Shown: one piece after another, positions 1-64,000 of the stretch
Position numbering within the stretch: the stretch's first letter is position 1
Layout: every line of letters starts with the position of its first letter
Sequence record: ON229909.1
Length of the DNA stretch: 64,000 bases
Source of the DNA: Escherichia phage vB_EcoM_CE1
Reading direction: 5' to 3' (one strand)
Position numbers and translations under genes: made by a program
Notes under the pieces: generated by a model
What the model was told of the DNA's origin: nothing
The model's input: only the letters and a program-made list of their open reading frames with translations
Database searches by the model: none

Positions 1-2643
<2,643 letters not shown>

Positions 2644-2684
2644 GATTTCTCCTAATCTGGGCTTTAATTAGTTTATAATATTTA

Positions 2685-4386
<1,702 letters not shown>

Positions 4387-4390
4387 TTAA

Positions 4391-4415
4391 AAATCCTTTG
4401 GGGCCTTGCGGCCCC
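4391..4415 (-). terminator. hairpin ggggccgcaaggcccc plus U-run downstream of wac
   Basis: GC stem with T-run on minus strand between wac stop and gene 13 start. Confidence 0.45.
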
Positions 4416-4418
4416 ATG

Positions 4419-5876
4419 TTATGCTGGTGATAAAAAGGTAGAAAGTAGTACCCATTCGCCGTCTTTACGAACGTAAGCTTGGCCATCTTTTGGAGCTTCA
4501 GGGATATAACCTGCTTCCTGTAAAGTCTGAACATCCCCCTGTAATGAAGATACATTACTTTTAATACTACGCATTTCTTGATTAATAGAAGAAATGTTAG
4601 TTTCATTAGCTTTTATTGAATTAGTTAATCCGCGCTCTTCTACCGTTGAACCATTTGGATTTGTGCCGCTTACTAGTTTATTTAGTGCAACAACTTGGCC
4701 TTTAATTCCGGAATTGTTATTACCAATTTCAACTTGTAAGTTTTGAACATCATTGTTCAATCTATTAACAGAGGTTTCAATAGTTGAAACCCTATTTAAA
4801 AGAGACCCAGGAGGAGAAGGCTGACCTCCACTAGAATCAGTTCCAACGATTTGGTTTAGCCATGAAACATTTGCTCGTAGTCCAGATGAAGTGTTTTCAC
4901 CAACAATTCCATTTAAAAACTCAATTGATGTGGTATTATCTTTAATTCTACCTTTAATACTAGAAGGAATATCATCTGAGCCAATTGACGTTTCAATGAC
5001 AGTCAATCGTTGTTTAATACCTCCGCTTTTATTTAGTTCATCATTTAAAGCTGAAACTTCTCGTGTATTAGTGTTAACATCTGTGATTATTGAAGTATTT
5101 CCTGGATATCCAATAGAAGTTTTGATAGATTTAATTTCGGAACTAAGATTAATCTGAGATTGATCTAAATTATGCACACGTGAATATATGCTTTCACTGA
5201 ATGAAGATGGTCTTTGTCCAAGTTCTTGTCTAAGATTTCCGACTTCAATTGTCAGTGAACCTACATCAGATTCAATAAATTTTTCTTCCAAATCACTTAG
5301 ACGTATTCCTTGGGAAGTTATAGCATCTGTATTATTAATGATGCGGTGCTTCATACCCGTGCTGCTATTTCCTACAACAGGAAGACCATTAATGTCTTGC
5401 CCAGCATATTGTCCTAATTCCCTTTTAATCCATAATAAATCATTTCTAATCGTTCTATAAACTGAATTTGCTTGCGAATTAAATGGACCAATATCAGAAA
5501 GAATATTATCAACCGTAGTATTTGTGCCATTTAATATATCAGTATGTTCATTCGTGAGTGTCTTTAAATTTGATATATCATTTTTATTAACACTGATCTG
5601 TGATAGCGCTTCTATATCTCCTGATACATCTAAAATGCCTTGAATGGTTTTAATATCTTCCTGAGATGTTTCAATGGCAGTTTTAAGAATTCCTACATTT
5701 TCATCGAGAACCTCGACATTTTTAAACACGGAAACAGTTGGTCTATTCATTGACCCATCTCTTCCATACTTAGTACTAGCTCCTAGTATTTCTTCACCGT
5801 TTTTAATCCATGAAATACGTTCCTGGCCTTCGCCAGGAACGCTATCAACAAAAGGTAACTCTTTTAATTCAATCAT
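4419..5876 (-). CDS. wac: fibritin (whisker protein) with C-terminal foldon
   Basis: 485 aa coiled-coil protein ending [27 protein letters not shown] (foldon). Confidence 0.9.
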
Positions 5877-5885
5877 TTGTAATCC

Positions 5886-7442
5886 TTAGTAATGAATTTT
5901 AATAATATAGTTTAATGATATATTCCATGGTCTAGTTTCATAACCAATTAATCCTTCACGGTTTAACGTGCCAAACGAGTCACGAGCACCACCCATTTCA
6001 AATCCGTCGTTAGTAAAGAACAAATGGTTGTCCCAGTCGGCGCTTCTACCATTGCCTAAATATCCACTGCCATTAGATGCGCCAAACGGTGCATAACCTC
6101 TGTTATTTCCATTTTCCCCCCAGGCACCAACATGTTTATGGTATGACATTTGTTGTGCCTGAACACCACCAACATGCATTCCGTCACATCCTACACCAAG
6201 TCTATCCTTCCCGTAACCATCTTGTCCTCGTTGATTTAAAATATGACCTCCTGTGCCAGCTCCTCTGACGAAAAGACCTCGCATATCAGGAATGCCAGGG
6301 TTATTCCAATCACCACCAAATCTTGTTCCAACTGTGTTTCTATAATCAGGATATTGATCTCCTGACACGGTTCCGCCGTGGCACATAACCCAACCCGGAG
6401 GTGCTGAATCACCCGCAAACATCATAATAGTTCCAACTGGAACCCTTTCGGACGCATATCTTTCAGTGGCAACAGGTTGATCGCCATTTTTCCACATTCC
6501 GCCACGCGACCAAATTCCGTTTGCTGTAAGATGGTCTAAATTTAAAGAACCATTAATAGTTTGTCCACCACGAGTATTAATTACATCTGCGTTCCATGCT
6601 AATGCACCAGAGCTATCACCTTCAGGGGCAATACCGGCTTGCGTCGTTAATTTAACTACTCCACGCATAGAACCAGTAGCTCCTCGACCATTTAGTGTTT
6701 CACCTGTTACTGCAACATCTCCCAAATTACTGTTAATTTCTGATTGTGTTCCTAAACGTATAACACCCTTATATTCTTGTGTTGCAACAGAATTCATAAA
6801 GGTATACGGAGAAATTGCATATCCTTCGCGGAGAGTTCCTTGACGAGTTTGCGCAACAGTAGATAATTGAACTACACCTCTCACAGATTCTGATGCAGTA
6901 TCTTCGGAAGGAGCTATTTGTGAAATTAATTTTATTGCAAGTTTTTGCGTTTTTAATGGAGTCATTGCTGTAGTATCATCAACTCCAGCTAAAGCTGCAG
7001 GTGTAGATGATATTTTAATAACCCCGTTTGATGACTCAGACGAATATCTATTTTGGAACACATCGTCAGTATGGTATTTCAGTTTTTGCGGCGTTATTGA
7101 TGAATTATTATCTGAGCCTTCTAATGTTTCTTCATTTGTTGAATAGCGCGTTAAACCATACTTAGTTTCAGTAGCATTTGGATACAATAATCTTGTTGCT
7201 AATGTAGCTGGTGTAACGATTTTAGAATTATTAGTTCCATCTAAAACCTCTTGCTCTGACGCAATCATTGCTATTCCTTTAACTTCCATAGTTGCATCAG
7301 GAATACCATTTACACCGATATTACTTATTTTTGATAATGCAGACTGCACTGTCGTGACAGTGTCAGGAAAATTCGATCCAGTAGGATCGAATTTAACATA
7401 TTTTGATTCATTTGATACGTGCTGATATGTATTGTTACTCAT
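5886..7442 (-). CDS. 12: short tail fiber protein
   Basis: 518 aa, position between wac and 11; size close to T4 gp12. Confidence 0.85.
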
Positions 7443-8098
7443 GCTATTCTCTCAAAATAATAAAATACCGTAGGTTGTGTGTGACTATCTAGCGTGACAG
7501 TTTGCGCACCTAATAATTGCCAAGTTCCGTATCCAGGTTTAGAAGGAGAAATTATTTCCTGTTTGAAAGTAATTCCTTTATCAGAGTATTGTTCTAAGAT
7601 ATGTTCTTGGTTATCTAAATACTTAACTTGTATTTTATTTCCTATGGTAGGATGGTCTTCAAATGAATCAATTGCAATAAATTTTGCAACCATTTCCTGT
7701 AGAGCTGTTCTAACGGCACTGGTAAATTCGATTGAAGTCATTCCGTTGGTAGCTTTAACAGGAATGCCAAACATGTTAACAATAACTGGGTCTCCGGGTT
7801 TAGCTGAAGTATCAGTAACAGTTCCTTCAAATGACCAATAGTCTGTTTGCTGCACGCCAGTAGGAGATACGCCGCTTATATTAACTAATACAGCTCCAAC
7901 TTGTTGCTCTGCCATATTTCTAACATCATTGATAGCAGATTCTACATTTGGGTCATAAAAACCCTTTGCTATTTGTGAAATTGTTACAGCGCCTACTGGC
8001 TGATTATTCATAACCGAAATATCATTTTTCTTAGTTCTAAAACCAAGAAAATCTGCTAAGCGGGAAATAACTCCCGCTTTATTATTAAGTAAACTCAT
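7439..8098 (-). CDS. 11: baseplate wedge / short tail fiber attachment protein
   Basis: ORF track 7439..8116; start moved to internal ATG 8098 (ATGA overlap with gene 10 stop) giving 219 aa as in T4. Confidence 0.8.
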
Positions 8099-9903
8099 TA
8101 TGCAATCCTTATCCAACGGTATACAGTAATAGACGGTTGAATATTACTAATATTAGTAGGAGGAGTATGTGAAGAGTTTGTTGTTGCGTAGTCTTCACGA
8201 TATTTTGTATATATAGGACCAGTTTCGTCTGGGTCATATTGACAACCTCCAATAATAACTGATCCGTTTTCATCTTCAATTAAAACTTTTTCATCAGTTT
8301 TAGTCGCAGGAAGATTTGCGTTCTCAAGTGTCACCGATGTTGTTCCAACTGTTCCACCGGCAGTATGTGAAGGATTTCCGCTAGAATCTAAATCATTATT
8401 GTTTAAAGCAAAGTTTGGATCCGTAACATCATCATTCCATCCTACTAAAACTTGTCCTTTACCAAATAATTTCCATGAACCAAATCCCATATAAGTCACC
8501 GGATTATTTGGATTTATAGCATTTTCATAAATTGAACCAACAGGATAAATGCTGTCGAAAATAGATGATATTGAATTATACATTCTAGTATAAGAATCAA
8601 CTTTTTCAACATTTGGCCAACCGATTTTATCAAAATCTGTTAAGGCTACATCACCAGTAACTTCGGTAGATGATCCTTTGCTAACATAACGGTCATCCGT
8701 TAATTCAATAATGTCATCTTTTTCTAAAAGAGTTCCTAAATCATTATTGAACCACGTTATAACGATTATATCACCTGATTCAAATTTTCTATCAAATAAA
8801 AGACTGGTAGGTTTTCCATCTTCATATTCTATAGAATAATCTGTGTTTGATTCTTTCCATTCACCACCAAGAGATATACAACCTTCTCGCGTATCTGAAC
8901 TAGCGCCTTCACACAAAAACAGAGGATATCCAGCGGTTCCAGCCTGCTGCTGTAAAATTCCATTAAAACGAACCTCAAGAGAATTAGGATTAATGGGTTC
9001 ACCAGGAATTAATCCAAATGCAGAAAATGGAATTGATTTCATCGCCGATAAATCAGTAACATAAATGCTTCCTTCTAAAGAAGTCTTTGATGTTAGTTTT
9101 GAATCTAGTACTTTTATTTGGCGTCTTGTATATGAACTTCTCCATTGTGATACACCATCCATAAATGTTTCAATTTGAACGGTGTCACCAATATTACAAG
9201 GCTGTCTTAATCGAATATTAAATCCATCAAGAGGAACTAATTCGCCTTCATTTTCGCCCGGAGAGCCAAAGTCACTATTTTCGCTAAATACATCACCGTA
9301 ATACAATTCGTTACCACGATGTTTTACTCTGATGTTATTGACATTATAACTAGTTCCATTAAAAACATCTAAAAAGTCTGTTTGCCCTTGAACTTCGACT
9401 AAAAATTCTTTACGAGCTACATTACTAATGTCTGAACTAATAATTTTATCAATTTGCTTATTTTTGACATACTCCCAACGTCCTGGAGCGCAATAAACGA
9501 GCTCTAAATCACTAAATTGAATATTAATTTCAACTGACGATGACGACCCTTTAATTGTATCTCCGGAAGCAGCTACTAAAGTAACTGGATTGATGTTCCA
9601 TGTAGCGAATACGTCTCTAGCTCTAATTACCTTGTTGTAATCATTAACAGTTCCTTTAGGAAGTTGTAGAGTTACTCTTCCAGACGAAGTATTAATGGCA
9701 TATGATTTTCCCCATTCTGCCGTTAGTGTTTGTCCAGATGAAGCATCATAAGTTTTCCAGGCACCGGCTGAATATGGAACATCTCCATCACCAAGTTCAT
9801 AATAAAGTTCATCAAAGTTTTCATTTATTTTTATACCACCTTTACGCAGGTAGTCACCGGTACCATCATCAACAACATTACCGATATTAATATTTTGTTT
9901 CAT
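8098..9903 (-). CDS. 10: baseplate wedge protein
   Basis: 601 aa, position and size as T4 gp10. Confidence 0.85.
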
Positions 9904-10769
9904 TATTGAGCCACCCCGATTTTCTGCGTAGCGATAACTTTAACTGCTGCTCTCATACCGACAGTTGAAGAACTTATAGTCGCCGTTACATAATTTTCTT
10001 TAATACTAAATGCAATATTAGCGATTTCGTCTTCTTCGGTTTCATTCCCAACCCGCATGACAGCATATTCAGAAGAAATGACCGTTGAATTAACAGTATC
10101 TACAAGAATATTTATTTCTGCTGTTTTAATTTTTCTTCCATCTACCGATTGGCAAGTAACTAACAATTTAGCCATGTTATATTCAGTACGATGAAATAAT
10201 GGAATGTCAACTGATCCAGATGTAGAAATATTCCATGTACCTTCAGCTGGTGATTCCTTTTGTCCAAACATACTTTCAATAGAATAATTCCAAACCGAAG
10301 TAGAATTATCAGATGAAATACAACGTAAAGTAACTTTACTATATGGGCTAGTTACTACTAAATTACCTGAAACACCTTTAATTGAATCAATAGCTTGAAT
10401 TGTCAAAGGATTAGTAACTGATATTGATCCATTAGAGTTAATGAATTCAACACAATCGCCGAGTTCGCCTCTTTCAATGATAACTTTAACACCTACAGTA
10501 GAGGTATCAATATCATGCCTAGTGCCAACTTTTACTGGAGTTGCGTACTCTGCAATAGAATGCTTTTGATAATATCCAGTAGCATGGATAATTTGGCCGT
10601 CAGCGCCAGTACCATTTGCTACTGCCATTTTACGCTGATCGCCAAACGCGTTATAAATTGCATTAAAATCACTATTAATTTTATTACCACCGTCGAATAA
10701 GATATCACCAGTAGAAGCGTTACCAATTTCGCCGGTATCAATCAATTTCTTTGGTTCTTGAATGAACAT
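9903..10769 (-). CDS. 9: baseplate wedge protein, long tail fiber attachment
   Basis: 288 aa as T4 gp9; own late promoter upstream. Confidence 0.85.
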   Translation of the reverse strand: MFIQEPKKLIDTGEIGNASTGDILFDGGNKINSDFNAIYNAFGDQRKMAVANGTGADGQIIHATGYYQKHSIAEYATPVKVGTRHDIDTSTVGVKVIIERGELGDCVEFINSNGSISVTNPLTIQAIDSIKGVSGNLVVTSPYSKVTLRCISSDNSTSVWNYSIESMFGQKESPAEGTWNISTSGSVDIPLFHRTEYNMAKLLVTCQSVDGRKIKTAEINILVDTVNSTVISSEYAVMRVGNETEEDEIANIAFSIKENYVTATISSSTVGMRAAVKVIATQKIGVAQ

Positions 10770-10793
10770 AGCGGTTTCCTTATGAGTTTATAG

Positions 10794-10801
10794 TATTTAT
10801 A
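10794..10801 (-). promoter_or_regulatory. T4-type late promoter TATAAATA for gene 9
   Basis: Exact TATAAATA on minus strand about 24 nt upstream of gene 9 ATG. Confidence 0.7.
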
Positions 10802-10802
10802 A

Positions 10803-10828
10803 AGAAAAAAGGGAGCCCATGGGCTCCC
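10803..10828 (-). terminator. palindromic hairpin gggagcccatgggctccc plus U-run downstream of gene 8
   Basis: Perfect inverted repeat followed by T6 on minus strand between genes 8 and 9. Confidence 0.55.
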
Positions 10829-10833
10829 TTAAT

Positions 10834-11838
10834 TTAAAATGTAAACAGAATATTGATTTCTTCTGTTTGATCCATTGCCATAATAATAGGTGGCCTATTT
10901 TCCATATAAATCATTTCGCCCGAATGCCTCATTAAATCTTCCGGATCATAGTAATCCTTTTCAGCTTTAACGTTTGGGTCATTTGGATGAACTTTAGCTT
11001 CAAGAGGATTCGTGATTATCGATATTTGTCTAAATCCTTTATTTCCTGGCAATGCAGCTTCAGGAAAATAAACTGAATCTAAGTATGCTTTAAAACGAAT
11101 AGTATTTGCCTTAACCCGGTAAATTAATCCAAAATCATCTTGCTGCCAAGTGAGGTTATCTTCATACCCCCATCTAGTCGGATCTTCTTTTAATTCCTCA
11201 GGCCAAGGAACCACGATATATTCATTCGTGCATCTGTTTATAGATACATCAGGCGGAATCTCAAAAAGATATTCCCATACATACCCGTCTCCAGGTTCGA
11301 TTGTTCCTTCCGCGTCTCCTCGACCTTCAGGAGGAGTCATTGACCTAACAGAAGGAGTCCATTTTCCACCTAGCTTAAGGCATTCATCCTTATTAGTTAA
11401 AGACTCAATTGAGCACATTCCGGTATCAGGAACATCTAAACAACGATATACTAACCAGCCTGCGCCTGATTCGGTAGCGTTGTAAGGAGCTGAGTTACAC
11501 ACTACAATATCGTTAATTCTAAATGTGTATGGATCCGGATATCTAGTATCTCCCCAATCTCGACGAGGAATAACTGCATCAAGCATAGATGGAAGAACCT
11601 TCACGGTTCCCATCATATGAGTCCACATGTCAGTTACACCTAATACAGAATCGGTGGGATAAGGTGGAGCAAAGCCCACCTCATTTTCATTTGATGACCA
11701 CGGTTCTGATCTTCCAAATGTGATAAAGATAGTGTTTTTATCCGGACCACTTCCAATTGAATTATAAAAATTCAACATTTTTTCTGTTCTAAATTTTGAA
11801 GTAACTATCGCACGATAGATAACACTTGAATCATTCAT
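10834..11838 (-). CDS. 8: baseplate wedge protein
   Basis: 334 aa as T4 gp8. Confidence 0.85.
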   Translation of the reverse strand: MNDSSVIYRAIVTSKFRTEKMLNFYNSIGSGPDKNTIFITFGRSEPWSSNENEVGFAPPYPTDSVLGVTDMWTHMMGTVKVLPSMLDAVIPRRDWGDTRYPDPYTFRINDIVVCNSAPYNATESGAGWLVYRCLDVPDTGMCSIESLTNKDECLKLGGKWTPSVRSMTPPEGRGDAEGTIEPGDGYVWEYLFEIPPDVSINRCTNEYIVVPWPEELKEDPTRWGYEDNLTWQQDDFGLIYRVKANTIRFKAYLDSVYFPEAALPGNKGFRQISIITNPLEAKVHPNDPNVKAEKDYYDPEDLMRHSGEMIYMENRPPIIMAMDQTEEINILFTF

Positions 11839-14800
11839 CTATTTTAACCTGTGTTGGATTTTCAGGGTCTCTTGGATTTCCTATATTATCTTTTAGACGT
11901 TTATTAACTAAATCCCTAAATTGTGCAAATGTTGTTCCAGATGCATCAAATAGAGGACTCATTAATTTACGTCGTTCAGATGGCAATTGACCTTGAAATA
12001 TTGAATTATTATTTTCAGCATTATAGTCATCAGGAAGAGGATATTCTACACCAGCCATTGGGCCAGGTTCATAAATTGCTTCGCCTGTTACTGAATCATG
12101 CTCAATTTCACCGGTTGGAGTCAATTTAGCTACTCTATCAGCGTATTCAGTAGGCAATCCAGAATCCCATTTATAGTTTTTGTATTTATTAATTATAGTC
12201 TCTGTATGTTTAAGAGTTAAACCAACATTAATAAACATTGTTAAAAGAGTAATTGCTATAAATCCAAATCCTACTGGATGAACAAAACGAATAACGTCAG
12301 ATTTCCAGCGGGAAGAAGGTAAATTGGATTTAATTTTCATTACATAATATGATCTACTTCTATTAATATAGTCTATATTATTTTGAAGCAAATCCTTTCC
12401 TTTAACCCCGCGAATAATTTCGCCTTCAAAACTAGGGAGTCTTTCTGCTTTAACTTCTTGACCAGCAATTAATCTTCCCAAAAGATTATGAATAGTTACG
12501 GTCCATTGCAATTTACCATTAGAATAGCTTCTTTCTATATAAGTAACATTACATCTTCCTGTAGCTGTATAAATCGTTTGTCCTACTAAATCTTCAGTCA
12601 AAGAATCAGATTGAACGATTATATCATATTCAGTACCAGCCCCAGATTCAATTTCAATTTCAACTTCTTCATTATAAAGAACTTTAAAAAGAAATTTGTA
12701 TGATGCTTCAATTCCTTTAGTAGAATAAAAATCATAGCTGCGTGATTCGAAAAATCTTGCAACAGCATCACGTTTGTCAGCATTTAAATAAATGTTTCTT
12801 TTATATATCTCTGACCACAAATATTCCCATGCATGCTCTTCTCGTGGATATTTGTTACGAATTAAATTTCGTAAATTGTTATACTGAGTTCCATATCCAT
12901 CAGAAAGATATTGAATATATGCTTCGCAAAATGCCTCAAAATTCGAATCTTGTAGTAAATAAGAATCAGGCATCATTGTGCCAATCAATGGTCTTAAATC
13001 AGGGTCAGCTAATCCATGCTCTTCTTCTGGTGACCAAGGAGTTTCACGCTCTTGGTTTTGTAAAAATGCTTTTAAAAACACTTCAGTTGGCTTCCAAATA
13101 ATTTCGACAGTGTCTCTCACTCGATAGTTAAAATCATAGTAAGAAATTATTTCACCAGAAGACTTATAAAAAAGCATCCCAGACGCGTATTTTTTAAATC
13201 CCGTGAATTTAACATTTGGCATTACTATCGTACAATCACCATCATCCCAGTATTCATGAACTAATCTATCCGGTGATGTTTCCGGAATATTTTCTATAAC
13301 TTTGGTGTATTTTAAATCAGCATAAACTACTACAGCTCTGTCAGAGTTGTTTATCCAACAGCGTGTGTTAGATTTTTTAGACCAGTTAAAGAATGGTTCA
13401 GCGTAGTATTTCATCGGCTGAGGTGTAAAAGTTTCCCAATCAGATTTTTCATCTGCTATAAATGCCATCATATGATAATGCTTATCAGCTAGCCATTCAC
13501 GAGGAAATTCATATTTAACAGCACCGATTAACTGATATTTCGCTGCAGTTTCAGGGTCATTAACAATGTTATCACTTAAAAATTTAAAATTACTCGAAGA
13601 CAGAGAAACTAATTTACCATCAGTTGACATATTCGCATATCCAGGTTGAATACGTCTTCTTTCTTCTTCAGTGTTGCCAAAAACTCTTTTCCATGTTTTC
13701 GTGGCATGATTTAAAACATATATTCCTTTATCGGCAGAATCAATTATTTTTGATGTTCTAGGATTAGCATTTAATGTTTCAACTTCTCCGATAATAAGAG
13801 CGAAAACTTTATCACCGATAGAATCCATTTTATAACATACTGCTTTAGGATTTCCAGTTATAGTCATTGTATCAGGTTCAAAAAGTCTTTCCGAATATGT
13901 CGGAGATAATGGATCAGAATCTATAGGTGCATTACTCGTTTTTATGTATCTAACTTTGTCTCTGGCGACAACGTAAATGTAATCATCGGTGCAAGTAATA
14001 GCTTCTGCAATGCGGTATACATTAGCTGGCAAAGTCGCGTAAGTGGCAAAAATTTCTACATCAAATCCTAGATGTAATTGGTCGCCAAGTTTAGCAAATG
14101 TTATATCCTGTGAACTAAATCTGACATCATCAGCTGACCATCTAACATCAGTAGATTTGCGGCCATAGAAAATCTTGTCGTATCCTAGAACGTATGTTGT
14201 GTTTGCAGATTGGTAATATACAGTCTTAGATAAAGGATATCCTACGCGGTCATTGAAGAGCTTTACAGCTTTCCAGGTTTGTCCTTTATCGTTAGATACT
14301 TTAACTACAGGTTGATAACGCTCAAAAAGATATAGAATCCCTTCTGATTCCATCAAATAAACTCGGTTAATATCCTTACATACTTGTTGAATAGAACCTT
14401 GTATTTCATGATACTCATTTTCACCAATAATAAAATTACTTATTGATGAAACATCAACATATGATGGGCTGAATTGAAACGATTCATTCATCAATGCAGC
14501 CATTATAGTGTCATTATTAAAATTGACATAATCAGAATTATTAAGAGTAAATTTTTCCTGAATGAATTTATTAGCTAATTGCATTTCAATCATGTTTTGA
14601 AATGTATAAGCGTTTGTAGCAAAAGTTTCAAACTCTTCGGTATAAATCCAATCAGACTGCTCAAAATCCTGCGCAGCTGTAGCTACTCTAATAATGTACG
14701 ATGTCAATGGATTAGCATTATCAAAAAAGAAGCTGTTATTTGCAGTATATCCTAAGTTAATCCATCTGTATTGATTACTCGGGAGATTTTCCCCCGAGTT

Positions 14801-14929
14801 TGTTTTTGTCTCAGCGATTTCTACAAAATAGTAGAAATTAGCACCAACGTCATCCCAGCGTACTTGCACCTGATTTGCGGATAACTTGGAAATTCTGAGA
14901 CTAGTGACTGAAGGTGCTTTTACTGTCAT
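11831..14929 (-). CDS. 7: baseplate wedge protein
   Basis: 1032 aa as T4 gp7. Confidence 0.85.
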   Translation of the reverse strand: MTVKAPSVTSLRISKLSANQVQVRWDDVGANFYYFVEIAETKTNSGENLPSNQYRWINLGYTANNSFFFDNANPLTSYIIRVATAAQDFEQSDWIYTEEFETFATNAYTFQNMIEMQLANKFIQEKFTLNNSDYVNFNNDTIMAALMNESFQFSPSYVDVSSISNFIIGENEYHEIQGSIQQVCKDINRVYLMESEGILYLFERYQPVVKVSNDKGQTWKAVKLFNDRVGYPLSKTVYYQSANTTYVLGYDKIFYGRKSTDVRWSADDVRFSSQDITFAKLGDQLHLGFDVEIFATYATLPANVYRIAEAITCTDDYIYVVARDKVRYIKTSNAPIDSDPLSPTYSERLFEPDTMTITGNPKAVCYKMDSIGDKVFALIIGEVETLNANPRTSKIIDSADKGIYVLNHATKTWKRVFGNTEEERRRIQPGYANMSTDGKLVSLSSSNFKFLSDNIVNDPETAAKYQLIGAVKYEFPREWLADKHYHMMAFIADEKSDWETFTPQPMKYYAEPFFNWSKKSNTRCWINNSDRAVVVYADLKYTKVIENIPETSPDRLVHEYWDDGDCTIVMPNVKFTGFKKYASGMLFYKSSGEIISYYDFNYRVRDTVEIIWKPTEVFLKAFLQNQERETPWSPEEEHGLADPDLRPLIGTMMPDSYLLQDSNFEAFCEAYIQYLSDGYGTQYNNLRNLIRNKYPREEHAWEYLWSEIYKRNIYLNADKRDAVARFFESRSYDFYSTKGIEASYKFLFKVLYNEEVEIEIESGAGTEYDIIVQSDSLTEDLVGQTIYTATGRCNVTYIERSYSNGKLQWTVTIHNLLGRLIAGQEVKAERLPSFEGEIIRGVKGKDLLQNNIDYINRSRSYYVMKIKSNLPSSRWKSDVIRFVHPVGFGFIAITLLTMFINVGLTLKHTETIINKYKNYKWDSGLPTEYADRVAKLTPTGEIEHDSVTGEAIYEPGPMAGVEYPLPDDYNAENNNSIFQGQLPSERRKLMSPLFDASGTTFAQFRDLVNKRLKDNIGNPRDPENPTQVKIDE

Positions 14930-16908
14930 TGTGATATAGGCTCCAAATCGATAGTTAAGTATTGTGGACGTAAATCATTTTCAAATACAATCAGTGAACC
15001 ATCGCGAGTAAAGATAACATCATCGGTTGGGTCAGAATATAATTCAATAGTCTGAACTTCAAATTTTTCAGATGTTAAATTAATTTTAGCGATATTCCAG
15101 TAAATCACATCAGCTGGATAATTTATTTCACCGATAACATAGTATTTGTCGCGTCCATCAGAATTTGCTAATTTGTTAAAATCGTTGCCTGTATACGGCT
15201 GAATGTTTTCATTTTCTGTAACATCGCCAGAAGCAAATGGACCAATAATAACTTTACCAATTCCTTTAGAATCTCGGTCTGTTGATACTATACGAACGTC
15301 ATATAATACATCTTCTTCTAAGCCAGTATCAGGATTTACAACCTTTCGTCCGGAATTAAATGAAAACGTATTAGATTCCATAGAACGATCTTTTATTTGA
15401 TTATTGTATTTAATACCCGCTTCAGGCGTTTTATAGAAGTTTTGTACTTCACGTACCATTTGAATTGTCGCGGATGAGCCAATGATAGAATGATCTGCAT
15501 CATCTACATATGTCAACATCTTAGATTTAGCGAAAGATGAGTTAAAAATTTCTACATCTTCGGTATAATAACGATCAATTTTATCAATTATTTGACCTTC
15601 TAGCCACTGTTCTGATTCTTGCAGCTTATTTAAAGCATATGTGACTTTTAAATTAGTCTTAACAAAAAGATAATTAGGAGAAATAATTGATGGCGTAATA
15701 GGAGCTAAATTATAATCTTTGAGATAATTTTTAATATCTTCGCGTTGTACAGTAGTTAAATACAATCCTGATTTAGGTTTAGCAGCAATAAAGGCATAAC
15801 CAGGTTTAGTAGAATCAGTGAAAGTCTGAACCGCTTGAATAATAGAACCGAATCTTTCTGAGACGAATGTATCATAATCAGTCGCAGTTACGCAGCGTTG
15901 CTGGGTTTCACGTTTAATAGTACCCAATTCGCGAATACGTTCAATATCTTCTGGGTCACCGCCGCCATCTGCCCCAACAAAATCTGGGTCATCGTTTGGA
16001 TTTTCGTTAATATTGATGACAGTTATATTTGTTAATGTATCTGCGTATGAAAATCCGACTGCGCCATTCGCATCTGCACCGTTAGTACTGATGTACTCAA
16101 TAACAATCGTAGAGTTCTGAGTAGGTTTAAGACCTCCAATATAATTAGCGGTCAATGCTCCTTCTGCCGCGTTAACAGAAATCTCACCTTCACCAAAATA
16201 AAATTCAGTATTTCCATCAATAGTTTCACGCATGTAGTAAATTGTTGATGTAGAACCAGCATGAACCATTGACTTTCTTGTCCAGTTAATCCATTCTGCT
16301 CCATCAACGTACAGTTTAACTTGGTTTCTATCTATATTTTTGTCATAAATGATAATAGGTGTTAATTTATCATAAATGATTTCAGTTCTTACTATACGTC
16401 CTTGGGCTAATTTTAAACGTGGAAAATACTGGTTATTTTTATCACGAATAGCAATAACATCTTCGGTAGATACAAAGTTATAAGGATTAACGGAAGTATC
16501 TTTTGCATATGCTAAAAAGCGAGTACCGCGAGGAATAGTAATGTAATTTCTATTCAATGCATCTGTACAAGTTAGCATAATTTCAGTTTGAGCAGCTGAT
16601 TTTGAAGTAGGTAAATATCCATTATCTTGTGCCGCTTGAACTACTGAACTACGTAAGTTAGCAGTACGCATAAAGCTTTCATATACGGCAGCATTACCAA
16701 ACTGCTGAATGTATAATGTATTATAAGCCAAAAGGTCGCACAGAACGTTTAATCTTGAGCCTTCAAAATCATAATCCAAAAATTCATTTTGGCCATTAAG
16801 CCATTCAATGAGGTTTTGTTTTATTTCAGCAAATGTACCCCCGACGAATATCTCGGGAATAGCATTTGCTGTTCTTGTTAATTGATAATTTACAGGGGTA
16901 TTTGCCAT
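14926..16908 (-). CDS. 6: baseplate wedge protein
   Basis: 660 aa as T4 gp6. Confidence 0.85.
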   Translation of the reverse strand: MANTPVNYQLTRTANAIPEIFVGGTFAEIKQNLIEWLNGQNEFLDYDFEGSRLNVLCDLLAYNTLYIQQFGNAAVYESFMRTANLRSSVVQAAQDNGYLPTSKSAAQTEIMLTCTDALNRNYITIPRGTRFLAYAKDTSVNPYNFVSTEDVIAIRDKNNQYFPRLKLAQGRIVRTEIIYDKLTPIIIYDKNIDRNQVKLYVDGAEWINWTRKSMVHAGSTSTIYYMRETIDGNTEFYFGEGEISVNAAEGALTANYIGGLKPTQNSTIVIEYISTNGADANGAVGFSYADTLTNITVININENPNDDPDFVGADGGGDPEDIERIRELGTIKRETQQRCVTATDYDTFVSERFGSIIQAVQTFTDSTKPGYAFIAAKPKSGLYLTTVQREDIKNYLKDYNLAPITPSIISPNYLFVKTNLKVTYALNKLQESEQWLEGQIIDKIDRYYTEDVEIFNSSFAKSKMLTYVDDADHSIIGSSATIQMVREVQNFYKTPEAGIKYNNQIKDRSMESNTFSFNSGRKVVNPDTGLEEDVLYDVRIVSTDRDSKGIGKVIIGPFASGDVTENENIQPYTGNDFNKLANSDGRDKYYVIGEINYPADVIYWNIAKINLTSEKFEVQTIELYSDPTDDVIFTRDGSLIVFENDLRPQYLTIDLEPISQ

Positions 16909-16916
16909 TTTAAATC

Positions 16917-17210
16917 CTATTTAATGAATACTTTAGATGATGCCTGAGCCACAGTATCGCCACATGATATTGGATCAGCCATTTGAACAGCTTTCTTTCC
17001 AGTGACATATACCTTAGAAGTTCTAGGTTGTGTCACTCCGCCATGTGTTTCATATGGCTTTTTAATTTCTGTATGTTCTGTAATTGGATCACCTGCTACG
17101 AGAACAGCAATTCCTCCAGTGAATACTTTACTTTGTGTAGCATTCACAACTGTTGGAGGCCACGCTTCATGGCCAGCAGTAACACACTTATCATAACTTA
17201 ATCCTGACAT
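16917..17210 (-). CDS. 5.4: PAAR-like baseplate spike tip protein
   Basis: 97 aa, matches remembered T4 gp5.4. Confidence 0.8.
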
Positions 17211-17747
17211 TTATTGCCTCTCATATACGTAGCTTCTCAATTTATTAGCCCAACGACTCCAATTTCCAACTATAGTTTTTGTGTAATTTTTAACAAGGGT
17301 TTTTCTTATTGGAGCTGGAGGATCGGTTGGTTCAGTAGTATCAGAAGATGACCTAGAATTACTGCCAGAACCTCCAGATTCACTTTGTTCTTGGTAGTCA
17401 TATATTAATGTTACTTCGTAAGTGAATGTCTTCTGGAGGTTTTGAGGAGCTTTCCATAGATATAACTGAGTATTAGAATCAGTTGGAAGGTCTTCCCATG
17501 AAGCAGCAGTTTTAAATTCATCATCTAAACGATATTTCAATGCATCATTTCCAAATCCAAATACAGATTCATACGTTCCATATAAATGATTTTCTTCTAC
17601 TAAAACCCCAGGAGTTTCTTCGTAACTAGTTATATTTATAGATACTAACGTTTCACCTGTTTCTAATTGAGCGGTAAAGGTGACGTCGATAGAAGAACCT
17701 TCCATGGATTCTCCTAAATCAGCGCTCATTGGAAGTATATTAGCCAA
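17211..17747 (-). CDS. hypothetical protein (T4 5.1-like position)
   Basis: 178 aa ORF between the GIY-YIG gene and 5.4; Ser/Gly-rich linker. Confidence 0.6.
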
Positions 17748-18606
17748 TTGTTGAATTCTCTAATGATGTAAATTTATAATCACATTTTTTCAAAGCTTTT
17801 AAAATTGCGTTATAACTTACATCCGGAAGGTCATGTTCAATTGCTTTTTCTCTAAACCATTTGTATTTCTGCGGATGCGGTTTTCCCAAATCCTCCCAAA
17901 GTTTTTTGACTTTTTCTATACTAATCCAAGGTTCAACTGATCTTAGTTTTTTATTTCTAGCATCTAATCTCGATTTTCTTATCAAAGGATCATTCCATGA
18001 TTGTTTCGTTCCTTCTATTTTTCCTGGATGATTGATTAATTTATTTCTGTATTCATCGGATTTCCATAAAGATTTAACAGTATTAGAAATACGAATTTTT
18101 AATGTTGGGTCATTTTCAAAAGCAGTTTTCATCGCATTACTCATTTTCTTTCGATATTCTGATGATGCGCATCTTTCTTTGTTTATTTTAGATATTTTCT
18201 CTGAAAATTCTTTAGTTGACGTTGATTTAGCTAATGCCTTCAATTGAGCTTTCCTATATTCAGGATTAGACCACATTCTCTTCAAATCTTCGGATGAAAA
18301 ACCATCACCGCCGGATTTTATATTGGTGCATAGAATGTCAGATGATTTATATTTCGAAATCCAATACCTTTCTCTTAAATTAAGAATTTCATAAGTAGAA
18401 ACAAATTCAATTATTTCAAAATCTATTTTATAACCAGGTTTATTGCGTATCTTTTTAATATAATCACCGGAACCTATATACTTGTCATTTTCTAAATCAA
18501 AATATCTAGATTCATGTTTACCAATATAAACACGTACTAATCCTTTCGGATTAGTAACGGTTGTTTTATATATGTATCTAAATTGAACAGTGTTAGATTT
18601 TTTCAT
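17740..18606 (-). CDS. GIY-YIG homing endonuclease (Seg-like) with NUMOD-like repeats
   Basis: N-terminal FRYIYKTT...YIGKH...YIGSG GIY-YIG motif; repeated S..EYR..L helices; SD gaggtg; own late promoter. Confidence 0.75.
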   Translation of the reverse strand: MKKSNTVQFRYIYKTTVTNPKGLVRVYIGKHESRYFDLENDKYIGSGDYIKKIRNKPGYKIDFEIIEFVSTYEILNLRERYWISKYKSSDILCTNIKSGGDGFSSEDLKRMWSNPEYRKAQLKALAKSTSTKEFSEKISKINKERCASSEYRKKMSNAMKTAFENDPTLKIRISNTVKSLWKSDEYRNKLINHPGKIEGTKQSWNDPLIRKSRLDARNKKLRSVEPWISIEKVKKLWEDLGKPHPQKYKWFREKAIEHDLPDVSYNAILKALKKCDYKFTSLENSTIG

Positions 18607-18621
18607 AATTCACCTCTGAAT

Positions 18622-18629
18622 TATTTATA
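18622..18629 (-). promoter_or_regulatory. T4-type late promoter TATAAATA overlapping gene 5 stop, upstream of the GIY-YIG gene
   Basis: Exact TATAAATA on minus strand 15 nt upstream of the endonuclease ATG. Confidence 0.6.
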
Positions 18630-20355
18630 AACCTACGTCTATACGGCTACCATCAATTGTGTATTGACCAGATGAAATAGAACTCATAGATGCCATTTTT
18701 TCTGTCCAATCACCACCAACGTCCCAATCAACTGTCCCAGCAACTTTCCAAGAAAGATTTCCATTTACTGTATTAGTCTGATTTCCTTCAACTAAAGTGG
18801 TAGCATCCCCTTTAACTGTAATGTCAGCATTACCTTCAACTACAATAGTAACATTACCTTTTACTAGGATAGTTCCATTACCTTCAACTGTCTTAGTTTC
18901 ATCGCCGCGCACAAATATTGTGTTGCTTCCATCTATTTGGTGAAGACGATTATCCATGTTGTAGTAAATTTCTGATCCACCGACGTTAGTCTTTTTATCG
19001 CCGGCTACCAAAAAATTACCATCAGCATTTGTTATATCATATAAATTATCAACAGTTTTTCTTGTTCTTCTTCCTGACGGTGATACTTCCTCATATGTTC
19101 CAGTCGGATGAACTAATCTGTATCGTTCTTGTCCAGGGGTATCATCAAATTCCTGAATATGACCGCTTTCAGTTTCCATTGTGTGAACATACGGATATTC
19201 ACCTTTATATGAAGAAACAGGTTCTTTGAATAAAATTCTCGAATCATTCGGAATAGGAGGGTCAGCCGGGTCAGAAGACTTTGCTACAATAGCAGCCATT
19301 GCTGACAAAGACCTAGCTGGTGTTTTCACTTCAATACCGTATGATTCCAAATTACCTGTAAGAATAATCATGGTAACACGAGATGCACGGCCTTTTGTTT
19401 GTTGATACCATAATGAATCACGACCAGCTTTATATGCTTTTTCCCAATCTCCGGCTAACATAGCTGTTAACATTGTGTTAAATTTAGCTACACCGCCAAC
19501 GCCCATCTGAAATGCCATATTTTCTAATGCCATTTGACGAGAACGATTAACTGCTTGCCAAACTGGGCCAACTTTAGAATGTGATTTAATGTCACGTTGC
19601 ATATCAGCTAAATCACGTTCAAATAAAGTTACCGCTTCTTCCATTGTAATAGAACCTGGATTTCCGGTAATTTCACGACCAACTTGTTTTGATAAAACTT
19701 TATTAATTTGGGCCATATCACGAACTGGCTGCTTCATGATAAGATGACCAATACCAATTGTCGGATATCCTTCTGTATCCCAATAAACTTTTAGTCTTAA
19801 TCCTTCATCGCGGCGAAGCATTTCAGCCATTGACATATTTGGATTATCATCAGTTGGAATCTCTGATAGTGGTCTATCATCAGGATTTATCGCAGTGTCT
19901 AAATTACTATCTTGGATAATATTAGAAGACGAATCATATCCTACTTCTCCGCCTTGGTTTAATACGTTAGTATCATTTCCTAGACGTCTAGGATACTGTC
20001 CAGTCGGGTCAGAAAATCCTTCAAGTCTATTAGGCTTTTCGCGAACTATTCCACCATACGTGCCAAGGACAATTCCGTTAGTTTTCCATTTGTCTAAAAA
20101 ATGACCATAAACTCTAGTTCCTTCTACTGGTCCAGTAACGGAGCCTCCAATTCCAGACATTGCTGCAGAAGTTATAGGTTGAATAACTGACATCCATGGT
20201 AATTTATCAGTTGGAATACCCATTACATCACCTTGTGCTCTTTGAGGTGGATGCAGACCAACCACACGAACACGAACACGACCTAATTTTAATGGGTCCA
20301 TTCTATCTTCAACAACACCAACAAACCAATTAAGGTTATTACTTATCATTTCCAT
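18625..20355 (-). CDS. 5: baseplate hub subunit and tail lysozyme
   Basis: 576 aa, matches remembered T4 gp5 including lysozyme domain EGLRLKVYWDTEGYPTIGIGH. Confidence 0.9.
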   Translation of the reverse strand: MEMISNNLNWFVGVVEDRMDPLKLGRVRVRVVGLHPPQRAQGDVMGIPTDKLPWMSVIQPITSAAMSGIGGSVTGPVEGTRVYGHFLDKWKTNGIVLGTYGGIVREKPNRLEGFSDPTGQYPRRLGNDTNVLNQGGEVGYDSSSNIIQDSNLDTAINPDDRPLSEIPTDDNPNMSMAEMLRRDEGLRLKVYWDTEGYPTIGIGHLIMKQPVRDMAQINKVLSKQVGREITGNPGSITMEEAVTLFERDLADMQRDIKSHSKVGPVWQAVNRSRQMALENMAFQMGVGGVAKFNTMLTAMLAGDWEKAYKAGRDSLWYQQTKGRASRVTMIILTGNLESYGIEVKTPARSLSAMAAIVAKSSDPADPPIPNDSRILFKEPVSSYKGEYPYVHTMETESGHIQEFDDTPGQERYRLVHPTGTYEEVSPSGRRTRKTVDNLYDITNADGNFLVAGDKKTNVGGSEIYYNMDNRLHQIDGSNTIFVRGDETKTVEGNGTILVKGNVTIVVEGNADITVKGDATTLVEGNQTNTVNGNLSWKVAGTVDWDVGGDWTEKMASMSSISSGQYTIDGSRIDVGL

Positions 20356-20929
20356 AAGATTTCTCCATTATACGTATAAGGTCGTTCATAAATGAATTAA
20401 TGTCTGATTTTGCTATTATTTTTATTTGACGAAGTTTTTCATTTTCAAGAACAGCAGCTTCATACGTATCAACAGCAGCAAGTGCTCCTTCATATTGAGG
20501 ATATTTTCTAGCTTTATCGCCTTTATCATACCAAACATACGGATTATCATCGTATGATATTAAATTATAAAATTTTTCACCGTTCTCATTCACGTGATAT
20601 ACTATTTGGTCTCCACCTACATTTTTGTATTTTTGTATAGATGCTTGATAAGCAGCTTCTTGTGAAGTAATCCATCCATAATACGGATCGTAATTATCAT
20701 TACACATTAATAAAACCCAATACAGCTGTGGATTTCCATATATGGTATTTGCTAATTCTTCCGGGCGTGGTGAACCTTTAATATAATAAGTACGTAAGCG
20801 GTATCCCGCAAGAGCGCGTTTGAAATAGTCTTTATAATTTCTAAAAATATCTGTCATAGGAATAGTCGGCGCGTTTTTATTCACTGTTTTGGCCGCATAT
20901 TCAATCGGATCAAAAAATGTAAAGAGCAT
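20339..20929 (-). CDS. 53: baseplate wedge protein
   Basis: 196 aa as T4 gp53. Confidence 0.85.
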   Translation of the reverse strand: MLFTFFDPIEYAAKTVNKNAPTIPMTDIFRNYKDYFKRALAGYRLRTYYIKGSPRPEELANTIYGNPQLYWVLLMCNDNYDPYYGWITSQEAAYQASIQKYKNVGGDQIVYHVNENGEKFYNLISYDDNPYVWYDKGDKARKYPQYEGALAAVDTYEAAVLENEKLRQIKIIAKSDINSFMNDLIRIMEKSYGNDK

Positions 20930-20942
20930 GGGCCCTCCTGTT

Positions 20943-20950
20943 TATAAATA
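20943..20950 (+). promoter_or_regulatory. T4-type late promoter TATAAATA for gene 4
   Basis: Exact TATAAATA 26 nt upstream of gene 4 ATG. Confidence 0.65.
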
Positions 20951-20957
20951 TATTATC

Positions 20958-20965
20958 TATTTATA
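20958..20965 (-). promoter_or_regulatory. T4-type late promoter TATAAATA for gene 53 (divergent from gene 4 promoter)
   Basis: Exact TATAAATA on minus strand 28 nt upstream of gene 53 ATG. Confidence 0.65.
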
Positions 20966-20976
20966 AGGAGAATCCA

Positions 20977-21429
20977 ATGGCATATTCTGGAAAATGGGTT
21001 CCTAAAAATATATCAAAGTATAGAGGTGACCCTAAAAAAATTACGTATAGATCAAATTGGGAAAAATTCTTTTTTGAATGGTTAGATAAAAATCCAGAAA
21101 TTATTGCATGGGGTAGTGAAACAGCAGTAATTCCTTATTTTTGTAATGCCGAAGGGAAAAAACGTAGATACTTCATGGATATTTGGATGAAAGATTCTTC
21201 TGGACAAGAATTTTTTATTGAAATAAAACCTAAAAAAGAAACACAACCACCAGTTAAACCAGCACATCTAACGACCGCAGCGAAGAAAAGATTTATGAAT
21301 GAAATTTATACCTGGTCTGTGAACACTGATAAATGGAAAGCAGCACAATCTTTAGCTGAAAAGCGTGGAATAAAATTTAGAATTCTAACAGAAGATGGAT
21401 TACGAGCTCTTGGCTTTAAGGGGGCATAA
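20977..21429 (+). CDS. 4: head completion protein
   Basis: 150 aa, matches remembered T4 gp4. Confidence 0.85.
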
Positions 21430-22256
21430 TGGCTATTTTTCAAATAATTAATGAAAGCACTCCCCAAGTTCCAAAGGTTAAGCAATCATTAAATGAAAAG
21501 AAATGGATTCAGATAGGTCTTGAATATAAAAAGGCCAAAGCAAAAGGAATGACAGGAAAGCAATTTGCTGAAGAAAGAGGAATTAAATACTCTACGTTTA
21601 CTTCAGCAATGTCAAAATATGCTTCAGGAATTAAAACGGCTGAAAAGATTCAAAAACTTGAATCAAAACCAATGAATAAACTCAATAAGCAAGAAAGACA
21701 ACTGCTTATGATAAATTCATTCAGGCAAACATTGCGTGATAAAATTCGTAATGAAGGCGCAGCAATTAATAATAAAACCAGAAAGTGGTTTGCTGAAACT
21801 ATTAAGCAGGTAAAAGGACATAAAGTTGTTCGCCCGCAGCCGGGACGAATATATGCTTTTGCTTATGATGCTAAACACAAGGAAACTCTTCCTTACTGGG
21901 ATAAATTTCCTTTGATAATTTACCTTGGTTTAGGTAAGCATAATTTAATGTACGGATTAAACTTGCACTATATTCCACCTAAAGCTCGTCAGCAATTTCT
22001 AGAAGAGCTTTTAAAGCAATATTCAAATACACCTACTATTACTAATAAAACGAAATTAAAAATTGATTGGAGTCAAGTGAAAGGATTTAGAGGTGCAGAC
22101 CAAATGATTAAGGCATATATACCTGGTAATATTATGGGTAGCCTAGTTGAAATCGCCCCGAAAGACTGGGCGAACGTTGTGTTAATGCCACTCCAAAGCT
22201 TCTACTCCAAAGGAAAACGTTTCTCTGCAAACAAAGTTTGGAGCAATGTACGATGA
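21429..22256 (+). CDS. 2: DNA end protector protein
   Basis: 275 aa, position and size as T4 gp2. Confidence 0.85.
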
Positions 22257-22909
22257 ATTATGAAAAAATTTATAATTCACTAATTGATAGGGCTCGCAAT
22301 AGAGCCCTTACTGGATATAAAGAAAGACATCATATTATTCCGAAATGTTTAGGCGGTAGTAATGATGCTTCTAACTTGGTTGATTTAACTCCAGAAGAGC
22401 ATTATGTTGCACATCAACTATTAGTAAAAATACACCCAAATTCTTTAAAATTATCTTATGCGGCCATAAAAATGACGGTTTCAACTAAATATGTTAGGAG
22501 AAATAATAAAGTTTATGGTTGGTTAAAAAGAAAACATGCAAATAATATTTCAAATACACAAACTGGACGAAAATATAATAATGGTAAAAGATGTATAAAA
22601 TTGCATGATGGAGATATAATTCCTGAGGGATTTATTTTAGGAAGAGGATGGAGTCCGACACAAGGCACAACTCATTCTAGAAAAAATGATACATTTAAAA
22701 ACAAAAAGCTTCAATCTGCTTTAGCTAATAAACGGTGGGAAAAAGAAAAGAAAATAATGTTAGATAACTTTGGAGTTAGCACTATTGATGAAGCAAAGAA
22801 AATTGTTCTTGATTTTAAATCAACTTGTCATCCAAGATATTGGCGAAAGCCAACTTTAGAAAAATTTCCATTTATGACTTCTGCTCGTTTAAGAAGTCTA
22901 ATAAATTAA
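22253..22909 (+). CDS. HNH homing endonuclease (Mob-like)
   Basis: HNH motif [27 protein letters not shown]; ATG 22253 in ATGA overlap with gene 2 stop (ORF track start 22238). Confidence 0.7.
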
Positions 22910-23015
22910 TTCTATTATCTTCCATTCTTTTCTATTGTTTGTTCTAATTGGAATTGAATGGAAGGGACTTAGACCCATTATACCACCAACATTTATAAAG
23001 CATTATGAGGAATAT

Positions 23016-23546
23016 ATGTCACAAGCACTACAACAAATTTTTAACCAAGCAAATACAACTAACTTTGTAGTATCAATACCGCATAGTAATACTACATCTG
23101 CTTTTACTTTAAATGCTCAGTCAGTTCCTATTCCAGGAATTAGAATACCTGTTACTGATACCGTGACTGGGCCGTTTGGACTAGGCAGAGCGCAACGTCC
23201 AGGAGTTACATTTGAGTACGACCCACTCATTGTGAGATTTATAGTTGATGAAGAACTTAAGTCGTGGATAGGAATGTATGAATGGATGCTAGGAACTAGT
23301 AACTATCTTACAGGCGAAAATACTGCCCAAAAAACAGGTCCTGAATACATTACGCTTTACATTTTAGATAATAGTAAAACTGAAATCGTGATGTCAATAA
23401 ATTTTTATAAGCCTTGGGTTTCTGACCTGTCTGAAGTAGAATTTAGCTACACTGAAGATTCAGACCCGGCTTTAGTATGTACAGCAACGATTCCTTATAC
23501 GTATTTTCAAGTAGAAAAAGATGGCAAAATTATAGCAGAAGTTTAA
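23016..23546 (+). CDS. 3: tail completion / sheath stabilizer protein
   Basis: ORF track 22935..23546; start moved to MSQALQQIF giving 176 aa as T4 gp3. Confidence 0.8.
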   Translation: MSQALQQIFNQANTTNFVVSIPHSNTTSAFTLNAQSVPIPGIRIPVTDTVTGPFGLGRAQRPGVTFEYDPLIVRFIVDEELKSWIGMYEWMLGTSNYLTGENTAQKTGPEYITLYILDNSKTEIVMSINFYKPWVSDLSEVEFSYTEDSDPALVCTATIPYTYFQVEKDGKIIAEV

Positions 23547-23570
23547 TGCTTCAGTTTCATGTGTTATAAT
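23545..23570 (+). promoter_or_regulatory. T4 middle promoter (MotA box aaTGCTTca plus -10 TATAAT) for gene 1
   Basis: MotA-box consensus 11 nt upstream of TATAAT, 26 nt before gene 1 ATG. Confidence 0.6.
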
Positions 23571-23595
23571 CTTAACTAAATTTGAGGAGAAACAT

Positions 23596-24308
23596 ATGAA
23601 ACTAATCTTTTTAAGTGGTGTAAAGCGCAGTGGAAAAGATACTACTGCAGATTTTATCATGGAAAATTATTCTGCAGTTAAATATCAACTTGCTGGTCCT
23701 ATTAAAGATGCATTGGCTTATGCATGGGGTGTATTTGCAGCAAACACTGACTATCCTTGCTTAACTCGTAAAGAGTTTGAAGGAATTGACTATGATCGTG
23801 AGACTAATTTAAATCTGACTAAATTAGAAGTAATTACGATTATGGAACAAGCATTTTGCTATCTTAATAGTAAAAGCCCAATTAAAGGTGTGTTTATTTT
23901 TGATGACGCAGTTAATTTCGTAGCATTTAACAAGATTGCTGACGTTATAAATAATATTGAAGATCAATGGTCAGTCCGTCGTCTGATGCAAGCCCTAGGT
24001 ACGGATTTGATTGTTAATAACTTCGACCGCATGTATTGGGTAAAATTATTTGCTTTAGATTATCTTGATAAATTTAACTCAGGTTATGATTATTATATCG
24101 TTCCTGATACTCGTCAAGATCATGAAATGGATGCGGCTAGGGCGATGGGTGCTACAGTAATTCATGTAGTTCGTCCTGGTCAAAAATCCAATGATACTCA
24201 TATTACAGAAGCTGGATTGCCAATTCGTGATGGCGATTTAGTAATTACAAACGATGGTTCTCTTGAAGAACTTTTTTCTAAAATTAAAAATACACTAAAG
24301 GTACTATA

Positions 24309-24309
<1 letters not shown>
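23596..24309 (+). CDS. 1: deoxynucleoside monophosphate kinase
   Basis: 237 aa, matches remembered T4 gp1 (P-loop GVKRSGKDT). Confidence 0.9.
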
Positions 24310-25006
<697 letters not shown>

Positions 25007-25018
25007 TTTCACAAAGTT

Positions 25019-25048
25019 GTTTACACGTTGATGAGGTAGTGATACTAT
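25019..25048 (+). promoter_or_regulatory. T4-type early promoter (-35 GTTTAC, extended -10 TGaTACTAT)
   Basis: Member of conserved ttcacaaa..gtttaca..tg.tactat family, upstream of ipI. Confidence 0.7.
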
Positions 25049-25078
25049 TATCTCATCAAAATTAATTAGGAAAATAAA

Positions 25079-25366
25079 ATGAAAACTTTCAAAGAATTTA
25101 CTTCTACAACTACCCCGGTTTCTACTATTACCGAAGCTACTCTTACTTCTGAAGTTATTAAAGCAAATAAAGGACGAGAAGGTAAACCAATGATTAGTTT
25201 GGTTGATGGCGAAGAAATCAAAGGTACTGTTTACCTAGGTGATGGGTGGTCTGCTAAAAAGGATGGTGCTACAATCATTATCTCTCCTGCTGAAGAAACT
25301 GCGTTGTTTAAAGCTAAACACATTTCTGCGGCACATCTCAAGATTATTGCTAAAAATCTTTTGTAA
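25079..25366 (+). CDS. ipI: internal protein I (capsid-targeted, CTS MKTFKEF)
   Basis: 95 aa, matches remembered T4 IPI. Confidence 0.85.
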   Translation: MKTFKEFTSTTTPVSTITEATLTSEVIKANKGREGKPMISLVDGEEIKGTVYLGDGWSAKKDGATIIISPAEETALFKAKHISAAHLKIIAKNLL

Positions 25367-25384
25367 TAAATATTTCACAAAGTT

Positions 25385-25414
25385 GTTTACATAGGGTTTT
25401 AGTTGTGATACTAT
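25385..25414 (+). promoter_or_regulatory. T4-type early promoter
   Basis: gtttac / tgatactat with 18-nt spacing upstream of 25443 ORF. Confidence 0.65.
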
Positions 25415-25442
25415 TACCCTATCAACTACCGAGGAGAATAAA

Positions 25443-25628
25443 ATGAAACGTTGTGAATTAATTCGAAATGTTGCTATTGCAATTTCTGCTTCCGCTTTTA
25501 GTTTTTCAATGTTTGTTGGATTTATATGCGGATTATTGACTACAGCAGAAAATGTTTTTTCACTTGTAGTAGCATTTTTAATTGGTTTAATCGCTATTGT
25601 TATGGATAAAATTTCTAAAGGTGAATAG
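25443..25628 (+). CDS. small hydrophobic membrane peptide
   Basis: 61 aa, two predicted TM segments, directly downstream of early promoter. Confidence 0.5.
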   Translation: MKRCELIRNVAIAISASAFSFSMFVGFICGLLTTAENVFSLVVAFLIGLIAIVMDKISKGE

Positions 25629-25629
25629 A

Positions 25630-26004
25630 ATGTATAAAGTGTACGCGGATTATCAGGCTAATCCATCTGAAAAGCCAGATTGCCAAATTGGATGGGCTCA
25701 TGATACCCTGCTTGAAGCAGTAGTTGCTGCTCAAAAATTGGGATATAAATATGTAGAGATTGTTCAACCGTCAGGAAAAGTTATTACTCTTGAAGAGTTC
25801 AATAACATTAAACCAAACTTTTTACTTTTTGCAGGTGATAATTATTATCCTCGTGGTGGATATGATGATTTGATTGCGTATGCTGAAACAGAAGATGAAT
25901 TACGCCAAATTATTGAAGACAATAAATCAAAACGATTTGGCGATAGTTTCGACTGGTGGCAAATTGTAAATGCCCATACACATACTATTGTTGATAAAGG
26001 TTAA
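25630..26004 (+). CDS. hypothetical protein
   Basis: ORF track 25597..26004; start moved to MYKVYADY ATG. Confidence 0.55.
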   Translation: MYKVYADYQANPSEKPDCQIGWAHDTLLEAVVAAQKLGYKYVEIVQPSGKVITLEEFNNIKPNFLLFAGDNYYPRGGYDDLIAYAETEDELRQIIEDNKSKRFGDSFDWWQIVNAHTHTIVDKG

Positions 26005-26006
26005 TA

Positions 26007-26294
26007 ATGATTCTTTATGCGAAAGTATCGTCCATTGAAAATGGATATAAATATGATCAAGATGCGGCTAAAGCCTTGATTGATGATTATGGCATTTTAA
26101 CATGTTTTGAAGTTGAAAAGGTTTACATTGATCGTTCATCTTCTCAAGTTAAATTAGTGAAGGAAGACCGTAAATTTAATACAGTAAATTTTGATTTCTT
26201 TATTGAAACGGAAAAAGGTCCTCTTGAATATGATATTTTCAAGAATCCTTTGGGTCTTGAATGCATCGTAAATATGTATTATCATAAATGGTAA
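26007..26294 (+). CDS. hypothetical protein
   Basis: 95 aa ORF tightly packed before tRNA cluster. Confidence 0.55.
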   Translation: MILYAKVSSIENGYKYDQDAAKALIDDYGILTCFEVEKVYIDRSSSQVKLVKEDRKFNTVNFDFFIETEKGPLEYDIFKNPLGLECIVNMYYHKW

Positions 26295-26391
26295 ATATGC
26301 TTTAAGAATTATTTGTTATTATTAACTCATATCGCACTGATTAATACCCTCTATCATCAAGGGTTCTTGTTTGAGAGCCTTTGTTAATAAT

Positions 26392-26464
26392 TGGGAATTA
26401 GCCAAGTTGGTAAGGCATAGCACTTTGACTGCTAGATGCAAAGGTTCGAGTCCTTTATTCCCAG
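26392..26464 (+). tRNA. tRNA-Gln (anticodon UUG)
   Basis: Hand-folded cloverleaf; acceptor tgggaat/attccca; anticodon loop ctTTGac; T-arm GGTTCGAGTCC. Confidence 0.8.
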
Positions 26465-26465
26465 C

Positions 26466-26552
26466 GCGAGAATGGTCAAATTGGTAAAGGCACAGCACTT
26501 AAAATGCTGCGGAATGATTTCCTTGTGGGTTCGAGTCCCACTTCTCGTACCA
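26466..26552 (+). tRNA. tRNA-Leu (anticodon UAA), long variable arm, encoded CCA
   Basis: Acceptor gcgagaa/ttctcgt; anticodon loop ctTAAaa; 1-nt spacer after tRNA-Gln (dimeric precursor as in T4). Confidence 0.8.
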
Positions 26553-26558
26553 AAGTTT

Positions 26559-26630
<72 letters not shown>

Positions 26631-26642
26631 AAATTTAATTTA

Positions 26643-26716
26643 CTCCGTGTAGCTCAGTTTGGTAGAGCGTCTGCTTTGGGAGCAGAATGTCGCAGGTTCA
26701 AATCCTGCCGCGGAGA
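26643..26716 (+). tRNA. tRNA-Pro (anticodon UGG)
   Basis: Acceptor ctccgtg/cgcggag; anticodon loop ttTGGga; T-arm GGTTCAAATCC. Confidence 0.75.
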
Positions 26717-26718
26717 CT

Positions 26719-26805
26719 GGAGGCGTGGCAGAGTGGTTTAATGCACCGGTCTTGAAAACCGGCAGTCGCTCCGGCGATTCATAGGTTCAAATCCTATCGC
26801 CTCCG
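26719..26805 (+). tRNA. tRNA-Ser (anticodon UGA), long variable arm
   Basis: Acceptor ggaggcg/cgcctcc; anticodon loop ctTGAaa. Confidence 0.75.
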
Positions 26806-26812
26806 TAATTTC

Positions 26813-26885
26813 GCTGATTTAGCTCAGTAGGTAGAGCACCTCACTTGTAATGAGGACGTCGGCGGTTCGATTCCGTCAATCAGCA
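26813..26885 (+). tRNA. tRNA-Thr (anticodon UGU)
   Basis: Acceptor gctgatt/aatcagc; anticodon loop ctTGTaa. Confidence 0.75.
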
Positions 26886-26891
26886 TATCAA

Positions 26892-26963
26892 GGCCCTGTA
26901 GCTGGAAGGTTCAAGCAAGCGACTCATAATCGCCAGATGGTGGTTCAATTCCACCCAGGGCCA
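26892..26963 (+). tRNA. tRNA-Ile (anticodon CAU, lysidine-type; Met not excluded)
   Basis: Acceptor ggccctg/cagggcc; anticodon loop ctCATaa; T4 cluster order puts Ile here. Confidence 0.65.
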
Positions 26964-27004
26964 TATTTTGAGAACATAAATACTCTTAGAAATAGGAGAT
27001 ATTT

Positions 27005-27670
27005 ATGTTCCATTACATTTATAAAATAACAAATAAAATTAATAATAAAATTTATATTGGTGTGCATTCTACCGAAAATTTAGATGATGGATATATGGGT
27101 TCTGGTAAATTATTAAAAAGAGCCCAAGATAAGTATGGTATAGAAAATTTTTCTAAAGAAATATTAGAGTTCTTTGACGATAAAACCTCTATGTTTGAGA
27201 CAGAAAAGAATATTGTGACTGAAGAGTTTTTAAAGCGCCCTGATGTTTATAATTTGAAATTAGGTGGTGAAGGTGGATGGGACCATTTAAACACTAAAGA
27301 ATATTTGGATAAAAAGAAAGAAGCTTCCTTAAAAGGAGCTGCCGCTTTTAAAACCAGATTTGAGAACGACCCAGACCTTAAAGAAAAATATCGTAAAATG
27401 GGTTCAGAAAGGTTTAAACAGCTTTGGGATAATCCTAAGTATAGAGAGAAATTTTTAAATACTAAATCTTTCTTGGGTAAGACCCATACTCCTGAAACTA
27501 TTAATAAAATGAAAGAATCTCACGCCAGAAATAAACACCAACAAAGTGAAAAGAATTCCCAATTTGGCATGATGTGGATTCATTCATTAGATGAAAAAGT
27601 TTCTAAACGTATTAAGAAAACTGACCCAATTCCAGAAGGATGGTTTAAAGGTCGAAAAATGAAATTTTAA
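27005..27670 (+). CDS. segB: GIY-YIG homing endonuclease SegB inside tRNA cluster
   Basis: 221 aa, FHYIYKITN...YIGVHS GIY-YIG motif; located between tRNA-Ile and tRNA-Arg as in T4. Confidence 0.85.
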   Translation: MFHYIYKITNKINNKIYIGVHSTENLDDGYMGSGKLLKRAQDKYGIENFSKEILEFFDDKTSMFETEKNIVTEEFLKRPDVYNLKLGGEGGWDHLNTKEYLDKKKEASLKGAAAFKTRFENDPDLKEKYRKMGSERFKQLWDNPKYREKFLNTKSFLGKTHTPETINKMKESHARNKHQQSEKNSQFGMMWIHSLDEKVSKRIKKTDPIPEGWFKGRKMKF

Positions 27671-27673
27671 TTA

Positions 27674-27750
27674 CGGGGCATAGCTCAATTGTATAGAGCA
27701 ACGGATTTCTAATCCGTTGGTTGAAGGTTAGAATCCTTCTGCCTCGACCA
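27674..27750 (+). tRNA. tRNA-Arg (anticodon UCU), encoded CCA
   Basis: Anticodon loop ttTCTaa; T-arm and acceptor 3' tgcctcg-a-cca; 5' end assignment approximate. Confidence 0.65.
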
Positions 27751-28066
27751 AACAAGAAACCGGGTCGCTACCGGTAAGTCGTCGGACTGATGTTCCCTGG
27801 GTAAGGAATTGTGTTAATAAATCTTTATGATTTGTTGATGCCCTCTTACATCACAGCAGAAACGGCGCACCAAATTATCGATTCGAGGAAATATCTTTGC
27901 CGTAAGCCGAGTAGCGTTTTTGACGGAACGTTCGGATATGGTCGAGATATGGCCTTTTAAAAATATTGAGTAGCGTCAACTACTTAATAACCGGGTTCGA
28001 ATCCCGGCGTTTCGTACAAACACTTGCCTTAGCAGGTGGAACCCCTACAAGGTTGCCGCAAGGCTT
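27751..28066 (+). ncRNA. small stable RNA region (T4 species 1/2, RNA C and RNA D-like)
   Basis: ORF-free 316 nt downstream of tRNA-Arg with tRNA-like T-arm GGTTCGAATCCCGGC and a terminator at its end; internal boundaries not resolved. Confidence 0.5.
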
Positions 28067-28067
28067 A

Positions 28068-28094
28068 GCCCCGACCGAAAGGTTGGGGCTTTTT
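28068..28094 (+). terminator. rho-independent terminator gccccgacc-GAAA-ggttggggc plus T-run
   Basis: 9-bp GC stem, GNRA loop, T5; first copy of duplicated hairpin. Confidence 0.65.
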
Positions 28095-28096
28095 AG

Positions 28097-28104
28097 TATA
28101 AATA
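28097..28104 (+). promoter_or_regulatory. T4-type late promoter TATAAATA upstream of the internal-protein-like gene
   Basis: Exact TATAAATA 37 nt upstream of ATG 28142. Confidence 0.55.
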
Positions 28105-28141
28105 TAATATATTAAATCCACGAATTAGAACAGGAAATAAG

Positions 28142-28615
28142 ATGAAATCATATGCTCAATTTTTAAATGAAGCGGTGTTAAATGAAGCATCTAGCACCGA
28201 AATTCAAGCTGTCGCAAAAGCAGCCATTGCAGCGGGTAAATATTCCTATAAAGATGCTTCTGACGAATCACGATTTCAGTTTGCTCGCGACATGAAAGCA
28301 GAAGGATTTACGGGAAATGCAGTTAGTATGGCCTGGAAAAGTTTAGTTGCTACTGGCGCTGCTTTTGCAAAGGCTTCGGGTAAACCTGCTCCTAAAGCAG
28401 ATCCTAAAGTCACACAAGAGAAAAATATCGTTAAAGGAATTATCTCCAGATATGAAGCTATCCTTAAAGAGCTTTTAGTAATCAAAACTGAAGGCCAAAA
28501 GTTAGCTCGTGCTTATAGTTTCAAAGATAACCCACATGTTCACTCTCTTGAATATGTTGAAGACATCCAAAAAATTATCAAAGACCGCATTTGGTCTGCT
28601 AAACAAATCAAATAA
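28142..28615 (+). CDS. internal-protein-like protein (CTS-like N-terminus MKSYAQFLNE, L-x-E protease sites)
   Basis: 157 aa, Ala/Lys-rich; N-terminus resembles IPI and IPIII capsid-targeting sequence; late promoter; flanked by duplicated terminators. Confidence 0.6.
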   Translation: MKSYAQFLNEAVLNEASSTEIQAVAKAAIAAGKYSYKDASDESRFQFARDMKAEGFTGNAVSMAWKSLVATGAAFAKASGKPAPKADPKVTQEKNIVKGIISRYEAILKELLVIKTEGQKLARAYSFKDNPHVHSLEYVEDIQKIIKDRIWSAKQIK

Positions 28616-28623
28616 CATTCTTA

Positions 28624-28649
28624 GCCCCAGCCGAAAGGTTGGGGCTTTT
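28624..28649 (+). terminator. rho-independent terminator, near-identical second copy of 28068-28094 hairpin
   Basis: gccccagcc-GAAA-ggttggggc plus T4. Confidence 0.65.
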
Positions 28650-28782
28650 GGTATCTAGGCCTTTCTGGACCTCTCTAGGCATCATTTAGTTTATACCCTT
28701 TATAATATATTATCCTATCTTTTAATTGCCCCTCCCCGCCCTAGAATTCCCTAAAACTTTTTAAAAATTTTTTCACAAAACT

Positions 28783-28812
28783 GTTTACATCCTTGTTCTT
28801 CCATGGTACTAT
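28783..28812 (+). promoter_or_regulatory. T4-type early promoter
   Basis: ttcacaaaactgtttaca ... tggtactat. Confidence 0.7.
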
Positions 28813-28855
28813 ACAACTATCAACTACTGATACAGAAAACAACTTGGAGAATGAA

Positions 28856-29119
28856 ATGGATAATTACGGTGAGCTGTTCAACTTCTTTATGAAATGCGTT
28901 TCAGAAGATTTCGGTCGTACAGTGAATGATATTAAAGTTATCGGTCCTGACCATCCGATGTTTGAAACTTACGCAGTAATGGGTAATGAAGATGGTCAGT
29001 GGTATACTGTAAAGGTTGTGATTAACATGTTCACAGCAGAAGGTTATGTTAAACTGTCTTCTAAAGTTTACCACGATAACGACGAAATCGCAGAAGAATA
29101 TTTCAATAATATGAAATAA
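28856..29119 (+). CDS. hypothetical protein (e.x-like block)
   Basis: ORF track 28793..29119; start moved to ATG 28856 (SD ggaga) because the early promoter lies inside the longer frame. Confidence 0.55.
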   Translation: MDNYGELFNFFMKCVSEDFGRTVNDIKVIGPDHPMFETYAVMGNEDGQWYTVKVVINMFTAEGYVKLSSKVYHDNDEIAEEYFNNMK

Positions 29120-29174
29120 GTTTACACAGGCTCATGATTGAGATATTATGAGCCTATAACTTGAGGAAACTGTT

Positions 29175-29705
29175 ATGTCTCTTTATACTGAACTGAATGA
29201 AACTTCCGAAAAATCTTTTGATGGTATTTTATCAATAATGCAAAAGCAGGTATTAGAACAGCTTAGTGAAGCCGCAAGCAACGGACATAAGGCTTGTCGA
29301 ATCCCAAGCCCACATCGTCGCCTGTATGAACGCCCTCTTATTAATTGGCTAGAAAGTGAAGGTCTTACGGTTAAGATTTGTCCTGCCAAATTTGATGTCC
29401 CACGCATTCTTAATATTTACTGGGATAAACCGGTTGAGAAACCGATTGAGAAAAGTGACCCTTGGGTTGTTAATGTAAAAACATATGATAATGGATGCTC
29501 ACTTGAGGTGTCTGCTGTAATTAAAGGCACTCACGGTGAAAAATCGTGGGGTTGGCCTGGTAAAGATAAAGAAATCGTGTTAAGTGTAAAAGCTACTAGT
29601 ATTAGTACTCCTATAGCTAAAAGCATTATTAATGCTGCTATCGATGAAGCTGAACGAATCTGTAAAATTAAAAATAGTTTACATCTCTCAAATAATGGGA
29701 TATAA
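29175..29705 (+). CDS. hypothetical protein
   Basis: 176 aa ORF. Confidence 0.55.
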   Translation: MSLYTELNETSEKSFDGILSIMQKQVLEQLSEAASNGHKACRIPSPHRRLYERPLINWLESEGLTVKICPAKFDVPRILNIYWDKPVEKPIEKSDPWVVNVKTYDNGCSLEVSAVIKGTHGEKSWGWPGKDKEIVLSVKATSISTPIAKSIINAAIDEAERICKIKNSLHLSNNGI

Positions 29706-29748
29706 TTCTTCCACAGATTTTAAATCTCAATTAACCTAAGGAAATACT

Positions 29749-30342
29749 ATGAACACACTGAAGAAAATTGTTGAGTTTATTCGCACTAAACTTGGTTCTG
29801 CTATGGCTAAAAATCTATCTGTTGAAGAACAGTATACTGCTGCAGCAGCAAAATTACTTGATAAAATTAAAGACCTAAAAACTGCTTCTGTTAAATCTAT
29901 TAATGAAGAAAAACGTATTCGTGAACTTGTTATCGAAAAGAATCGACAAGCCGAATCAAAAGAGCGTGAAATTCGCAAACTTCTTTCCGAAGGTCAAGAT
30001 GTAACAATGCATGCTAAACTCGGTTTACTATATCGTCGAACAGCTGAGCAGTTGACTACTAAGGCTGACGGTTATGCTGAAATGCGAATTGAAATCGCCA
30101 AGAAAGTAGTTGAGTTAGATGATGCTCGCCAAGAACTTGCAGTTAAATTGGAATATATCCGTGAAACTCGTGCGGCAAATGCCCTTGGAATTAGTACTGC
30201 CGATGATGTAGTTGAAATTGCAGCACTGACTAAGGTTGATATTGAAGATACCCTTGCTCGAGTTGAAACCTTTAACGGTAATATTTCTGGGGTTGAAACC
30301 ACCTCTGCCGATGTTCAGGAATACATTAATTCTCTGAAATAA
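29749..30342 (+). CDS. hypothetical coiled-coil protein
   Basis: 197 aa, largely alpha-helical/coiled-coil by composition. Confidence 0.55.
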
Positions 30343-30345
30343 TGA

Positions 30346-30366
30346 TAAGGGGCTTCGGCCCCTTAT
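30346..30366 (+). terminator. hairpin ataaggggc-UUCG-gcccctta
   Basis: UUCG tetraloop hairpin immediately after stop codon; weak T-run. Confidence 0.45.
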
Positions 30367-30383
30367 ACTTGGAGTAAATAGGA

Positions 30384-30998
30384 ATGAAAATGAAAATGCA
30401 AAGTGATTTCAATTCAATGTTTGAAGAGTTCCAAAGACAGGTTGATGTTCCAGACCAATTACTAAATGCTCTTAAACGTATGGCAGAAGGACGTAATTAC
30501 TATTGGGGGTCTTCATATGAAACTGATGAAAGTCTTTCTGGAAGATTTTCTAGAGGTAAAAAGTCTTTAATACGTCCTGGAATACTCATTAACAGTATTG
30601 AATCAATTCATTCATTGACGTGTGATTTTGATGTTGAATTTACTGATTTCATTTCTCCTGAATGGACGGTTTGTTATTTAAACGACGATTATGATTATCT
30701 TGGCGTTTATAGTTTAAGTGATGCATGGTTTAAACGTAATTTACAAAAGTCAAATTTGTTCTATATTGATACTACGGTAAAATTTCAGGGAAAGAAATAT
30801 TTCTTTACTCTTATAGTTGATTCTGAAACAAAATATGAAAATAAGCGTATTCTTAGTAAAAAGAATATCTTGACTATTGTTGATGATCTTTTTGATAAAT
30901 TCGTGGAAAATCCTAATTTTGAAAGCGATTTATTACTAGAAAAATTTGTTAAGGAATGTAGAGAATATGTCAAAGCCATCACTATACCTTCCAAGTAA
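30384..30998 (+). CDS. hypothetical protein
   Basis: 204 aa ORF. Confidence 0.55.
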   Translation: MKMKMQSDFNSMFEEFQRQVDVPDQLLNALKRMAEGRNYYWGSSYETDESLSGRFSRGKKSLIRPGILINSIESIHSLTCDFDVEFTDFISPEWTVCYLNDDYDYLGVYSLSDAWFKRNLQKSNLFYIDTTVKFQGKKYFFTLIVDSETKYENKRILSKKNILTIVDDLFDKFVENPNFESDLLLEKFVKECREYVKAITIPSK

Positions 30999-31359
30999 AC
31001 CTGTGAAGTATGAACTAAAGCGTCAGCTAATTCCTACTGATGTATTAATAGGTCCTGTGGTAGCTGTATCATTTGTGATTCTGCTGATTGCTGGAATGGT
31101 TATAGACGTTATGACTGATATTGAATCTGGTGCAATATTTGGAGCAACACTAATTCTTCCATTAATAATTCCGCTTTTATTAGTACCTGTAAATTGGGTA
31201 GGATACTGGTATCAAGGAAGACATTATCGTAAACGCGTACGTGAGTGGAAAGCCCAGTGCAAAAAGATTAAAAAAGAACATCAGCTTAAACTTGCTGCGT
31301 ATGAATTTGATGAAATTATGAAATTTGTTAAGGAATCACGATGCAAAAGCCAAAACTAA
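30946..31359 (+). CDS. hypothetical membrane protein
   Basis: 137 aa with two hydrophobic segments; start uncertain. Confidence 0.5.
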   Translation: MLRNVENMSKPSLYLPSKPVKYELKRQLIPTDVLIGPVVAVSFVILLIAGMVIDVMTDIESGAIFGATLILPLIIPLLLVPVNWVGYWYQGRHYRKRVREWKAQCKKIKKEHQLKLAAYEFDEIMKFVKESRCKSQN

Positions 31360-31703
31360 ATAAAGTCAAATATTCGTTTCCTGAGTCATTTTTAATTTTT
31401 GCTGTGGCGTTGGCTGCAGCTCTTGCGGGTAGTCTTTTTGGATTGTTAATTGACTGTCTTATTTTAAACATCGACGGCACAGTAAATATAACAGAAGTTT
31501 GGAGTGAACTTCACTATACTAAAATTATTTCATTATTTTCATTCTTTGGTACCATGTTATATTTTCATTATGATAATTTTAAAATAAATTGGCAAAGAAA
31601 AAAGGATTACAAAATACAATTAAAAGAATATAATAGCTACATGTCTTATATTGAAAATGAATCAATGAAAGAGTTTGTGAGTGATTGCAGGAAATTAAAA
31701 TGA
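31341..31703 (+). CDS. hypothetical membrane protein
   Basis: 120 aa with hydrophobic segments. Confidence 0.5.
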   Translation: MQKPKLNKVKYSFPESFLIFAVALAAALAGSLFGLLIDCLILNIDGTVNITEVWSELHYTKIISLFSFFGTMLYFHYDNFKINWQRKKDYKIQLKEYNSYMSYIENESMKEFVSDCRKLK

Positions 31704-32140
31704 AAACATTATCAGCTGGTATTATCTTTATGACCGAAGATAAAGATTTATTCATGGGACGGGTTACTGGTTCTCGTAAGCCTGGAATGATGGCACATCG
31801 CTGGGATATCCCAAAGGGCCGCGTAGAAAATTCTGATTTAAGCGTACTAGATGCAGCACGAAGAGAATGTTTAGAAGAGACTGGTTTTAGCAATTATAAT
31901 CCAGACCTTCTAGAAGACCTAGGTGTATTTAAATATTCTAGTAATAAAGACTTACAGTTATTTTATTATACGATTCCAGTAGAGCATGAGATGTTTAGAA
32001 ATTGCCATTGCGAGTCTTATTTTGAAAATAAAGATGGCGTTATGATTCCAGAGATGGACGCTTTTGCTCTTATTCCTCGTACTCAGTGGCAATATGTGAT
32101 GGGTCCTTCACTTTACCGAATAATGAACAACCTCTTTTAA
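31685..32140 (+). CDS. nudE: Nudix hydrolase
   Basis: 151 aa, Nudix box RRECLEETGF; adjacent to e as T4 e.1/nudE. Confidence 0.85.
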   Translation: MQEIKMKTLSAGIIFMTEDKDLFMGRVTGSRKPGMMAHRWDIPKGRVENSDLSVLDAARRECLEETGFSNYNPDLLEDLGVFKYSSNKDLQLFYYTIPVEHEMFRNCHCESYFENKDGVMIPEMDAFALIPRTQWQYVMGPSLYRIMNNLF

Positions 32141-32671
<531 letters not shown>

Positions 32672-32675
32672 AGTT

Positions 32676-32705
32676 GTTTACTTTCTCCTAGAACTGTGAT
32701 AGTAT
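32676..32705 (+). promoter_or_regulatory. T4-type early promoter
   Basis: gtttac ... tgatagtat upstream of ip-like gene. Confidence 0.6.
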
Positions 32706-32748
32706 ATTCACAGTTACTAATTAAAATATTTACATTTAAAGGAAACAT

Positions 32749-33222
32749 ATGAAAACATATCAAGAATTTATTACTGAAGCAGCTATTAATTCTCAAATTA
32801 TTGCTGAATCTTTTACTGATCTTTTGAAATTTAAAAAAGGACAGAAAATTACTGCTGTATTAGATGATGGCACAGAAGTTGAGATGGATGTACAGGGATA
32901 TAATTATGCAGTAGATGGAAAACTGTATAATAAATCTCATGCTAAATTTGATTCATTTGATGATTTTGTTAATACAGTTGAAGATGAAAAAACTCGTCGA
33001 TCCATTGCAACTGGTGATGCTAAGGTTCTTATGGCGCATGGACATGAACGTATTCGCGCTAAACAGAATAAAATGGGTGAAGATAATTTCGCATTAGTTG
33101 GTTATCAATCTGGTAAACAAACTTATGGTTATCAGCGTACTGCTACCATGTATAATAAAAATGGTAAAATCGCTTTCGTGAATAGTAAAGGTTCTATTCA
33201 GTACGTTAAATCGTTCAAATAA
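32749..33222 (+). CDS. internal protein (IPIII/IPII-like; CTS MKTYQEFITEA)
   Basis: 157 aa with canonical T4 capsid-targeting N-terminus; exact IP type not resolved. Confidence 0.7.
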   Translation: MKTYQEFITEAAINSQIIAESFTDLLKFKKGQKITAVLDDGTEVEMDVQGYNYAVDGKLYNKSHAKFDSFDDFVNTVEDEKTRRSIATGDAKVLMAHGHERIRAKQNKMGEDNFALVGYQSGKQTYGYQRTATMYNKNGKIAFVNSKGSIQYVKSFK

Positions 33223-33363
33223 CATGGGAACAACCTGGACCTCATGATTCTGTGAGGGATTCCCGCCAACCTGTAATAAGGTCGAGCCCAAGTGCGGTAA
33301 TGGGTAAATACAGAAATGGACAATTCATGCGCCATGGAATGGCCCAAATTTAGAGAGAATAAA

Positions 33364-33903
33364 ATGAGAACATTTTTAACTGGTCCTTATCTATCCCTGA
33401 TGAATGCTTTTACACACCATTCTGATGCTAGAGTAGAAGAAATTTGTAAAAACGATTATATCCCACCATTTGAAGACTTACTCAAACAGTATTGCACACT
33501 TCGACTAGATGGTGGCAGACAATCTGGTAAATCAACTGCAGTAACTAATTTTGCCGCTAATTGGTTGTATGACGGTGGAACAGTTATTGTTCTTTCTAAT
33601 ACTTCAGCTTATGCTAAAATTTCCGCAGATAATATTAAAAAGGAATTTTCGCGTTATTCTAATGATGATATTCGATTCCGCTTATTTACTGATTCTGTCC
33701 GTAGTTTTGTTGGTAATAGAGGTAGCAAGTTCAGAGGTTTATCGCTTTCTCGAATTTTGTATATAATCGATGAGCCTGTTAAATCTCCTGATATGGATAA
33801 AATTTACGATATTCATATTGAAACTGTGCAACACTGCTGCAATAGTAAATGCTGCATTGGTGGTATTACTCGTCCACAGTTTTTCGTAATCGGAATGCAA
33901 TGA
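33364..33903 (+). CDS. small P-loop NTPase with terminase-ATPase-like Walker A (GGRQSGKST) and Walker B (RG.S...ILYIIDE)
   Basis: ORF track 33316..33903; start moved to ATG 33364 (SD gagag); motif spacing parallels gp17 ATPase core in this window. Confidence 0.55.
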   Translation: MRTFLTGPYLSLMNAFTHHSDARVEEICKNDYIPPFEDLLKQYCTLRLDGGRQSGKSTAVTNFAANWLYDGGTVIVLSNTSAYAKISADNIKKEFSRYSNDDIRFRLFTDSVRSFVGNRGSKFRGLSLSRILYIIDEPVKSPDMDKIYDIHIETVQHCCNSKCCIGGITRPQFFVIGMQ

Positions 33904-34229
33904 TGACAGATACGCAACTTTTCGAATATCTTTATTTTTCGCCAAAAACTATTAAAAATAAATTGGTGAATCATTTTGAAATTTTGGCAAATAACAACGT
34001 CTTGAGCGAATTTTATCCTAAGCAATACAAATTACAAAAAGGCGTATTCAAAGGATGCAGAGTTTTGTGTACTGCTCCTAATGCACGGCTAATGAATAAA
34101 ATTCCATATTTTACCATGGAATTTATTGATGGACCTTTTAAAGGACTAATCACCCAAAGTTTAATGGCATATGATTCTGAGCCGTTTTTAATTAAAGAAC
34201 AATCTTGGATAAATTTATTTTCTAATTGA
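33900..34229 (+). CDS. hypothetical protein
   Basis: ORF track 33849..34229; start moved to MMTDT ATG overlapping upstream stop. Confidence 0.5.
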   Translation: MMTDTQLFEYLYFSPKTIKNKLVNHFEILANNNVLSEFYPKQYKLQKGVFKGCRVLCTAPNARLMNKIPYFTMEFIDGPFKGLITQSLMAYDSEPFLIKEQSWINLFSN

Positions 34230-34235
34230 GGTTAT

Positions 34236-34598
34236 ATGAAAGCATATCAAATTCTTGAAGGCACACATAAAGGTACTATTTATTTTGAAGATGGTATTCA
34301 AGCACGAATTATTGTCTCTAAAACCTTTAAAGAGGACTCTTTTGTAGACCCAGAAATTTTCTATGGTTTGCATGCCCGTGAAATTGAAATTGAAACACAA
34401 CCTACAGTTAAAATTGAAGGTGGTCAGCACCTGAACGTTAACGTTCTGCGTCGTGAAACTCTGGAAGATGCAGTTAAGCATCCGGAAAAATATCCGCAGC
34501 TGACCATCCGTGTATCCGGATACGCAGTTCGCTTTAACTCTCTGACTCCGGAACAGCAACGCGACGTTATTGCTCGTACCTTTACTGAGAGTTTGTAA
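34236..34598 (+). CDS. autonomous glycyl radical cofactor (GrcA/YfiD-like)
   Basis: C-terminal [25 protein letters not shown] glycyl-radical motif; C-terminal half uses E. coli-like codons. Confidence 0.85.
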
Positions 34599-34819
34599 TG
34601 GCAAAGATAATTATTGAAGGTTCTGAAGATGTGCTAAATGCTTTCGCCGAATGGTTTAGTAATTCAGGCGAACAGCAATTTAACGAAGCGTGGAACATGG
34701 GTGATATTAATGGAATTTATCCTACGACAGAAATTTCTGTTCAAGGATATGGCATTAATGAGCCTATTCGTTTAGTTGAATATGATTTGGGAACAGGTGA
34801 GGAAGTAAAATATGATTGA
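34598..34819 (+). CDS. hypothetical protein
   Basis: 73 aa ORF, ATGA-overlapped. Confidence 0.5.
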   Translation: MAKIIIEGSEDVLNAFAEWFSNSGEQQFNEAWNMGDINGIYPTTEISVQGYGINEPIRLVEYDLGTGEEVKYD

Positions 34820-35078
34820 AGACATTAAAGGTTATAAGCCACATACTGACGATAAAATCAGTAAAGTGAATGCTATCAAAGACGCTGAAGTTCGTTTAGG
34901 ACTTATCTTTGATGCTTTATATGATGAATTCTGGGAAGCGCTAGATAATTGTGAAGACTGTGAATTCGCGAAGAATTATGCTGAAAGTCTCGATCAGTTA
35001 ACTATTGCTAAAACGAAACTCAAAGAAGCCAGTATGTGGGCTTGTCGTGCTGTGTTCCAACCAGAGGAAAAATATTAA
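34812..35078 (+). CDS. hypothetical protein
   Basis: 88 aa ORF. Confidence 0.5.
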
Positions 35079-35356
35079 TGGCCCAATTAAGCGCAGGGTT
35101 TGGTTATGAGTATTATACTGCCCCTCGTCGTGTATCTGTCGCTCCTAAGAAAATTCAAAGTCTTGATGACTTCCAGGAAGTAGTCCGTAACGCTTTCCAG
35201 GACTATGCACGTTATCTTAAAGAAGATTCACAGGACTGTCTCGAAGAAGATGAAATTGCTTACTATGAGCAGCGTCTTGAACAGCTCAAAAATCTACATG
35301 AGGTTCGTGCAGAAGTTTCAAAGTCTATGAATAAATTGATTAGATTTAAAGAATAA
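35078..35356 (+). CDS. hypothetical protein (T4 vs.x-like position)
   Basis: ORF track 35036..35356; start moved to ATG 35078 overlapping upstream stop. Confidence 0.5.
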
Positions 35357-35358
35357 CT

Positions 35359-35388
35359 GTTTACTTTTCCTCTTGACTGTGGTATAAT
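35359..35388 (+). promoter_or_regulatory. T4-type early promoter (GTTTAC, TTGACT, TGtGGTATAAT)
   Basis: Strong sigma70-like elements 28 nt upstream of regB. Confidence 0.7.
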
Positions 35389-35415
35389 TTTTCTATCAGT
35401 TAAGAGGAGAATAAC

Positions 35416-35877
35416 ATGACTATCAATACAGAAGTTTTTATCCGTCGAAATAAGCTCCGTCGTCACTTTGAGTCGGAGTTTCGTCAAATTAACAATGAGA
35501 TTCGTGAGGCATCAAAAGCAGCAGGGGTCTCATCGTTTCATCTAAAATATTCTCAGCATCTTCTTGACCGTGCAATTCAACGGGAGATTGATGAGACATA
35601 TGTTTTTGAATTATTCCACAAAATAAAAGACCATGTTTTAGAAGTTAATGAATTCCTGAGTATGCCTCCGCGTCCTGACATTGACGAGGATTTTATTGAT
35701 GGGGTTGAATATCGTCCTGGACGTTTAGAAATCACAGATGGAAATCTTTGGCTTGGATTTACAGTTTGTAAACCTAACGCGAAGTTCAAAGACCCGTCAC
35801 TTCAATGTAGGATGGCAATTATCAACAGTCGTCGTTTACCAGGAAAGGCTTCTAAAGCAGTAATTAAAACTCAATGA
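35416..35877 (+). CDS. regB: site-specific endoribonuclease RegB
   Basis: 153 aa, matches remembered T4 RegB. Confidence 0.9.
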   Translation: MTINTEVFIRRNKLRRHFESEFRQINNEIREASKAAGVSSFHLKYSQHLLDRAIQREIDETYVFELFHKIKDHVLEVNEFLSMPPRPDIDEDFIDGVEYRPGRLEITDGNLWLGFTVCKPNAKFKDPSLQCRMAIINSRRLPGKASKAVIKTQ

Positions 35878-35884
35878 GGTAAGC

Positions 35885-36430
35885 ATGAGAAAAGCACTAC
35901 TCGCTGGTCTATTGGCCATTTCAATGATGGCACATAGCTCCGAGCATACTTTCAGTAATGTCCAACTCGATAACATGCGTTACGCGTATCAATTCGGGGA
36001 ACAATTTTCTAAGGATGGAAAATATAAAACACATAAAAATATCCACAAGGGTGGATTAGGTCATATAATGGCTGCTATTTTATGGCAAGAAAGCTCTGCC
36101 GGAGTTAATTTAAAATCTAAACCAAAGCATCACGCTTATGGAATGTTCCAAAATTATTTGCCTACTATGCGAGCGAGAGTTAAGGAACTTGGTTATAATA
36201 TGACCGATGCTGAAATAAAAAGAATGTTGAATAAACGGTCCAATTCAGCTTCCTGGGCGTACATTGAACTTTCTTATTGGTTAAATATACATAAGGGCGA
36301 TATAAGAAAGGCAATATCCTCTTATAATTCGGGATGGAATGTTAAAGCAGGTTCTAAATATGCTTCTGAAGTCCTAGAAAAGGCTAATTACCTTAAAAAT
36401 AATAAACTTTTGGAAATAGTAAATGACTAA
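35885..36430 (+). CDS. secreted lytic transglycosylase-like protein (SLT domain)
   Basis: Signal peptide; SLT-like motifs WQESSAG and AYGMFQ. Confidence 0.65.
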   Translation: MRKALLAGLLAISMMAHSSEHTFSNVQLDNMRYAYQFGEQFSKDGKYKTHKNIHKGGLGHIMAAILWQESSAGVNLKSKPKHHAYGMFQNYLPTMRARVKELGYNMTDAEIKRMLNKRSNSASWAYIELSYWLNIHKGDIRKAISSYNSGWNVKAGSKYASEVLEKANYLKNNKLLEIVND

Positions 36431-36770
36431 AATTTTGGTTTTATGTATAGGATTAATTTCATTTTCTGCTTCTGCGTTAGCAAATACATCATATACTGAA
36501 ATTAGAGAGTATGTAAATCGCACTGCGGCAGATTATTGTGGGAAAAATAAAGCATGCCAAGCTGAATTTGCGCAGAAATTAATATATGCATATAAAGACG
36601 GAGAAAGAGATAAATCAAGCAGATACAAAAACGATACATTATTAAAACGATATGCTAAAAAGTGGAATACCTTAGAATGTTCAGTTGCGGAGGAGAAAGA
36701 TAAAGCCGCTTGTCATTCAATGGTTGACCGTTTGGTAGATTCTTATAATCGAGGATTGAGTACTAGATGA
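36423..36770 (+). CDS. vs: valyl-tRNA synthetase modifier
   Basis: 115 aa with signal peptide, matches remembered T4 Vs. Confidence 0.8.
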   Translation: MTKILVLCIGLISFSASALANTSYTEIREYVNRTAADYCGKNKACQAEFAQKLIYAYKDGERDKSSRYKNDTLLKRYAKKWNTLECSVAEEKDKAACHSMVDRLVDSYNRGLSTR

Positions 36771-37234
36771 TTGTAAAATATATCAAGGGCGATATTGTCG
36801 CCCTTTTCGCTGAAGGTAAAAATATTGCGCATGGATGCAATTGTTTTCATACTATGGGTTCAGGCGTAGCGGGTCAATTAACCAAAGCTTTCCCTAAAAT
36901 TTTGGAAGCTGATAAATTACAGACTGAATGGGGTGATGTAACTAAACTTGGTTCTTACTCAGTCTATGAAAAATACTTTAGGACTCATAAAGCGTATTGC
37001 TTCAACCTTTATACTCAATTTCAACCAGGGCCAAATTTTGAGTATTCCGCTTTAATGAATTGTATGTTAGAATTAAATGAGTTTGGTGAAAATAAACTGA
37101 TTAAACCTACAATCTATATGCCTAGGATTGGTGCAGGCATAGGTAAAGGGAACTGGGATATTATTGAGGGGATTTTAGATACATATTCCTCTAAATTAGA
37201 AATTGTGATTGTTGATTGGGAACCGTTATTATGA
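36767..37234 (+). CDS. macrodomain protein (ADP-ribose binding/processing)
   Basis: Macro motifs HGCNCFHTMGSGVAGQL and RIGAGIGKGNW. Confidence 0.7.
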   Translation: MIVKYIKGDIVALFAEGKNIAHGCNCFHTMGSGVAGQLTKAFPKILEADKLQTEWGDVTKLGSYSVYEKYFRTHKAYCFNLYTQFQPGPNFEYSALMNCMLELNEFGENKLIKPTIYMPRIGAGIGKGNWDIIEGILDTYSSKLEIVIVDWEPLL

Positions 37235-37443
37235 ATATACATTATCCACATCCGTATGACCCAAAGAATAAGGCAGTAATTATTCGTCAATGGGAACGCA
37301 TTTGCCGTACTAAATGTCCAATTAATAGTCCGCATGATGTAGATAAAGACTACATTGGAACATTCGTTGAATATACCTTTATTGATAAGAAAGGTCGTAA
37401 ACAGCATGTAGAAGAATACTGCTTAAAGGTTACATGGTTATGA
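37231..37443 (+). CDS. hypothetical protein
   Basis: ORF track 37216..37443; ATGA overlap start at 37231. Confidence 0.45.
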   Translation: MNIHYPHPYDPKNKAVIIRQWERICRTKCPINSPHDVDKDYIGTFVEYTFIDKKGRKQHVEEYCLKVTWL

Positions 37444-37646
37444 GCCAAACTAGTATTCTTAAAAATGCCCATTGTGAAAAGTGTAAATGGCCAGTTGTTT
37501 TTGCTTTATGCAACGATGAAATGGCTTGTGATTTCGATTATTGGTGCTATTGTTCTAATAAAGGATGCATCAATCATAAAGGTGAAGGATTTTATTCGGG
37601 ATTTTATCCTTATCCAGATTTCGTTAAAGAAGGTAAACCGAAATGA
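37434..37646 (+). CDS. hypothetical Cys-rich protein
   Basis: 70 aa with multiple CxxC. Confidence 0.45.
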   Translation: MVMSQTSILKNAHCEKCKWPVVFALCNDEMACDFDYWCYCSNKGCINHKGEGFYSGFYPYPDFVKEGKPK

Positions 37647-37815
37647 ATAGTTCTGAGTTACAGTATGAAGTGTTACGTGAGCTTGATAATTTAATTGAAC
37701 TCGCTGTCAATAAAGGTTTTGCCATTGGAATCGGTCAAAAAGATACTGGTCATTTAACTATGGAAATATTTAAGCAAAAGCGAATTATTTTAAAACTCCT
37801 GGAAATTAATATATG
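37643..37815 (+). CDS. hypothetical small protein
   Basis: 57 aa ORF (below track threshold) filling gap, ATGA overlaps both sides. Confidence 0.4.
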
Positions 37816-37998
37816 AGTCTGAGTAAAGAACAAAAAGATAAATTGTTTGAGCTTATCCATGAACTTCTAGATGAGCATACAGAAGCAAACACCTTTTATG
37901 ATGAATACGGCCCGCTATCTCCCGAACAGCAGGAAGAATTTGCTGATCGGTTTGATAAGAAAGAAAACGAATTAATAGCTTATGTGAATACGCTTTAA
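37813..37998 (+). CDS. hypothetical protein
   Basis: 61 aa acidic ORF. Confidence 0.45.
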   Translation: MSLSKEQKDKLFELIHELLDEHTEANTFYDEYGPLSPEQQEEFADRFDKKENELIAYVNTL

Positions 37999-38007
37999 GA
38001 AGGTGAT

Positions 38008-38589
38008 ATGGCGAGTTTAATTTTTACTTATGCAGCAATGAATGCTGGAAAATCTGCTTCTCTTTTGACTGCTGCGCATAATTATAAAGAGCGCGGAATG
38101 AGTGTATTAGTTCTTAAGCCTGCTATTGATACTCGCGATTCTGTCTGTGAAGTCGTTTCTCGCATTGGAATTAAGCAGGAAGCAAATATTATTACAGATG
38201 ATATGGATATTTTCGAGTTCTATAAATGGGCTGAAGCACAAAAAGATATTCATTGCGTATTTGTAGATGAAGCTCAGTTTTTAAAAACTGAACAGGTGCA
38301 TCAATTAAGTCGAATTGTTGATACATATAATGTTCCTGTTATGGCTTATGGGCTAAGGACTGATTTCGCTGGAAAATTATTTGAAGGTTCTAAAGAACTT
38401 TTGGCGATTGCAGATAAACTTATTGAACTAAAGGCAGTTTGTCATTGTGGTAAAAAAGCTATTATGACAGCTCGATTAATGGAAGATGGAACACCAGTTA
38501 AAGAAGGTAATCAAATCTGTATTGGTGATGAAATTTATGTTTCTTTGTGTAGAAAACATTGGAATGAATTAACTAAAAAGCTCGGTTAG
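38008..38589 (+). CDS. tk: thymidine kinase
   Basis: 193 aa, P-loop NAGKSAS, matches remembered T4 Tk. Confidence 0.9.
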   Translation: MASLIFTYAAMNAGKSASLLTAAHNYKERGMSVLVLKPAIDTRDSVCEVVSRIGIKQEANIITDDMDIFEFYKWAEAQKDIHCVFVDEAQFLKTEQVHQLSRIVDTYNVPVMAYGLRTDFAGKLFEGSKELLAIADKLIELKAVCHCGKKAIMTARLMEDGTPVKEGNQICIGDEIYVSLCRKHWNELTKKLG

Positions 38590-38632
38590 TGCAAAAGTTA
38601 TAAATAGGTTTATCTAACTAAAGGGGTAATAT

Positions 38633-38845
38633 ATGCTACAATTAACTGAAAAGCAACTTCGCAATCTTACTGTTCTTCAATTAGATGAAATTCGTAGGGA
38701 AGTTGGAAATATCATTTCAGCTTTGCGTCGAGAAGTATCACTCAACCAATCTCCGGCAGACTATACTAGATTGCGAAATTTTGAAAAATACCTTGATAAA
38801 GTTAAGGCCGTGCATCGGCATAAAGTAAATACAGGACAAAAATGA
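38633..38845 (+). CDS. hypothetical protein
   Basis: 70 aa ORF between tk and rI. Confidence 0.5.
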
Positions 38846-38857
38846 TAGGAGGCCTTT

Positions 38858-39151
38858 ATGGCCTTAAAAGCAACGGCACTATTTGCCATGCTAGGATTAG
38901 CGTTTGCTTTATCTCCACCGATTGAAGCGAATGTCGATCCTCATTTTGATAAATTTATGGAATCTGGTATTAGACACGTTTATATGCTTTTTGAAAACAA
39001 AAGCGTAGAATCATCTGAACAGTTCTATAGTTTTATGCGAACGACTTATAAAAATGACCCGTGCTCTTCCGATTTTGAATGTATAGAGCGAGGCGCGGAG
39101 ATGGCACAATCATACGCTAGAATTATGAACATTAAATTGGAGACTGAATGA
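38858..39151 (+). CDS. rI: lysis inhibition regulator (antiholin)
   Basis: 97 aa with signal-anchor, matches remembered T4 RI. Confidence 0.85.
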   Translation: MALKATALFAMLGLAFALSPPIEANVDPHFDKFMESGIRHVYMLFENKSVESSEQFYSFMRTTYKNDPCSSDFECIERGAEMAQSYARIMNIKLETE

Positions 39152-39534
39152 AATTCAGCGACTTTTCACAAAGTGGAAAACCTTCAAAGGCAGATGAATA
39201 CTTAGGTTTATTAATGGCTGCACAAGCTTATTTTCATTCTGCGCATTTTGAAACTAAAAATTATGCTAGACACAAAGCATACGATTTTATTTTCTCCGAG
39301 TTGCCAGATTTGATTGATAAATTTGGTGAGCAATATTTGGGGTATTCTGGTAGAAAATACACGCCGTCAATTCCGGATGCCAGTAAACTTCCTACCGACA
39401 CAATTAAAATGATTGATCGTATACTAGACCAATCTAACAGCATTTATAAAGAAATGCCTCCAGCCATTCAAAGCACGATAGATGATATTACTGGAATGTT
39501 TTACCAGAGTAAGTATCTTCTTTCCCTCGAATAA
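39148..39534 (+). CDS. hypothetical protein
   Basis: 128 aa ORF followed by terminator. Confidence 0.55.
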
Positions 39535-39538
39535 CATT

Positions 39539-39561
39539 AGTCTCCTTCGGGAGACTTTTTT
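39539..39561 (+). terminator. rho-independent terminator agtctcc-UUCG-ggagact plus T5
   Basis: Hairpin and T-run immediately upstream of an early promoter. Confidence 0.65.
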
Positions 39562-39571
39562 CATTTTACCG

Positions 39572-39601
39572 GTTTACTTTCCATTTGAGCTGTGATACTA
39601 T
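39572..39601 (+). promoter_or_regulatory. T4-type early promoter
   Basis: gtttac ... tgatactat. Confidence 0.65.
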
Positions 39602-39629
39602 ACAACCATCGGATAAAGAGGAGAACATC

Positions 39630-39818
39630 ATGAAAATTGAAGCACTCAATCAAGAAGGAAATATCTACGTCATCATTAATGGTGATTTTTTCGTCGACAT
39701 GGATGAAGTTACTAGTGAAGAACTTGTAGAACTTCTTAAGAAACGTTATAATATGTGTGATGAAGTTGCAACTCACATGGCGTGTGCAATATTCTCTCTT
39801 TCATATGTGGTGGAATAA
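39630..39818 (+). CDS. hypothetical protein
   Basis: ORF track 39585..39818; start moved to ATG 39630 downstream of promoter. Confidence 0.5.
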
Positions 39819-40000
39819 TGATTAGTATCGAACAAGCGGATAAAATCAAGGAATTAGTGGCTTCAATTCGTAAAGCAGATGAGGAACGCATTAACTTTGC
39901 CTTATCAGGTATTGAAGAACTTGAAGCTAAAGTTGATAATGCTGTAGAAGCGTTAGATATGTTTCTTGATGAAATTATCGATCATAATACGAGAGTTTAA
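39818..40000 (+). CDS. hypothetical protein
   Basis: ORF track 39782..40000; start at overlapping ATG. Confidence 0.45.
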   Translation: MISIEQADKIKELVASIRKADEERINFALSGIEELEAKVDNAVEALDMFLDEIIDHNTRV

Positions 40001-40002
40001 TT

Positions 40003-40197
40003 ATGCTAACACGCGAACAGTTTGAAAAAATCATTAAATTAGCACGTGATATTGAAATAGATTCATATCAATTGGCAGTTGAGCATTGTGAAGGATATTC
40101 ATACGACGGTATAGAAGCAGCTAAAAAGGATTTGGATAAATCCAAAGCTAAGTTAGTTCAATATCTTGAAATGATTAGGTGGAATAATGAAAACTGA
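40003..40197 (+). CDS. hypothetical protein
   Basis: 64 aa ORF. Confidence 0.45.
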   Translation: MLTREQFEKIIKLARDIEIDSYQLAVEHCEGYSYDGIEAAKKDLDKSKAKLVQYLEMIRWNNEN

Positions 40198-40360
40198 AAA
40201 GCAGATGTTTTTAATGAAACTAATTGAAGAATATGCTAATGCAGTTTCTGACTATGAGTGTTCTGCTCGGGAAAGAGGTACAGCTTTCGCCAAAGAAGAA
40301 ATGAAAATCATGGTTGATGCTCATACAAAGCTTCAGAATTTTATTGAAAACGTCATTTAA
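40187..40360 (+). CDS. hypothetical small protein
   Basis: 57 aa ORF found by hand. Confidence 0.4.
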   Translation: MKTEKQMFLMKLIEEYANAVSDYECSARERGTAFAKEEMKIMVDAHTKLQNFIENVI

Positions 40361-40362
40361 TG

Positions 40363-40392
40363 GTTTACAAGTTGGCAAGGTTATGGTATAGT
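40363..40392 (+). promoter_or_regulatory. T4-type early promoter
   Basis: gtttac ... tggtatagt. Confidence 0.6.
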
Positions 40393-40420
40393 AATCTTGT
40401 CAACTGCCAAGGAGAAGAGA

Positions 40421-40525
40421 ATGAAAATTTTGTTTGTTGTGTATGTGATGATTCAATATAATTATCCTTTGTTTACTTATAATCTGGTGAACAATATTAT
40501 TGATATGATTCAGAGGAGTATGTAA
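40421..40525 (+). CDS. hypothetical 34-aa hydrophobic peptide
   Basis: SD ggagaagag, MKILFVVYVMIQYNYPLF..., directly after promoter. Confidence 0.35.
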   Translation: MKILFVVYVMIQYNYPLFTYNLVNNIIDMIQRSM

Positions 40526-40710
40526 TGACAAGTGAGCAGGCTTTTAAATTAAGAGAATTAATTGAGACGTATAGTAAAGCTGTTCATACATCAACAATTA
40601 TTGATGAATCAGCTTTCTCCGGACATGCTAACAAGATTAAATACAAAACTCTTATGGAAGAAGCTAAAGTAAATCTTGATTCTTATATTGAAACTTTAAT
40701 TGGTGAATAA
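40525..40710 (+). CDS. hypothetical protein
   Basis: 61 aa ORF. Confidence 0.45.
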   Translation: MTSEQAFKLRELIETYSKAVHTSTIIDESAFSGHANKIKYKTLMEEAKVNLDSYIETLIGE

Positions 40711-40711
40711 C

Positions 40712-40978
40712 ATGGGCTTTCCTAAATTAGAAGTAGGTGATTTAGTTTTAACAAAATTATGGAATGGTGTTCAATCAGTAGAAATCTGCCAATATCGTGG
40801 AGCAACAGGTAATTTGATGTACACGATTTATAATCCAGAAATTTTGTTAGAGTGTCATTTGGAACGCTTTATAAAAGACACCGATAGTATGCCTTATAGT
40901 GTATCAATTGTACGTAAATCTGATACAAAGGAATATTCTAAAATTTTAGAACAAATTCGTGCCAATAAAAAGGATTAA
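40712..40978 (+). CDS. hypothetical protein
   Basis: ORF track 40700..40978 (TTG); ATG at 40712. Confidence 0.45.
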   Translation: MGFPKLEVGDLVLTKLWNGVQSVEICQYRGATGNLMYTIYNPEILLECHLERFIKDTDSMPYSVSIVRKSDTKEYSKILEQIRANKKD

Positions 40979-40979
40979 T

Positions 40980-41522
40980 ATGAAACGATTAGTACTAGAA
41001 GTTAGTCCGCTTTTTGGTGAATTGGCTATAGAAAAAGTAAATAATATGTATCGTTTGACGCAAGAAGATGATATGCTATATTTTACGCCCAGTGAAATCA
41101 TTCATTTAACCCAAATTGAAAATCCTTATACTGATAAAATTGTAAGCATTAATGATGAGCATAAAATTCATTTTTGTTCTTTATGCTCGGGATTTAGTAT
41201 TAAAAGTGAGTCAATATGCTTATCAATTAATAATTGGGATAATTTTATAACTTACATTAAATATTTTTATTATTCTAATGAAAGAAAACATAGTTTAAAA
41301 TGGTTTAAAAATTGCAATGCTATTATTACTAACGCTTGTGATCAGTGCGATCAGAATGATGAAACTATTTTAAATGTGTCAAAATGCTATGAAGAGGGAG
41401 ATGTAGTATCTATTCGTCAAATTGACGATTTTCGATCGCATATTGTCACATTTACCAAAGACGAAGCTATTGCGCTAAAGACTTATCTTGATTCTGTCAT
41501 TCCAACTATGATTTCAAAGTGA
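40980..41522 (+). CDS. hypothetical protein
   Basis: ORF track 40959..41522; start at MKRLVLEV; C-terminus resembles next ORF. Confidence 0.5.
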   Translation: MKRLVLEVSPLFGELAIEKVNNMYRLTQEDDMLYFTPSEIIHLTQIENPYTDKIVSINDEHKIHFCSLCSGFSIKSESICLSINNWDNFITYIKYFYYSNERKHSLKWFKNCNAIITNACDQCDQNDETILNVSKCYEEGDVVSIRQIDDFRSHIVTFTKDEAIALKTYLDSVIPTMISK

Positions 41523-41528
41523 GGAAAT

Positions 41529-42050
41529 ATGTTTATTTCAAGTGAAAGCGGTTTAATTCGTGTTGAATTTAAAAATGACATCTTCCTTATTCAAGGAGAT
41601 GATATTATTAAAATGAGTTATGACGAAATCAAGAAAATTTGTAATGCTCTTGAAAATCATGGAAAGGTGAATGCTGTCATTGATATTGGCGATTTATGGG
41701 TGACACTTTATGAAGTATCCGAAGGATTTAACATTGAAGATGAAAACAACATCTTAGCTATTGATAAAAGAAGCGATTTGTTTGATGTGTTAAAAGTTTA
41801 TGAACAGTCAAACGGTGGAAGAAAAGCTGTATTGATTTATCAAAAACCACATTCATGCGGAACTGCTTCAATCATTTCAAATATTGAAGATGAAACTGAT
41901 ACTTATATGTGTGTTTTAAAAGCTGGTGGTGACCGTCATCCGGATTTTATTTCTATTCGTCAAAACAATGGAGAAATTTCATTATCAAAATCAGAAGCTG
42001 AAGCTATGATTAAGTATTTAACAACCGTTACACCTTCAATGAAAGGATAA
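41529..42050 (+). CDS. hypothetical protein (possible tandem paralog of preceding ORF)
   Basis: 173 aa; shared C-terminal pattern EA.A.K.YL..V.P.M. Confidence 0.5.
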   Translation: MFISSESGLIRVEFKNDIFLIQGDDIIKMSYDEIKKICNALENHGKVNAVIDIGDLWVTLYEVSEGFNIEDENNILAIDKRSDLFDVLKVYEQSNGGRKAVLIYQKPHSCGTASIISNIEDETDTYMCVLKAGGDRHPDFISIRQNNGEISLSKSEAEAMIKYLTTVTPSMKG

Positions 42051-42052
42051 TT

Positions 42053-42391
42053 ATGATTATTAATGAAAGCTCTTGGCACTATAAATTATTCAAAATGTTT
42101 AATGATGAATGGCAACGACCTAAGACACTATGCGCATATTTTTGGTCTATTGCCATTCCTACATTTTTCGTTTCTATTTTTGGATGTGCTATACTCGTAG
42201 GGCTAACAATTATTTGTGCAGAAAGCCTACAACGTTGGCTTATTTTCGGTAGTTTATGGATTCTTCTTCCATCGGCATTTATACTTGCGCTTTTTGTTGT
42301 TTTACTTATTATCGGTTCATTTGTTATTCCTGCACATTTGCGTGAAAATATAAAGATTATAAATGGAAAAAGGATTATGCTTTACACGTAG
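42053..42391 (+). CDS. hypothetical membrane protein
   Basis: 112 aa with two TM segments. Confidence 0.5.
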   Translation: MIINESSWHYKLFKMFNDEWQRPKTLCAYFWSIAIPTFFVSIFGCAILVGLTIICAESLQRWLIFGSLWILLPSAFILALFVVLLIIGSFVIPAHLRENIKIINGKRIMLYT

Positions 42392-42509
42392 AAAACATTG
42401 ATAGGGCGTATAAAGGTTTACCTCCTATTCAACCCAAGAAATCGATTATCGTTGAATTTTTAAAAGCTCGTAAAGCTAAAGTGTGTCCTGTTATTGAATA
42501 TAAGGCTGA

Positions 42510-43523
42510 ATGATGAAAACAGTAATGAAAAGTTATTTTGGTAGTCATCTTTATGGAACTTCTACACCAGAATCTGATGTAGATTTTAAAGAAATCTTTG
42601 TTCCTCCTGCTCGTGATATTCTTATTGGAAACGTTAAAGAGCACATGAGTAAAAACACTAACAACACATCATCTAAAAACACTAAAGATGATATTGACCA
42701 TGAACTATACAGTCTTAAGTATTTCTTTAAATTAGCAGCAGATGGTGAAACTGTAGCATTAGATATGCTTCACACTCCACCTGAGCTAGTGGTTAAATCT
42801 GATTTGCCTGATGTGTGGAAGTTTATTCAAGACAACCGTTCTCGTTTTTATACGACTAACATGAAATCCTATTTAGGATATGTCCGTAAGCAAGCTTCTA
42901 AATACGGTGTCAAGGGTTCTCGTTTGGCCGCATTACGTGATGTATTGAAAGTAGTTAATCAAATCCCTGACCAGTGGGTCGACTATCAAGAAGGAATCCC
43001 TGATAGACTTCGTCGCACTAAAGTTGAAGATATTAAGCATCGTCTTCCAGAAAACGAGTTCTGTGAATGGGTGTTCCATAATTATGAGAAAACAGGCCCG
43101 CAAATGTTCTACACTGTGTTGGGTCGTAAATATCAGACAACGCTTTCTCTTATTGAGCTTAAGCAGTCACTGAACAAATTAGATGCTGAATATGGTGAAC
43201 GTGCCCGTAAGGCCAAAGCCAACGAAGGTATTGACTGGAAAGCTCTGAGCCATGCTTGTCGTGGTGGACTTCAACTATTGGAAATTTACAAAACTGGTGA
43301 CTTGGTTTATCCACTTCAAGACGCTCCATTTATTCTTGACGTGAAGTTGGGTAAACATCCATTTAAAACGGTTCAAGAGTTTTTGGAAGATGTGGTCGAT
43401 CAAGTAGAAGCAGCATCTACTGAAGCTTCTAAGAACGGTATGCCTAAAACAGTAGACATGAGTTTCTGGGATGACTTCCTTGAGAAGGTCTATCTTGAAA
43501 ACCACCGAAGTTATTATAAATGA
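42510..43523 (+). CDS. Pol-beta superfamily nucleotidyltransferase
   Basis: 337 aa; motif GS-x10-DVD (GSHLYGTSTPESDVD). Confidence 0.65.
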   Translation: MMKTVMKSYFGSHLYGTSTPESDVDFKEIFVPPARDILIGNVKEHMSKNTNNTSSKNTKDDIDHELYSLKYFFKLAADGETVALDMLHTPPELVVKSDLPDVWKFIQDNRSRFYTTNMKSYLGYVRKQASKYGVKGSRLAALRDVLKVVNQIPDQWVDYQEGIPDRLRRTKVEDIKHRLPENEFCEWVFHNYEKTGPQMFYTVLGRKYQTTLSLIELKQSLNKLDAEYGERARKAKANEGIDWKALSHACRGGLQLLEIYKTGDLVYPLQDAPFILDVKLGKHPFKTVQEFLEDVVDQVEAASTEASKNGMPKTVDMSFWDDFLEKVYLENHRSYYK

Positions 43524-43525
43524 TA

Positions 43526-43549
43526 GGGAGCCTTCGGGCTCCCTTTTTT
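43526..43549 (+). terminator. rho-independent terminator gggagcc-UUCG-ggctccc plus T6
   Basis: Strong hairpin plus T-run right after nucleotidyltransferase stop. Confidence 0.7.
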
Positions 43550-43573
43550 ATTTCAAAAATTTTTCACAAAACG

Positions 43574-43603
43574 GTTTACAAGCATAAAGCTTTATGGTAC
43601 TAT
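43574..43603 (+). promoter_or_regulatory. T4-type early promoter
   Basis: ttcacaaaacggtttaca ... tggtactat. Confidence 0.7.
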
Positions 43604-43640
43604 ACAACTATCAAAACAAACACTTAAACGGAAAAACAAA

Positions 43641-43790
43641 ATGAAAATTACACCAATTGAAGTAAAAAAGTTGATTGACACAGAAGAAATTTCAGAGTGT
43701 TTTGAAAGTTTCTTAGAAGATGCAACTGAAGATAATGCAGTTTATCTCGCTCAGAAAATTATCGAAACTTATTTGGAGAAGAATCAATGA
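43641..43790 (+). CDS. hypothetical 49-aa acidic protein
   Basis: Small ORF found by hand between promoter and next gene. Confidence 0.4.
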   Translation: MKITPIEVKKLIDTEEISECFESFLEDATEDNAVYLAQKIIETYLEKNQ

Positions 43791-44050
43791 CAGTTTACGT
43801 AGATGTTTTAATGAATCATGGATGGAAACTTCGCGGTCATCCAACTAAAAATTGTCATATGTTCACTGATGGAGATATTGAAGAGCTTCACGAAATGGCA
43901 GAAGCAATAGGAATGAAACGTTCTTGGTTTCAAGATAAACGCATTAAACATTATGACTTACACGCTCGGCGACGCCAAAAAGCTGTAGAACTTGGAGCTG
44001 TAGAAGTATCTCGTCGCGAAGCAGTAAAAATTTGGCGAACATTAAAATAA
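43787..44050 (+). CDS. hypothetical protein (DUF4031-like by motif memory)
   Basis: 87 aa ORF. Confidence 0.5.
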   Translation: MTVYVDVLMNHGWKLRGHPTKNCHMFTDGDIEELHEMAEAIGMKRSWFQDKRIKHYDLHARRRQKAVELGAVEVSRREAVKIWRTLK

Positions 44051-44053
44051 ATT

Positions 44054-44083
44054 GTTTACAGCAGGGTAGTAGTGTGATACTAT
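44054..44083 (+). promoter_or_regulatory. T4-type early promoter
   Basis: gtttac ... tgatactat. Confidence 0.7.
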
Positions 44084-44119
44084 TACCCTATCAAAACAAA
44101 TGTAAAATTGGAGAATAAA

Positions 44120-45088
44120 ATGAAAACTGTAACTATCAATAAGGGTATCTACTTTGGTAAAGAAATCTCTGGAACTTTTGAGCTCTTAGGCGAATGGTTC
44201 CCAGATAATGCTCCGGTAGATGCACAAGGAGATGGTAAAGTTTTTGTTGAAATTGACGGTAAACGTCGCGGTGTTTGGGTTTACAAATCAGACATTTCAT
44301 ATGATGGTGTAAAAGTTGAAGAAGTTAAAGAATCGTATGAAGATATGAAAACCCGCATTAATAAAAGATTTAATGTTATGGGAATGATGACGAATGGTAT
44401 TATTAACGGAAACATTCGTTCATTAATTATCTCTGGTGCAGCAGGTATTGGTAAAACGTATTCTTTAGATAAAGCTTTGAATAAAGCAAATGATAATGGA
44501 TACATTGAATATAAAAGCATTAACGGTAAAATCTCCGGTATCGGTCTTTATGAACAACTTTGGAATAATCGTGAAGAGAATTCTGTCCTTTTGATTGATG
44601 ATGTGGATGTTTTCTCTGATATGGACATTCTTAATCTTCTAAAAGCCGCTCTGGACACTGGAGAGACCCGTAAAGTCTGCTGGAGCACTGCATCTTCTTA
44701 CTTAGAAGAAAAAGGCATTGAGCGTGAGTTTGAATTTAAAGGAACGATTGTTTTTATCACAAACGTTGACATTGACCGCGAATTAGACCGTGGTACTAAA
44801 CTTGCTCCACATTTACAAGCATTAGTGTCCCGCTCAGTTTATTTAGATTTGGGTGTTCACACTAATGAAGAAATTATGGTCAGGGTTGAAGATGTTATTC
44901 TTTCAACTGACATGATGCAAAAGCGCGGTCTTTCTGATGAAGAAACTTATAAAGCATTATCATGGATGAAAGTTAATGTTAATCGTTTACGCAATGTTTC
45001 ACTGCGTACTGCTCTTTATCTTGCTGACTTTATTATGACCGACAAAAACGGTTGGCAAGAAATCGCTGAGGTTACTCTTCTGAAATAA
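44120..45088 (+). CDS. AAA+/P-loop ATPase
   Basis: Walker A SGAAGIGKT, Walker B VLLIDDVD; ORF track start 44108 is TTG, ATG at 44120 with SD. Confidence 0.65.
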   Translation: MKTVTINKGIYFGKEISGTFELLGEWFPDNAPVDAQGDGKVFVEIDGKRRGVWVYKSDISYDGVKVEEVKESYEDMKTRINKRFNVMGMMTNGIINGNIRSLIISGAAGIGKTYSLDKALNKANDNGYIEYKSINGKISGIGLYEQLWNNREENSVLLIDDVDVFSDMDILNLLKAALDTGETRKVCWSTASSYLEEKGIEREFEFKGTIVFITNVDIDRELDRGTKLAPHLQALVSRSVYLDLGVHTNEEIMVRVEDVILSTDMMQKRGLSDEETYKALSWMKVNVNRLRNVSLRTALYLADFIMTDKNGWQEIAEVTLLK

Positions 45089-45178
45089 ATTCATAAGAGG
45101 CCTTCTAAGACAAAAAGGCAGTTCAGAAATAGATTATATGGACTGCCATCAAAAAGATGACTAGAATTAAACTGGTGA

Positions 45179-45493
45179 ATGGAGGTAATGATGTTATACT
45201 CAAAGGCTCGTGAAATTTACGAAACTAAAATTAAAGAAGCAGTATTTCAGTTCGCAACGACAATGCGATGGACAAATGACTGGGAGTATTCAAAAAATCA
45301 TAAGAAGCCCATGGTGACAAGAAAGGCTCATATGTTAGTGTTAATAGACCGTGAGCAGATTAAAGCCCGAGAAGCCCTCCAGAATCATAAAAAGGCTGCC
45401 TTTGAATGGTTTATGGATAACACTGCTCCTGAGACTAAGAAAGCAGTGAGCGCATGGTTCAGTGGAAAAAATTGTGAAAGAAGTTTCTTTTAG
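45179..45493 (+). CDS. hypothetical protein
   Basis: 104 aa ORF. Confidence 0.5.
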   Translation: MEVMMLYSKAREIYETKIKEAVFQFATTMRWTNDWEYSKNHKKPMVTRKAHMLVLIDREQIKAREALQNHKKAAFEWFMDNTAPETKKAVSAWFSGKNCERSFF

Positions 45494-45495
45494 TG

Positions 45496-45525
45496 GTTTA
45501 CAAGACTGTTCCTCTGTGGTACTAT
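45496..45525 (+). promoter_or_regulatory. T4-type early promoter
   Basis: gtttac ... tggtactat. Confidence 0.7.
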
Positions 45526-45553
45526 ACAACTATCAACTACGGAGGAACAGAAA

Positions 45554-46081
45554 ATGAACGCTAAAGATATTTTCAACTTGGTAAATTACAACGATGGCAA
45601 ATTTAAATCTGAAGCGCAAAGCAAGTTCTTTAACGACATCTCAATCGGAGGTGAAATCATTGTTGATGGAGGACAAATTTACAAATCCCGTTGGAATTGG
45701 ATCGTTATTATTGATGAGATCGGTATTGTAGAAATTTACAAAAATACGAATAAAAATCGTACATTACACTGGTCTCGTGATACTAACGAACAGTACAAAA
45801 AGGATAAAGCATCTAAATTATCTCGTGTAACTCAAGAAGATATTGAGTTCATCAAGAAAGATATTTTGATGTATGATAACTTAATTGCTGAAGAGCAAGC
45901 TGTTATTGATAAATTTGACGAGATTAAAGCTTCTCGTGAAATTCCTGATTTTATGAAAGAATCAGTAAATGAACGATACACTCTCATTTCAGAGCGTATT
46001 GAAACTTACAAAAAGCAAAGAGCTGAACGCCAAAATACTCTTCGGAAGTTTGAAGAACGGTTAAAGACGGTACTCGCATAA
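45554..46081 (+). CDS. hypothetical protein
   Basis: 175 aa ORF. Confidence 0.55.
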   Translation: MNAKDIFNLVNYNDGKFKSEAQSKFFNDISIGGEIIVDGGQIYKSRWNWIVIIDEIGIVEIYKNTNKNRTLHWSRDTNEQYKKDKASKLSRVTQEDIEFIKKDILMYDNLIAEEQAVIDKFDEIKASREIPDFMKESVNERYTLISERIETYKKQRAERQNTLRKFEERLKTVLA

Positions 46082-46136
46082 CCGCTTTATACCAAGGATG
46101 GTATAATGGTTCTAAGCCCTTTTAATTGAGATTATT

Positions 46137-46544
46137 ATGAAACGGTTGATAATTAAAAGATTGAATTTATTGATATGTTGTTTATGTATAGTAGTTGCAT
46201 ATGGTTATTACGCAATTAATGATTATATGCATTATAAAGATTATGATGTTACTGTAGTTAATACTATTACAGGAACTCAAGGAAAAGGGTCTAGTTTATC
46301 GTTTATTGCCGTATATGAACTCAAAGACGGTTATAGATTTAGTGAATATATTTCCCCAGAGATGTATTCTTCAATAGAAAAAGGTGATAATATTACTGTA
46401 AGTTTACGTCCTTTCGACGTAAAACAGACACTGTTTGATAATATTGTTTGGTTCTTTGGGATGGTATTAGTTCAATCCGTGTGTGGCGCTTATGTAGTTT
46501 GTTCAATCATATTCTGTGTATTTAGTAAAATTGAAATTGAGTGA
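46137..46544 (+). CDS. hypothetical membrane protein
   Basis: 135 aa with N- and C-terminal TM segments. Confidence 0.5.
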   Translation: MKRLIIKRLNLLICCLCIVVAYGYYAINDYMHYKDYDVTVVNTITGTQGKGSSLSFIAVYELKDGYRFSEYISPEMYSSIEKGDNITVSLRPFDVKQTLFDNIVWFFGMVLVQSVCGAYVVCSIIFCVFSKIEIE

Positions 46545-46551
46545 GGAAAAT

Positions 46552-47442
46552 ATGTCAGTAGTAATTAATAATGTCAATGCAGTAATTAAATCTTTAGTTA
46601 ATAAAAAAATGATGAATGAATGGACTGTACTTCGTCGTGGAGAGCCAGATAAATTTTTTCATAGATTTAACCCAACTTTGGATTTGAATGTTATTGATAA
46701 AGATGTTCATGCCGAAATTTTAGATAAGTTTAAAGTTGATATTGGATTTGGATTAGAAAAACATTTACAGCGAACAAATGGATCTGGAATGAGTTTATCT
46801 AATCGCATTATGAAAGCCCTTAATAAAATTGGAGCGTTGTCTCGTATTAATGCGAGCGAAATCCTTCGTAATTATAATAAAGGATATGACCTTTATGGTC
46901 GACTAATGCCGAAATTATCATTTGACCAAATGATTGCGGATTTGTGGGAAAATCAACGACGATTATTAGCATTAGGCGCTCGATTAGCTAAAGGTCTAGA
47001 TAAACAAATGATTTTTAAGACCAATAATACAGAAGACCTTAAATGCTTTAAATTTAGTACTCGTGGAGATGATTATTACATCAGAGCTCACTCTACAGAT
47101 TATGCCAATATGGGTCATCATCTCTGTTTAGCTTTTGAAGTTTTAAAAGAAGCCGGAACATTAGAATATGTGTCTGGTGCTAAATGTCCGATTGGTTCAA
47201 GTTGTATTTTAATTTATCGCCCGGATGAATCCAGTTCAACTAAATTGCCTACAAAACCTGTACCAGTTCGTAGTAACGAAAAACATTCTGAACAAATTGA
47301 TTATTTTAATAAGCAAATTGAAGAGCTGAATATTTCTATTCAACAATATGACGATGAAATTTTCAGACTATCTGGATTGAGTAGTAAAGCTAAATCTGAG
47401 CGTGAAAAGTTAATTAAAATTGTTGATTTACTTAAATCTTAA
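46552..47442 (+). CDS. hypothetical protein with C-terminal coiled coil
   Basis: ORF track 46516..47442; start at MSVVINNV; first of three similar-sized ORFs. Confidence 0.55.
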   Translation: MSVVINNVNAVIKSLVNKKMMNEWTVLRRGEPDKFFHRFNPTLDLNVIDKDVHAEILDKFKVDIGFGLEKHLQRTNGSGMSLSNRIMKALNKIGALSRINASEILRNYNKGYDLYGRLMPKLSFDQMIADLWENQRRLLALGARLAKGLDKQMIFKTNNTEDLKCFKFSTRGDDYYIRAHSTDYANMGHHLCLAFEVLKEAGTLEYVSGAKCPIGSSCILIYRPDESSSTKLPTKPVPVRSNEKHSEQIDYFNKQIEELNISIQQYDDEIFRLSGLSSKAKSEREKLIKIVDLLKS

Positions 47443-47450
47443 GGAACACC

Positions 47451-48464
47451 ATGAAAACTCGTTCTCAAATTGAAGATATGGTTCGTAATGCCAGTTATAC
47501 TCGTGATGTTATGACATTTTTGTGTGAAAATAATTTAGACCCTGATAAAGTTAATCGTGTTATTCATCACTTTAAGTATACGAATAGCAGTGAATGGGTG
47601 CGTAATTTTAGCGAAGCAGGGTATATTACGCAAATGACGGCTCGTGAGCAGCTCACCGATTTCTGTAAAACTATTGATTATAAAAATCCTCTATTTGTTC
47701 AAGGCGTTGGTCAAAGTAAGGTCGATTTATCAACAGGATTTTTTAATCCAAATCATTATCGTCTTGAATGGAGATTTATTGCTCTATTCCGTAAACAATT
47801 AAAACAAATTTTATCAACTGCGAGTCGATTGAAAGGTTCTGATATTAACTTAAAGAATCTGAAATTTGATGGTTATACTCTTCAGATGGAAGTAAGACCA
47901 TTAAAAGAAAATAATAGAACTGCACGAATTAGCTTTAAACCTAATACAAAAAATTCTCTTTCAATTTGTGAATGCCTTAAATCGCAGTTGACAGAAGCAT
48001 TTAAGTATATGGATGTTGTTGCCGCTGTTCAGTCTAAGATTTCACAGCATTTCTTAGACACAACATATGAACTTGATATGATCGTTTCATTTAAATACGA
48101 TTTTTTGAGAAAGGACGAAGTCACGCAAGAGAAAAAACAGGAAGTGCAAGATAACTTAAATTTAAATTTATCCAATTACTTATCAAACGATCCTAAATTT
48201 TGGATGTATAGTTCAGGTAATAAAAATGCATGGAAATTCAATAAAGTGAATTTTCTTCCTACTGAAAATTCAAATTTTAAACCTGTAGAAAAATGGCACG
48301 CTGACGCGATTGAGAAGTCTCTTAAGGCAGTAGATGATGAACTCGTTAAAGCAACTAATGAAGTGTTAGAAGCTGAAAAGATGTTAGAAAAAGCTCAAGA
48401 AAAAGTCAAAAATCTCACGAAGCAACGTTCTAAACTGAACAATGCACTAAATGCACTGAACTAG
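47451..48464 (+). CDS. hypothetical protein with C-terminal coiled coil
   Basis: 337 aa. Confidence 0.55.
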   Translation: MKTRSQIEDMVRNASYTRDVMTFLCENNLDPDKVNRVIHHFKYTNSSEWVRNFSEAGYITQMTAREQLTDFCKTIDYKNPLFVQGVGQSKVDLSTGFFNPNHYRLEWRFIALFRKQLKQILSTASRLKGSDINLKNLKFDGYTLQMEVRPLKENNRTARISFKPNTKNSLSICECLKSQLTEAFKYMDVVAAVQSKISQHFLDTTYELDMIVSFKYDFLRKDEVTQEKKQEVQDNLNLNLSNYLSNDPKFWMYSSGNKNAWKFNKVNFLPTENSNFKPVEKWHADAIEKSLKAVDDELVKATNEVLEAEKMLEKAQEKVKNLTKQRSKLNNALNALN

Positions 48465-48493
48465 TTTACTTTACCACAAGGATGTGGTATAAT
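48464..48493 (+). promoter_or_regulatory. T4-type early promoter (TGtGGTATAAT)
   Basis: gtttac plus extended -10 28 nt before ATG 48522. Confidence 0.65.
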
Positions 48494-48521
48494 GTTCTTA
48501 CTTTCTACTGAGGAGATTAAT

Positions 48522-49448
48522 ATGACTCGTAAACATTATATTGATTATTTTGACAGTCTTATTACTAAACACCGTAATTATCAGATTGGGCACAGAGCAG
48601 TAATCAATAATATTCTTCGTGATTTCCTTCAATATGTTGGCCAGGAAAATCATATCTGTAAAGATACTCAAAACGCTTATTCTCATTCGTTAGGCAATTT
48701 GCTTCAATGGTTTAAACGTTCTCGTCTGTTATCTTCTACTGTAGCTCGCGATAACATTAAAAACTTTATGAAGCCGAGATTCATTAAAACTGCGACATCT
48801 ATAACCGATTTGGTTGAATTTACTATTGTTAACGATGTTAAAAAGACCCATTTAGCTGATTGGTTATCTACCATTCCTGAAACTAAATTTGCTGATAAAT
48901 TCGCTTGTCAATTCAATGACCAAGTGAATATGCTTTTTAAGCATGCTCGTAAACTATTTACCGCGGGCGATGACCGTACAAATACAGTTCATGTTAAGGA
49001 CTGGGTTATTGCTGATGAAGTAACACACAAGCCAGGTGGTTCATCAGTATTAATTAATATCCAGGTTCCTTATTATTACTCACGTAATCTCGGCACCATG
49101 ACAGCTAGAGAAATTAATAAGCATAACAAAACTATTCGTTCGCTGTCTTATAAACTCTGCACGATGGTGGAGATGATGGACGTAGTGGAAATGTATGATG
49201 AAACCGAAGATAATGGTTCAATGTTATACAGTTCACGCATTCTAATTAAACTGAAGAACCCTAATACATATAAGCCAGTTGTAAAAGAACCTAAAGTAGA
49301 AAAGATTGATAACTTGAGCGAAGAACGCGAATATCTCAATGCTCGTTTGATTGAAGTTGAAGTCCAGATTGCCGAACATACCAAATTGTTAAAAGCTCTT
49401 AATGCAAAAGCAAATGGTTTACGTAATGCTATTGAGGTATTGAAATGA
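48522..49448 (+). CDS. hypothetical protein with C-terminal coiled coil
   Basis: ORF track 48492..49448; start at ATG 48522 with SD gaggag. Confidence 0.55.
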   Translation: MTRKHYIDYFDSLITKHRNYQIGHRAVINNILRDFLQYVGQENHICKDTQNAYSHSLGNLLQWFKRSRLLSSTVARDNIKNFMKPRFIKTATSITDLVEFTIVNDVKKTHLADWLSTIPETKFADKFACQFNDQVNMLFKHARKLFTAGDDRTNTVHVKDWVIADEVTHKPGGSSVLINIQVPYYYSRNLGTMTAREINKHNKTIRSLSYKLCTMVEMMDVVEMYDETEDNGSMLYSSRILIKLKNPNTYKPVVKEPKVEKIDNLSEEREYLNARLIEVEVQIAEHTKLLKALNAKANGLRNAIEVLK

Positions 49449-49762
49449 AAAAGCGTCTATTAGAAGATATTGCAGCTTCAAGTAATTCCAGTCTAATTAA
49501 AATCATTATGGCTGGTGAAGAAGACGATCTGGAAATGCGTGGAAAGATTCATGGCTGTGACGATCTAGACTTTAAACCTCCTGCTTGGGATGCCATTATG
49601 GTTATGGTTGAACGCCGCGAAAGGGCTTCTAAGAATGTTCCGAACTGCCCAAAATGTGGTACTGAACAGGTCCAATTGATTAACTGGCGTAAACCAGAGC
49701 TTGAATATAAATGTCGTCATTGCAAACACCGATTTAACCGAGAAGAAAATGACCAAGCGTAA
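49445..49762 (+). CDS. hypothetical zinc-ribbon protein
   Basis: 105 aa; CPKCG...CRHCKH. Confidence 0.5.
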
Positions 49763-49922
49763 AGAATATATGGAGACTGCTGAAAAGGCAGTCCGTGAAT
49801 TAGCAATAGCTTATTATAATGAACATGGTAAATTTCCTGATAGATACAGCGTGCTTAAATCAGCTTTAACTCGTTCATATAAAAATATGCTATCAGAAGT
49901 AAGTGATATTATACAAACATAA
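49749..49922 (+). CDS. hypothetical protein
   Basis: ORF track 49701..49922; start uncertain. Confidence 0.4.
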
Positions 49923-49990
49923 AGAACAAACGGGCCAAAGTCTTGATTACGACGAGACTTTTAAACAAGTATTAGGAATTAAGGAATAAT

Positions 49991-50254
49991 ATGTTTAAAG
50001 TATATGGTTATGATAGCAACATACACAAATGTGTGTATTGCGATAATGCAAAACGTCTTTTGACTGTGAAGAAACAGCCGTTTGAATTTATCAATATTAT
50101 GCCGGAAAAAGGTGTTTTTGATGATGAGAAAATCGCTGAGCTTCTGACTAAACTGGGTCGTGATACTCAAATCGGATTGACGATGCCTCAGGTATTTGCT
50201 CCTGACGGAAGTCATATTGGTGGATTTGACCAACTGCGAGAATATTTTAAATGA
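49991..50254 (+). CDS. nrdC: glutaredoxin/thioredoxin
   Basis: 87 aa, CVYC active site, matches remembered T4 NrdC. Confidence 0.9.
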   Translation: MFKVYGYDSNIHKCVYCDNAKRLLTVKKQPFEFINIMPEKGVFDDEKIAELLTKLGRDTQIGLTMPQVFAPDGSHIGGFDQLREYFK

Positions 50255-50466
50255 TGCTCGAAGGAACTGACTATATTCATGACTACCGCGGAAGCGCGGT
50301 ATATGTAGGTGATGAAGTCGCAGTTTATTATGGATATGGAACTTTGATGACAGCCAAGGTTATTCAAATTAAAAATAATCGTGCTAAACTTGAAGTTTAT
50401 TATTCTAACGGTGAAAAGTCTATTTCTAAATGGAAATACGGCGATTGTATGGTCAAACTGGGGTAA
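50251..50466 (+). CDS. hypothetical protein
   Basis: 71 aa ORF. Confidence 0.45.
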   Translation: MMLEGTDYIHDYRGSAVYVGDEVAVYYGYGTLMTAKVIQIKNNRAKLEVYYSNGEKSISKWKYGDCMVKLG

Positions 50467-50468
50467 AT

Positions 50469-50639
50469 ATGATTTACGATATTAGTGTATCAAGAACTCC
50501 GTCAATGGTTACTATTCCAGCTGAAGAATTAGATCGTCTTCAGAAAATTGAAGAACTTCTTTGGGAAATTGAATATGATTTGCCATCAGGACTAGAATCC
50601 TGGATTGATTATGAAGAACTTAATAAGCTTCGGGGTTAA
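50469..50639 (+). CDS. hypothetical protein
   Basis: ORF track 50430..50639; start at MIYDISV. Confidence 0.45.
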   Translation: MIYDISVSRTPSMVTIPAEELDRLQKIEELLWEIEYDLPSGLESWIDYEELNKLRG

Positions 50640-50743
50640 ACCTTGGTGGGCGGTTAGATGGGAAACTGTAGAGCCAGAGCCGGAAGAACCGGTTTACACT
50701 GATGAAGAAACAGTATATAATGAACCTACAATAAATGACATAA

Positions 50744-51208
50744 TTGATATGGAGATGGGACATGATTGCAGTAGATAAGTGGTTTAGAATTAATCGTGCT
50801 GATAAAGAGCTGTGTAATTACTGGCCGGAACTTAGTGCAGGTACTGTCTTTAAAGTTCGTGAACTTGTAAAAGAATGTGAAGATGATATAGAACCTGATA
50901 TTGGAATTATTGAAATTGAACTTTCTGATGGAAAGATTATTAACATCTACGATAAGCCAACTGCCTATTGGTGCTTGTGGAACACTGAATCAGTAGAAAA
51001 TGGCGAAATTGAAGAAGTCGTAGAACGAGTTGATCAAGCTATTCATAAACCTAAAGCCGCTTTTCAGGGTGAACGTATTTCATATGCATTAGCTAAATTA
51101 GCTGCACAAGAAAATAACGATGGTTATGAAGGAAATTTGATGCAAGCTGCGGCAGAATATATTGAATGGCTTGAAACTCAAATTTCTTTTTCTGACCGAG
51201 CATTTTAA
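50744..51208 (+). CDS. hypothetical protein (position of T4 pin/49.x; identity not confirmed)
   Basis: 154 aa ORF between nrdC and 49. Confidence 0.5.
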   Translation: MIWRWDMIAVDKWFRINRADKELCNYWPELSAGTVFKVRELVKECEDDIEPDIGIIEIELSDGKIINIYDKPTAYWCLWNTESVENGEIEEVVERVDQAIHKPKAAFQGERISYALAKLAAQENNDGYEGNLMQAAAEYIEWLETQISFSDRAF

Positions 51209-51384
51209 TGAAAACTGAATTGATTTATACTGAAAAGTTAAATGGTGGTAAAGTCTGGAAACTTTTTATTAAAGGAAGTCCTACTGACCCTAATATGACC
51301 ACTTGTGTAGGAACTTATTCTCGTCCTACTAAAAAGATGATTCGACAATATAAGCGATTGCATCGAATGTTTTACAATACTTGA
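51208..51384 (+). CDS. hypothetical small protein
   Basis: 58 aa ORF found by hand. Confidence 0.4.
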   Translation: MKTELIYTEKLNGGKVWKLFIKGSPTDPNMTTCVGTYSRPTKKMIRQYKRLHRMFYNT

Positions 51385-51426
51385 AAATAATAAATACCCT
51401 TATCTATTTAAGGTAAGGGTTTTATT

Positions 51427-51900
51427 ATGTTATTGACTGGCAAATTATATAAAGAAGAAAAACAAAAATTTTATAATGTACAAAACGGTAAATGCTTAAT
51501 TTGCCAACGAGAATTAAATCCTGATGTTCAAGCTAATCACCTTGACCATGACCATGAATTAAATGGACCGAAAGCTGGAAAGGTACGTGGATTGCTTTGT
51601 AATCTGTGTAATGCTGCAGAAGGTCAAATGAAACACAAATTTAATCGTTCTGGCTTAAAGGGACAAGGCGTTGATTATCTTGAATGGTTAGAAAATTTAC
51701 TTACTTATTTAAAATCCGATTACACCCAAAATAATATTCACCCTAACTTCGTTGGAGATAAATCAAAGGAATTTTCTCGTTTAGGAAAAGAGGAAATGAT
51801 GGCTGAGATGCTTCAAAGAGGATTTGAATATAATGAATCTGACACCAAAACACAATTAATAGCTTCATTTAAGAAGCAGCTTAGAAAGAGTTTAAAATGA
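51427..51900 (+). CDS. 49: recombination endonuclease VII (Holliday junction resolvase)
   Basis: 157 aa, matches remembered T4 gp49. Confidence 0.9.
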   Translation: MLLTGKLYKEEKQKFYNVQNGKCLICQRELNPDVQANHLDHDHELNGPKAGKVRGLLCNLCNAAEGQMKHKFNRSGLKGQGVDYLEWLENLLTYLKSDYTQNNIHPNFVGDKSKEFSRLGKEEMMAEMLQRGFEYNESDTKTQLIASFKKQLRKSLK

Positions 51901-52434
51901 CAATTGAAAAAGAAATTGAAGGATTAATTCATAAAACTAATAAAGACCTTTTAAACGAGAATGCTAATAAAGATTCTCGTGTTTTTCCAACTCAACGGGA
52001 CCTTATGGCTGGTATTGTGTCTAAACACATTGCCAAAAATATGGTTCCGTCTTTTATTATGAAAGCGCATGAAAGCGGAATTATTCACGTGCACGATATT
52101 GATTATTCCCCTGCTCTTCCATTTACTAATTGCTGTTTAGTAGATTTAAAAGGAATGCTTGAGAACGGATTTAAGCTCGGTAATGCGCAGATTGAAACTC
52201 CTAAATCAATTGGCGTTGCTACTGCAATTATGGCACAAATTACCGCACAGGTTGCTTCACACCAGTACGGCGGAACGACTTTTGCGAATGTAGATAAAGT
52301 ACTTTCTCCTTATGTTAAACGTACCTACGCAAAACACATTGAGGATGCAGAAAAATGGCAAATCGCAGATGCATTGAATTATGCCCAATCTAAAACAGAA
52401 AAAGACGTATACGATGCATTCCAGGCGTATGAGT
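51897..52434 (+). CDS. nrdD: anaerobic ribonucleotide reductase, exon 1
   Basis: Matches T4 NrdD N-terminus; exon ends at U 52434; join with 53480..54759 gives 605 aa, the T4 NrdD length. Confidence 0.8.
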
Positions 52435-52645
52435 TAATTTAATTCAGGCTCATGTAAAACCGGTCTAAACGGGGAACCTCTCTAGTAGACAATCCCGTGC
52501 TAAATGTTCTTTTGAACTAAATGCCTAACGACTAACCGTGATGAATGTAGCGGTGTAGAATAGAAGCTAATGCTATTCGAAACGGCCGGCATCGAAAGAT
52601 GAAGATATAGTCTAATCTGCATGGCGACATGCAGCAGTCATCTTG

Positions 52646-52653
52646 TATAAATA
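52646..52653 (+). promoter_or_regulatory. T4-type late promoter TATAAATA for intron ORF
   Basis: Exact TATAAATA 30 nt upstream of I-TevII ATG. Confidence 0.6.
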
Positions 52654-52682
52654 AGATTATCTTATGAATACGAGATGAAACA

Positions 52683-53453
52683 ATGAAATGGATAAAAAGA
52701 CGTTGTACTAAAATAAAAGATAAAGACGCATTTACATACTTAGTTAAGTTTTCTAATGGCGACATTTATATCGGTTATAAAAAATTTAGAACAATTAAAA
52801 ACAAGCCCACAAACTGGAAAACTTACACAACGTCATCTAAGTATATAAATGAACGCTTAAAAACTGATACACCTACTAAATGGATAATTTTAAAAACATT
52901 TGATAGTTATAAAGATGCATTAAAACATGAAGAAGAGGTCATACGTAAATATTTTTATAGCAAAAAATGTTTAAATAAATCCATAGGCGGTAAAAAGTTT
53001 TATAAGCATCCGGATACTGAAGAACATATTCAAAAATTAAGAGATGCTCATAAGGGTAAAGTGTTATCCGAATCTCATAAAAACAATATAAAATCTTCTG
53101 TAGCTGAATATTATGCTAAAAACGGAAGATCTAAGGAACATGTGCAAAATAATATCAATAGTCGAAAAAGTAAAAAACAAGTATCGATAAAGCTTAAAAA
53201 TAAAACTTTTAGAAGTTTTAAAAAAGCAGCGGAATATTTAAATTGCACTGAAAGTGAAGTCGAAACTCATCCTCTTGTTTTGAGTATTAAGACTACTATT
53301 CATAAAGTTCCTGAATATGTGGTTGTTGACGGTATTAAGTATACGTCTTATATAGAAGCAGCTAAAGCGCTAAATTTTCATCCTAGCACTATAAAAGAAC
53401 GTTGCATATCTATGGACTATCCAAATTTTGTTGTTTCATATAAACGGGCATGA
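52683..53453 (+). CDS. I-TevII: intron-encoded GIY-YIG homing endonuclease I-TevII
   Basis: 256 aa, GIY-YIG motif DIYIGYKK, inside nrdD intron. Confidence 0.85.
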   Translation: MKWIKRRCTKIKDKDAFTYLVKFSNGDIYIGYKKFRTIKNKPTNWKTYTTSSKYINERLKTDTPTKWIILKTFDSYKDALKHEEEVIRKYFYSKKCLNKSIGGKKFYKHPDTEEHIQKLRDAHKGKVLSESHKNNIKSSVAEYYAKNGRSKEHVQNNINSRKSKKQVSIKLKNKTFRSFKKAAEYLNCTESEVETHPLVLSIKTTIHKVPEYVVVDGIKYTSYIEAAKALNFHPSTIKERCISMDYPNFVVSYKRA

Positions 53454-53479
53454 ATTTGCGACTCATGCTGAATATAATG

Positions 53480-54759
53480 ATGAAGTAAATACACTTTTCA
53501 GCTCTAATGGACAAACGCCTTTTGTAACAATTACGTTTGGCACGGGAACTGACTGGACTGAACGAATGATTCAGAAAGCAATTCTGAAAAATCGCATTAA
53601 AGGTCTTGGCCGTGATGGGATAACTCCTATTTTCCCTAAGCTTGTTATGTTCGTTGAAGAGGGTGTTAATCTTTATAAAGACGATCCGAACTATGATATT
53701 AAGCAGCTTGCTTTAGAGTGCGCAAGCAAAAGGATGTATCCTGATATTATTTCAGCCAAGAACAATAAAGCTATCACAGGTTCATCTATTCCTGTTTCTC
53801 CAATGGGTTGCCGCAGTTTCTTAAGTGTATGGAAAGATTCGACTGGTAATGAAATTCTTGATGGACGTAATAATCTTGGCGTTGTAACACTGAATCTTCC
53901 TCGTATTGCGTTAGATTCTTATATTGGAACACAGTTCAATGAACAGAAATTTGCCGAATTGTTCAATGAACGAATGGATTTGTGTTTTGAAGCTTTGATG
54001 TGTAGAATTAGTTCCTTAAAAGGAGTTAAAGCGACTGTTGCTCCTATTCTTTACCAAGAAGGTGCATTCGGGGTTCGTCTTAAACCTGATGATGACATAA
54101 TTGAGTTATTTAAAAATGGTAGAAGTTCAGTGTCCCTAGGATACATCGGTATTCACGAATTGAATATTCTTGTCGGTCGTGATATTGGACAGGAAATTTT
54201 AACTAAAATGAATGCACATCTTAAGCAGTGGACTGAAAGAACTGGTTTTGCTTTTAGCTTGTATTCTACACCTGCTGAAAACTTGTGTTATCGCTTCTGT
54301 AAACTCGATACCGAAAAATATGGAAGTGTAAAGGATGTTACTGATAAAGGCTGGTACACTAACAGTTTCCACGTTTCAGTAGAAGAAAATATTACTCCGT
54401 TTGAAAAGATTTCTCGCGAAGCACCATATCATTTCATTGCGACAGGTGGTCACATTTCTTATGTTGAACTTCCTGATATGAAAAATAACCTAAAAGGTCT
54501 TGAGGCTGTATGGGATTATGCTGCACAACATTTAGATTATTTTGGTGTTAATATGCCAGTAGATAAATGTTTTACATGTGGAAGTACCCATGAAATGACT
54601 CCTACTGAAAACGGATTTGTTTGTTCTATTTGTGGAGAAACTGATCCTAAAAAGATGAACACAATAAGAAGAACATGCGGATATCTTGGAACTCCTAGCG
54701 TTGTTCCATGGAATTTAGGTAAAATGAAAGAAATGGTAAAACGAGTAAAACATGCATAG
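53480..54759 (+). CDS. nrdD: anaerobic ribonucleotide reductase, exon 2
   Basis: Continues NrdD frame to stop at 54757-54759. Confidence 0.8.
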
Positions 54760-55582
54760 GTATTATATAATTTATAAAATAACAAATATAATTAATTCAA
54801 AGGAATATATCGGTGCGCATAGCACCGATAACATAAATGACGGTTATATGGGGTCAGGAACATTGATTCGTGCCGCTTTATTAAAATATGGTAGAAAAAA
54901 TTTTAATAAAGAAATTTTACATGTTTTTGATAATGAAAAACAAATGTATGATAAAGAAGCTGAACTTGTAACCGAAGAGTATTGTCTAAAAGAAAATACA
55001 TATAATATTAAACCTGGTGGAAAAGGTGGAACTGCCTATGAACAGACACTTGAACATCGCCGCAAAAATAGTTTAGCAAATAAAGGTAAAAAGAGAACAG
55101 AAGAAACTAAAATAGCTATTTCACGTGCTTTAAAGAAATATAAACGTACGCCAGAGCATCAAGCAAATTTAAATAAAGCCGTAAGCATAGCTATGAAGCG
55201 AAAAGATGTTAGAAGTAAATTAGCTGGAGAGCGGTCTGAGAAAGATAAATTATCTATATCAAACGGTGTTAAAAAATATTACAATTCTTTGAGTGAAGAA
55301 GAACGCGAACTTCATCGCAAGCGAATTATTGAAGGTAAAAAGAATTCTCCCATGTCATTGGAATCTAGACAAAAGCTTTCAAAAGCTTTAAAAGGACTTC
55401 AAGTTGGTTCAAAAAATCCAATGTATGGAAAAATTTCTCCAACTAGCAAAACCGTTTCAGTTGACGGTATTAAATATGATTCAATTAAAAAGTGCTCAAA
55501 TGCCATAAAAGTTTCTAGACATCTTATACTAAAACGCTGTAATTCTACTGATGAAGCTTGGAAAAATTGGATATTATTATGA
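54752..55582 (+). CDS. GIY-YIG homing endonuclease, SegB paralog
   Basis: N-terminus YYIIYKITN..YIGAHS..GYMGSG closely parallels segB in this window; start overlaps nrdD end, stop overlaps nrdG start. Confidence 0.75.
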   Translation: MHRYYIIYKITNIINSKEYIGAHSTDNINDGYMGSGTLIRAALLKYGRKNFNKEILHVFDNEKQMYDKEAELVTEEYCLKENTYNIKPGGKGGTAYEQTLEHRRKNSLANKGKKRTEETKIAISRALKKYKRTPEHQANLNKAVSIAMKRKDVRSKLAGERSEKDKLSISNGVKKYYNSLSEEERELHRKRIIEGKKNSPMSLESRQKLSKALKGLQVGSKNPMYGKISPTSKTVSVDGIKYDSIKKCSNAIKVSRHLILKRCNSTDEAWKNWILL

Positions 55583-56049
55583 ATTATGACAGAATATACC
55601 CGTGCTGCTTTGTAAATGGCCCTGGATGCAGGGTCGTTCTTTTCGTTACGGGGTGTTTGCATAAATGTGAAGGGTGTTATAATAAATCAACATGGAATGC
55701 TAGAAATGGCGTTCCATTCACTGGTGAAACACTAGAACAATTAATTGAATGTTTGAATAATGATTATATAGAAGGATTAACTATAACTGGAGGAGACCCT
55801 CTTTATCCTGATAACCGAGATGATGTTCATTGCATTGTTCAAACGGTAAAAAATCTTTATCCGAATAAAAGCATTTGGTTGTGGACAGGATATAAGTTTG
55901 AAGATATTAAACAACTAGAAATGCTTAAATATGTTGATGTTATTATTGATGGGAAGTATGAGAAAAATCTTCCGACCAAAAAGCTGTGGCGAGGTTCAGA
56001 TAATCAGCGACTTTGGTCAAATACCGATGGGGTGTGGAAACATGATTAA
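55579..56049 (+). CDS. nrdG: anaerobic ribonucleotide reductase activating protein (radical SAM)
   Basis: ORF track 55558..56049 (TTG); ATG at 55579 gives 156 aa; CxxxCxxC motif. Confidence 0.85.
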   Translation: MNYDRIYPCCFVNGPGCRVVLFVTGCLHKCEGCYNKSTWNARNGVPFTGETLEQLIECLNNDYIEGLTITGGDPLYPDNRDDVHCIVQTVKNLYPNKSIWLWTGYKFEDIKQLEMLKYVDVIIDGKYEKNLPTKKLWRGSDNQRLWSNTDGVWKHD

Positions 56050-56163
56050 ACTGAATTATATTATTGATACTATAAATGATATGATTTTTCATTTTGGTCC
56101 AGAATTTTATTCGCAGTATAGTTTAGTACTTATCAATGCTTGGTTAATAAATTAAGGGTAAAT

Positions 56164-56376
56164 ATGTATAAATTTCGTAAAGGTTTAGCTGATTTTCTTA
56201 CAACTGTGACGTTCTTTTTGTTTATGGCAGTTGGAGCTATTTTTCTTATTCCTTTTATTGCTATATTTTTCGTGATTAGCTTAATTTCTCCAGAAAAAGG
56301 ACTATCTTCTAGCGAGTTCAATGAGCGTCTGGATAAAATTACTAACAAGCTGAATGCTGCTCTTAGTAAGGAATAG
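56164..56376 (+). CDS. small membrane protein
   Basis: ORF track 56140..56376; start at MYKFRKG; one TM segment. Confidence 0.45.
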   Translation: MYKFRKGLADFLTTVTFFLFMAVGAIFLIPFIAIFFVISLISPEKGLSSSEFNERLDKITNKLNAALSKE

Positions 56377-56378
56377 TT

Positions 56379-56687
56379 GTGAAACAAAACAAGATTGAAG
56401 TCTATGGAATTCCAGATGAAGTAGGTCGTTGTCCTGGATGTCAATCAGTTACAAAACTTCTAAAGGAGCTCAATGCTCCTTTTACTTTCTATAAAGTTCT
56501 TACAAATAATGGTAAGATTGAGTATGATCGTCCACTGATTGTATCTCTTGCTAAACGAGCTGGATTCACATCTCTTAACATTCGTTATCCAGTCATTTTC
56601 ATCAATGATTCTAGACAAAAGAACATTAAACACTTCAAAGAAACTCTCATTTCACTTGGATATGATAGAGATATCATAGAAGACTAA
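56379..56687 (+). CDS. nrdH: glutaredoxin-like protein
   Basis: 102 aa, CPGC motif, GTG start. Confidence 0.75.
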   Translation: MKQNKIEVYGIPDEVGRCPGCQSVTKLLKELNAPFTFYKVLTNNGKIEYDRPLIVSLAKRAGFTSLNIRYPVIFINDSRQKNIKHFKETLISLGYDRDIIED

Positions 56688-56690
56688 GAC

Positions 56691-56712
56691 GGGCCCTCTG
56701 GGCCTTTCTTTC
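56691..56712 (+). terminator. GC hairpin plus U-rich tract downstream of nrdH
   Basis: gggccc-tct-gggcct followed by tttctttc. Confidence 0.45.
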
Positions 56713-56786
56713 TCGCATTCTGTATATTACCATTCTAAGCTATCGTTCCCCTTCTTATCGTTCCCTAAAATAATTTTCACAAAGTT

Positions 56787-56816
56787 GTTTACAAGAAGTT
56801 CAAACTGTGGTATTAT
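56787..56816 (+). promoter_or_regulatory. T4-type early promoter
   Basis: ttcacaaagttgtttaca ... tggtattat. Confidence 0.65.
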
Positions 56817-56846
56817 TAACACATGAATTGCCTTTGAGGATTTGAT

Positions 56847-57029
56847 ATGGTTGTGGTTGATAAAGAAATTAAAAAGGGACAATATTATTTTATTAATGGT
56901 AATGTTGTTCGTGTTACTTATGTAAACGGTTTTGAAGTTTATTATCTTATACTCAAGTTACATAAACAGATGATTTGTGACCGTGCTGTATTTAGTTCAG
57001 TTGCTAAGGAAATTAAACTCCATGGGTAA
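56847..57029 (+). CDS. hypothetical protein
   Basis: 60 aa ORF. Confidence 0.45.
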   Translation: MVVVDKEIKKGQYYFINGNVVRVTYVNGFEVYYLILKLHKQMICDRAVFSSVAKEIKLHG

Positions 57030-57315
57030 AACGTATCGTCGTAAAGATTTAAAAGTGCGTGATTATGACTATTTCGGAAAGCGTAAAGCTCCTGATGGTG
57101 TAAGTCATAAAGATATGGTTGAAAACATTTTTCGCTCTGATAAATGGCGTAGAATGAAAGGCATTGATTCAGAAGTTAAAGATGAGCTAAATCGTCAATT
57201 GCGTGGTGAAGTAAGAAAGTTGAAAAAATCAGTTTACATTGACGATGATTTTGATTATAATACTTCTCAACGAGTTGCTAAGCGTAAATCAAACGAGTGT
57301 TATCGTTACAGCTGA
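57022..57315 (+). CDS. hypothetical basic protein
   Basis: ORF track 56977..57315; start at MGKTYRR. Confidence 0.45.
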   Translation: MGKTYRRKDLKVRDYDYFGKRKAPDGVSHKDMVENIFRSDKWRRMKGIDSEVKDELNRQLRGEVRKLKKSVYIDDDFDYNTSQRVAKRKSNECYRYS

Positions 57316-57322
57316 GGAAAAT

Positions 57323-57454
57323 ATGAATATCAAACGAATGCTTTTTAAACAAGGATTATACACTTTAAATGTTGCTCCAAAAGGCGATACGACCAAGTGG
57401 TCAGTAAATGACTGGATTAAATTCATTGATGAAAACGGTAACTGGAAAATTTAA
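57323..57454 (+). CDS. hypothetical small protein
   Basis: ORF track 57239..57454; start at MNIKRML. Confidence 0.4.
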   Translation: MNIKRMLFKQGLYTLNVAPKGDTTKWSVNDWIKFIDENGNWKI

Positions 57455-57655
57455 ATGAATCCTGAATCTAAATTATCACAACGAATTGCCGAAGCTCGTC
57501 GTCAGTTCTTTGAAAATATGATAGCCCAAGGTATTGATGACGAAGTTTTTCTGAACTGGTTTTGGAATCACAAATATTCAAAATGCGCAGGAGCAATATT
57601 AATATCAGCTGCAATGATGTACGAAGGCTGGAAGGGTGCCAAACAGTTTAGCTAA
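57455..57655 (+). CDS. hypothetical protein
   Basis: 66 aa ORF followed by terminator. Confidence 0.45.
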   Translation: MNPESKLSQRIAEARRQFFENMIAQGIDDEVFLNWFWNHKYSKCAGAILISAAMMYEGWKGAKQFS

Positions 57656-57672
57656 GGGCTTCGGCCCTTTTT
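57654..57672 (+). terminator. rho-independent terminator aagggc-UUCG-gccctt plus T-run
   Basis: Hairpin plus tttt. Confidence 0.6.
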
Positions 57673-57707
57673 GGATAATAAAATTTTAATGCAATTGAGG
57701 ATAATGT

Positions 57708-58034
57708 ATGACTATTCAAATTAAAAACGCCATCAATTCTTACGCATATGATAAAGTAGTTTCTTTGCTAGAAAAAGGCGATATTGTAACTCCTCAAATT
57801 TTGGATAAATGGGAAAAAGAGCTTCATCAGACGATGAAACAGAATGATCAGAAAATTGGACGCAATACTGTCCGTGAATTGTTGGTTCAATATATCTTGT
57901 CAGAATTTGATGTTAAAGCTTTTGGTGTAGAATCTAAAGCTTATCAAAAGCATGAAATTTCTGATAAAACTATTCGTCGTATGAAAAATCAACGCAAGAA
58001 AAAATTTGCTGACCTGAAAATTACTAAGGCATAA
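57708..58034 (+). CDS. hypothetical protein
   Basis: 108 aa ORF. Confidence 0.5.
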   Translation: MTIQIKNAINSYAYDKVVSLLEKGDIVTPQILDKWEKELHQTMKQNDQKIGRNTVRELLVQYILSEFDVKAFGVESKAYQKHEISDKTIRRMKNQRKKKFADLKITKA

Positions 58035-58036
58035 TT

Positions 58037-58252
58037 ATGAACGAAGCTCTTATTAACGATTTACGTCTTGCCGGATATGAAGTAAATACAAACGGCATTG
58101 GTTTAACTCAAATTGAAGGAAACGGATTCATCCTTGAGTATGAATTTAGCCAATGGTGGTTATATGCCAATTACGGTAAACTGATTGAATATGTCGATCA
58201 ATTTGATTCACTAGATGCAGCTCTTGAAGCGGCTAAGTTGATGAATGTATGA
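58037..58252 (+). CDS. hypothetical protein
   Basis: 71 aa ORF. Confidence 0.45.
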   Translation: MNEALINDLRLAGYEVNTNGIGLTQIEGNGFILEYEFSQWWLYANYGKLIEYVDQFDSLDAALEAAKLMNV

Positions 58253-58518
58253 AATTTATTAATATTTCTATTACTATTGAAAATTATGGAATTTTCTATG
58301 TTGACCAATATATGAAAATTTCATTTTTCCCAAATAAGACTGGTGTTGGATATTGGGAAAGCCATGTTTCTGAATTAAATGAAAGTGAATATGTTAGCAC
58401 ACATGAAAAGTTTTTAGACTTTTTATATCGTGCTGATATTAATGATCATTACATAGATATTCATGAATTTAAAAAGATGATGGAGAAAGTGTTCCAAGCA
58501 TACTGTTTACTTAGATAA
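58249..58518 (+). CDS. hypothetical protein
   Basis: 89 aa ORF. Confidence 0.45.
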   Translation: MKFINISITIENYGIFYVDQYMKISFFPNKTGVGYWESHVSELNESEYVSTHEKFLDFLYRADINDHYIDIHEFKKMMEKVFQAYCLLR

Positions 58519-58596
58519 CTGATATCCTCTATGCTTTAAGATAGATCTTAAAATATTATGATATAATAGATCTATGAATTGAGCTAAGAGGTGAAA

Positions 58597-59154
58597 ATGT
58601 CAGAAACTAAGCCTAAATATAATTACGTAAACAATAAAGAGCTTTTACAAGCTATTATTGATTGGAAAACAGAATTAGCAAATAATAAAGACCCAAATAA
58701 AGTAGTTCGTCAGAATGATACTATCGGATTAGCCATTATGCTTATTGCAGAAGGCTTATCTAAACGTTTCAACTTTTCAGGATACACCCAATCTTGGAAA
58801 CAAGAAATGATTGCAGATGGTATAGAAGCTTCTATTAAGGGGCTTCATAATTTTGATGAAACGAAATATAAAAACCCACATGCATATATAACTCAAGCTT
58901 GTTTTAATGCATTCGTCCAACGTATTAAAAAAGAACGTAAGGAAGTTGCAAAGAAATATAGTTACTTCGTTCACAATGTCTATGACAGTCGTGACGACGA
59001 TATGGTTGCGTTAGTAGATGAAACTTTTATTCAAGACATCTACGATAAAATGACGCATTACGAAGAATCAACCTATAGAACACCGGGGGCTGAAAAGAAA
59101 AGTGTTGTAGACGATTCTCCTAGTTTGGATTTTTTATATGAGGCTAACGATTAA
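58597..59154 (+). CDS. 55: late transcription sigma factor
   Basis: ORF track 58591..59154; start at MSETKPKY gives 185 aa matching remembered T4 gp55. Confidence 0.9.
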
Positions 59155-59356
59155 CCTCTCCGGATTCTTGGAAGAAATACCTGAAGTTGAAGCTATTCCC
59201 TATTTACTTAAAATGTATCTCAGGGAAGTTTTAGCTCTTGACATTGATATTGATCCAGAAAATCCGTATGATACCGCTTTTAAATCTAATGGTGTAGAAT
59301 TAAACTATCGGTATCATTTAACAGATGATGATTTTTATTTTATATTAGAGAAATAA
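59138..59356 (+). CDS. hypothetical protein
   Basis: 72 aa ORF overlapping 3' end of gene 55; start uncertain. Confidence 0.4.
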
Positions 59357-59357
59357 T

Positions 59358-59675
59358 ATGACTGATAAACCCGAAATTAATGATGAAGTGGAAAAGCTTA
59401 TTTCTTCTATTGAAGAAAAGAACCGTCTTGAAGCAGAAAGAAAAGCAAATAAGTTATTGTCTAAAAACAAACGCGAACTGAATCGTCTTTATAAGCACGC
59501 TCAGATTGCAGCTGAAAACAATAATTTCGCTCAATACGAATATGCTATCAAGAAAAGTCGGGATATTCTAAAACAGCCATATAACGATGAACTCATCAGT
59601 ATTCTTTGGAAGACTACTAGATCGCAGATTGAGGATATGATTGATGCTTACACACGTAAAATTCAAGCGTCTTAA
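59358..59675 (+). CDS. hypothetical protein
   Basis: 105 aa ORF. Confidence 0.5.
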   Translation: MTDKPEINDEVEKLISSIEEKNRLEAERKANKLLSKNKRELNRLYKHAQIAAENNNFAQYEYAIKKSRDILKQPYNDELISILWKTTRSQIEDMIDAYTRKIQAS

Positions 59676-59847
59676 AATTAATGCAGGATTTACTGAATCT
59701 TTGAATGGTCATCTTTGCGTGAAAATTTCTGAAAAAGAATACCATGATAGTTCAATTAAAGAAGTTAATCCTCCTATTGTAAGAGCAGACCCTAATATGA
59801 AAGTGTGGGTTGATTCTTATCAAGTCAAAAAATGGTGGCAACTGTGA
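59641..59847 (+). CDS. hypothetical protein
   Basis: 68 aa ORF. Confidence 0.45.
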   Translation: MMLTHVKFKRLKINAGFTESLNGHLCVKISEKEYHDSSIKEVNPPIVRADPNMKVWVDSYQVKKWWQL

Positions 59848-59849
59848 AA

Positions 59850-60023
59850 GATGAACACCCAGACTTCTGAAATAGATTATAATAAAATTCGTTCCTCTAA
59901 GGTAGAAATGATGAGGCGCTTTAAAGAGTCTCATGATAAAGCTAAAGCAGAAGGAACTATAACATATAAGCGCATAAAATTTAGAAGCTCTAATGAGCCT
60001 CTGTATGGTGTATTATGCGGATA
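59850..60023 (+). CDS. hypothetical small protein
   Basis: 57 aa ORF found by hand, followed by hairpin. Confidence 0.4.
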
Positions 60024-60040
60024 GGAGCTTCGGCTCCTAT
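60021..60040 (+). terminator. hairpin ataggagc-UUCG-gctcctat
   Basis: UUCG-loop hairpin upstream of agt; weak T-run. Confidence 0.45.
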
Positions 60041-60090
60041 ATTGCTTTATAAATTTTTGGTAAAATAAACCAAAACAATGAGGATATTAA

Positions 60091-61293
60091 ATGAAAGTAT
60101 GCATTTTTATGGCTCGAGGTCTTGAAGGTTGCGGTGTAACTAAATTTTCTCTTGAGCAACGTGATTGGTTTATTAAAAATGGTCATGAAGTAACTTTGGT
60201 TTATGCTAAAGATAAATCATTTACTCGTAATTGCGCGCATGATTATAAGTCATTTTCAATTCCGGTTTTATTGGCAAAAGAATACGATAAAACACTTAAG
60301 TTGGTAAATGATTGTGATATTCTAATTATCAATTCAGTTCCTGCTACTTCAGTAGAAGAAGACACTATTAATAACTATAAAAAAATTATTGATAACATTA
60401 AACCTTCGGTTCGTGTTGTAGTTTATCAGCATGACCATTCTTCTCTTTCTTTACGCCGAAATTTGGGATTAGAAGAAACTGTTCGTCGAGCTGATGTTAT
60501 TTTTAGCCATTCTGATAATGGTGACTTTAATAAAGTTTTGATGAAAGAATGGTATCCGGAAACTGTTTCTCTGTTTGATGATATTGAAGAAGCACCGACC
60601 GTATATAACTTTCAGCCTCCTATGGATATTGCGAAGGTTCGATCAACCTACTGGAAAGATGTTTCTGAAATTAACATGAATATCAACCGTTGGATTGGTC
60701 GTACTACTACATGGAAAGGCTTTTATCAGATGTTTGATTTTCACGAAAAACATCTTAAACCTGCAGGACTAAGTACTATTATGGAAGGTCTGGAACGTTC
60801 TCCAGCTTTCATTCCTATTAAAGAAAAAGGAATTCCATACGAGTATTATCGTCTTCATCAAGTAGACCAAATTAAAATTGCTCCTAATTTGCCGACGCAA
60901 ATTCTCGACCGTTATGTAAATAGCGAAATGCTTGAACGCATGAGTAAATCCGGATTTGGTTATCAGCTGAGTAAATTAGATAAAAAATATCTACAGCGTT
61001 CTTTAGAATATACTCATCTCGAGCTTGGTGCATGTGGAACAATTCCAGTATTTTGGAAATCTACTGGCGAAAATTTAAAATTCCGTGTTGATAATACTCC
61101 ATTAATTTCGCACGATAGCGGTATCGTTTGGTTTGATGAAAATGACATGGAATCAACATTTGAACGTATTAAAGAACTGTCATCTGACCGAGCTCTTTAT
61201 GACCGTGAACGCGAAAAAGCTTATGAATTTTTGTATCAGCACCAAGATTCAAGCTTCTGCTTTAAAGAGCAGTTTGACATTATTACAAAATAA
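60091..61293 (+). CDS. agt: DNA alpha-glucosyltransferase
   Basis: 400 aa, matches remembered T4 alpha-gt. Confidence 0.9.
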   Translation: MKVCIFMARGLEGCGVTKFSLEQRDWFIKNGHEVTLVYAKDKSFTRNCAHDYKSFSIPVLLAKEYDKTLKLVNDCDILIINSVPATSVEEDTINNYKKIIDNIKPSVRVVVYQHDHSSLSLRRNLGLEETVRRADVIFSHSDNGDFNKVLMKEWYPETVSLFDDIEEAPTVYNFQPPMDIAKVRSTYWKDVSEINMNINRWIGRTTTWKGFYQMFDFHEKHLKPAGLSTIMEGLERSPAFIPIKEKGIPYEYYRLHQVDQIKIAPNLPTQILDRYVNSEMLERMSKSGFGYQLSKLDKKYLQRSLEYTHLELGACGTIPVFWKSTGENLKFRVDNTPLISHDSGIVWFDENDMESTFERIKELSSDRALYDREREKAYEFLYQHQDSSFCFKEQFDIITK

Positions 61294-61309
61294 AGGGCTT
61301 CGGCCCTTT
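61292..61309 (+). terminator. hairpin aaagggc-UUCG-gcccttt
   Basis: Overlaps agt stop codon. Confidence 0.5.
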
Positions 61310-61332
61310 AGCTTTATACGGAGTTTGATATA

Positions 61333-61473
61333 ATGATATTTCTTGGATATGTGATACTTTTTCTCGCGTTTTATTTGTTCACCAGAGCGTGTTGGATTGG
61401 GTTCTTTAGCACACCAGATGGGTTTATTTCAATAATTTTATTTTGCATTTCAATGACGGTTCTTGATATATGA
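61333..61473 (+). CDS. hypothetical 46-aa hydrophobic peptide
   Basis: Hand-found ORF MIFLGYVILFLAFYLF..., ATGA overlap with gene 47. Confidence 0.35.
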   Translation: MIFLGYVILFLAFYLFTRACWIGFFSTPDGFISIILFCISMTVLDI

Positions 61474-62489
61474 AAATTTTAAATTTAGGTGATTGGCATT
61501 TAGGCGTTAAAGCTGATGATGAATGGATTCGCGGTATTCAAATTGATGGAATTAAACAAGCAATAGAATATTCTAAGAAAAATGGAATTACTACCTGGAT
61601 TCAATACGGTGATATTTTTGATGTACGAAAAGCGATCACGCATAAAACTATGGAGTTTGCCCGTGAAATAGTTCAAATGCTTGATGACGCTGGAATCACA
61701 TTACATACTATTGTAGGAAATCACGATCTCCACTATAAAAATGTAATGCATCCAAATGCTTCTACTGAGCTTTTGGCTAAATATCCTAATGTTAAAGTAT
61801 ATGATAAGCCTACTACAGTAGATTTTGACGGATGTTTGATTGATTTAATTCCTTGGATGTGCGAAGAAAATACCGGTGAAATTCTTGAACACATCAAAAC
61901 TTCATCTGCTTCTTTTTGTGTTGGTCACTGGGAACTGAATGGATTTTATTTTTATAAAGGAATGAAATCTCACGGTCTTGAACCTGATTTCCTTAAGACT
62001 TATAAAGAGGTGTGGTCTGGTCACTTCCATACTATCTCTGAGGCTGCTAACGTCAGATATATTGGGACACCATGGACACTAACTGCAGGTGACGAGAATG
62101 ACCCTCGTGGGTTCTGGATGTTTGATACAGAAACAGAACGAATGGAATTTATTCCAAACAATACTACCTGGCATCGTAGAATTCATTATCCATTTAAAGG
62201 AAAAATTGACTATAAAGATTTTACAAATCTATCAGTACGTGTTATAGTAACTGAAGTAGACAAAAATCTAACGAAGTTCGAATCTGAACTAGAAAAAGTT
62301 GTGCATTCATTACGAGTTGTGTCAAAGATTGATAACTCTGTCGAGTCAGATGATAGCGAAGAAGTAGAAGTTCAATCTCTTCAGACGTTGATGGAAGAAT
62401 ACATTAATGCAATTCCAGACATCACTGATTCTGACCGCGAAGCACTTATTCAATATGCAAATCAGTTATATGTAGAGGCAACACAATGA
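61470..62489 (+). CDS. 47: recombination endonuclease subunit (Mre11-like)
   Basis: 339 aa, phosphoesterase motifs, matches remembered T4 gp47. Confidence 0.9.
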   Translation: MKILNLGDWHLGVKADDEWIRGIQIDGIKQAIEYSKKNGITTWIQYGDIFDVRKAITHKTMEFAREIVQMLDDAGITLHTIVGNHDLHYKNVMHPNASTELLAKYPNVKVYDKPTTVDFDGCLIDLIPWMCEENTGEILEHIKTSSASFCVGHWELNGFYFYKGMKSHGLEPDFLKTYKEVWSGHFHTISEAANVRYIGTPWTLTAGDENDPRGFWMFDTETERMEFIPNNTTWHRRIHYPFKGKIDYKDFTNLSVRVIVTEVDKNLTKFESELEKVVHSLRVVSKIDNSVESDDSEEVEVQSLQTLMEEYINAIPDITDSDREALIQYANQLYVEATQ

Positions 62490-62749
62490 CTTTTGATGAA
62501 TTTAAAAATGTTATGATGAGTCAGCATTTTGAATGCGAAGTAAAAGATGATATTGGGCATAAAGAAATTATTGAATATTGGTTTGAACCGCTAGAGGTTG
62601 AAGATAATTGTATTAAAAAGGTTACGGTATGCACTGACTGGGCTGTATCTTTTAACTTCAACATTTTAGATAATGACACACCTAAATCATTACGAGATAT
62701 GGCTGTATCTTGTATTAAGGATGCATACTGTGAAGTTTTCGGCATTTGA
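62486..62749 (+). CDS. hypothetical protein (46.x-like)
   Basis: 87 aa ORF. Confidence 0.5.
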   Translation: MTFDEFKNVMMSQHFECEVKDDIGHKEIIEYWFEPLEVEDNCIKKVTVCTDWAVSFNFNILDNDTPKSLRDMAVSCIKDAYCEVFGI

Positions 62750-62936
62750 CATTAACGATGAATTCATAGCAAATATTGATTACACCGAAGAAGATTCTAG
62801 ATATGTTGGAATAATTTATATCACATCAAAAGCAGCACAAGGTGTTGTTTGCATGGCTGAATTTGATGAATACTTTTTAGATTATGATGATATGATAGAA
62901 TGGTCTAAAAGATACATTAAAAGGAATCTTTTGTGA
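62721..62936 (+). CDS. hypothetical protein (46.x-like)
   Basis: ORF track 62673..62936; start uncertain. Confidence 0.4.
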   Translation: MHTVKFSAFDINDEFIANIDYTEEDSRYVGIIYITSKAAQGVVCMAEFDEYFLDYDDMIEWSKRYIKRNLL

Positions 62937-64000
62937 AGAATTTTAAACTTAATAGAGTAAAATATAAAAATATAATGTCAGTTGGTCAAAATGGGATTGA
63001 CATTCAACTAGATAAGGTTCAAAAAACTCTTATTACTGGACGAAATGGCGGTGGTAAGTCTACTATGTTAGAAGCCATCACATTTGGGCTTTTTGGCAAG
63101 CCATTTCGTGATGTAAAGAAAGGCCAATTAATAAACAGCACAAATAAGAAAGAACTTTTAGTTGAACTGTGGATGGAATATGATGAGAAAAAGTACTATA
63201 TCAAAAGAGGACAAAAACCAAATGTTTTCGAAATCACCGTTAACGGTACACGTCTTAATGAATCTGCCAGCAGTAAAGATTTCCAAGCAGAATTTGAACA
63301 GCTTATCGGAATGTCATACGCCAGTTTCAAACAGATCGTCGTACTCGGCACGGCTGGATATACCCCTTTTATGGGCCTATCCACTCCTGCAAGAAGAAAA
63401 CTCGTCGAAGACCTGCTCGAAGTAGGAACATTAGCTGAAATGGATAAGCTTAATAAAGCACTAATACGTGAATTAAATTCACAAAACCAAGTGCTTGATG
63501 TTAAAAAAGATAGTATTATCCAACAAATTAAAATATATAACGATAATGTTGAACGCCAGAAAAAATTGTCTGGTGAAAACCTTACTCGTCTGCAAAATAT
63601 GTATGATGATTTGGCAAAAGAAGCTAGAACACTAAAATCGGAAATAGAAGAAGCTAACGAAAGATTAGTTAATATTGTTTTAGATGAAGACCCGACTGAT
63701 GCATTTAATAAAATTGGTCAAGAAGCATTTTTAATTAAATCAAAAATTGATTCGTATAATAAAGTCATTAATATGTATCACGAAGGTGGATTATGTCCAA
63801 CCTGTTTGTCACAATTAAGTTCCGGTGATAAAGTTGTTTCTAAAATTAAAGATAAAGTTTCTGAATGTACGCATTCATTTGAACAGCTTTCAACGCATCG
63901 TGATAATTTAAAAGTTCTTGTTGATGAATACCGAGATAATATTAAAACCCAGCAGACGTTGGCAAATGATATTCGCAATAAAAAGCAATCTCTAATCACG
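62933..64000 (+). CDS. 46: recombination endonuclease subunit (Rad50-like), partial; continues beyond window end
   Basis: GTG start at 62933; Walker A GRNGGGKST; open to window end, hence absent from ORF track. Confidence 0.85.
   Translation, partial: MKNFKLNRVKYKNIMSVGQNGIDIQLDKVQKTLITGRNGGGKSTMLEAITFGLFGKPFRDVKKGQLINSTNKKELLVELWMEYDEKKYYIKRGQKPNVFEITVNGTRLNESASSKDFQAEFEQLIGMSYASFKQIVVLGTAGYTPFMGLSTPARRKLVEDLLEVGTLAEMDKLNKALIRELNSQNQVLDVKKDSIIQQIKIYNDNVERQKKLSGENLTRLQNMYDDLAKEARTLKSEIEEANERLVNIVLDEDPTDAFNKIGQEAFLIKSKIDSYNKVINMYHEGGLCPTCLSQLSSGDKVVSKIKDKVSECTHSFEQLSTHRDNLKVLVDEYRDNIKTQQTLANDIRNKKQSLIT

Follow-up and report, generated by a model that had tools for sequence, protein, structure and literature searches.

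A putative free-standing Mob-type HNH homing endonuclease gene between genes 2 and 3 of Escherichia phage vB_EcoM_CE1

That T-even genomes carry genes for Mob-type endonucleases is textbook knowledge. MobE of T4 is encoded by a promoterless gene that is co-transcribed with the upstream gene, and the enzyme nicks the endonuclease-free allele (Wilson and Edgell 2009, PMC2790892); a hairpin sequestering the mobE ribosome-binding site has also been described, as cited in passages of PMC2988022 and PMC2993671, the former a review of how seg and mob genes are embedded and translationally controlled. SegF and SegG of T4 are encoded by free-standing genes between conserved genes, cut the allele without the gene and co-convert flanking markers (as cited in a passage of PMC2993671). 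Here we compare with these systems a 218-aa open reading frame (ORF) in a 64,000-nt stretch of Escherichia phage vB_EcoM_CE1 (record ON229909.1; hereafter the window). As with SegF and SegG, carriers and non-carriers differ in sequence near the insertion site, but cutting by the window's enzyme is a prediction from sequence, and the catalytic family of SegF and SegG (GIY-YIG) is unrelated to the window's HNH. I-HmuI and I-TevIII resemble the window's protein in having an N-terminal HNH nuclease, which in those enzymes is followed by extended DNA-binding modules, as it may be here; yet both are intron-encoded, whereas the window's gene is not, its insert bordering on the stop codon of gene 2 at one end and on the native spacer at the other. 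MobE differs in its target (nrdA/nrdB) and in its C-terminal half; unlike mobE, moreover, the window's gene has its start coupled to the upstream stop, and its cassette supplies part of the host gene's coding tail.

A preliminary description of this DNA had proposed that the start codon of the ORF overlaps the stop of gene 2 as ATGA, that a spacer of about 100 nt separates it from gene 3, and that it is a Mob-type free-standing insertion in a block that is otherwise conserved, genes 2 and 3 being adjacent in T4. The overlap was confirmed (Table 1), with the ATG lying within acgATGAatt and sharing letters with the TGA that ends gene 2, an ORF of 275 aa; the spacer measures 106 nt; and in T4 (NC_000866) no gene lies in the 106 nt that part gene 2 (76061-76885) from gene 3 (75424-75954). 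Neighbouring genes, called via Pfam (gp19-like gp3, TnsA-like gp4, dNMP kinase) and T4 annotation, run in the order 53 (minus strand), 4, 2, the HNH ORF, 3, 1 and 57A, and both gp2 and gp3 are full length in the window. Judging by its 657 nt in an AT-rich phage and its thousands of homologues, the ORF is no chance reading frame. We put at roughly 85% the probability that it is a free-standing member of T4's Mob (HNH) family of homing endonuclease genes and corresponds to ORF146c of RB32 as one and the same element; the insertion proposed earlier is supported both by empty sites in related phages and by the HNH/Mob assignment.

Table 1. Features of the gene 2-gene 3 region, in window coordinates
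Feature	Position	Strand	Details
T4-type late promoter motif TATAAATA	20943..20950	+	Exact motif search; 26 nt upstream of gene 4
Gene 2 (DNA end protector gp2)	21429..22256	+	275 aa vs 274 aa in T4; last codons are those of the inserted cassette
Gene 2 block linked to the endonuclease gene	22193..22208	+	9 substitutions in 16 nt: CTCCAAAGCTTCTACTCC vs T4 CTTCAGCAGTTCGTTTCA; gp2 QSFY vs QQFV
Left junction, recoded gp2 tail	22238..22256	+	GTT TGG AGC AAT GTA CGA TGA vs T4 GTC TGG TCA AAT ATC TAA
Predicted RNA hairpin pairing GGAG and AUG of the HNH ORF	22238..22299	+	MFE -17.7 kcal/mol, z = -4.2
Putative Mob-like HNH homing endonuclease gene, free-standing, 218 aa	22253..22909	+	Orthologue of RB32 ORF146c
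HNH catalytic motif, residues 24-54	22322..22414	+	Invariant columns, family profile, structure model
In-frame 3-nt deletion, Tyr108 lost	22571..22579	+	K-Y-Y-N-N-G to K-Y-N-N-G; window only
Right junction: TAA stop and native 106-nt 2/3 spacer (spacer 22910-23015)	22907..23015	+	Matches empty-site spacer from TAATTCTATTATC onward
Gene 3 (tail completion and sheath stabiliser, 176 aa), downstream, unaltered	23016..23546	+	ORF call, Pfam, T4 annotation

The HNH motif quoted in the preliminary description, which falls at residues 24-50, is borne out by PHROG 655, invariant residues, a family profile and a fold match to MobB. Of the profile searches, that against PHROG 655 ('homing endonuclease') was positive (E = 3e-59), while the two Pfam models stayed below their gathering scores (HNH, PF01844, 16.5 bits against 21.4; HNH_5, PF14279, 17.8 bits against 27.5), and an NCBIfam search returned a weak IscB HNH match alone. 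Ten residues (E24, H26, H27, P30, C32, G35, N41, E49, H50 and H54) are invariant in an alignment of 30 relatives, 21 of which match PF01844 at E <= 0.01 (best 1.7e-4). With the family profile, McrA, a group II intron maturase and Cas8-HNH align to this motif at their own HNH motifs (E = 0.003-0.03). In the structure model, residues 24-27 and 42-45 form strands and residues 47-60 a helix, at pLDDT values above 90. On these comparisons the motif is real and the lineage is divergent from the Pfam seed.

Within the HNH proteins, the Mob family is indicated by both structure and sequence. Foldseek searches of BFVD with the predicted structure matched T4 MobB (P13329; E = 6e-11, 217 columns, 33% identity), which is of Mob-type HNH fold but has 264 aa and is encoded elsewhere in T4, and T4 MobC (E = 7e-7). 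By tblastn, the N-terminal 70-110 residues are 43-53% identical to MobA-position, MobB, MobD and MobE genes: 49.5% to RB59 mobB (residues 1-102), 43% to T6 mobE (residues 1-109), 53% to T4 mobD and 45% to the endonuclease gene beside the T4 topoisomerase II large-subunit gene (the mobA position). The C-terminal half, in contrast, is specific to copies on the gene 2 tail, while the N-terminal nuclease domain is common to Mob genes elsewhere; a site-bound C-terminal half joined to a general N-terminal domain is what one sees in homing enzymes that are site-specific. Searches of PDB chains gave no detectable sequence match and no convincing fold match, and for the C-terminal half the fold searches were uninformative. 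No NUMOD domain was found by Pfam in the window's protein; NUMOD3 is matched by one of the 30 relatives, and some database relatives have PF07460 (NUMOD3) or PF22083 (I-HmuI NUMOD-like). Since no Rfam family, group I introns included, matches within 20500-24500, the gene is not intron-borne; no RNA-spliced sequence breaks up the host gene, and the old GenBank label 'intron-like' is a misnomer. No paralogue was found by tblastn within the window; a weak match at 25169-25252 was rejected as spurious, lying inside a 95-aa ORF (25079-25366) that is otherwise unlike the nuclease and resembles T4 internal protein I.

Copies in RB32 (ORF146c, YP_803088), RB33, HY03, vB_EcoM_112, fPS-2 and a51 are the same element at the same position with the same junctions, and are 97.3-98.6% identical in nucleotides to the window across gene 2-HNH-gene 3. 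The RB32 gene bears the annotation 'similar to mobB; not conserved from T4 position', and VR7 ORF161c bears a similar one. The RB32-type proteins have 219 aa and the window's 218 aa, the difference being the loss of Tyr108; the top 35 records each align over 2175 nt against the window's 2172, and the deletion is absent from the other database copies (36 compared). A Y-Y/F-N-N-G motif is kept in full-length relatives, and the window's copy, without Tyr108 in this conserved motif, could be impaired. We therefore weighed whether it is a decaying relic that arrived by homing and whose DNA binding is weakened by the loss of Tyr108, so that the ORF is intact but inactive in homing. The deletion is unique and falls in a motif that relatives of 50-65% identity have kept, degenerate copies of this element (frameshifted, internally deleted or read-through) exist in CT01, FL23/FL44 and Manna, and T4 I-TevIII offers the precedent of a defunct endonuclease that persists (PMC2790892). 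The reading frame and every invariant catalytic residue are nevertheless intact, the only other amino-acid difference from RB32 is one N-to-S change, the deletion takes one of two adjacent tyrosines in a TAT-TAT repeat and may be tolerated, and AlphaFold keeps a hairpin at the deletion region, at lower confidence (pLDDT 72-85). On balance we hold decay of this copy to be unlikely, at odds of about one in five.

Comparison with empty sites resolves the junctions of the putative endonuclease gene. The net insertion is 656 nt, placed in the last gene 2 codons, and gp2 ends in SNVR-stop in carriers against SNI-stop in the six empty-site phages compared. In the recoded tail, TGG-AGC (AGC being a new Ser codon) makes a GGAG (22240-22243) 9 nt before the HNH ATG, which would serve as Shine-Dalgarno sequence, or ribosome-binding site, for the nuclease ORF. 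At the other end, judged from the match to the empty-site spacer, the TAA of the HNH ORF is the old gene 2 stop, reused, and the spacer is outside the insert. The related genes of Gaprivervirus (VR7 ORF161c, VR25 gp282) are about 60% identical over their full length and also occupy the gene 2 tail with a start/stop overlap; their filled and empty sites follow the same right-junction logic, but these copies use a TTG start and are inserted exactly before the gene 2 stop without recoding the upstream codons. A target-site duplication was considered, in which the 3′ end of the HNH ORF, AAGTCTAATAAATTAA, is a copy of the gene 2 tail, AAGTCTGGTCAAATATCTAA; the likeness is probably fortuitous, since at the Gaprivervirus sites only the TAA and what lies downstream are native, and the C-terminal peptide is kept across genera. 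The T4-like 3′ end of Manna is better read as recombinant.

The insert is present in 36 of 518 Tequatrovirus records (about 7%; RB32, RB33, HY03, fPS-2 and others). In about 465 others, T4 and T2 among them, genes 2 and 3 are parted by the same spacer alone and no orthologue occupies the position; empty sites were seen also in ime09, BF15, Sa45lw and vB_SsoM_113. Nine of about 34 Gaprivervirus records have the gene, and its presence varies among phages that are otherwise 96-98% identical. Such a pattern might be produced by an old, non-mobile resident of the 2/3 position, passed down vertically and lost by deletion from T4 and most relatives, and a long association with gene 2 is indeed apparent: at least four further genera or lineages, including one metagenomic phage, have homologues of 46-65% identity at the tail of gene 2, and the overlap of gene 2 with the HNH gene recurs in Gaprivervirus, Roskildevirus, Moonvirus and the TAG-recoded metagenomic phage (in which the gene downstream is gp4-like). 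Against descent with repeated loss, all the empty-site records sampled in the two genera (Tequatrovirus and Gaprivervirus) have identical sites free of scars, and repeated deletion would not each time restore SNI-TAA and erase SNVR-TGA; the sole deletion seen, in CT01, keeps both junctions. Among seven related carrier genomes, moreover, nucleotide diversity is 0.008 in the endonuclease gene against 0.018 in the left flank and 0.025 in the right, so that diversity in the gene is 2-3 times below that of the flanks, and right-flank haplotypes are shuffled relative to gene presence from 27 nt off the junction, those of carriers being unrelated. We accordingly regard an old resident as very improbable.

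HNH proteins beside terminases assist packaging in cos phages; T4-type phages have a terminase of their own and use headful packaging. The remaining alternative, a nuclease with another phage role (non-specific cutting of host or competitor DNA, or a packaging aid) that is for this reason coupled to gp2, can draw on the apparent translational coupling to gp2, which binds DNA ends and is itself packaged in the head, and on the side benefits that homing endonucleases can give phages (PMC13096335), but 93% of Tequatrovirus records are without the gene, the closest characterised relatives are site-specific Mob endonucleases, the site-bound C-terminal half joined to a shared nuclease domain and headful packaging speak against it as well, and we find it scarcely credible, rejecting the packaging-associated role on context and prevalence.

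Upstream of the putative homing endonuclease gene, a second polymorphism accompanies the insert. The 16-nt block listed in Table 1, 34-49 nt upstream in gene 2, occurs at eight of eight carrier or remnant loci and at one of six empty-site loci; across the database, it is found in every record with the insert and in about 15 empty-site records, the T4 form being found in about 451 empty-site records. The block may be a polymorphism for immunity or in the target, or else a remnant of co-conversion. A role as strict immunity determinant is weakened by the empty-site records that carry it, and in Gaprivervirus one block haplotype is shared by VR7, which has the gene, and SP18, which lacks it; together these occurrences argue that the block is no simple immunity marker.

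Expression signals were sought across the same region. The late promoter motif upstream of gene 4 is likely to mark the start of a 4-2-HNH late transcript; no other exact late motif was found between it and 23946, and sigma-70-like sites in the region are no commoner than in shuffles. The hairpin predicted over the start of the HNH ORF was equalled by none of 200 shuffled sequences. Tequatrovirus copies are identical across it and so carry no covariation signal, and it was not found in the Gaprivervirus, Roskildevirus and Moonvirus homologues; we offer it only as a predicted feature specific to Tequatrovirus.

From these observations we infer cleavage and homing by the HNH protein and propose the following course. 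The gene, which would have no promoter of its own, would be transcribed late with genes 4 and 2 from 20943, and would be translated at a low level by ribosomes that terminate on gene 2 and thereby open the hairpin over GGAG and AUG. The N-terminal HNH domain (residues 1-75) would nick or cut DNA, the target being read by the middle region with the Y-Y-N-N-G hairpin and by the C-terminal helical domain (about residues 105-217). When two phages infect together, the enzyme would break the endonuclease-free gene 2 tail of the co-infecting relative. T4 recombination-dependent repair would then mend the break by copying in the gene together with some 50 nt from the end of the donor's gene 2; the carrier would itself be immune, its site being interrupted by the insert and recoded. 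Literature searches for a characterised endonuclease adjacent to gene 2 found none.

A more specific version of this proposal, which we regard as tentative and rather doubtful, treats the element as a compact gene-2-tail cassette that rewrites the end of gp2 to provide its own ribosome-binding site and stop/start overlap, hides both of these in a hairpin and recognises a bipartite target. The hairpin would then allow only ribosomes finishing gp2 to start the HNH ORF, and the target would consist of the insertion point together with the hypervariable gp2 codons 34-75 nt upstream. If this held, repeated attack and escape would explain the polymorphism hot-spot at the gp2 C-terminus in two genera, and the family's habit of tracking gene 2, not gene 3, in at least five lineages, the TAG-recoded phage included, would also be explained.

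As a discovery the locus carries little weight. The element is already known, having been annotated in RB32 since 2006 and being one of the two mob-like genes of that phage counted in a 2010 review (PMC2993671), yet it is uncharacterised; it is real but ordinary. What is added here is detail: the recoded gp2 tail with its GGAG, the predicted hairpin, the linked 16-nt block, the relatives elsewhere, the degenerate copies and the loss of Tyr108. Natural filled, empty, frameshifted and deleted alleles offer cheap target mapping for a putative site-specific nuclease, and the insert marks a recombination boundary in the otherwise conserved block of head and tail completion genes of therapeutic T4-like phages. 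The recoded gp2 tail, finally, is a tidy example of a mobile gene that supplies part of its host gene's coding sequence along with its own translation signals.

The window carries a T4-type late-gene block that reads, in plus-strand order, 53(-), 4, 2, the HNH ORF, 3, 1, 57A. As the preliminary description had it, the 218-aa ORF starts in an ATGA overlap with the gene 2 stop; the spacer before gene 3, put there at about 100 nt, measures 106 nt from the ORF's TAA and is identical at every base to the 2/3 spacer of phages lacking the ORF. Its statement that genes 2 and 3 adjoin in T4 agrees with the reference annotation (gene 2, 76061-76885; gene 3, 75424-75954), in which nothing is annotated within the 106-nt gap. 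Upon searching with the gene 2-gene 3 region by megablast, 518 phage records were matched, nearly all Tequatrovirus; 36 of them (RB32, RB33, HY03, vB_EcoM_112, fPS-2, a51 and others) contain the entire interval at 97.3-98.6% identity, and the remainder align at 69% coverage, with exactly the ORF absent. Empty sites were read directly in vB_SsoM_113, ime09, BF15, T4, T2 and Sa45lw. The spacer itself holds a conserved, native imperfect hairpin (22918-22966; CUUCCAUUC ... GAAUGGAAG), also present in empty-site phages, without a U-tract and with a z-score of only -1.45. Further along, a 12-nt indel polymorphism near the 3' end of gene 1 varies without regard to the endonuclease gene: gene 1 encodes 237 aa in the window, JE01, HY03, fPS-2 and ime09, and 241 aa in T4, T2 and RB32.

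Coordinates of the late genes, the HNH ORF, its decayed copies and a metagenomic relative (local to each sequence)
Feature	Sequence	Position	Strand	Remarks
Gene 4	window	20977-21429	+	
Gene 2	window	21429-22256	+	
HNH ORF (218 aa)	window	22253-22909	+	ATG within acgATGAatt, overlapping the gene 2 TGA
Gene 3	window	23016-23546	+	
Gene 1 (dNMP kinase)	window	23596-24309	+	
57-aa remnant	Shigella phage CT01 (L006)	1577-1750		in-frame 486-nt internal deletion
Pseudogene	Escherichia phage FL23 (L008); FL44 likewise	1625-2283		1-nt deletion after codon 60
431-aa fusion ORF	Salmonella phage Manna (L007)	1625-2920		altered 3' end
Locus with gene 2 / HNH ATGA overlap	Logan SRR13090265 contig (L019), T4-like metagenomic phage, 29% GC	92-1662		

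The junctions can be read to the base. Empty sites end gene 2 as ...AAA GTC TGG TCA AAT ATC TAA TTCTATTATC... (gp2 terminating in KVWSNI), whereas the window reads ...AAA GTT TGG AGC AAT GTA CGA TGA ATT ATG... on the left and ...CTA ATA AAT TAA TTCTATTATC... on the right, a net insertion of 656 nt (659 nt in copies of the RB32 type, where Tyr108 is retained). The last three gp2 codons are thereby swapped for four cassette codons (SNVR), the cassette TGA overlaps the ATG, and the old gene 2 TAA serves as the stop of the HNH ORF. A synonymous serine change (TCA to AGC) turns TGG-TCA into TGG-AGC and so makes a GGAG motif (22240-22243), absent from the empty site, 9 nt 5' of the HNH ATG. In Gaprivervirus, the insertion point of the same family lies precisely after the last sense codon of gene 2 and before its TAA (AATTCA, then TAATCTATT). 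The addition here is one codon and a TGA, the latter overlapping a TTG start, and the GGAG (TGG AGA) is native rather than created by recoding as in Tequatrovirus. The layout of a four-codon tail plus TGA is the same in carriers of both genera, so element and tail may have come together from another lineage.

Carrier and empty alleles differ only at the junction and at an upstream block, where nine substitutions fall within 16 nt (22193-22208; gp2 QSFY versus QQFV), 34-49 nt upstream of the junction. The block, together with T for C at 22238, is common to all eight carrier or remnant loci, and of the six empty-site loci, five match T4 here; the 29 nt from block to junction are identical in 14/14 loci compared. 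With a 100-nt probe, the carrier form was found in every insert-bearing record and about 15 empty-site records, and the T4 form in about 451 empty-site records. A mismatch cluster also lies ~40-75 nt upstream in Gaprivervirus gene 2: UPEC07 and ECML-359 show 25 differences over 819 nt of the gene, 14 of them in this cluster. Because differences cluster in this way in both genera, a bipartite target is a reasonable hypothesis: the nuclease domain would cover the block, and the binding domain the junction, much as extended enzymes of the I-TevI kind do. The idea goes no further than a hypothesis, given the ~15 empty-site Tequatrovirus records with the block and given VR7 (with the gene) and SP18 (without it), which share one Gaprivervirus haplotype.

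On the right flank, linkage stops abruptly, and from 27 nt beyond the junction gene presence is uncoupled from haplotype: the window, JE01 and CT01 group with vB_SsoM_113, ime09 and BF15, and RB32, HY03, fPS-2, FL23 and Manna with T4, T2 and Sa45lw. Across seven carriers the gene has a nucleotide diversity of 0.008, lower than that of its left flank (0.018) and right flank (0.025). Every stage of decay is represented. The CT01 deletion takes out the entire HNH domain but spares both junctions, as well as the start hairpin and recoded gp2 tail; the FL23/FL44 frameshift leaves the gene annotated as two CDS; and in Manna a T4-like gene 2 tail, AGAAGTCAAATATCTAA, replaces AGAAGTCTAATAAATTAA, putting the TAA out of frame so that the annotated ORF reads on across the spacer and into gene 3; recombination or a sequencing fault is the probable cause. 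Block linkage, shuffled flanks, low diversity, decay and same-site relatives are the patterns predicted by intronless homing, and a resident gene deleted in most lineages fits them poorly. The window copy differs from 36/36 database copies by a unique 3-nt deletion (~22571-22579) that removes one Tyr of K-Y-Y-N-N-G, a motif conserved in relatives of 50-65% identity; its frame and catalytic residues are intact, and functional impairment seems unlikely.

The HNH assignment is supported. The protein matched PHROG 655 ('homing endonuclease') at 3e-59, and Pfam HNH and HNH_5 below threshold only; 2940 database proteins are related to it, and 21 of 30 aligned relatives match Pfam HNH. Y22, E24, H26, H27, P30, C32, G35, N41, E49, H50 and H54 are invariant in the 30-relative alignment, and the profile built from it aligns the motif to those of McrA, a group II intron maturase and Cas8-HNH. 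A confident AlphaFold model (mean pLDDT 88) has three parts: an N-terminal domain with short strands (24-27 and 42-45) and a helix (47-60), a lower-confidence hairpin region (105-150) and a helical C-terminal domain. Among viral predicted structures it matched T4 MobB (E = 6e-11 over 217 columns) and also MobC. By tblastn, residues 1-70 to 1-110 share 43-69% identity with Mob-type genes at other loci (the mobA position, mobB, mobD, mobE, genes adjoining nrdA, a neck-protein gene and helicase genes), consistent with the modular pattern typical of such enzymes; among the loci examined, full-length similarity of at least 46% is confined to gene-2-tail copies. Since no Rfam family, and hence no group I intron, was found at the locus, the element is free-standing and its old label 'intron-like' a misnomer. 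The proposal of a Mob-type free-standing insertion is supported: sequence, predicted fold, genomic habit and population pattern all make the protein a Mob family member, with putative cleavage and preferential inheritance. Elsewhere in the window (27005-27670, +), a 221-aa ORF with start MFHYIYKITNKINNKIYIGVHS looks like a GIY-YIG Seg-type homing endonuclease, which we take to resemble T4 SegB.

Members of the family are found at the gene 2-tail site in Gaprivervirus (9 of ~34 records), Roskildevirus and Moonvirus too. In the SRR13090265 contig the next gene is gp4-like instead of gene 3; this and the shared site in other genera therefore place the association with the gene 2 tail. That contig has in-frame TAG codons in gp2 (10) and the HNH gene (4), and since all four of the latter fall where the database protein has Gln, the implication is that the phage reads TAG as a sense codon. 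In Klebsiella phage 15882-3 (Jiaodavirus; L018, 2001-3109), a homologue (43% identity, 83% of the query covered) lies between genes 53 and 4, the latter (head closure) annotated in two pieces, and in UPEC07 (L003, 46-753) a homing endonuclease gene directly precedes gene 4; this position seems to be another hot-spot for insertion within the block.

An exact T4 late-promoter motif (TATAAATA, 20943-20950), the only one nearby, stands a short way upstream of gene 4, and a motif search found none in or just before the HNH ORF; between genes 53 and 4, exact motifs are divergent (20943 on +, 20958-20965 on -). Sigma-70-like and terminator-like sites occur near the ORF at chance frequency. Folding of RNA 22238-22299 predicts a hairpin pairing GGAG and AUG (-17.7 kcal/mol, z = -4.2, 0/200 shuffles). 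No such structure is predicted for the homologues in Gaprivervirus, Roskildevirus or Moonvirus; the region is identical among Tequatrovirus copies and so shows no covariation. Together with the ATGA overlap, the late motif and hairpin point to late transcription with genes 4 and 2 and to translation that would depend on ribosomes terminating at gene 2. Such expression would be of the restrained, host-parasitic kind shown for MobE (PMC2790892) and reviewed for seg and mob genes (PMC2988022).

The element is not novel, since public genomes already annotate it: RB32 lists it as ORF146c, 'similar to mobB; not conserved from T4 position', its Gaprivervirus counterparts in VR7 and VR25 are annotated as similar to MobB and RB32 ORF146c, and two mob-like HNH genes were counted in RB32 (Petrov et al. 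2010, PMC2993671). A literature search for characterisation of the gene-2-tail enzyme found no paper. Our additions are modest: a gp2 tail whose recoding builds in a ribosome-binding site, an upstream block linked to the gene, and the family's fidelity to the gene 2 tail. They lend themselves to concrete, cheap experiments.

Follow-up and report, generated by a model that had tools for sequence, protein, structure and literature searches.

The window, a stretch of 64,000 nucleotides from Escherichia phage vB_EcoM_CE1 (ON229909.1), holds a 157-residue open reading frame (ORF157) between the tRNA/rnaD/rnaC transcription unit and gene e.8. The last product of that unit is an rnaC-like stable RNA (27878–28016, plus strand), whose coordinates derive from a near-identical alignment with T4 rnaC (70908–71046), and a tRNA-Arg lies upstream of it (27674–27750). 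Downstream, the locus is anchored by e.8 (28856–29119, plus strand), ahead of which stands a sigma-70/early-type promoter, TTTACA-17-TACTAT (28784–28812, plus strand). ORF157 occupies 28142–28615 on the plus strand (157 aa plus stop), opens with MKSYAQFLNEAVLNEA, and is a member of phrog_2280. A Shine-Dalgarno sequence, AGGAAA (28132–28137, plus strand), can be read from the sequence, with its AGGA core (28132–28135) 6 nt before the ATG, and a T4-type late promoter motif, TATAAATA, sits at 28097–28104 on the same strand, 37 nt upstream of the start codon. The preliminary description of this stretch had listed the ORF, the promoter, and a pair of terminator hairpins, and all were found within 1–2 bases of where it had placed them.

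Both hairpins belong to a direct repeat that brackets the gene. The left copy (28064–28095 including its T-run, plus strand) contains AGCCCCGACC-GAAA-GGTTGGGGCT, a terminator-like hairpin with its stem at 28067–28090 (10 pairs, 7 of them GC), and the right copy (28620–28649, plus strand) contains AGCCCCAGCC-GAAA-GGTTGGGGCT, with its stem at 28623–28646 followed by a T-run. Compared over 30 nt (28064–28093 versus 28620–28649), the copies are identical at 28/30 positions (93%); the identity reaches into bases beyond the stem (CTTAGCCCC...), and the two differences (GA versus AG) preserve all 10 stem pairs. With a 10-bp GC-rich stem, a GAAA loop, and a T-run after it, each hairpin scores as terminator-like, which bears out the earlier claim of near-identical flanking terminators. 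The folding energies are −20.3 kcal/mol (z = −3.85) on the left and −20.6 kcal/mol (z = −4.1) on the right. When the hairpin pattern was searched across the 64 kb with up to 3 mismatches allowed, the 2 matches obtained were those flanking ORF157, with 0 expected by chance. The left hairpin probably serves as the terminator of the tRNA/rnaC unit and as the upstream boundary of a cassette; by ending the tRNA-operon transcript, it would spare ORF157 from early read-through. The right hairpin would terminate the late transcript ahead of the e.8 promoter and form the cassette's downstream boundary.

Across the window, TATAAATA occurs 13 times against 10.8 expected, which is not above chance, and motif count was rejected as a measure of promoter significance. 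The promoter call is based instead on where the motif lies and on its preservation at that place in related loci. At 10 of the 12 related loci with a family member, TATAAATA follows the hairpin at the equivalent position, and the remaining two have AATAAATA there. Even in Klebsiella phage KpV477, the hairpin is followed by TTTTTAG-TATAAATA despite a different stem sequence, in keeping with the initial proposal that the gene has a late promoter of its own. A sigma-70-like site was sought between 28060 and 28141, and none was found. We infer that TATAAATA initiates a late mRNA for ORF157, which would make the cassette an independent unit of late transcription, set between the tRNA/rnaD/rnaC operon on one side and the early gene e.8 on the other.

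T4, T2, T6, and PST each have exactly one hairpin at this site and no gene. In alignment, the T4 hairpin combines the stem of the left copy with the 3' tail of the right copy, and from the right hairpin tail onward, through e.8, the window is near-identical to T4. The breakpoints in T4 lie within the repeat and leave no visible scar, and the arrangement is the exact product expected of recombination between the repeats, the indel measuring 556 bp. The repeat had been put forward earlier as a route for insertion or excision, and the T4 junction agrees with that proposal, as does the locus comparison among T-even phages, in which the gene and the second terminator are missing from T4 and the site is empty in T2, T6, and PST as well. 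We consider it highly probable that this is a cassette and that the indel originated by recombination. The competing view is that the hairpins are ordinary terminators maintained independently of each other, that the repeat has no part in gain or loss, and that an illegitimate indel separates this phage from T4. GC-rich stems with a GAAA loop are indeed frequent terminator designs, and the repeat is merely 30 nt long. We nevertheless regard this view as very improbable: the 28/30 identity includes non-stem bases, the T4 breakpoints lie scarless within the repeat, the GA and AG variants turn up on both the left and the right when phages are compared, a pattern that exchange between the copies would produce, and the same hairpin bounds every module of the locus across genera. 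For the cassette to arise and disappear by recombination, the two 30-nt copies would act as homologous substrates, exchange between them would delete exactly 556 bp and leave the T4/T2/T6/PST arrangement, and recombination with a co-infecting relative would restore or swap the cassette. Since ORF157 is present in about four fifths of the e.8-carrying records, the filled site is the common state, and T4 more likely represents a deletion.

The match of ORF157 to the phrog_2280 profile spans the entire protein (2.9e-60; residues 1–157 on profile positions 1–172 of 178), and the gene is not rare: among the phage records searched, 511 carry it, in every case annotated as hypothetical. Carriers besides RB32 are AR1, vB_vPM_PD112, and the BASEL phage AndreasVesalius (gene bas42_0248). 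RB32 carries an orthologue, RB32ORF133c (GenBank DQ904452; 99.4% identical), which its record already notes as 'flanked by 34 bp imperfect direct repeat'; the same record labels Ip4, Ip5, Ip7, and Ip9 and leaves RB32ORF133c hypothetical. The phrog_2280 entry itself carries no assigned function or category, and its description mentions neither the leader nor the fixed position nor the organization as a cassette. Full-length matches to the profile also came from a 187-aa paralogue in pSs-1/RB14, from the 205-aa JS98 gp135, which aligns with ORF157 at 28% identity, and from distant metagenomic relatives. When 1.84 billion representatives were searched with a profile, 13 matches came back, each of them a small protein of phage type belonging to this family. 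Searches of Pfam and NCBIfam gave no match for ORF157, and a PDB sequence-profile search returned coiled-coil noise only.

Family members occur in T4-like phages only, and their position is always the interval from the tRNA/rnaC unit to e.8, with 0, 1, or 2 diverged copies per locus. Across 13 related loci, the rnaC-to-e.8 gap is empty or contains ORF157 alone, ORF157 with the 187-aa paralogue, ORF157 with a DUF7338 membrane ORF, or the same membrane ORF with the 205-aa paralogue, the modules being separated by the hairpin. The pSs-1 187-aa and JS98 205-aa ORFs were considered as unrelated cargo, an assignment that was rejected, both being phrog_2280 members and diverged paralogues. Frameshifted and nonsense alleles occur in the family (truncated alleles include P0006 and P0009), and in other phages frameshifts fall at an A5 run in the C-terminal part of the gene (28420–28424). 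ORF157 is an accessory gene, its presence varying among close relatives and disrupted alleles occurring. The N-terminal domain is common to Yersinia and Klebsiella phage homologues, whose C-terminal domain differs; phiR1-RT did not appear among the top tblastn matches for the Yersinia protein. Mosaicism also extends to the start of the gene, where an ORF157 allele (L010) and the JS98 paralogue match almost exactly from the hairpin through codon 16 and then drop to ~28% amino acid identity. This junction coincides with the predicted cleavage site, which suggests that it is the mature protein that is exchanged.

Codons 1–15 (28142–28186, plus strand) encode a predicted capsid-targeting sequence (CTS), MKSYAQFLNE|AVLNE|A. 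Its two L-x-E prohead-protease sites, recognized as sequence motifs only, read LNE|A at residues 8–11 and 13–16, with cuts after residues 10 and 15, and codons 7–11 and 12–16 (28160–28174 and 28175–28189) form a tandem 15-nt duplication that is 12/15 identical. The preliminary description had singled out this leader with its L-x-E sites and had compared it with two genes, both of which proved to be as described: ipI (25079–25366, plus strand), with the canonical leader MKTFKEF... and a match to PF11634 IPI_T4 at 2e-53, and the ip gene at 32749–33222 (plus strand; DUF7412), with the canonical leader MKTYQEFITEA, which is labelled Ip4/IpIV in RB32, AR1, and PST. Among the six-frame ORFs of the window, only these two and ORF157 start with MK[STA][YFW]x[EQD]F. 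Scored by BLOSUM62 against six annotated internal protein (IP) leaders, the ORF157 leader obtained 34 and ranked third of 610 window ORFs, behind ipI and Ip4 only; the next ORF scored 24, and the background was 1.7 ± 7.3. The resemblance to IP leaders exceeds chance, with deviations from the canonical MKT[YF][QK]EF at positions 3, 5, and 6. Within the family, the leader is the best-conserved segment (55% mean pairwise identity versus 23–38% elsewhere). Other alleles carry MKTYNEFLNES or MKTYAEFLTEA, distant phrog_2280 members retain M-x-x-[FY]-x-[ED]-F-L-x-E-[GA], and six conserved leader residues show synonymous codon differences between alleles. In every allele, [LM]-x-E closes the leader directly before the conserved body, at leader lengths of 11, 12, or 16. 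The CTS is the sole common part of the IPs and is by itself enough to target a foreign protein to the head (PMC3012670; PMC5694885), and IP propeptides are removed by gp21 (PMC5694885).

Conservation of this kind could also have another origin. ORF157 might be made late and remain unpackaged in the cytoplasm, its N-terminal similarity reflecting a travelling module of promoter, ribosome-binding site, and first codons that serves recombination and translation initiation. The hairpin, TATAAATA, the ribosome-binding site, and the first 16 codons do shift as a near-identical block between diverged genes, the hairpin and TATAAATA also precede the DUF7338 membrane ORF, which has no such leader, and the leader's nucleotide conservation could in part reflect service as a recombination joint instead of a signal. 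We judge an unpackaged protein unlikely, however: the peptide motif is retained in distant members whose DNA has diverged, codon changes at conserved leader residues are synonymous, the L-x-E end abuts the conserved body at each of the three leader lengths, the mosaic junction coincides with the predicted cleavage site, and in the window the motif is restricted to ORF157 and two known IPs. By analogy with these proteins, packaging and processing of the ORF157 product are reasonably probable. The leader would dock the late-made protein on the prohead scaffolding core, and the gp21 prohead protease would then cleave behind LNE, at residue 10 and/or 15.

The predicted protein has four parts, namely a leader of 11–16 residues, a small three-helix domain, a Lys/Pro/Ala-rich linker, and a helical hairpin. 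In the AF2 model, the fold is all-helical and the leader is disordered (residues 5–15, pLDDT <50). The N-terminal three-helix domain (aa 17–75; 28190–28366, plus strand) contains the conserved motif AGKYSYKD-SDESRFQF-RDMKAEGF...AWKS and is modeled with block means of pLDDT 84–92 across residues 21–70. A flexible Lys/Pro/Ala-rich linker of low pLDDT (aa 76–87; 28367–28402, plus strand) connects it to the C-terminal helical hairpin (aa 88–157; 28403–28612, plus strand), predicted as helices 88–124 and 132–155. Fold searches with the model returned generic helical hairpins only and no pointer to a target. The predicted mature form (residues 16–157) is a protein of 15.6 kDa with a pI of 9.6 and 24 Lys+Arg; ORF157 is basic, in common with other IPs. 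After cleavage, this protein of ~15.6 kDa would stay beside the DNA inside the head and be injected together with it.

A protein that is packaged and processed might instead have a structural task, in charge neutralization, DNA condensation, or ejection, or as an auxiliary part of the scaffold core, and inhibit no defense at all. Its mature pI of 9.6, its 24 Lys+Arg, and the Lys/Pro/Ala linker, which is greatly extended in the JS98 paralogue, would suit such a task, as would the long C-terminal helical hairpin, a scaffold-like fold, and T4 internal protein lysines touch DNA phosphates (PMC3012670). Yet T4, T2, T6, and PST dispense with the gene, frameshifted or truncated alleles are numerous, and the high divergence, variable copy number, and mosaicism better fit an arms-race gene. 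Basic T4 Ip2 and Ip3, moreover, turned out to be specific GmrSD inhibitors (PMC12373910). We therefore hold a purely structural role to be improbable.

Compared with the T-even internal proteins Ip1–Ip10, ORF157 shares an ~11-residue MK[ST][YF]x[EQ]F[IL]xE leader ending in an L/I-x-E site. Like them, it is small, basic, dispensable, and variably present in close relatives, its cassette has short flanking direct repeats within a polymorphic locus, and its leader is the sole well-conserved part. It differs in having no detectable similarity to any named Ip beyond the leader: there was no match to the 'internal virion protein' PHROGs, with phrog_2280 matched instead, and hhalign found nothing against T4 IPIII and aligned the leader alone with Ip4. 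In sequence, the earlier noted resemblance to internal proteins is confined to the leader. Homology to a named Ip is not truly defining of the group, as the named Ips are mutually unrelated as well. ORF157 is also distinct from the IPI*-type GmrSD inhibitor: it lacks a Pfam match, whereas the window's ipI matches IPI_T4, and IPI* consists of two beta sheets flanked by helices (PMC3012670) rather than a predicted all-helical fold. Its position is a third site (rnaC to e.8), not the ipI or ipII/ipIII sites, and its flanks, a hairpin and a late promoter, contrast with the early-type promoter repeats that flank the RB32 Ip cassettes of the ipI locus. Repoila et al. 1994 reportedly described a late promoter in Ip flanking repeats.

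The anatomy of the locus and the indel are established here, as are the family, the site it occupies, and the degree to which its leader is conserved. By analogy with the Ips, we favor, at a probability of roughly 0.6, a reading of ORF157 as a basic protein that is made late, targeted to the prohead, trimmed by the protease, and injected, possibly with an anti-restriction function. The anti-defense role is the more tentative part. Following Ip1, Ip2, and Ip3, the injected protein might neutralize an early-acting host defense, most plausibly a modification-dependent nuclease. Each of those three, the internal proteins of T4, inhibits a GmrSD type IV enzyme of its own (PMC12373910; PMC9391042), and several active GmrSD variants have no known inhibitor (PMC12373910). 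For Ip4–10 no target is known (PMC12373910), so an anti-restriction function should not be assumed by default for ORF157. The ip genes tested by Silas et al. 2025 are named ip4–10, and four family peptide strings (two from the conserved domain, the ORF157 leader, and the leader of the pSs-1 paralogue) were absent from the supplementary files of that study that were searched. A literature search for virion proteomics of carrier phages, conducted around fHe-Yen9-01, phiR1-RT, vB_Kpn_F48, AR1, and JS98, yielded nothing usable for any family member.

More broadly, we lean slightly toward regarding the rnaC-to-e.8 gap as a third, unrecognized T-even internal-protein locus, occupied by the large and fast-diverging phrog_2280 family and equipped with a portable module of hairpin, late promoter, and leader for late expression, packaging, and injection. 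Its candidate occupants are ORF157, RB14ORF136/pSs-1 gp150, JS98 gp135, and their relatives. If this holds, the family would have been missed by classical biochemistry and by the recent Ip-versus-GmrSD screens because T2, T4, and T6 lack the contents of the locus, and phrog_2280 proteins may counter defenses to which the model phages are sensitive. Injected internal proteins work at the very onset of infection, beside the incoming DNA. If packaged, the family, which is found in ~500 T4-like phages, many of them phage-therapy candidates, would be a candidate for host-range determination.

The cassette also recalls PeSLs, short stem-loop/promoter composites that bound indels among close T4-like genomes (PMC2839356; PMC4122927) and have been proposed to drive modular shuffling via recombination (Arbiol et al. 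2010, PMC2839356; Comeau et al. 2014, PMC4122927). The likeness lies in the stem-loop at the indel boundaries between close relatives. PeSLs, however, carry an early promoter, whereas here the late motif TATAAATA follows the hairpin, and PeSLs are dispersed in hyperplastic regions, whereas this hairpin is limited to one locus, with two copies in the 64 kb. The ORF157 module additionally includes a coding leader. This combination of hairpin, late promoter, and leader illustrates how what we take to be packaged cargo may be exchanged at a fixed site in T4-like phages, with the recombination joint coinciding exactly with the predicted protease site.

The window is a Tequatrovirus segment whose cassette locus is 99.9% identical to that of Escherichia phage vB_vPM_PD112. 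On the + strand, 57B is followed by ipI (25079-25366), trna.4/trna.3/trna.2, a cluster of eight tRNA genes and segB, rnaD-like and rnaC-like RNAs, the cassette, e.8, an e.7 replacement, e.6 through nudE, e and, last, Ip4 (+ strand, 32749-33222, 3' of e). The cassette consists of a left hairpin (AGCCCCGACC-GAAA-GGTTGGGGCT plus T-run, 28067-28090), the late promoter motif TATAAATA (28097-28104), a Shine-Dalgarno sequence (AGGAAA, 28132-28137), ORF157 (157 codons, 28142-28615), and a right hairpin (AGCCCCAGCC-GAAA-GGTTGGGGCT plus T-run, 28623-28646). The preliminary description of a gene bracketed by duplicated terminator hairpins is borne out, as both lie within a 30-nt direct repeat (28064-28093 and 28620-28649) that is identical at 28 of 30 positions. 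At both differences G-U and A-U pairs are exchanged, and the 10-bp stem is therefore intact in both copies. The hairpins have folding energies of −20.3 and −20.6 kcal/mol (z ~ −4), and their pattern, allowing up to 3 mismatches, occurs at only two sites in the 64 kb, both cassette flanks, with zero expected.

This repeat had been proposed to mediate insertion or excision, and T4 indeed has one hairpin and no ORF157 at this site, being near-identical to the window on either flank minus 556 bp. The single T4 hairpin joins the left-copy stem to the right-copy tail (TTTTGGTATCT...), the remnant expected, together with the 556-bp gap, from recombination between the two repeats. The site is likewise empty in T2, T6, and Yersinia phage PST, with exactly one hairpin apiece. 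The filled state is the commoner one, with the ORF157 protein matching 511 phage records by tblastn (469 of them with 80% coverage or more) versus 596 records containing e.8; a deletion in T4 is therefore more likely than an insertion in the window. We regard as solid both the layout of the cassette and the origin of the indel by recombination. The homing endonuclease gene segB (27005-27670) lies within the tRNA cluster ~400 bp 5' of the cassette, and SegB-driven co-conversion could thus influence cassette inheritance in mixed infections.

Comparison of the rnaC-to-e.8 interval in 13 related loci revealed five states. It may be empty or contain only ORF157; ORF157 may have a second ORF after it, either one of 187 aa starting MKTYAEFLTEAAK (pSs-1, RB14ORF136; 165 records) or a DUF7338 membrane ORF of 184 aa; in the fifth state, the DUF7338 ORF precedes a 205-aa ORF starting MKTYNEFLNESVLNEA (JS98 gp135; 144 records). 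The hairpin, or a GGCCC variant in JS98-type phages, precedes each module and e.8. We rejected the 187-aa and 205-aa ORFs as unrelated cargo, given that both match phrog_2280, the family of ORF157. All three proteins match at 1e-53 to 1e-60, the JS98 protein aligns to ORF157 with 28% identity, and by sequence the three are diverged paralogues sharing a common plan of leader, three-helix domain, Lys/Pro/Ala-rich linker, and helical hairpin. Members from Yersinia and Klebsiella phages retain the N-domain and carry another C-terminal domain, and only 13 relatives, all of the same type, emerged when 1.84 billion representative proteins were searched with a profile. An ORF157 allele from a related locus (L010) and JS98 gp135 are near-identical from the hairpin through TATAAATA and the ribosome-binding site to codon 16, after which they diverge abruptly. 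This break places the recombination joint at the predicted protease site, suggesting that the unit exchanged is the mature protein. The DUF7338 ORF (phrog_2143; 2580-3190 in the JS98 locus extract, 3326-3880 in L010) is placed differently with respect to the family gene from phage to phage, and that of JS98 has the same hairpin and TATAAATA module upstream, yet lacks a CTS-like leader.

[quoted passage not shown] The ORF157 family agrees with this pattern of diverse proteins behind a conserved leader. The resemblance of its leader to those of ipI and Ip4, noted earlier, held up: the start motif MK[STA][YFW]x[EQD]F occurs in the window only in ipI, Ip4, and ORF157. We scored the 610 six-frame ORFs that start with ATG and reach 40 aa or more for similarity to six different annotated internal-protein leaders (T4, PST, and T2); ORF157 (34) ranked third after Ip4 (52) and ipI (51), with the next ORF at 24 and a background of 1.7 ± 7.3. 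Other alleles are nearer to the canon (MKTYNEFLNES, versus MKTFKEFINEA in T2 Ip7). Among ten diverse members, mean pairwise identity is 55% in the leader, 38% in the N-domain, 37% in the linker, and 23% in the C-domain, and two (M1 and F7) of only three invariant columns fall in the leader. The window and L010 differ by synonymous codons at six conserved leader residues, which argues that the peptide itself is conserved and not the DNA joint alone. Leader length is 11, 12, or 16 residues depending on the phage, and all three versions end in [LM]-x-E directly before the conserved body; in the longest, a tandem duplication of 15 nt (28160-28189, TTTTTAAATGAAGCG/GTGTTAAATGAAGCA, 12/15 identical) doubles the protease site (FLNEA/VLNEA). 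AF2 predicts the leader to be disordered. Assignment of ORF157 as a predicted internal protein is thus well supported by sequence. A late protein that is not packaged is a possible alternative; our literature search found no mass-spectrometric or biochemical evidence on any family member.

The late promoter motif proposed for ORF157 is present and its position is conserved, with TATAAATA at the same post-hairpin spot in 10 of 12 related loci with a family member and AATAAATA in the other two. Its count in the window (13 versus 10.8 expected) is not enriched, so its presence by itself proves little. In Klebsiella phage KpV477 a different hairpin, AGCCCTGTC-TTCG-GACGGGGGCT, is followed by the same TTTTTAGTATAAATA. 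No sigma-70-like site was found between the hairpin and the ORF157 ATG. ORF157 would thus be transcribed as a late-only mRNA insulated at both ends, which suits a prohead-core component. In contrast, early-type GTTTAC-N17-TACTAT promoters lie upstream of ipI and Ip4 in the window and of the cassettes at the RB32 ipI locus. There, Ip5, Ip9, and Ip7 (1655-2775 of the locus extract) are separated by repeats comprising an early-type promoter (GTTTAC-N17-GATACTAT) and a common ribosome-binding site, a different kind of module from the hairpin and late promoter of the rnaC-e.8 locus.

Regarding function, fold and profile searches with ORF157 gave no lead. Ip1, Ip2, and Ip3 are inhibitors of GmrSD enzymes, each acting on a different one (PMC12373910; PMC9391042), and by analogy ORF157 as a candidate anti-defence protein is a reasonable guess. 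We counted as indirect evidence for this role the dispensability and variable copy number of the gene, its strong divergence and mosaicism, and its frequent truncated alleles. The main alternative is a packaged protein with a structural, DNA-associated role; the predicted mature protein is 15.6 kDa with a pI of 9.6. Assays of ip4-10 identified no targets (PMC12373910), and four family peptide strings did not occur in the searched supplementary files of that study. An A5 run (28420-28424) in the window is A7 in pSs-1 (~1973-1979 of its locus extract). Several database alleles (P0006, P0009) are frameshifted at the A-run, ending ...QEKISLKELS..., others are truncated (P0019, 97 aa), and the KpV477 gene has an in-frame TAA. 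These frameshifts and truncations could reflect true on/off variation or homopolymer sequencing error.

Polymorphic, repeat-flanked Ip cassettes are an already known kind, as are stem-loop/promoter modules mediating shuffling (PMC2839356, PMC4122927). The ORF157 gene is "hypothetical" in all records examined. Its RB32 orthologue, RB32ORF133c, is annotated as 'flanked by 34 bp imperfect direct repeat' in the same record that labels Ip4, Ip5, Ip7, and Ip9, indicating that the repeat was noticed in 2006 and the internal-protein character was not. Three points appear unrecorded so far: the CTS-like leader on this widespread family, the family's presence at a third locus that is empty in T2, T4, and T6, and a flanking module combining terminator and late promoter.

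Several neighboring features were also noted. Ip4 (DUF7412, 157 aa; region 32749-33903) is the ip gene that follows e, and the ipII, ipIII, and denV genes that T4 carries between e and vs.8 are missing from the window as well as from RB32 and AR1. The interval from the right hairpin to the e.8 promoter (28650-28783) is non-coding and near-identical to T4, with a C-rich run (TTGCCCCTCCCCGCCC) and zero Rfam family matches at the gathering threshold; some records annotate an opposite-strand 29-aa ORF here (RB32ORF132w, ar1_136). A 176-aa ORF (phrog_6869, 29175-29705) takes the place of T4 e.7, and the RB32 record describes its ORF at that position as 'similar to RB69ORF146c, replaces e.7'. ARAGORN calls the CAT-anticodon tRNA at 26892-26963 tRNA-Met, whereas its T4 and RB32 counterpart is annotated as tRNA-Ile.

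Follow-up and report, generated by a model that had tools for sequence, protein, structure and literature searches.

The interval between e and regB in Escherichia phage vB_EcoM_CE1 (sequence record ON229909.1), which we analyzed within a window of 64,000 nucleotides, raises the question of what a short ORF with the motifs of a terminase ATPase is doing at this site, and what the comparatively GC-rich stretch in front of it represents. The ORF of about 179 codons reported in the original prediction is present on the plus strand at 33364-33903; its product of 179 amino acids shows 88% identity to T4 Vs.8 (NP_049732, T4p119), a conserved hypothetical protein of PHROG 1488, and the DNA of the two phages aligns base for base, leader included. 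The match to PHROG 1488 has an E value of 1.9e-79 and places residues 3-179 on positions 2-177 of the 177-position profile. Judged by these alignments, the flagged ORF is the ordinary counterpart of T4 vs.8, a gene that is already catalogued but unstudied, and no relevant paper on vs.8 was found in the searchable literature. A RegB/S1 paper considered as literature on the vs.8 leader was set aside, its subject being the denV ribosome-binding site. The gene is carried by about 1010 phage records, all from T4-like phages of enterobacteria, where it invariably comes right before vs.7, vs.6, vs.4, and regB, and the protein family is narrow, with 50 clusters, all small, among 1.84 billion representative proteins. 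A Shine-Dalgarno-like GAGAG and the start codon, read off the sequence, occupy 33353-33366 on the plus strand; the ATG at 33364 is kept in all homologues, M1 being invariant in an alignment of 19. At its other end, the vs.8 stop codon overlaps the ATG of vs.7 (ATGATGA). Such a stop/start overlap recurs in nearly all of the 35 IMG/VR loci encoding Vs.8 relatives that served as our comparison set, 26 of which have a detectable vs.7 homologue, and it suggests that translation of the two genes may be coupled.

Over approximately 3.9 kb around vs.8, the locus is 98% identical to the Tequatrovirus phages SP21535 and PD112, and about 900 T4-like records match this stretch. All of its genes lie on the plus strand: nudE (31685-32140) and e (32177-32671) are followed by an internal virion protein gene (32749-33222), a 141-nt gap that forms the leader (33223-33363), vs.8, vs.7 (33900-34229; 109 amino acids, 98% identity to T4 Vs.7), vs.6 for a GrcA-like glycyl-radical protein (34236-34598), vs.5 (34598-34819), vs.4 for the anti-CBASS protein Acb2 (34812-35078; Pfam Acb2_Tad1_hairpin, annotated as acb2 in phage P8), vs.3 (35078-35356), and regB (35416-35877). 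The premise that T4 carries just denV and ipII between e and regB does not hold, since the T4 record reads e, ipIII, ipII, denV, vs.8, vs.7, vs.6, vs.5, vs.4, vs.3, regB; the succession of vs.8 and vs.7, with the cluster running to regB, is the same in T4, P8, and PD112. The proposed replacement of denV and ipII by a new module is refuted by the criterion that the original prediction itself set: T4 keeps the ORF in this position while also carrying both of these genes, and denV, ip genes, and vs.8 are likewise all present in phage P8. As to the claim that neither denV nor an IPII-sized gene lies between e and regB, the first half stands, a tblastn search with T4 DenV having given no match in the whole 64-kb window (best E, 1.5), but the second does not: the gene at 32749-33222 matches Pfam DUF7412 (E, 5.7e-96) and PHROG 3155, “internal virion protein,” and its product begins with MKTYQEFI, as do T4 IPII and IPIII. 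This gene fills the slot of a variable ip/denV cassette, with e on one side and the RNA motif described below on the other. By this comparison, the window departs from T4 solely in the known variable cassette that separates e from vs.8, namely, in its set of internal-protein genes and in the presence or absence of denV; here the cassette consists of one DUF7412 internal-protein gene and lacks denV.

The leader at 33223-33363 is, as originally described, ORF-poor and GC-rich (GC content of 0.45, against 0.24 to 0.38 nearby), and neither a sigma-70-like promoter nor a terminator was found inside it. It is better conserved than the vs.8 coding sequence, and its conservation does not depend on the gene upstream. 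Comparative analysis indicates that the leader is a conserved RNA of about 90 to 120 nt whose fold combines a nested pseudoknot with a three-way junction, and in the window this motif of about 90 nt was placed at 33226-33313 on the plus strand by a covariance model and by covariation. Its helix P1 pairs GGGAA (33226-33230) with UUCCC (33260-33264) and encloses P3, a variable hairpin formed by CCUCA (33240-33244) and UGAGG (33253-33257). The pseudoknot helix joins CUG (33235-33237), located between P1 and P3, to CAG (33311-33313), which follows the whole domain. The three-way junction is made up of P4 (GCC, 33265-33267, with GGGU, 33302-33305), P5 (ACCUGUAAnAAGGU; here ACCU, 33269-33272, with AGGU, 33279-33282, around the loop GUAAUA), P6 (of the form GNC...UN'C; here GCC, 33286-33288, with UGC, 33293-33295), and a conserved GGUAA junction (GGUAAU, 33296-33301). 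In other loci, P1 reads AAAGG/CCUUU, AAAGC/GCUU, AAAGA/UCUUU, or GGGG/CCCC, and the pseudoknot reads CCG/CGG, CGC/GCG, CCA/UGG, ACAC/GUGU, or CUCGA/UCGAG. The presence of G-U pairs indicates that the plus strand is the one that folds.

This structure is supported by the covariation of related sequences, a signal that shared ancestry and the fitting of the alignment to the model can both inflate: in 23 long-form sequences, 90.9% of the cells were paired, against 25 to 45% with the partners slid, the covariation score was 0.258, against at most 0.063, and all four pseudoknot pairs changed on both sides; in 66 distinct sequences, P1, P4, P5, and P6 were 91.3% paired, against 21 to 47% when slid, with a covariation score of 0.475, against at most 0.092. 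P6, which is absent from the covariance model, covaries too in the 66 sequences, and the model was built without the pseudoknot. The window holds one match to this model (33222-33320; 58 bits; E, 7e-13), and the motif is nearly invariant among the window, T4, P8, and PD112 despite their different upstream genes. Folded as a single sequence, the window's leader gained no stability over shuffled sequences (z = +0.6), and from a mixed alignment RNAalifold recovered only two hairpins, since the structure is pseudoknotted and the short and long forms had been misaligned by MAFFT. Rfam 15 gave no match in the leader at E ≤10 and none for six diverse copies at E ≤5. It is possible that bulk catalogues such as PMC10690425 already contain the motif without naming it.

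The covariance model places the motif upstream of vs.8 and in the same orientation in T4 and in 34 of the 35 comparison loci. Two of these (L014 and L025) carry two tandem copies. In another (L020), the motif is separated from vs.8 by an ip gene, and three more (L022, L024, and L031) have the motif about 450 nt upstream of vs.8, the same distance as in L020. The RNA is not confined to T4-like phages: in the Vequintavirus phage nimi, a 43-nt core is 95% identical, with covarying flanking helices, and IMG/VR, scanned first with a pattern and then with the covariance model, returned 71 matches, about 30 of them in non-T4-like contigs. In 21 of 30 such loci, the motif lies on the strand of tRNA genes at a distance of roughly 0 to 550 nt, and in L101 it starts 1 to 5 nt after the CCA end of a tRNA-Ser and is followed by an intrinsic terminator. 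The window has a tRNA cluster of its own (26392-27750), where the covariance model found no copy. A tight pattern search through 596 Gb of bacterial and archaeal genomes yielded a single match, in a Dehalococcoidales metagenome-assembled genome (L125), which the covariance model did not confirm; the RNA thus appears to be phage restricted and nearly absent from bacterial genomes. One further contig (L119) had been guessed to be T5-like, with the motif as possibly one of the small stable RNAs of phage T5, an assignment that was rejected on finding that its motif region matches rV5-like phages and not T5.

What kind of RNA might this be? Because the same RNA sits in the tRNA operons of unrelated phages and another gene sometimes separates it from vs.8, we prefer to read it as an autonomous folded module, an interpretation to which we give about an even chance and whose categories overlap with those considered below. 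The leader RNA would then be a stable or processed noncoding RNA, or a self-processing element, which T4-like phages would carry in the 5' untranslated region of vs.8 rather than as a vs.8-specific switch. Such a switch is disfavored because the downstream contexts vary, the motif being followed by vs.8, an ip gene, tRNAs, or a promoter.

One alternative, which we consider rather unlikely, is a cis-acting leader, riboswitch-like or protein binding, that would control the translation or transcription of vs.8 together with vs.7, vs.6, vs.5, acb2, vs.3, and regB in response to a ligand. Highly conserved junction and loop nucleotides set among variable, covarying helices give the motif an aptamer-like look, its linkage to vs.8 in 34 of 35 loci is one that a cis-regulator would also show, and the tandem copies, the terminator directly after the motif in L101, a classical aptamer-plus-terminator layout, and a conserved hairpin beside the ribosome-binding site point the same way. 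Against it, most non-T4 copies have tRNA genes around them and no evident ORF under their control, the motif is followed by a sigma-70-like promoter in nimi and by a different gene in L020, and a conserved alternative pairing with the Shine-Dalgarno sequence was not found. Pairing of CCUUU with a downstream AAAGG was also considered as a possible switch and rejected, as it is not conserved in the AAAGC/GCUU forms. The hairpin just mentioned lies distal to the motif at 33331-33345 on the plus strand (GCCAUGGAAUGGC at 33331-33343), where GCCA and UGGC enclose the loop UGGAA, with its GGA, and are followed by CC. It lies 19 to 20 nt before the vs.8 start codon, has one exact occurrence in the window, and is found in 33 of the 35 vs.8 loci, with the compensatory variants GGCA/UGCC and GACA/UGUC; in L020 it is duplicated, flanking the inserted ip gene. 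This separate GGA-loop hairpin, located next to the ribosome-binding site, is a better candidate for a translational operator than the RNA motif itself.

Alternatively, the motif could be a self-cleaving ribozyme, whose cut at its 5' edge would detach what lies upstream, an mRNA or a tRNA, from the RNA that follows. Theta ribozymes, the HDV-like ribozymes of gut phages, are found next to phage tRNAs (PMC10879173), a context that the motif shares; its strands follow the HDV-type order P1, P2 (the pseudoknot), P3, P1', P4, P2' in helices supported by covariation, and P1 starts right at the upstream gene's stop codon or, in L101, just past the tRNA 3' end. Several details nonetheless make cleavage appear improbable: P3 has 5 to 12 bp or is missing, instead of 3 bp with an L3 loop, there is no P1.1, J4/2 has no conserved C (UAAAUA in the window, and about 0 to 1 nt in L046-type copies), and no Rfam ribozyme model matches. 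With the defining HDV features absent, membership in the HDV-like or theta class fails. The motif, present in T4 itself and in the tRNA operons of unrelated virulent phages, could tentatively be regarded as the first known example of a new class of functional RNA restricted to phages, either a ribozyme or a ligand- or protein-sensing switch, and, because it heads the acb2-containing cluster in T4-like phages, it might tie RNA processing or sensing to the expression of accessory and counter-defense genes; we see this as possible but less likely than not.

The GC-rich leader reads as non-coding, because its conservation exceeds that of the coding sequence even though an 8-nt duplication in T4 shifts the frame and because the N-terminal extensions proposed by gene callers use different frames. 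In T4, CTTATAGAG occurs twice just before the ribosome-binding site, and the record gives vs.8 as a 219-residue protein whose first 40 residues overlap the RNA motif, whereas the window's equivalent of this GTG ORF is out of frame with vs.8 and ends at 33353; the 219-residue annotation is probably an artefact of the duplication. In GenBank records, the motif site is either unannotated or lies under a hypothetical ORF. That the leader encodes the start of Vs.8, be it of the T4 type or as a 195-residue product of the open frame from ATG 33316, is hardly credible: the T4 record and the 194- to 196-residue versions given by gene callers speak for it, but the T4 frames merge only via the duplication, in other phages the extensions run through the conserved hairpin in different frames, all homologues begin at the methionine of MRTF/MK..L..YL, and paired columns covary, G-U pairs included, as those of an RNA would.

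Turning to the protein, the two motifs originally read in the ORF are both present and kept across the 19 homologues. The Walker A motif or P-loop, GGRQSGKST (amino acids 50 to 58; 33511-33537, plus strand), shows the terminase-style Arg-Gln before GK(S/T), and a second block (33733-33777, plus strand) joins R124-G125, an Arg-Gly that is a candidate arginine finger, to the Walker B motif ILYIIDEP, with D136 and the catalytic E137. Down to 40% identity, the columns G50 to K56 (and thus R52 to K56), R113, R124, G125, E137, and P138 are invariant, and D136 is nearly so. The parallel drawn to SRQLGKTT of gp17 is real. Both hhalign and hmmsearch align this motif with the Walker A of Vs.8, a 40-member Vs.8 profile aligns the Arg-Gly/Walker B block with RGNSF..IYIDE, and the top solved relative of this profile in the PDB is the T4 gp17 ATPase (E, 1.3e-6 to 5.7e-6), matched over residues 140-265, from before Walker A to past Walker B. 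A single Vs.8 sequence matches the PHROG terminase large subunit (E, 1.3e-6). A convincing match to gp17 needed the 40-member profile; a 19-sequence profile, compared with gp17 directly by hhalign, was insufficient and aligned Walker A only (probability of 22%). In Pfam, the single sequence gave sub-threshold P-loop matches alone (AAA_14 and Terminase_6N), the window's Vs.8 missing the threshold of PF03237 Terminase_6N with 14.0 bits against a cut-off of 22; 9 of the 40 family members match Terminase_6N at E ≤0.01 (best, 1.4e-4), and it is the second most common Pfam match among them, after AAA_14. These profile comparisons bear out the suggested kinship to terminase ATPases as homology that is real but remote.

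In the window, the N-terminal part of gp17 itself is encoded on the minus strand, from 1338 to 445. An ORF at 8098-9903 on the minus strand had been considered as gp17 and was rejected: it gave no hhalign match, and gp17 sits at the window start. As a separate observation, an atypical split intein breaks up gene 17 in the window, and a TnsA-like endonuclease ORF lies between the two halves.

Structure prediction gives a generic RecA-like fold. The AlphaFold2 model of Vs.8 (pLDDT, 81.7; pTM, 0.83) has a single five-stranded alpha/beta domain preceded by a long N-terminal helix, and as modeled the protein is a single RecA-like (ASCE) P-loop domain. Foldseek against the PDB retrieves generic RecA-like ATPases at TM scores of 0.4 to 0.5, and against BFVD it retrieves many small uncharacterized P-loop proteins of large myophages and jumbo phages. 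Helicases match this generic fold equally well. Vs.8 could instead be a fragment of an SF2 RecA1-like, helicase-type RNA- or DNA-dependent NTPase and no relative of terminases. We regard this as unlikely, considering that the fold is common to terminase ATPase and SF2 RecA1 domains anyway, that Vs.8 lacks a second RecA domain as well as DEAD/DExH, Q, and SAT motifs, and that its best solved relative by sequence is gp17. Vs.8 is not a terminase either, because it has no ATPase subdomain II, no coupling motif, and no nuclease domain: there is no Terminase_6C match in Pfam, and the chain ends 42 residues past Walker B. Most likely, Vs.8 would hydrolyze NTP as an oligomer, with R124 completing the active site in trans. 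It probably works together with Vs.7, a partnership that we infer because the stop codon of vs.8 overlaps the ATG of vs.7 in almost every locus; the predicted structure of Vs.7 (pLDDT, 43) was too poor for use.

The original prediction went further and saw in this protein a terminase-derived mini-ATPase that had displaced denV and ipII and that would modulate packaging or belong to an anti-defense module. The terminase-like motifs and profile matches, the lack of denV in the window, and the anti-CBASS gene acb2 in the same cluster are all in keeping with that idea. We nevertheless judge it highly improbable: T4 has vs.8 in the same position along with denV and ipII, relatives such as P8 have both denV and vs.8, the shared fold is the sole link to packaging genes, and PADLOC and NCBIfam, defense and anti-defense families included, gave nothing significant for Vs.8.

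Taken together, a joint reading in which the ORF is a vs.8 orthologue, its product a remote terminase-like NTPase, and the leader a conserved RNA forming a self-contained module appears likely to us. For the protein, little changes; it can now defensibly be described as a terminase-like or RecA-like NTPase of minimal size that is coupled to Vs.7, and K56, E137, and R124 are clear mutational targets. The leader RNA is the unusual part of the locus and matters more than the protein. T4, the best-studied phage, holds a strongly covarying, pseudoknotted RNA without an Rfam family, masked by an over-long coding sequence annotation, and this RNA is common to T4-like phages, Vequintavirus, and further phages that carry tRNA genes. 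As a candidate for a new class of ribozyme, riboswitch, or stable noncoding RNA, it is directly open to testing, and it would correct the annotation of vs.8 in T4 and in those T4-like records that place an ORF over the leader.

Compared with known systems, Vs.8 has in common with the ATPase subdomain of gp17 an RQxGK(S/T) Walker A motif, an Arg-Gly about 12 residues before an hhhhDE Walker B motif, and the catalytic Glu. It differs in size (179 against 610 amino acids in gp17; Terminase_6N; PDB 2o0h, 3cpe, and 3ezk), in ending in G-M/T/V-Q instead of the TTT coupling motif, in lacking subdomain II and the nuclease domain, and in being encoded among accessory genes beside regB, whereas terminase belongs to the late packaging genes. 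Relative to T4, the upstream neighbor of vs.8 is an internal-protein gene instead of denV, and the two phages share the same leader RNA and the same downstream order through regB. Several stable RNAs of unknown function are co-encoded with phage tRNAs, namely, T4 species 1 and 2 (rnaC and rnaD), GOLLD, and ROOL, of which GOLLD and ROOL are in Rfam and are 5 to 8 times larger than the leader RNA. The leader RNA has no sequence or model similarity to any of these and resembles them as a structured phage RNA in or beside tRNA arrays. Likewise, it differs from the theta ribozymes in its three-way junction core (ACCUGUAAnAAGGU ... GNC/UNC ... GGUAA), in its occurrence in enterobacterial phages, and in having no HDV core, and it shares with them the character of a small, pseudoknotted phage RNA by tRNA genes, with the same nested strand order.

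An insertion at the vs.8 leader bears on the role of the distal hairpin, the conserved GGA-loop hairpin (window 33331-33345) located 3' of the RNA motif. In L020, one of the 35 IMG/VR loci encoding Vs.8 relatives, the insertion is an extra internal-protein (ip) gene (MKTYKEFI..., L020 1068-1421) that separates the RNA motif from vs.8 and is flanked on each side by one of two copies of the hairpin GUGCCAAGGAAYGGCCC. This bracketing suggests that ip genes use the distal hairpin as a boundary, either for recombination or for the cassette. The gap of approximately 450 nt seen in L020 is also found in three other loci of this set (L022, L024, and L031), which likely carry the same insertion.

The T4 reference annotates vs.8 as a 219-aa gene (NC_000866 64253-64912, equivalent to 3754-4413 on the minus strand of the T4 locus, L003), whose frame runs 40 codons upstream, across the conserved RNA motif. 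Since this extended frame owes its existence solely to an 8-nt duplication, the T4 start has probably been mis-assigned. Names also vary across other records, where vs.8 homologues are labeled “endoribonuclease” or “terminase large subunit”. Phage IME537 (MT179807.1) shares the denV-less layout of the window, and its record places a “putative pyrimidine dimer DNA glycosylase” within the interval matching window 32100-36000. No ORF in that interval resembles DenV, and thus the label was probably transferred by position.

Further downstream, two plus-strand genes can be identified by their Pfam matches. The vs.6 orthologue (window 34236-34598) has a C-terminal glycyl-radical domain (Gly_radical, E = 2.2e-18) and is a spare part for pyruvate formate-lyase of the GrcA/YfiD type. 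The vs.4 orthologue (window 34812-35078; Acb2_Tad1_hairpin, E = 1.2e-19), which lies on the same strand as vs.8 and four genes further downstream, is the anti-CBASS sponge Acb2.

At the start of the window (1-1338, minus strand), gene 17, encoding the large terminase, breaks off exactly after the Walker B motif IYIDE. Its N-terminal ORF (about 1338 to 445, minus strand) is extended past the break by a 41-aa intein-N-like tail ending in AQK*, and an endonuclease ORF, also on the minus strand, begins near position 458 and continues beyond the start of the window. In SG1, a near-identical phage, the N-terminal ORF is followed by a 199-aa TnsA-like endonuclease ORF and then by the C-terminal ORF, whose first 107 aa finish with VESHN and lead immediately into CAFIPNFHDSW, the exact continuation of T4 gp17. 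Judged from this arrangement, which occurs in only about 12 of 793 T4-like records, the interruption is a putative atypical, naturally split intein with the endonuclease between its halves.

The ribosome-binding region of vs.8 (window 33350-33366) reads AGAGAGAAUAAAAUG, and its T4 counterpart reads UAGAGAAGAAAUG. The first of these lacks the GGAG of the RegB/S1 target consensus GGAGAAUAAAA (PMC1702504), which it otherwise resembles, and may therefore evade RegB cleavage.

Follow-up and report, generated by a model that had tools for sequence, protein, structure and literature searches.

A lysine-less Asn/Gln-type macrodomain encoded by tk.4 (adfM) of Escherichia phage vB_EcoM_CE1, a likely eraser of DarT2-made ADP-ribosylation

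In a 64,000-nucleotide stretch of Escherichia phage vB_EcoM_CE1 (ON229909.1; 'the window' below is this whole stretch), we identified a 155-aa ORF whose product is identical to Tk.4 of phage T4 and is a macrodomain with an active site of the lysine-less Asn/Gln type. We consider it likely that Tk.4 hydrolyses the thymidine-ADP-ribose made by DarT2 on single-stranded DNA, using a lysine-independent site built on Asn25 and Gln84, and thereby restores T4 replication. The macrodomain assignment and the anti-DarTG2 function of tk.4 were already on record; the present analysis adds the Gln-type active site, a likely origin other than DarG, and a name collision with AdfM of phage PhiKZ.

The ORF, which begins with ATG, is the tk.4 (adfM) coding sequence, and its coordinates, stop codon included, are given in Table 1 with those of the neighbouring signals. 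The first-pass annotation had described it as a 155-aa ORF with macrodomain signatures, and both strings on which that reading was based, HGCNCFHTMGSGVAGQL (residues 22–38) and RIGAGIGKGNW (residues 120–130), are present in the translation. The protein is 100% identical (155/155 aa) to T4 Tk.4, which is 'ORF 60.5' of record X04567; in the T4 RefSeq record (NC_000866) the gene tk.4 (T4p110, NP_049723.1) lies between vs and tk.3. The surroundings are alike in the two phages, with regB, vs.1 and vs on the 5' side, tk.3 on the 3' side, and the same start/stop overlaps. All genes around tk.4 are densely packed on one strand (+), and, in line with the GAGGA motif, X04567 carries a ribosome_binding_site annotation beneath the match.

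Table 1. Coordinates in the window of the tk.4 coding sequence, adjacent signals and active-site codons
Feature	Position	Strand	Basis or remark
Best sigma-70-like promoter match, TTTACT-17-TATAAT with extended TG (candidate)	35360..35388	+	Upstream of regB
GAGGA Shine-Dalgarno-like motif	36751..36755	+	11 nt 5' of tk.4 ATG; read in sequence
tk.4 / adfM CDS	36767..37234	+	155 aa macrodomain protein
ATGA overlap, tk.4 start / vs stop	36767..36770	+	vs = 36423..36770
H22-G23-C24-N25-C26 codons	36830..36844	+	Sequence read and alignments
N80-L81-Y82-T83-Q84 codons	37004..37018	+	Profile-to-TARG1 and MAFFT alignments
P119-R-I-G122-A-G124-I-G126-K-G-N-W130 codons, glycine-rich phosphate-binding loop	37121..37156	+	Alignments
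ATGA overlap, tk.4 stop / tk.3 ATG	37231..37234	+	tk.3 = 37231..37443; T4 gene order

At the nucleotide level, the region is 99.5% identical to the Tequatrovirus phages PD112 and IME537. In relation to T4, the identity is 97.5% over regB-vs.1-vs-tk.4-tk.3 and again from tk on, the 560 bases between these two parts being unlike T4. Within tk.4 itself, 7 of the 468 bases differ from T4; all seven are third-codon, synonymous changes. The phage is thus closely related to T4 without being T4, and the gene is under purifying selection. The other difference from T4 is the replacement of the tk.2/tk.1 segment just downstream. From regB to mobD, alignment with T4 is lost only in this small variable cassette (37445–38007), directly 3' of tk.4/tk.3. 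Where T4 has tk.2 and tk.1, the window has ORFs at 37434..37646 (70 aa), 37643..37816 (57 aa) and 37813..37998 (61 aa), one of which is annotated in IME537 as a match to RB51 tk.2. Elsewhere in the window, eight tRNA genes (Gln, Leu, Gly, Pro, Ser, Thr, Met/Ile-CAT, Arg) are clustered at 26392–27750 (+), an arrangement that resembles the tRNA cluster found in phages of the T4 type. The gene immediately 5' of tk.4 is vs (valyl-tRNA synthetase modifier); vs and the macrodomain gene are adjacent across many T4-like genera, and in the HIDEN-SEQ preprint no other T4 gene was depleted as strongly as vs in minimal medium (10.1101/2025.11.20.689424). We found no evidence for a functional link between the two genes.

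Since regB, vs.1, vs, tk.4, tk.3 and tk form a head-to-tail string, tk.4 is probably expressed early in infection. The best sigma-70-like match (Table 1) is, as a consensus match, a possible early promoter of the regB-vs.1-vs-tk.4-tk.3...tk string. The promoter scan gave 14 promoter-like sites against 14.5 expected from shuffled sequence, i.e. no excess, so that the timing of tk.4 is drawn from gene order and knowledge of T4 rather than from the scan. A perfect 8–9-bp GC-rich hairpin, AAGGGCGA-TATTG-TCGCCCTT, at 36785–36805 begins 19 nt inside the tk.4 ORF; TTTT comes next on the + strand, and the scan flagged the site as terminator-like on the minus strand. It was set aside, as its folding energy was ordinary (z = −0.82 in an 81-nt context), and it is probably due to chance.

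The profile search and structure prediction proposed in the first-pass annotation both returned a macrodomain. The protein scored 27.7 bits with the Pfam family Macro (PF01661), above the gathering cut-off of 22 (E = 2.9e-6; 112 of the 118 profile positions), and matched PHROG 335 with E = 1.3e-65. The single Tk.4 sequence matched the solved macrodomains BT1257, Poa1p, SCO6735, DarG and TARG1, and the matches to solved macrodomains improved to E = 1.6e-17 to 8.5e-11 when a 40-member Tk.4 family profile was used. The AlphaFold2 model made from the family alignment (mean pLDDT 94.9, pTM 0.90) has the three-layer alpha/beta/alpha macro fold. When it was compared with the PDB by Foldseek, TARG1, BT1257, Poa1p and DarG came out at the top with a probability of 1.00, human TARG1 (4J5S) being the first match (E = 6.7e-10, TM 0.73–0.81). 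BT1257, which clusters with SCO6735, was the best structural and sequence neighbour of Tk.4. The glycine-rich loops for the ADP-ribose phosphates, M30-G31-x-G33 and I121-G122-x-G124, show little or no variation among the 40 members of the family, and the solved macrodomains have their corresponding loops at the same alignment positions. Thus, Tk.4 belongs to the ALC1/TARG1-like macrodomains and consists of a single domain, with TARG1, DarG, Poa1p, SCO6735/BT1257 and ALC1 as neighbours.

The suggestion that a phage macrodomain could reverse DarT-type DNA ADP-ribosylation as an anti-defence measure is supported by published genetics. In HIDEN-SEQ (bioRxiv, 20 November 2025; 10.1101/2025.11.20.689424), a saturated T4 transposon library was grown on E. 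coli expressing DarTG2, and tk.4, otherwise dispensable, was the single significant match on this host. T4 became sensitive to DarTG2 when tk.4 was cleanly knocked out, and the authors gave the gene the new name adfM, for anti-DarT factor Macrodomain (10.1101/2025.11.20.689424). These genetics come from one preprint and cover one DarTG2 system in M9 medium at 30 °C (10.1101/2025.11.20.689424). Its authors pointed out the structural similarity to M. tuberculosis DarG and wrote of an enzymatic removal of the DNA-linked ADP-ribose that it 'seems likely' (10.1101/2025.11.20.689424); in our search of the literature, we found no published enzyme assay on Tk.4 itself. A further factor had been predicted earlier, as T2 and T4 without adfN, and T4 without both adfA and adfN, were still DarTG2-resistant (PMC11825919).

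Phage T5 is strongly DarTG2-sensitive (PMC11825919) and was the sensitive control in both papers. We searched T5 in six frames with profiles of the Tk.4 family and of broader TARG1-like macrodomains and found no Tk.4-like or TARG1-like macrodomain; the best hit was a 61-codon unannotated frame with E = 0.027, whereas the window ORF gave 1.7e-65 in the same search. The absence of a homologue from T5 is consistent, as a single comparison, with an anti-DarTG2 role of Tk.4.

The proposed mechanism is as follows. Tk.4 is probably made early in infection. DarT2 of the host DarTG2 system modifies thymidines of single-stranded phage DNA with ADP-ribose; Tk.4, most likely acting as an ADP-ribosyl glycohydrolase, would take the ADP-ribose off thymidine, and T4 DNA replication would then continue. 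The active site is of the lysine-less Asn/Gln type of SCO6735 and BT1257 and differs from the lysine-dependent sites of DarG and TARG1. This analysis established the fold and class of Tk.4, its conserved residues and its lack of the second DarG domain; the genetic requirement for tk.4 on the DarTG2 host and the biochemical activity of SCO6735 were established by others. Hydrolysis of thymidine-linked ADP-ribose by Tk.4 itself is the predicted step.

To define the active site, we used a profile-to-TARG1 alignment and two MAFFT alignments, with the sequences of DarG (M. tuberculosis and T. aquaticus), SCO6735 and BT1257 obtained through PDB searches and that of PhiKZ gp104 taken from PMC13309987. 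Asn25 corresponds to Asn27 of SCO6735, Asn22 of DarG and Asn23 of PhiKZ AdfM, and His22 to His24 of SCO6735. Gln84 occupies the place of the catalytic lysine of TARG1 (K84) and DarG (K80), and also of PhiKZ AdfM, and is equivalent to Gln85 of SCO6735. Tk.4 has G122 and G124 in the phosphate-binding loop where SCO6735 has G126 and G128, and its own G126 stands at the position of Asp125 of TARG1. Hence, the Lys84/Asp125 dyad of human TARG1/OARD1 (4J5S) is Gln84/Gly126 in Tk.4, and TARG1 also differs in having a serine at the position of the pocket asparagine; it is likewise reported to cleave thymidine-ADPr (PMC8501950).

The residues of the Asn/Gln site are strictly kept among the relatives. 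Gln84 was found in 199 of 200 relatives (119 of the 120 metagenomic and phage sequences, the remaining one having a gap, and 80/80 bacterial ones) and lysine in none; Asn25 was likewise present in 199/200, and G122 and G124 are kept in every family member with a residue at those columns. H22, N25, N80, Q84, G122 and G124 are common to Tk.4, SCO6735 and BT1257.

The first-pass annotation had held that its reading would be refuted by a lack of hydrolase or binding activity together with catalytic residues missing on alignment. As regards the lysine type, they are indeed missing, the TARG1/DarG lysine being replaced by Gln84 and the aspartate by Gly126, but the asparagine and glutamine of the SCO6735 type are present. 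SCO6735 has none of the catalytic residues of TARG1 and DarG, and it releases ADP-ribose from the thymidines of DarT-modified ssDNA at a turnover exceeding that of DarG or TARG1 (PMC9411070). Its Q85A and Q85E mutants are dead and N27S is nearly dead; in the proposed mechanism, the glutamine, held by the asparagine, sets the distal ribose in place, and cleavage is initiated by a water molecule bound to the backbone (PMC9411070). SCO6735 also shields S. coelicolor from DarT toxicity and processes protein substrates (PMC9411070). In PhiKZ AdfM, mutation of the pocket asparagine (N23) lowers the activity (PMC13309987). Because the Asn25/Gln84 signature is shared with a proven thymidine-ADPr hydrolase, the missing lysine does not refute activity of Tk.4. 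A side-chain contact between Asn25 and Gln84 is predicted from the alignments.

The likeness to SCO6735 (5E3B) and BT1257 (B. thetaiotaomicron; 2FG1/2AFC) has its limits, as the identities to Tk.4 are about 20% and about 28%, respectively. These two proteins have 'IGQ' where Tk.4 has 'YTQ' and H[VI]CND where Tk.4 has HGCNC, and their loop after the glutamine is 4–6 residues longer than that of Tk.4. In SCO6735, this longer loop is mobile and bears lysine and, like Lys34, has been proposed to help in binding DNA (PMC9411070). Lys34 and Lys89 of SCO6735, implicated in DNA binding (PMC9411070), have no equivalents in Tk.4, K34 aligning with S32. The isoelectric point was uninformative as a proxy for DNA binding, since Tk.4 has a pI of 5.9 and the biochemically active PhiKZ AdfM one of 5.05.

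DarG of M. tuberculosis (5M3I) and T. aquaticus (5M31/5M3E) is a protein of about 340 aa with a C-terminal DarT-binding domain, whereas the 155-aa Tk.4 has no such domain, has Gln84 in place of the catalytic Lys80, and is encoded by a gene with no darT beside it. Tk.4 scored 30.3 bits with the NCBIfam DarG equivalog NF048014, far below the cut-off of 250, and covered only positions 2–146 of its 338; in the PADLOC DarG model, it covered only positions 2–145 of 329. The possibility that Tk.4 is an orphan DarG was thus rejected on the score and on the absence of the C-terminal domain, of the catalytic lysine and of a DarT neighbour.

The family occurs in 2750 phage records, and more than 500 bacterial relatives were obtained when each species was represented by one genome. 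The best 80 of these were 32–43% identical to Tk.4; most were stand-alone ORFs of about 150 aa, and 76/80 had both motifs. When the window and the 6-kb flanks of the 80 bacterial loci were searched by tblastn with P. aeruginosa DarT2, no DarT homologue was found (best E above 2), a search that, with a single DarT2 query, could let very divergent DarT-like genes escape. The DarT family was not among the 25 commonest Pfam families of the 125 flanking ORFs, a list that could miss an isolated DarT neighbour. Examined for a conserved partner, and for DarT in particular, the flanks of the 80 relatives were heterogeneous; among the 125 ORFs, genes related to NAD or ADP-ribose were sparse (NAPRTase 4, ADP-ribosylglycohydrolase 3, NAMPT 2, NAD synthase 2, PRPP-synthetase-associated 2). 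Some of the 'MAG' contigs may be phage, as one (L002) adjoins a T4 Rnl1-type RNA ligase gene and another (L003) is a 167-kb contig. Given the low DarG scores, the stand-alone relatives and the lack of a DarT found nearby, the Tk.4 family looks like a stand-alone eraser borrowed by phages, not an antitoxin torn out of a DarTG operon.

The phenotype of the tk.4 knockout is equally compatible with binding and with catalysis. Tk.4 could mainly bind and block DarT2, in the manner of ICP1 AdfB, for which a direct interaction has been proposed (PMC11481870), or of the non-catalytic part of DarG, with adduct hydrolysis being minor or absent. It also speaks for such a function that the dead Q85A mutant of SCO6735 still inhibits DarT in vitro, and does so more than DarG K80A or TARG1 K84A (PMC9411070). 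However, Tk.4 has no counterpart of the DarG domain that binds DarT, and what is strictly conserved is the ADP-ribose pocket (N25, Q84, G122, G124), across phage and bacterial relatives without DarT nearby. Such a pattern would suit an enzyme directed at a common adduct better than a protein that binds a single, rapidly evolving toxin. We therefore regard blocking as the main function as unlikely and hydrolysis of the adduct as the preferred reading.

The database labels point in another direction. The T4 RefSeq product name of tk.4 is 'phosphatase; Tk.4; contains A1pp phosphatase motif', a formulation that denotes a macrodomain, and many phage records call the gene product 'macro domain protein'. 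The first-pass annotation described an anti-defence role as not classically attributed to this part of T4. That remark is only half right, given the A1pp note long present in T4 RefSeq and the 'macro domain protein' labels, and the 2025 preprint has made it outdated. Other product names in the T4 record (NC_000866, 57500–63500) are odd as well: tk.3 is called 'Tk.2 conserved hypothetical protein', beside 'phosphatase' for tk.4, and the 60-aa mobD.4 is called 'molybdopterin-guanine dinucleotide biosynthesis protein MobD'. Such names have spread into many phage records.

If the phosphatase label were taken literally, Tk.4 would be an ADP-ribose-1''-phosphate (A1pp) phosphatase or a small-molecule ADP-ribose enzyme like yeast Poa1p, and the DarTG2 phenotype would be indirect. 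For the comparison with Poa1p, we used H23, S30 and F152, the residues probed by its mutant structures. Poa1p has in common with Tk.4 the histidine (H22) and the HxCNC motif, and its S30 aligns near T29, but it has a serine at the position of the invariant Gln84. Moreover, the label goes back to what the domain used to be called and has no assay behind it, and tk.4 is needed specifically on the DarTG2 host and is dispensable otherwise. To our knowledge, Appr>p is not a product of T4 RNA repair (Pnk/Rnl). We find it extremely improbable that Tk.4 is such a phosphatase.

It is also conceivable that the main substrate of Tk.4 lies elsewhere, in uracil-linked ADP-ribosylated RNA, in proteins modified by the T4 enzymes Alt, ModA or ModB, or in Thoeris-like ADP-ribose-derived immune signals, the anti-DarTG2 effect being one facet of an eraser of broader activity. 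[quoted passage not shown] By analogy, cleavage of uracil-ADPr in RNA is plausible as an extra activity of Tk.4. The suggestion of a connection with Thoeris gained no support in this analysis. A main substrate other than the DarT2 adduct appears very unlikely to us, and removal of thymidine-linked ADP-ribose remains the preferred function.

A second phage macrodomain countering DarTG2, gp104 of PhiKZ, has been given the same name, AdfM (Cell Rep 2026), and it has the pocket asparagine as well (PMC13309987). Its removal of ADP-ribose from a TNTC oligonucleotide has been demonstrated biochemically (PMC13309987). In contrast to the Gln-type Tk.4, PhiKZ gp104 is of the DarG-like lysine type, with the motif 'FPTKDNW', and BLASTP of gp104 against Tk.4 gave E = 0.027 over 23 residues only. 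Judged by their sequences, the T4 and PhiKZ 'AdfM' proteins are two independent recruitments from unrelated subfamilies under one name.

A wider reading, which we put forward tentatively and consider rather doubtful, is that in Tk.4 the phage carries its own copy of a widespread lysine-less Asn/Gln macrodomain that stands alone and works by a water-mediated mechanism, and not a captured DarG. Tk.4 would erase thymine-ADPr in DNA and probably uracil-ADPr in RNA, and would guard T4 against any ADP-ribosyltransferase toxin that targets thymine or uracil, not only DarT2.

The link between tk.4 and its function dates from 2025, and the present findings bring no new biology at that level. They place T4 AdfM nearer to SCO6735, the stand-alone bacterial 'guardian', than to the DarG antitoxin, and they indicate that a catalytically dead control for T4 AdfM should be Q84A or N25A, not a lysine mutant. 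For annotation, 'phosphatase' is a misleading label carried by hundreds of phage records, and 'AdfM', coined independently by two groups for different subfamilies, is a name by which annotation pipelines may be misled. DarTG stops phages by ADP-ribosylating their DNA, and phage genes that undo this modification explain the resistance of T-even phages and help to predict host range; the contrast between Tk.4 and the PhiKZ protein bears on how often phages have independently recruited ADP-ribose erasers.

Follow-up and report, generated by a model that had tools for sequence, protein, structure and literature searches.

segH, a free-standing homing endonuclease gene in the nrdD–nrdG junction of Escherichia phage vB_EcoM_CE1, and the recoded nrdD end linked to it

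SegH is a homing endonuclease of T4-related phages that was reportedly named by Sandegren, Nord and Sjöberg in a 2005 article in NAR (33:6203), the title of which is said to state that segH 'replaces' mobC. What kind of gene this is and where it lies is already known from the publication of 2005 and from the annotation of many genomes. Its closest characterised relative, as far as the catalytic domain is concerned, is SegB, a demonstrated site-specific endonuclease of the GIY-YIG type that homes, and homing by Seg endonucleases is accompanied by marker exclusion (PMC2330249). The other described systems with which the locus can be compared are I-TevI, which is encoded in the td intron of T4, and T4 mobC, a gene of 633 nt that belongs to the HNH family.

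The gene treated here was found in the window, a stretch of 64,000 nucleotides from Escherichia phage vB_EcoM_CE1 (record ON229909.1). The features on which the analysis is based are the following.

52683..53453, + strand: intron-encoded endonuclease ORF of 256 aa, an I-TevII homologue (BLASTP against T4 I-TevII)
53480..54759, + strand: nrdD exon 2, large subunit of the anaerobic ribonucleotide reductase (alignment to the intron-less nrdD of PD112; annotation of related records)
54675..54759, + strand: last 29 codons of nrdD, a recoded 3' end linked to segH (codon table against IME537 and T4)
54752..55582, + strand: segH coding sequence, free-standing homing endonuclease gene, 276 aa plus stop (ORF scan, sequence comparisons)
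54752..55030, + strand: aa 1-93, predicted N-terminal catalytic domain of the GIY-YIG type, SegB/SegE subfamily (SegB identity, invariant residues, AF2, Foldseek, hhalign)
55049..55435, + strand: about aa 100-228, predicted helical linker with NUMOD3 repeats (Pfam, AF2)
55349..55435, + strand: aa 200-228, best NUMOD3 stretch (Pfam)
55427..55570, + strand: aa 226-273, predicted C-terminal DNA-binding domain, I-TevI helix-turn-helix-like (Pfam below cut-off, Foldseek, TIGR01453)
55579..56049, + strand: nrdG, reductase activase (ORF, sequence)

A first, sequence-only reading had proposed that an ORF of 276 aa fills the junction of nrdD and nrdG, with its ATG overlapping the end of nrdD and its stop codon overlapping the nrdG start. 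The ORF was recovered at 54752..55582 by the ORF scan, and both overlaps can be seen in the raw sequence. The 3' end of nrdD reads ...AAA CAT GCA TAG, with its last nucleotide at 54759, and the overlap between this stop and the segH ATG at 54752 is 8 nt long (ATGCATAG); there is no intergenic space before segH, since nrdD overlaps its start. At the other side segH terminates in TTA TTA TGA at 55582 and the nrdG ATG lies at 55579, giving an ATGA overlap. An upstream TTG at 55558, proposed by the ORF scanner as an alternative nrdG start, was set aside, because the conserved MNYDRIYPC begins at 55579, as it does in RB3, IME537 and T4.

The encoded protein is identical to SegH of phage RB3 (ABI48949.1) at 276 of 276 positions, and the DNA is 99.9% identical to that of RB3, the record of which (AY262138) has nrdD, segH and nrdG annotated with overlaps of 8 nt and 4 nt, as in the window. 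A megablast search with the ORF retrieved 72 phage records, of the genus Tequatrovirus and all from T4-like phages of enterobacteria, with an identity of at least 99% in 54 of them; several of the matching records carry the annotation segH or SegH. At the protein level, the ORF matches PHROG 314 ('homing endonuclease', E = 2.4e-60) and, in a protein database search, an identical cluster (E = 1.4e-174). With such an identical cluster, and 99-100% identical DNA in 54 phage records, the observation of the ORF is far above chance. The database search yielded only four full-length relatives, at 100%, 91% (SegH of Salmonella phage KM16), 48% and 47% identity. The remaining matches are of partial length, and those that were included in an alignment of 41 sequences have the N-terminal domain in common with SegH; according to the homologue search, many of the partial-length relatives carry PF01541 or PF19835. 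[quoted passage not shown]

The likeness to SegB that had been noticed in the N-terminal part is borne out by BLASTP, in which SegH residues 4-102 and residues 2-100 of the SegB encoded in the window (segB at 27005..27670) share 52% identity over 99 aa (E = 2e-33). NUMOD3 is the sole Pfam family of which SegH passes the threshold (E = 3.1e-8; score 33.8 bits, cut-off 20.4), and it does so in two stretches, so that the suggested NUMOD-like repeats are indeed recognised. With the single protein as query, the Pfam family GIY-YIG (PF01541) gave no match at E <= 1. Three further profiles scored under their cut-offs: SegE_GIY-YIG (PF19835) with 18.6 bits against 25, I-TevI_DNA-bd (PF20987) with E = 3e-4 and 21.1 bits against 27, and TIGR01453 ('group I intron endonuclease') with 50.2 bits against 56.05. 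The alignment to the last of these runs from end to end, with SegH residues 7-274 placed on positions 4-211 of the 215 in the profile.

A search of the PDB with the single SegH sequence gave no meaningful match. [quoted passage not shown] The AlphaFold (AF2) model has a mean pLDDT of 84, with values of 95-98 over residues 1-93, strands at 4-12 and 18-25 that form the hairpin carrying the GIY and YIG tyrosines, and helices that run from residue 100 to 213. [quoted passage not shown] As modelled, the build of SegH is that of I-TevI, with a GIY-YIG catalytic domain, a helical linker with NUMOD3 and a C-terminal helix-turn-helix domain.

The sequence-only reading would have been contradicted by a loss of catalytic residues, and in this respect the outcome is largely favourable. 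In the 41-sequence alignment Y8, Y19, G21, E69 and N85 are invariant and E71 is nearly so. The motifs IIY (Y8) and YIG (Y19, G21) align to Y6, Y17 and G19 of I-TevI, and N85, in the pair YN, aligns to N90. E69 and E71 are located in a helix that is aligned to the helix of I-TevI E75, with a register that is off by 1-3 residues in the HMM and hhalign alignments. The GIY tyrosine, the YIG tyrosine and glycine, the asparagine and a conserved glutamate are thus present, and only the equivalent of Arg27 could not be placed: the stretch around I-TevI R27 falls in an alignment insertion relative to SegH, both with the family profile and with hhalign. In the SegH model a conserved loop of residues 26-36 (D30, Y32, G34, S35, G36) takes the place of the helix that bears Arg27 in I-TevI, and R40 of SegH is a lysine in most relatives in the alignment.

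The distribution of the gene was established by a comparison of the nrdD–nrdG junction across relatives, as the first reading had advised, and segH, mobC, insert-free and recombinant states were all encountered. The adjacent nrdD segment is common to about 815 records, and segH occurs sporadically among these close relatives, in 72 records, with a T4-type mobC in 32. In many relatives, among them IME537, the junction has no insert, and an ATGA joins the two genes, the stop of nrdD overlapping the start of nrdG. T4 was said to have no such gene at this site; this is correct insofar as segH is absent from T4, and the identical gene in T4, which would have refuted the first reading, was thus not encountered, but the junction is not empty there, since the T4 reference carries mobC. 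A homology of segH to mobC was considered and rejected, the two genes being of different families and without sequence similarity; an alignment of the two stretches is about 50% identical with many gaps.

Three phages that possess segH, namely that of the window, RB3 and Lv5cm, were used for comparing the divergence of the cassette with that of its surroundings. Among them, mismatches amount to 0-1 per 100 nt in the tract 54580..55604 and to 2-10 per 100 nt in the flanks, which means that the segH cassette (about 54580..55604) is nearly identical across backbones with flanks that differ by some 5%. Because the divergence of the tract is far below that of the flanks, the cassette must be much younger than the backbones in which it resides, and a young cassette of this kind is the pattern that homing with co-conversion produces, so that the comparison supports such a process. 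Other stages are found as well. PD112 has an internally deleted segH that lacks window positions 54891..55467, and in SHFML-11 and BCPShso_001 a segH-type nrdD tail is followed by the ancestral 15 nt GTTAAACACCAATGA and then by mobC. In these two chimeras the crossover between the segH-type tail and mobC is located exactly at the 9-mer ATGCATAGG.

A striking difference between phages with and without segH concerns the 3' end of nrdD. Compared to insert-free IME537 and to T4, the last 29 nrdD codons of the window contain 11 synonymous and 12 non-synonymous differences, and the preceding 21 codons only one difference. Identity to IME537, which is 94-100% through nrdD exon 2, falls to 52% in the last 65 nt or so of the gene; in nrdG it is 86% over the first 60 nt or so and 100% thereafter. 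Within the first 30 nt or so of nrdG, a comparison of the window, RB3, IME537 and T4 revealed segH-linked substitutions, including D10C. The recoding of nrdD starts within the codons of the glycyl-radical motif RRTCGYLG, and the first changes, in T, C, G and L, are synonymous, affecting four of the six codons for T-C-G-Y-L-G. The recoded block of 88 nt is present in 80 records only, and among 2419 NrdD-bearing records the segH-type tail was not found as the native allele of another lineage, which would have pointed to flanking DNA from a donor.

The beginning of segH also appears to have its origin in nrdD. The start of segH, ATG CAT AGG (M-H-R), is this same 9-mer, which also encodes M-H-R in the nrdD of phages without segH, at a distance of 15 nt from the stop codon, and distant SegH homologues begin with MFYTIYKITN, without H-R. 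This suggests that the segH start was captured from nrdD, and the start of the distant homologues fits such an event. The two full-length homologues with 47-48% identity, which are from metagenomic T4-like contigs, directly follow nrdD, with nrdG 2-3 kb away; they lie in intergenic space, where a 13-bp hairpin precedes them and covers their GAGGG ribosome-binding site. Since these homologues adjoin nrdD and the nrdD tail is recoded, the recognition region of the SegH lineage is probably the conserved 3' end of nrdD. That the recoding begins in the glycyl-radical codons would imply that SegH recognises this conserved coding stretch, and we infer that the recoded tail is a version of the target region that SegH does not cut. 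The tail could instead be flanking DNA that was inherited from a donor lineage. Taken together, the recoded nrdD end, the captured start and the crossover at the 9-mer might indicate that segH travels as a self-contained 'cut-proof' module, a tentative proposal that we consider rather doubtful at present. If true, it would explain how a free-standing endonuclease gene could enter an intergenic space of zero length with neither neighbour damaged.

An alignment to PD112, the nrdD of which has no intron, places an interruption of the nrdD gene of the window at about 52435..53478. In permissive mode, Rfam detected a group I intron (RF00028, 70.6 bits) at 52399..52634, and at gathering thresholds it found no intron in nrdD. 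The ORF in this intron is 56% identical to T4 I-TevII at the amino acid level (BLASTP) and is a diverged allele. The locus thus carries two homing endonuclease genes, as had been claimed, but the description of the intron ORF as I-TevII holds only in the sense of such a diverged allele. The distance of 1.3 kb given for the two genes is accurate, the intron ORF ending at 53453, which is 1299 nt upstream of the segH ATG. Alleles of the intron ORF are of the window type in 45 records and of the T4 type in 25, and the records in which segH is accompanied by an nrdD intron endonuclease number about 15. Since RB3 has segH without the intron, the two elements assort independently. In Lv5cm a third endonuclease gene is present, between gene 49 and nrdD.

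With respect to expression, no T4 late-promoter consensus TATAAATA was detected in or just before segH, the nearest one being at 52646, before the intron ORF, and no sigma-70-like site was found upstream of the gene. The start codon is preceded only by a weak GAG, at a distance of about 8 nt. The T4 genes segC, segF, mobA and mobC are in the same situation, and for these a review of T4 mentions the proposal of low-level re-initiation by terminating ribosomes. A perfect 9-bp hairpin is present inside segH at 54808..54830; a regulatory element was considered, but the hairpin is conserved neither in segB nor in the distant SegH homologues.

These observations can be combined in a scheme in which segH would be transcribed on the nrdD message and translated at a low level, by re-initiation when ribosomes terminate nrdD synthesis 5 nt past the segH ATG. 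In a cell that is co-infected by a relative without segH, the enzyme would bind by means of its C-terminal domain and linker and would cleave both DNA strands of the nrdD gene of that relative, at its 3' end or close by. Repair of the cut genome from a genome that carries segH would transfer the gene with flanking sequence, some 100-180 nt on the nrdD side and about 30 nt on the nrdG side, to the recipient. The carrier itself would escape cleavage through the recoding of its nrdD 3' end from the glycyl-radical codons onward. That this gene is segH, one of the free-standing homing endonuclease genes of T4-like phages, can be stated with high confidence, and it probably acts broadly along these lines.

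It is very improbable that segH has become a fixed passenger that is no longer mobile, i.e. an inactive or decaying gene that is retained for supplying the nrdD stop and the start of nrdG translation. Both ends of the ORF overlap neighbours that look essential, which constrains clean deletion, and the decayed copy in PD112 and the unplaced Arg27 equivalent would also be compatible with such a fate. However, the ORF of the window is intact and its product is identical to the RB3 protein that is named a homing endonuclease in the literature, the conserved tyrosines, glutamate and asparagine of the family are all in place, and the low divergence of the cassette relative to its flanks points to recent spread instead of ancient residence. 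Least credible of all is that segH mainly benefits the phage, by exclusion of competitors in mixed infections or by stimulating recombination or amplification in the vicinity of the nrd genes: the marker exclusion that goes with Seg homing (PMC2330249) and the promotion by SegB of segmental amplification of anti-defence genes, as recently reported (PMC13096335), would fit this, but the window has no sign of amplification or of defence-related cargo beside segH, where the neighbours are nrdD and nrdG, and such a role would add to homing and not replace it.

As a discovery, the gene is of little weight, and the use of the present case is that of a check, in which a free-standing homing endonuclease was recognised from raw sequence with its family and architecture correctly given. 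The points that are possibly undocumented concern only the anatomy of the cassette, with its recoded glycyl-radical codons, its apparently captured start and the crossover at the 9-mer. Nevertheless, a recoded tail, a young cassette, a decayed copy and segH/mobC chimeras at one locus illustrate the life cycle of a homing endonuclease gene, and the comparative details could guide an experiment on the cleavage site.

Among the known systems, the segH genes of RB3, LZ2 and T6 (AY262138, AY262139 and AY262137) are the same as that of the window in being inserted between nrdD and nrdG and in having the same recoded nrdD tail, with a 100% identical protein in RB3. The latter phage differs from that of the window not in the segH gene itself but in its nrdD coding sequence, which is uninterrupted (1505 nt). 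With mobC of T4, segH has in common that it occupies the same junction, likewise without a promoter and overlapping its neighbours, and that its first codons are apparently borrowed from the host gene; mobC opens with 17 nt that repeat the beginning of nrdG. SegB and SegH share the signature YIG.HST.N..DGYMGSG and both have NUMOD3 in the C-terminal half, but these halves are unrelated in sequence, SegB ending in W(I/V)..G..KGRK and SegH in an I-TevI-like helix-turn-helix. Their insertion sites and targets are also different, being tRNA genes for T4 SegB and the nrdD/nrdG junction for SegH. I-TevI is only about 23-29% identical to SegH and is specified by an intron, whereas segH stands free between genes, and a zinc finger of the I-TevI type is not evident in SegH, which has three scattered cysteines only (C78, C248 and C263). 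Even so, the two enzymes have the same order of three parts, in which a catalytic domain is followed by an extended linker and a helix-turn-helix DNA-binding domain.

Natural chimeras involving segH and mobC, the two endonuclease genes found at the nrdD/nrdG junction, and a decaying copy of segH can be seen in related phages:

SHFML-11 and BCPShso_001, 1860..1915 of each record: natural chimeras of a segH-type tail and mobC
PD112, 1889..2197: segH remnant with an internal deletion, by sequence match to the window

In the two chimeras, a recoded segH-type nrdD tail that runs to ATGCATAGG is followed by a remnant of the ancestral nrdD tail, GTTAAACACCAATGA, and then by mobC, with the crossover located exactly within a 9-mer that is common to the segH start and to segH-free nrdD. 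The PD112 remnant is a decaying gene copy. Its match to the window breaks off after 54890 and starts again at 55468, so that some 577 nt have been lost, and the deletion point is a short AAATATG repeat.

Further endonuclease genes and a group I intron match were found in the window and in Lv5cm:

Window 52399..52634, plus strand: group I intron match (Rfam RF00028, 70.6 bits)
Window 52683..53453, plus strand: intron-encoded endonuclease ORF in nrdD, I-TevII homologue
Salmonella phage Lv5cm, 998..1819: third endonuclease gene at the locus, lying between gene 49 and nrdD
Window 17740..18606, minus strand: 288-aa ORF with a GIY-YIG-like N-terminus (FRYIYK...VYIGKH...GSG)

The RF00028 match exceeds the gathering score of 50 but was given by the permissive search mode of Rfam only, the default gathering mode yielding no match in this interval. 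The intron endonuclease shares only 56% protein identity with T4 I-TevII, and this diverged window-type allele occurs in 45 phage records, as compared to 25 with the T4-type. The additional gene of Lv5cm, present on top of the intron ORF and segH, has an annotation that notes similarity to SegG, the 24.6 kDa protein from the gene 32-59 region of T4. The 288-aa ORF adjoins a gene-5-like baseplate lysozyme ORF. It probably represents a free-standing endonuclease gene of the segC type, and it resembles the N-terminus of SegH weakly (E = 0.005).

Carriage of segH is linked to a difference in nrdG, and inverted repeats occur in segH and at its distant homologues:

Window 55606..55608: nrdG codon 10, Cys in the window and RB3, Asp in IME537 and T4
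Window 54808..54830, plus strand: perfect 9-bp inverted repeat inside segH, TATCGGTGC GCATA GCACCGATA
Metagenomic T4-like contigs L008 (3948..4000) and L011 (363..416): 13-bp hairpin at the ribosome-binding site of SegH homologues

NrdG residue 10 is Cys in the segH carriers (window and RB3; PCCFVNGPGC) and Asp in IME537 and T4. This position adjoins N-terminal Cys residues of the activase.

The segH repeat spans the YIGAHSTD codons, and its 141-nt context has a folding z of −2.4; among the sequences compared, it is conserved neither in segB nor in the distant homologues. The homologues in L008 and L011 (47–48% identical) are intergenic, directly 3' of nrdD, and their GAGGG ribosome-binding site lies under the hairpin (about −23 to −25 kcal/mol), an arrangement that resembles what has been described for the control of translation in T4 intron endonucleases.

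T4, record position ~43538: mobC start, opening with ATGAATTATGACAGAAT

This opening copies the first 17 nt of nrdG (MNYDRI), so a host gene appears to have supplied the start of mobC, like that of segH.
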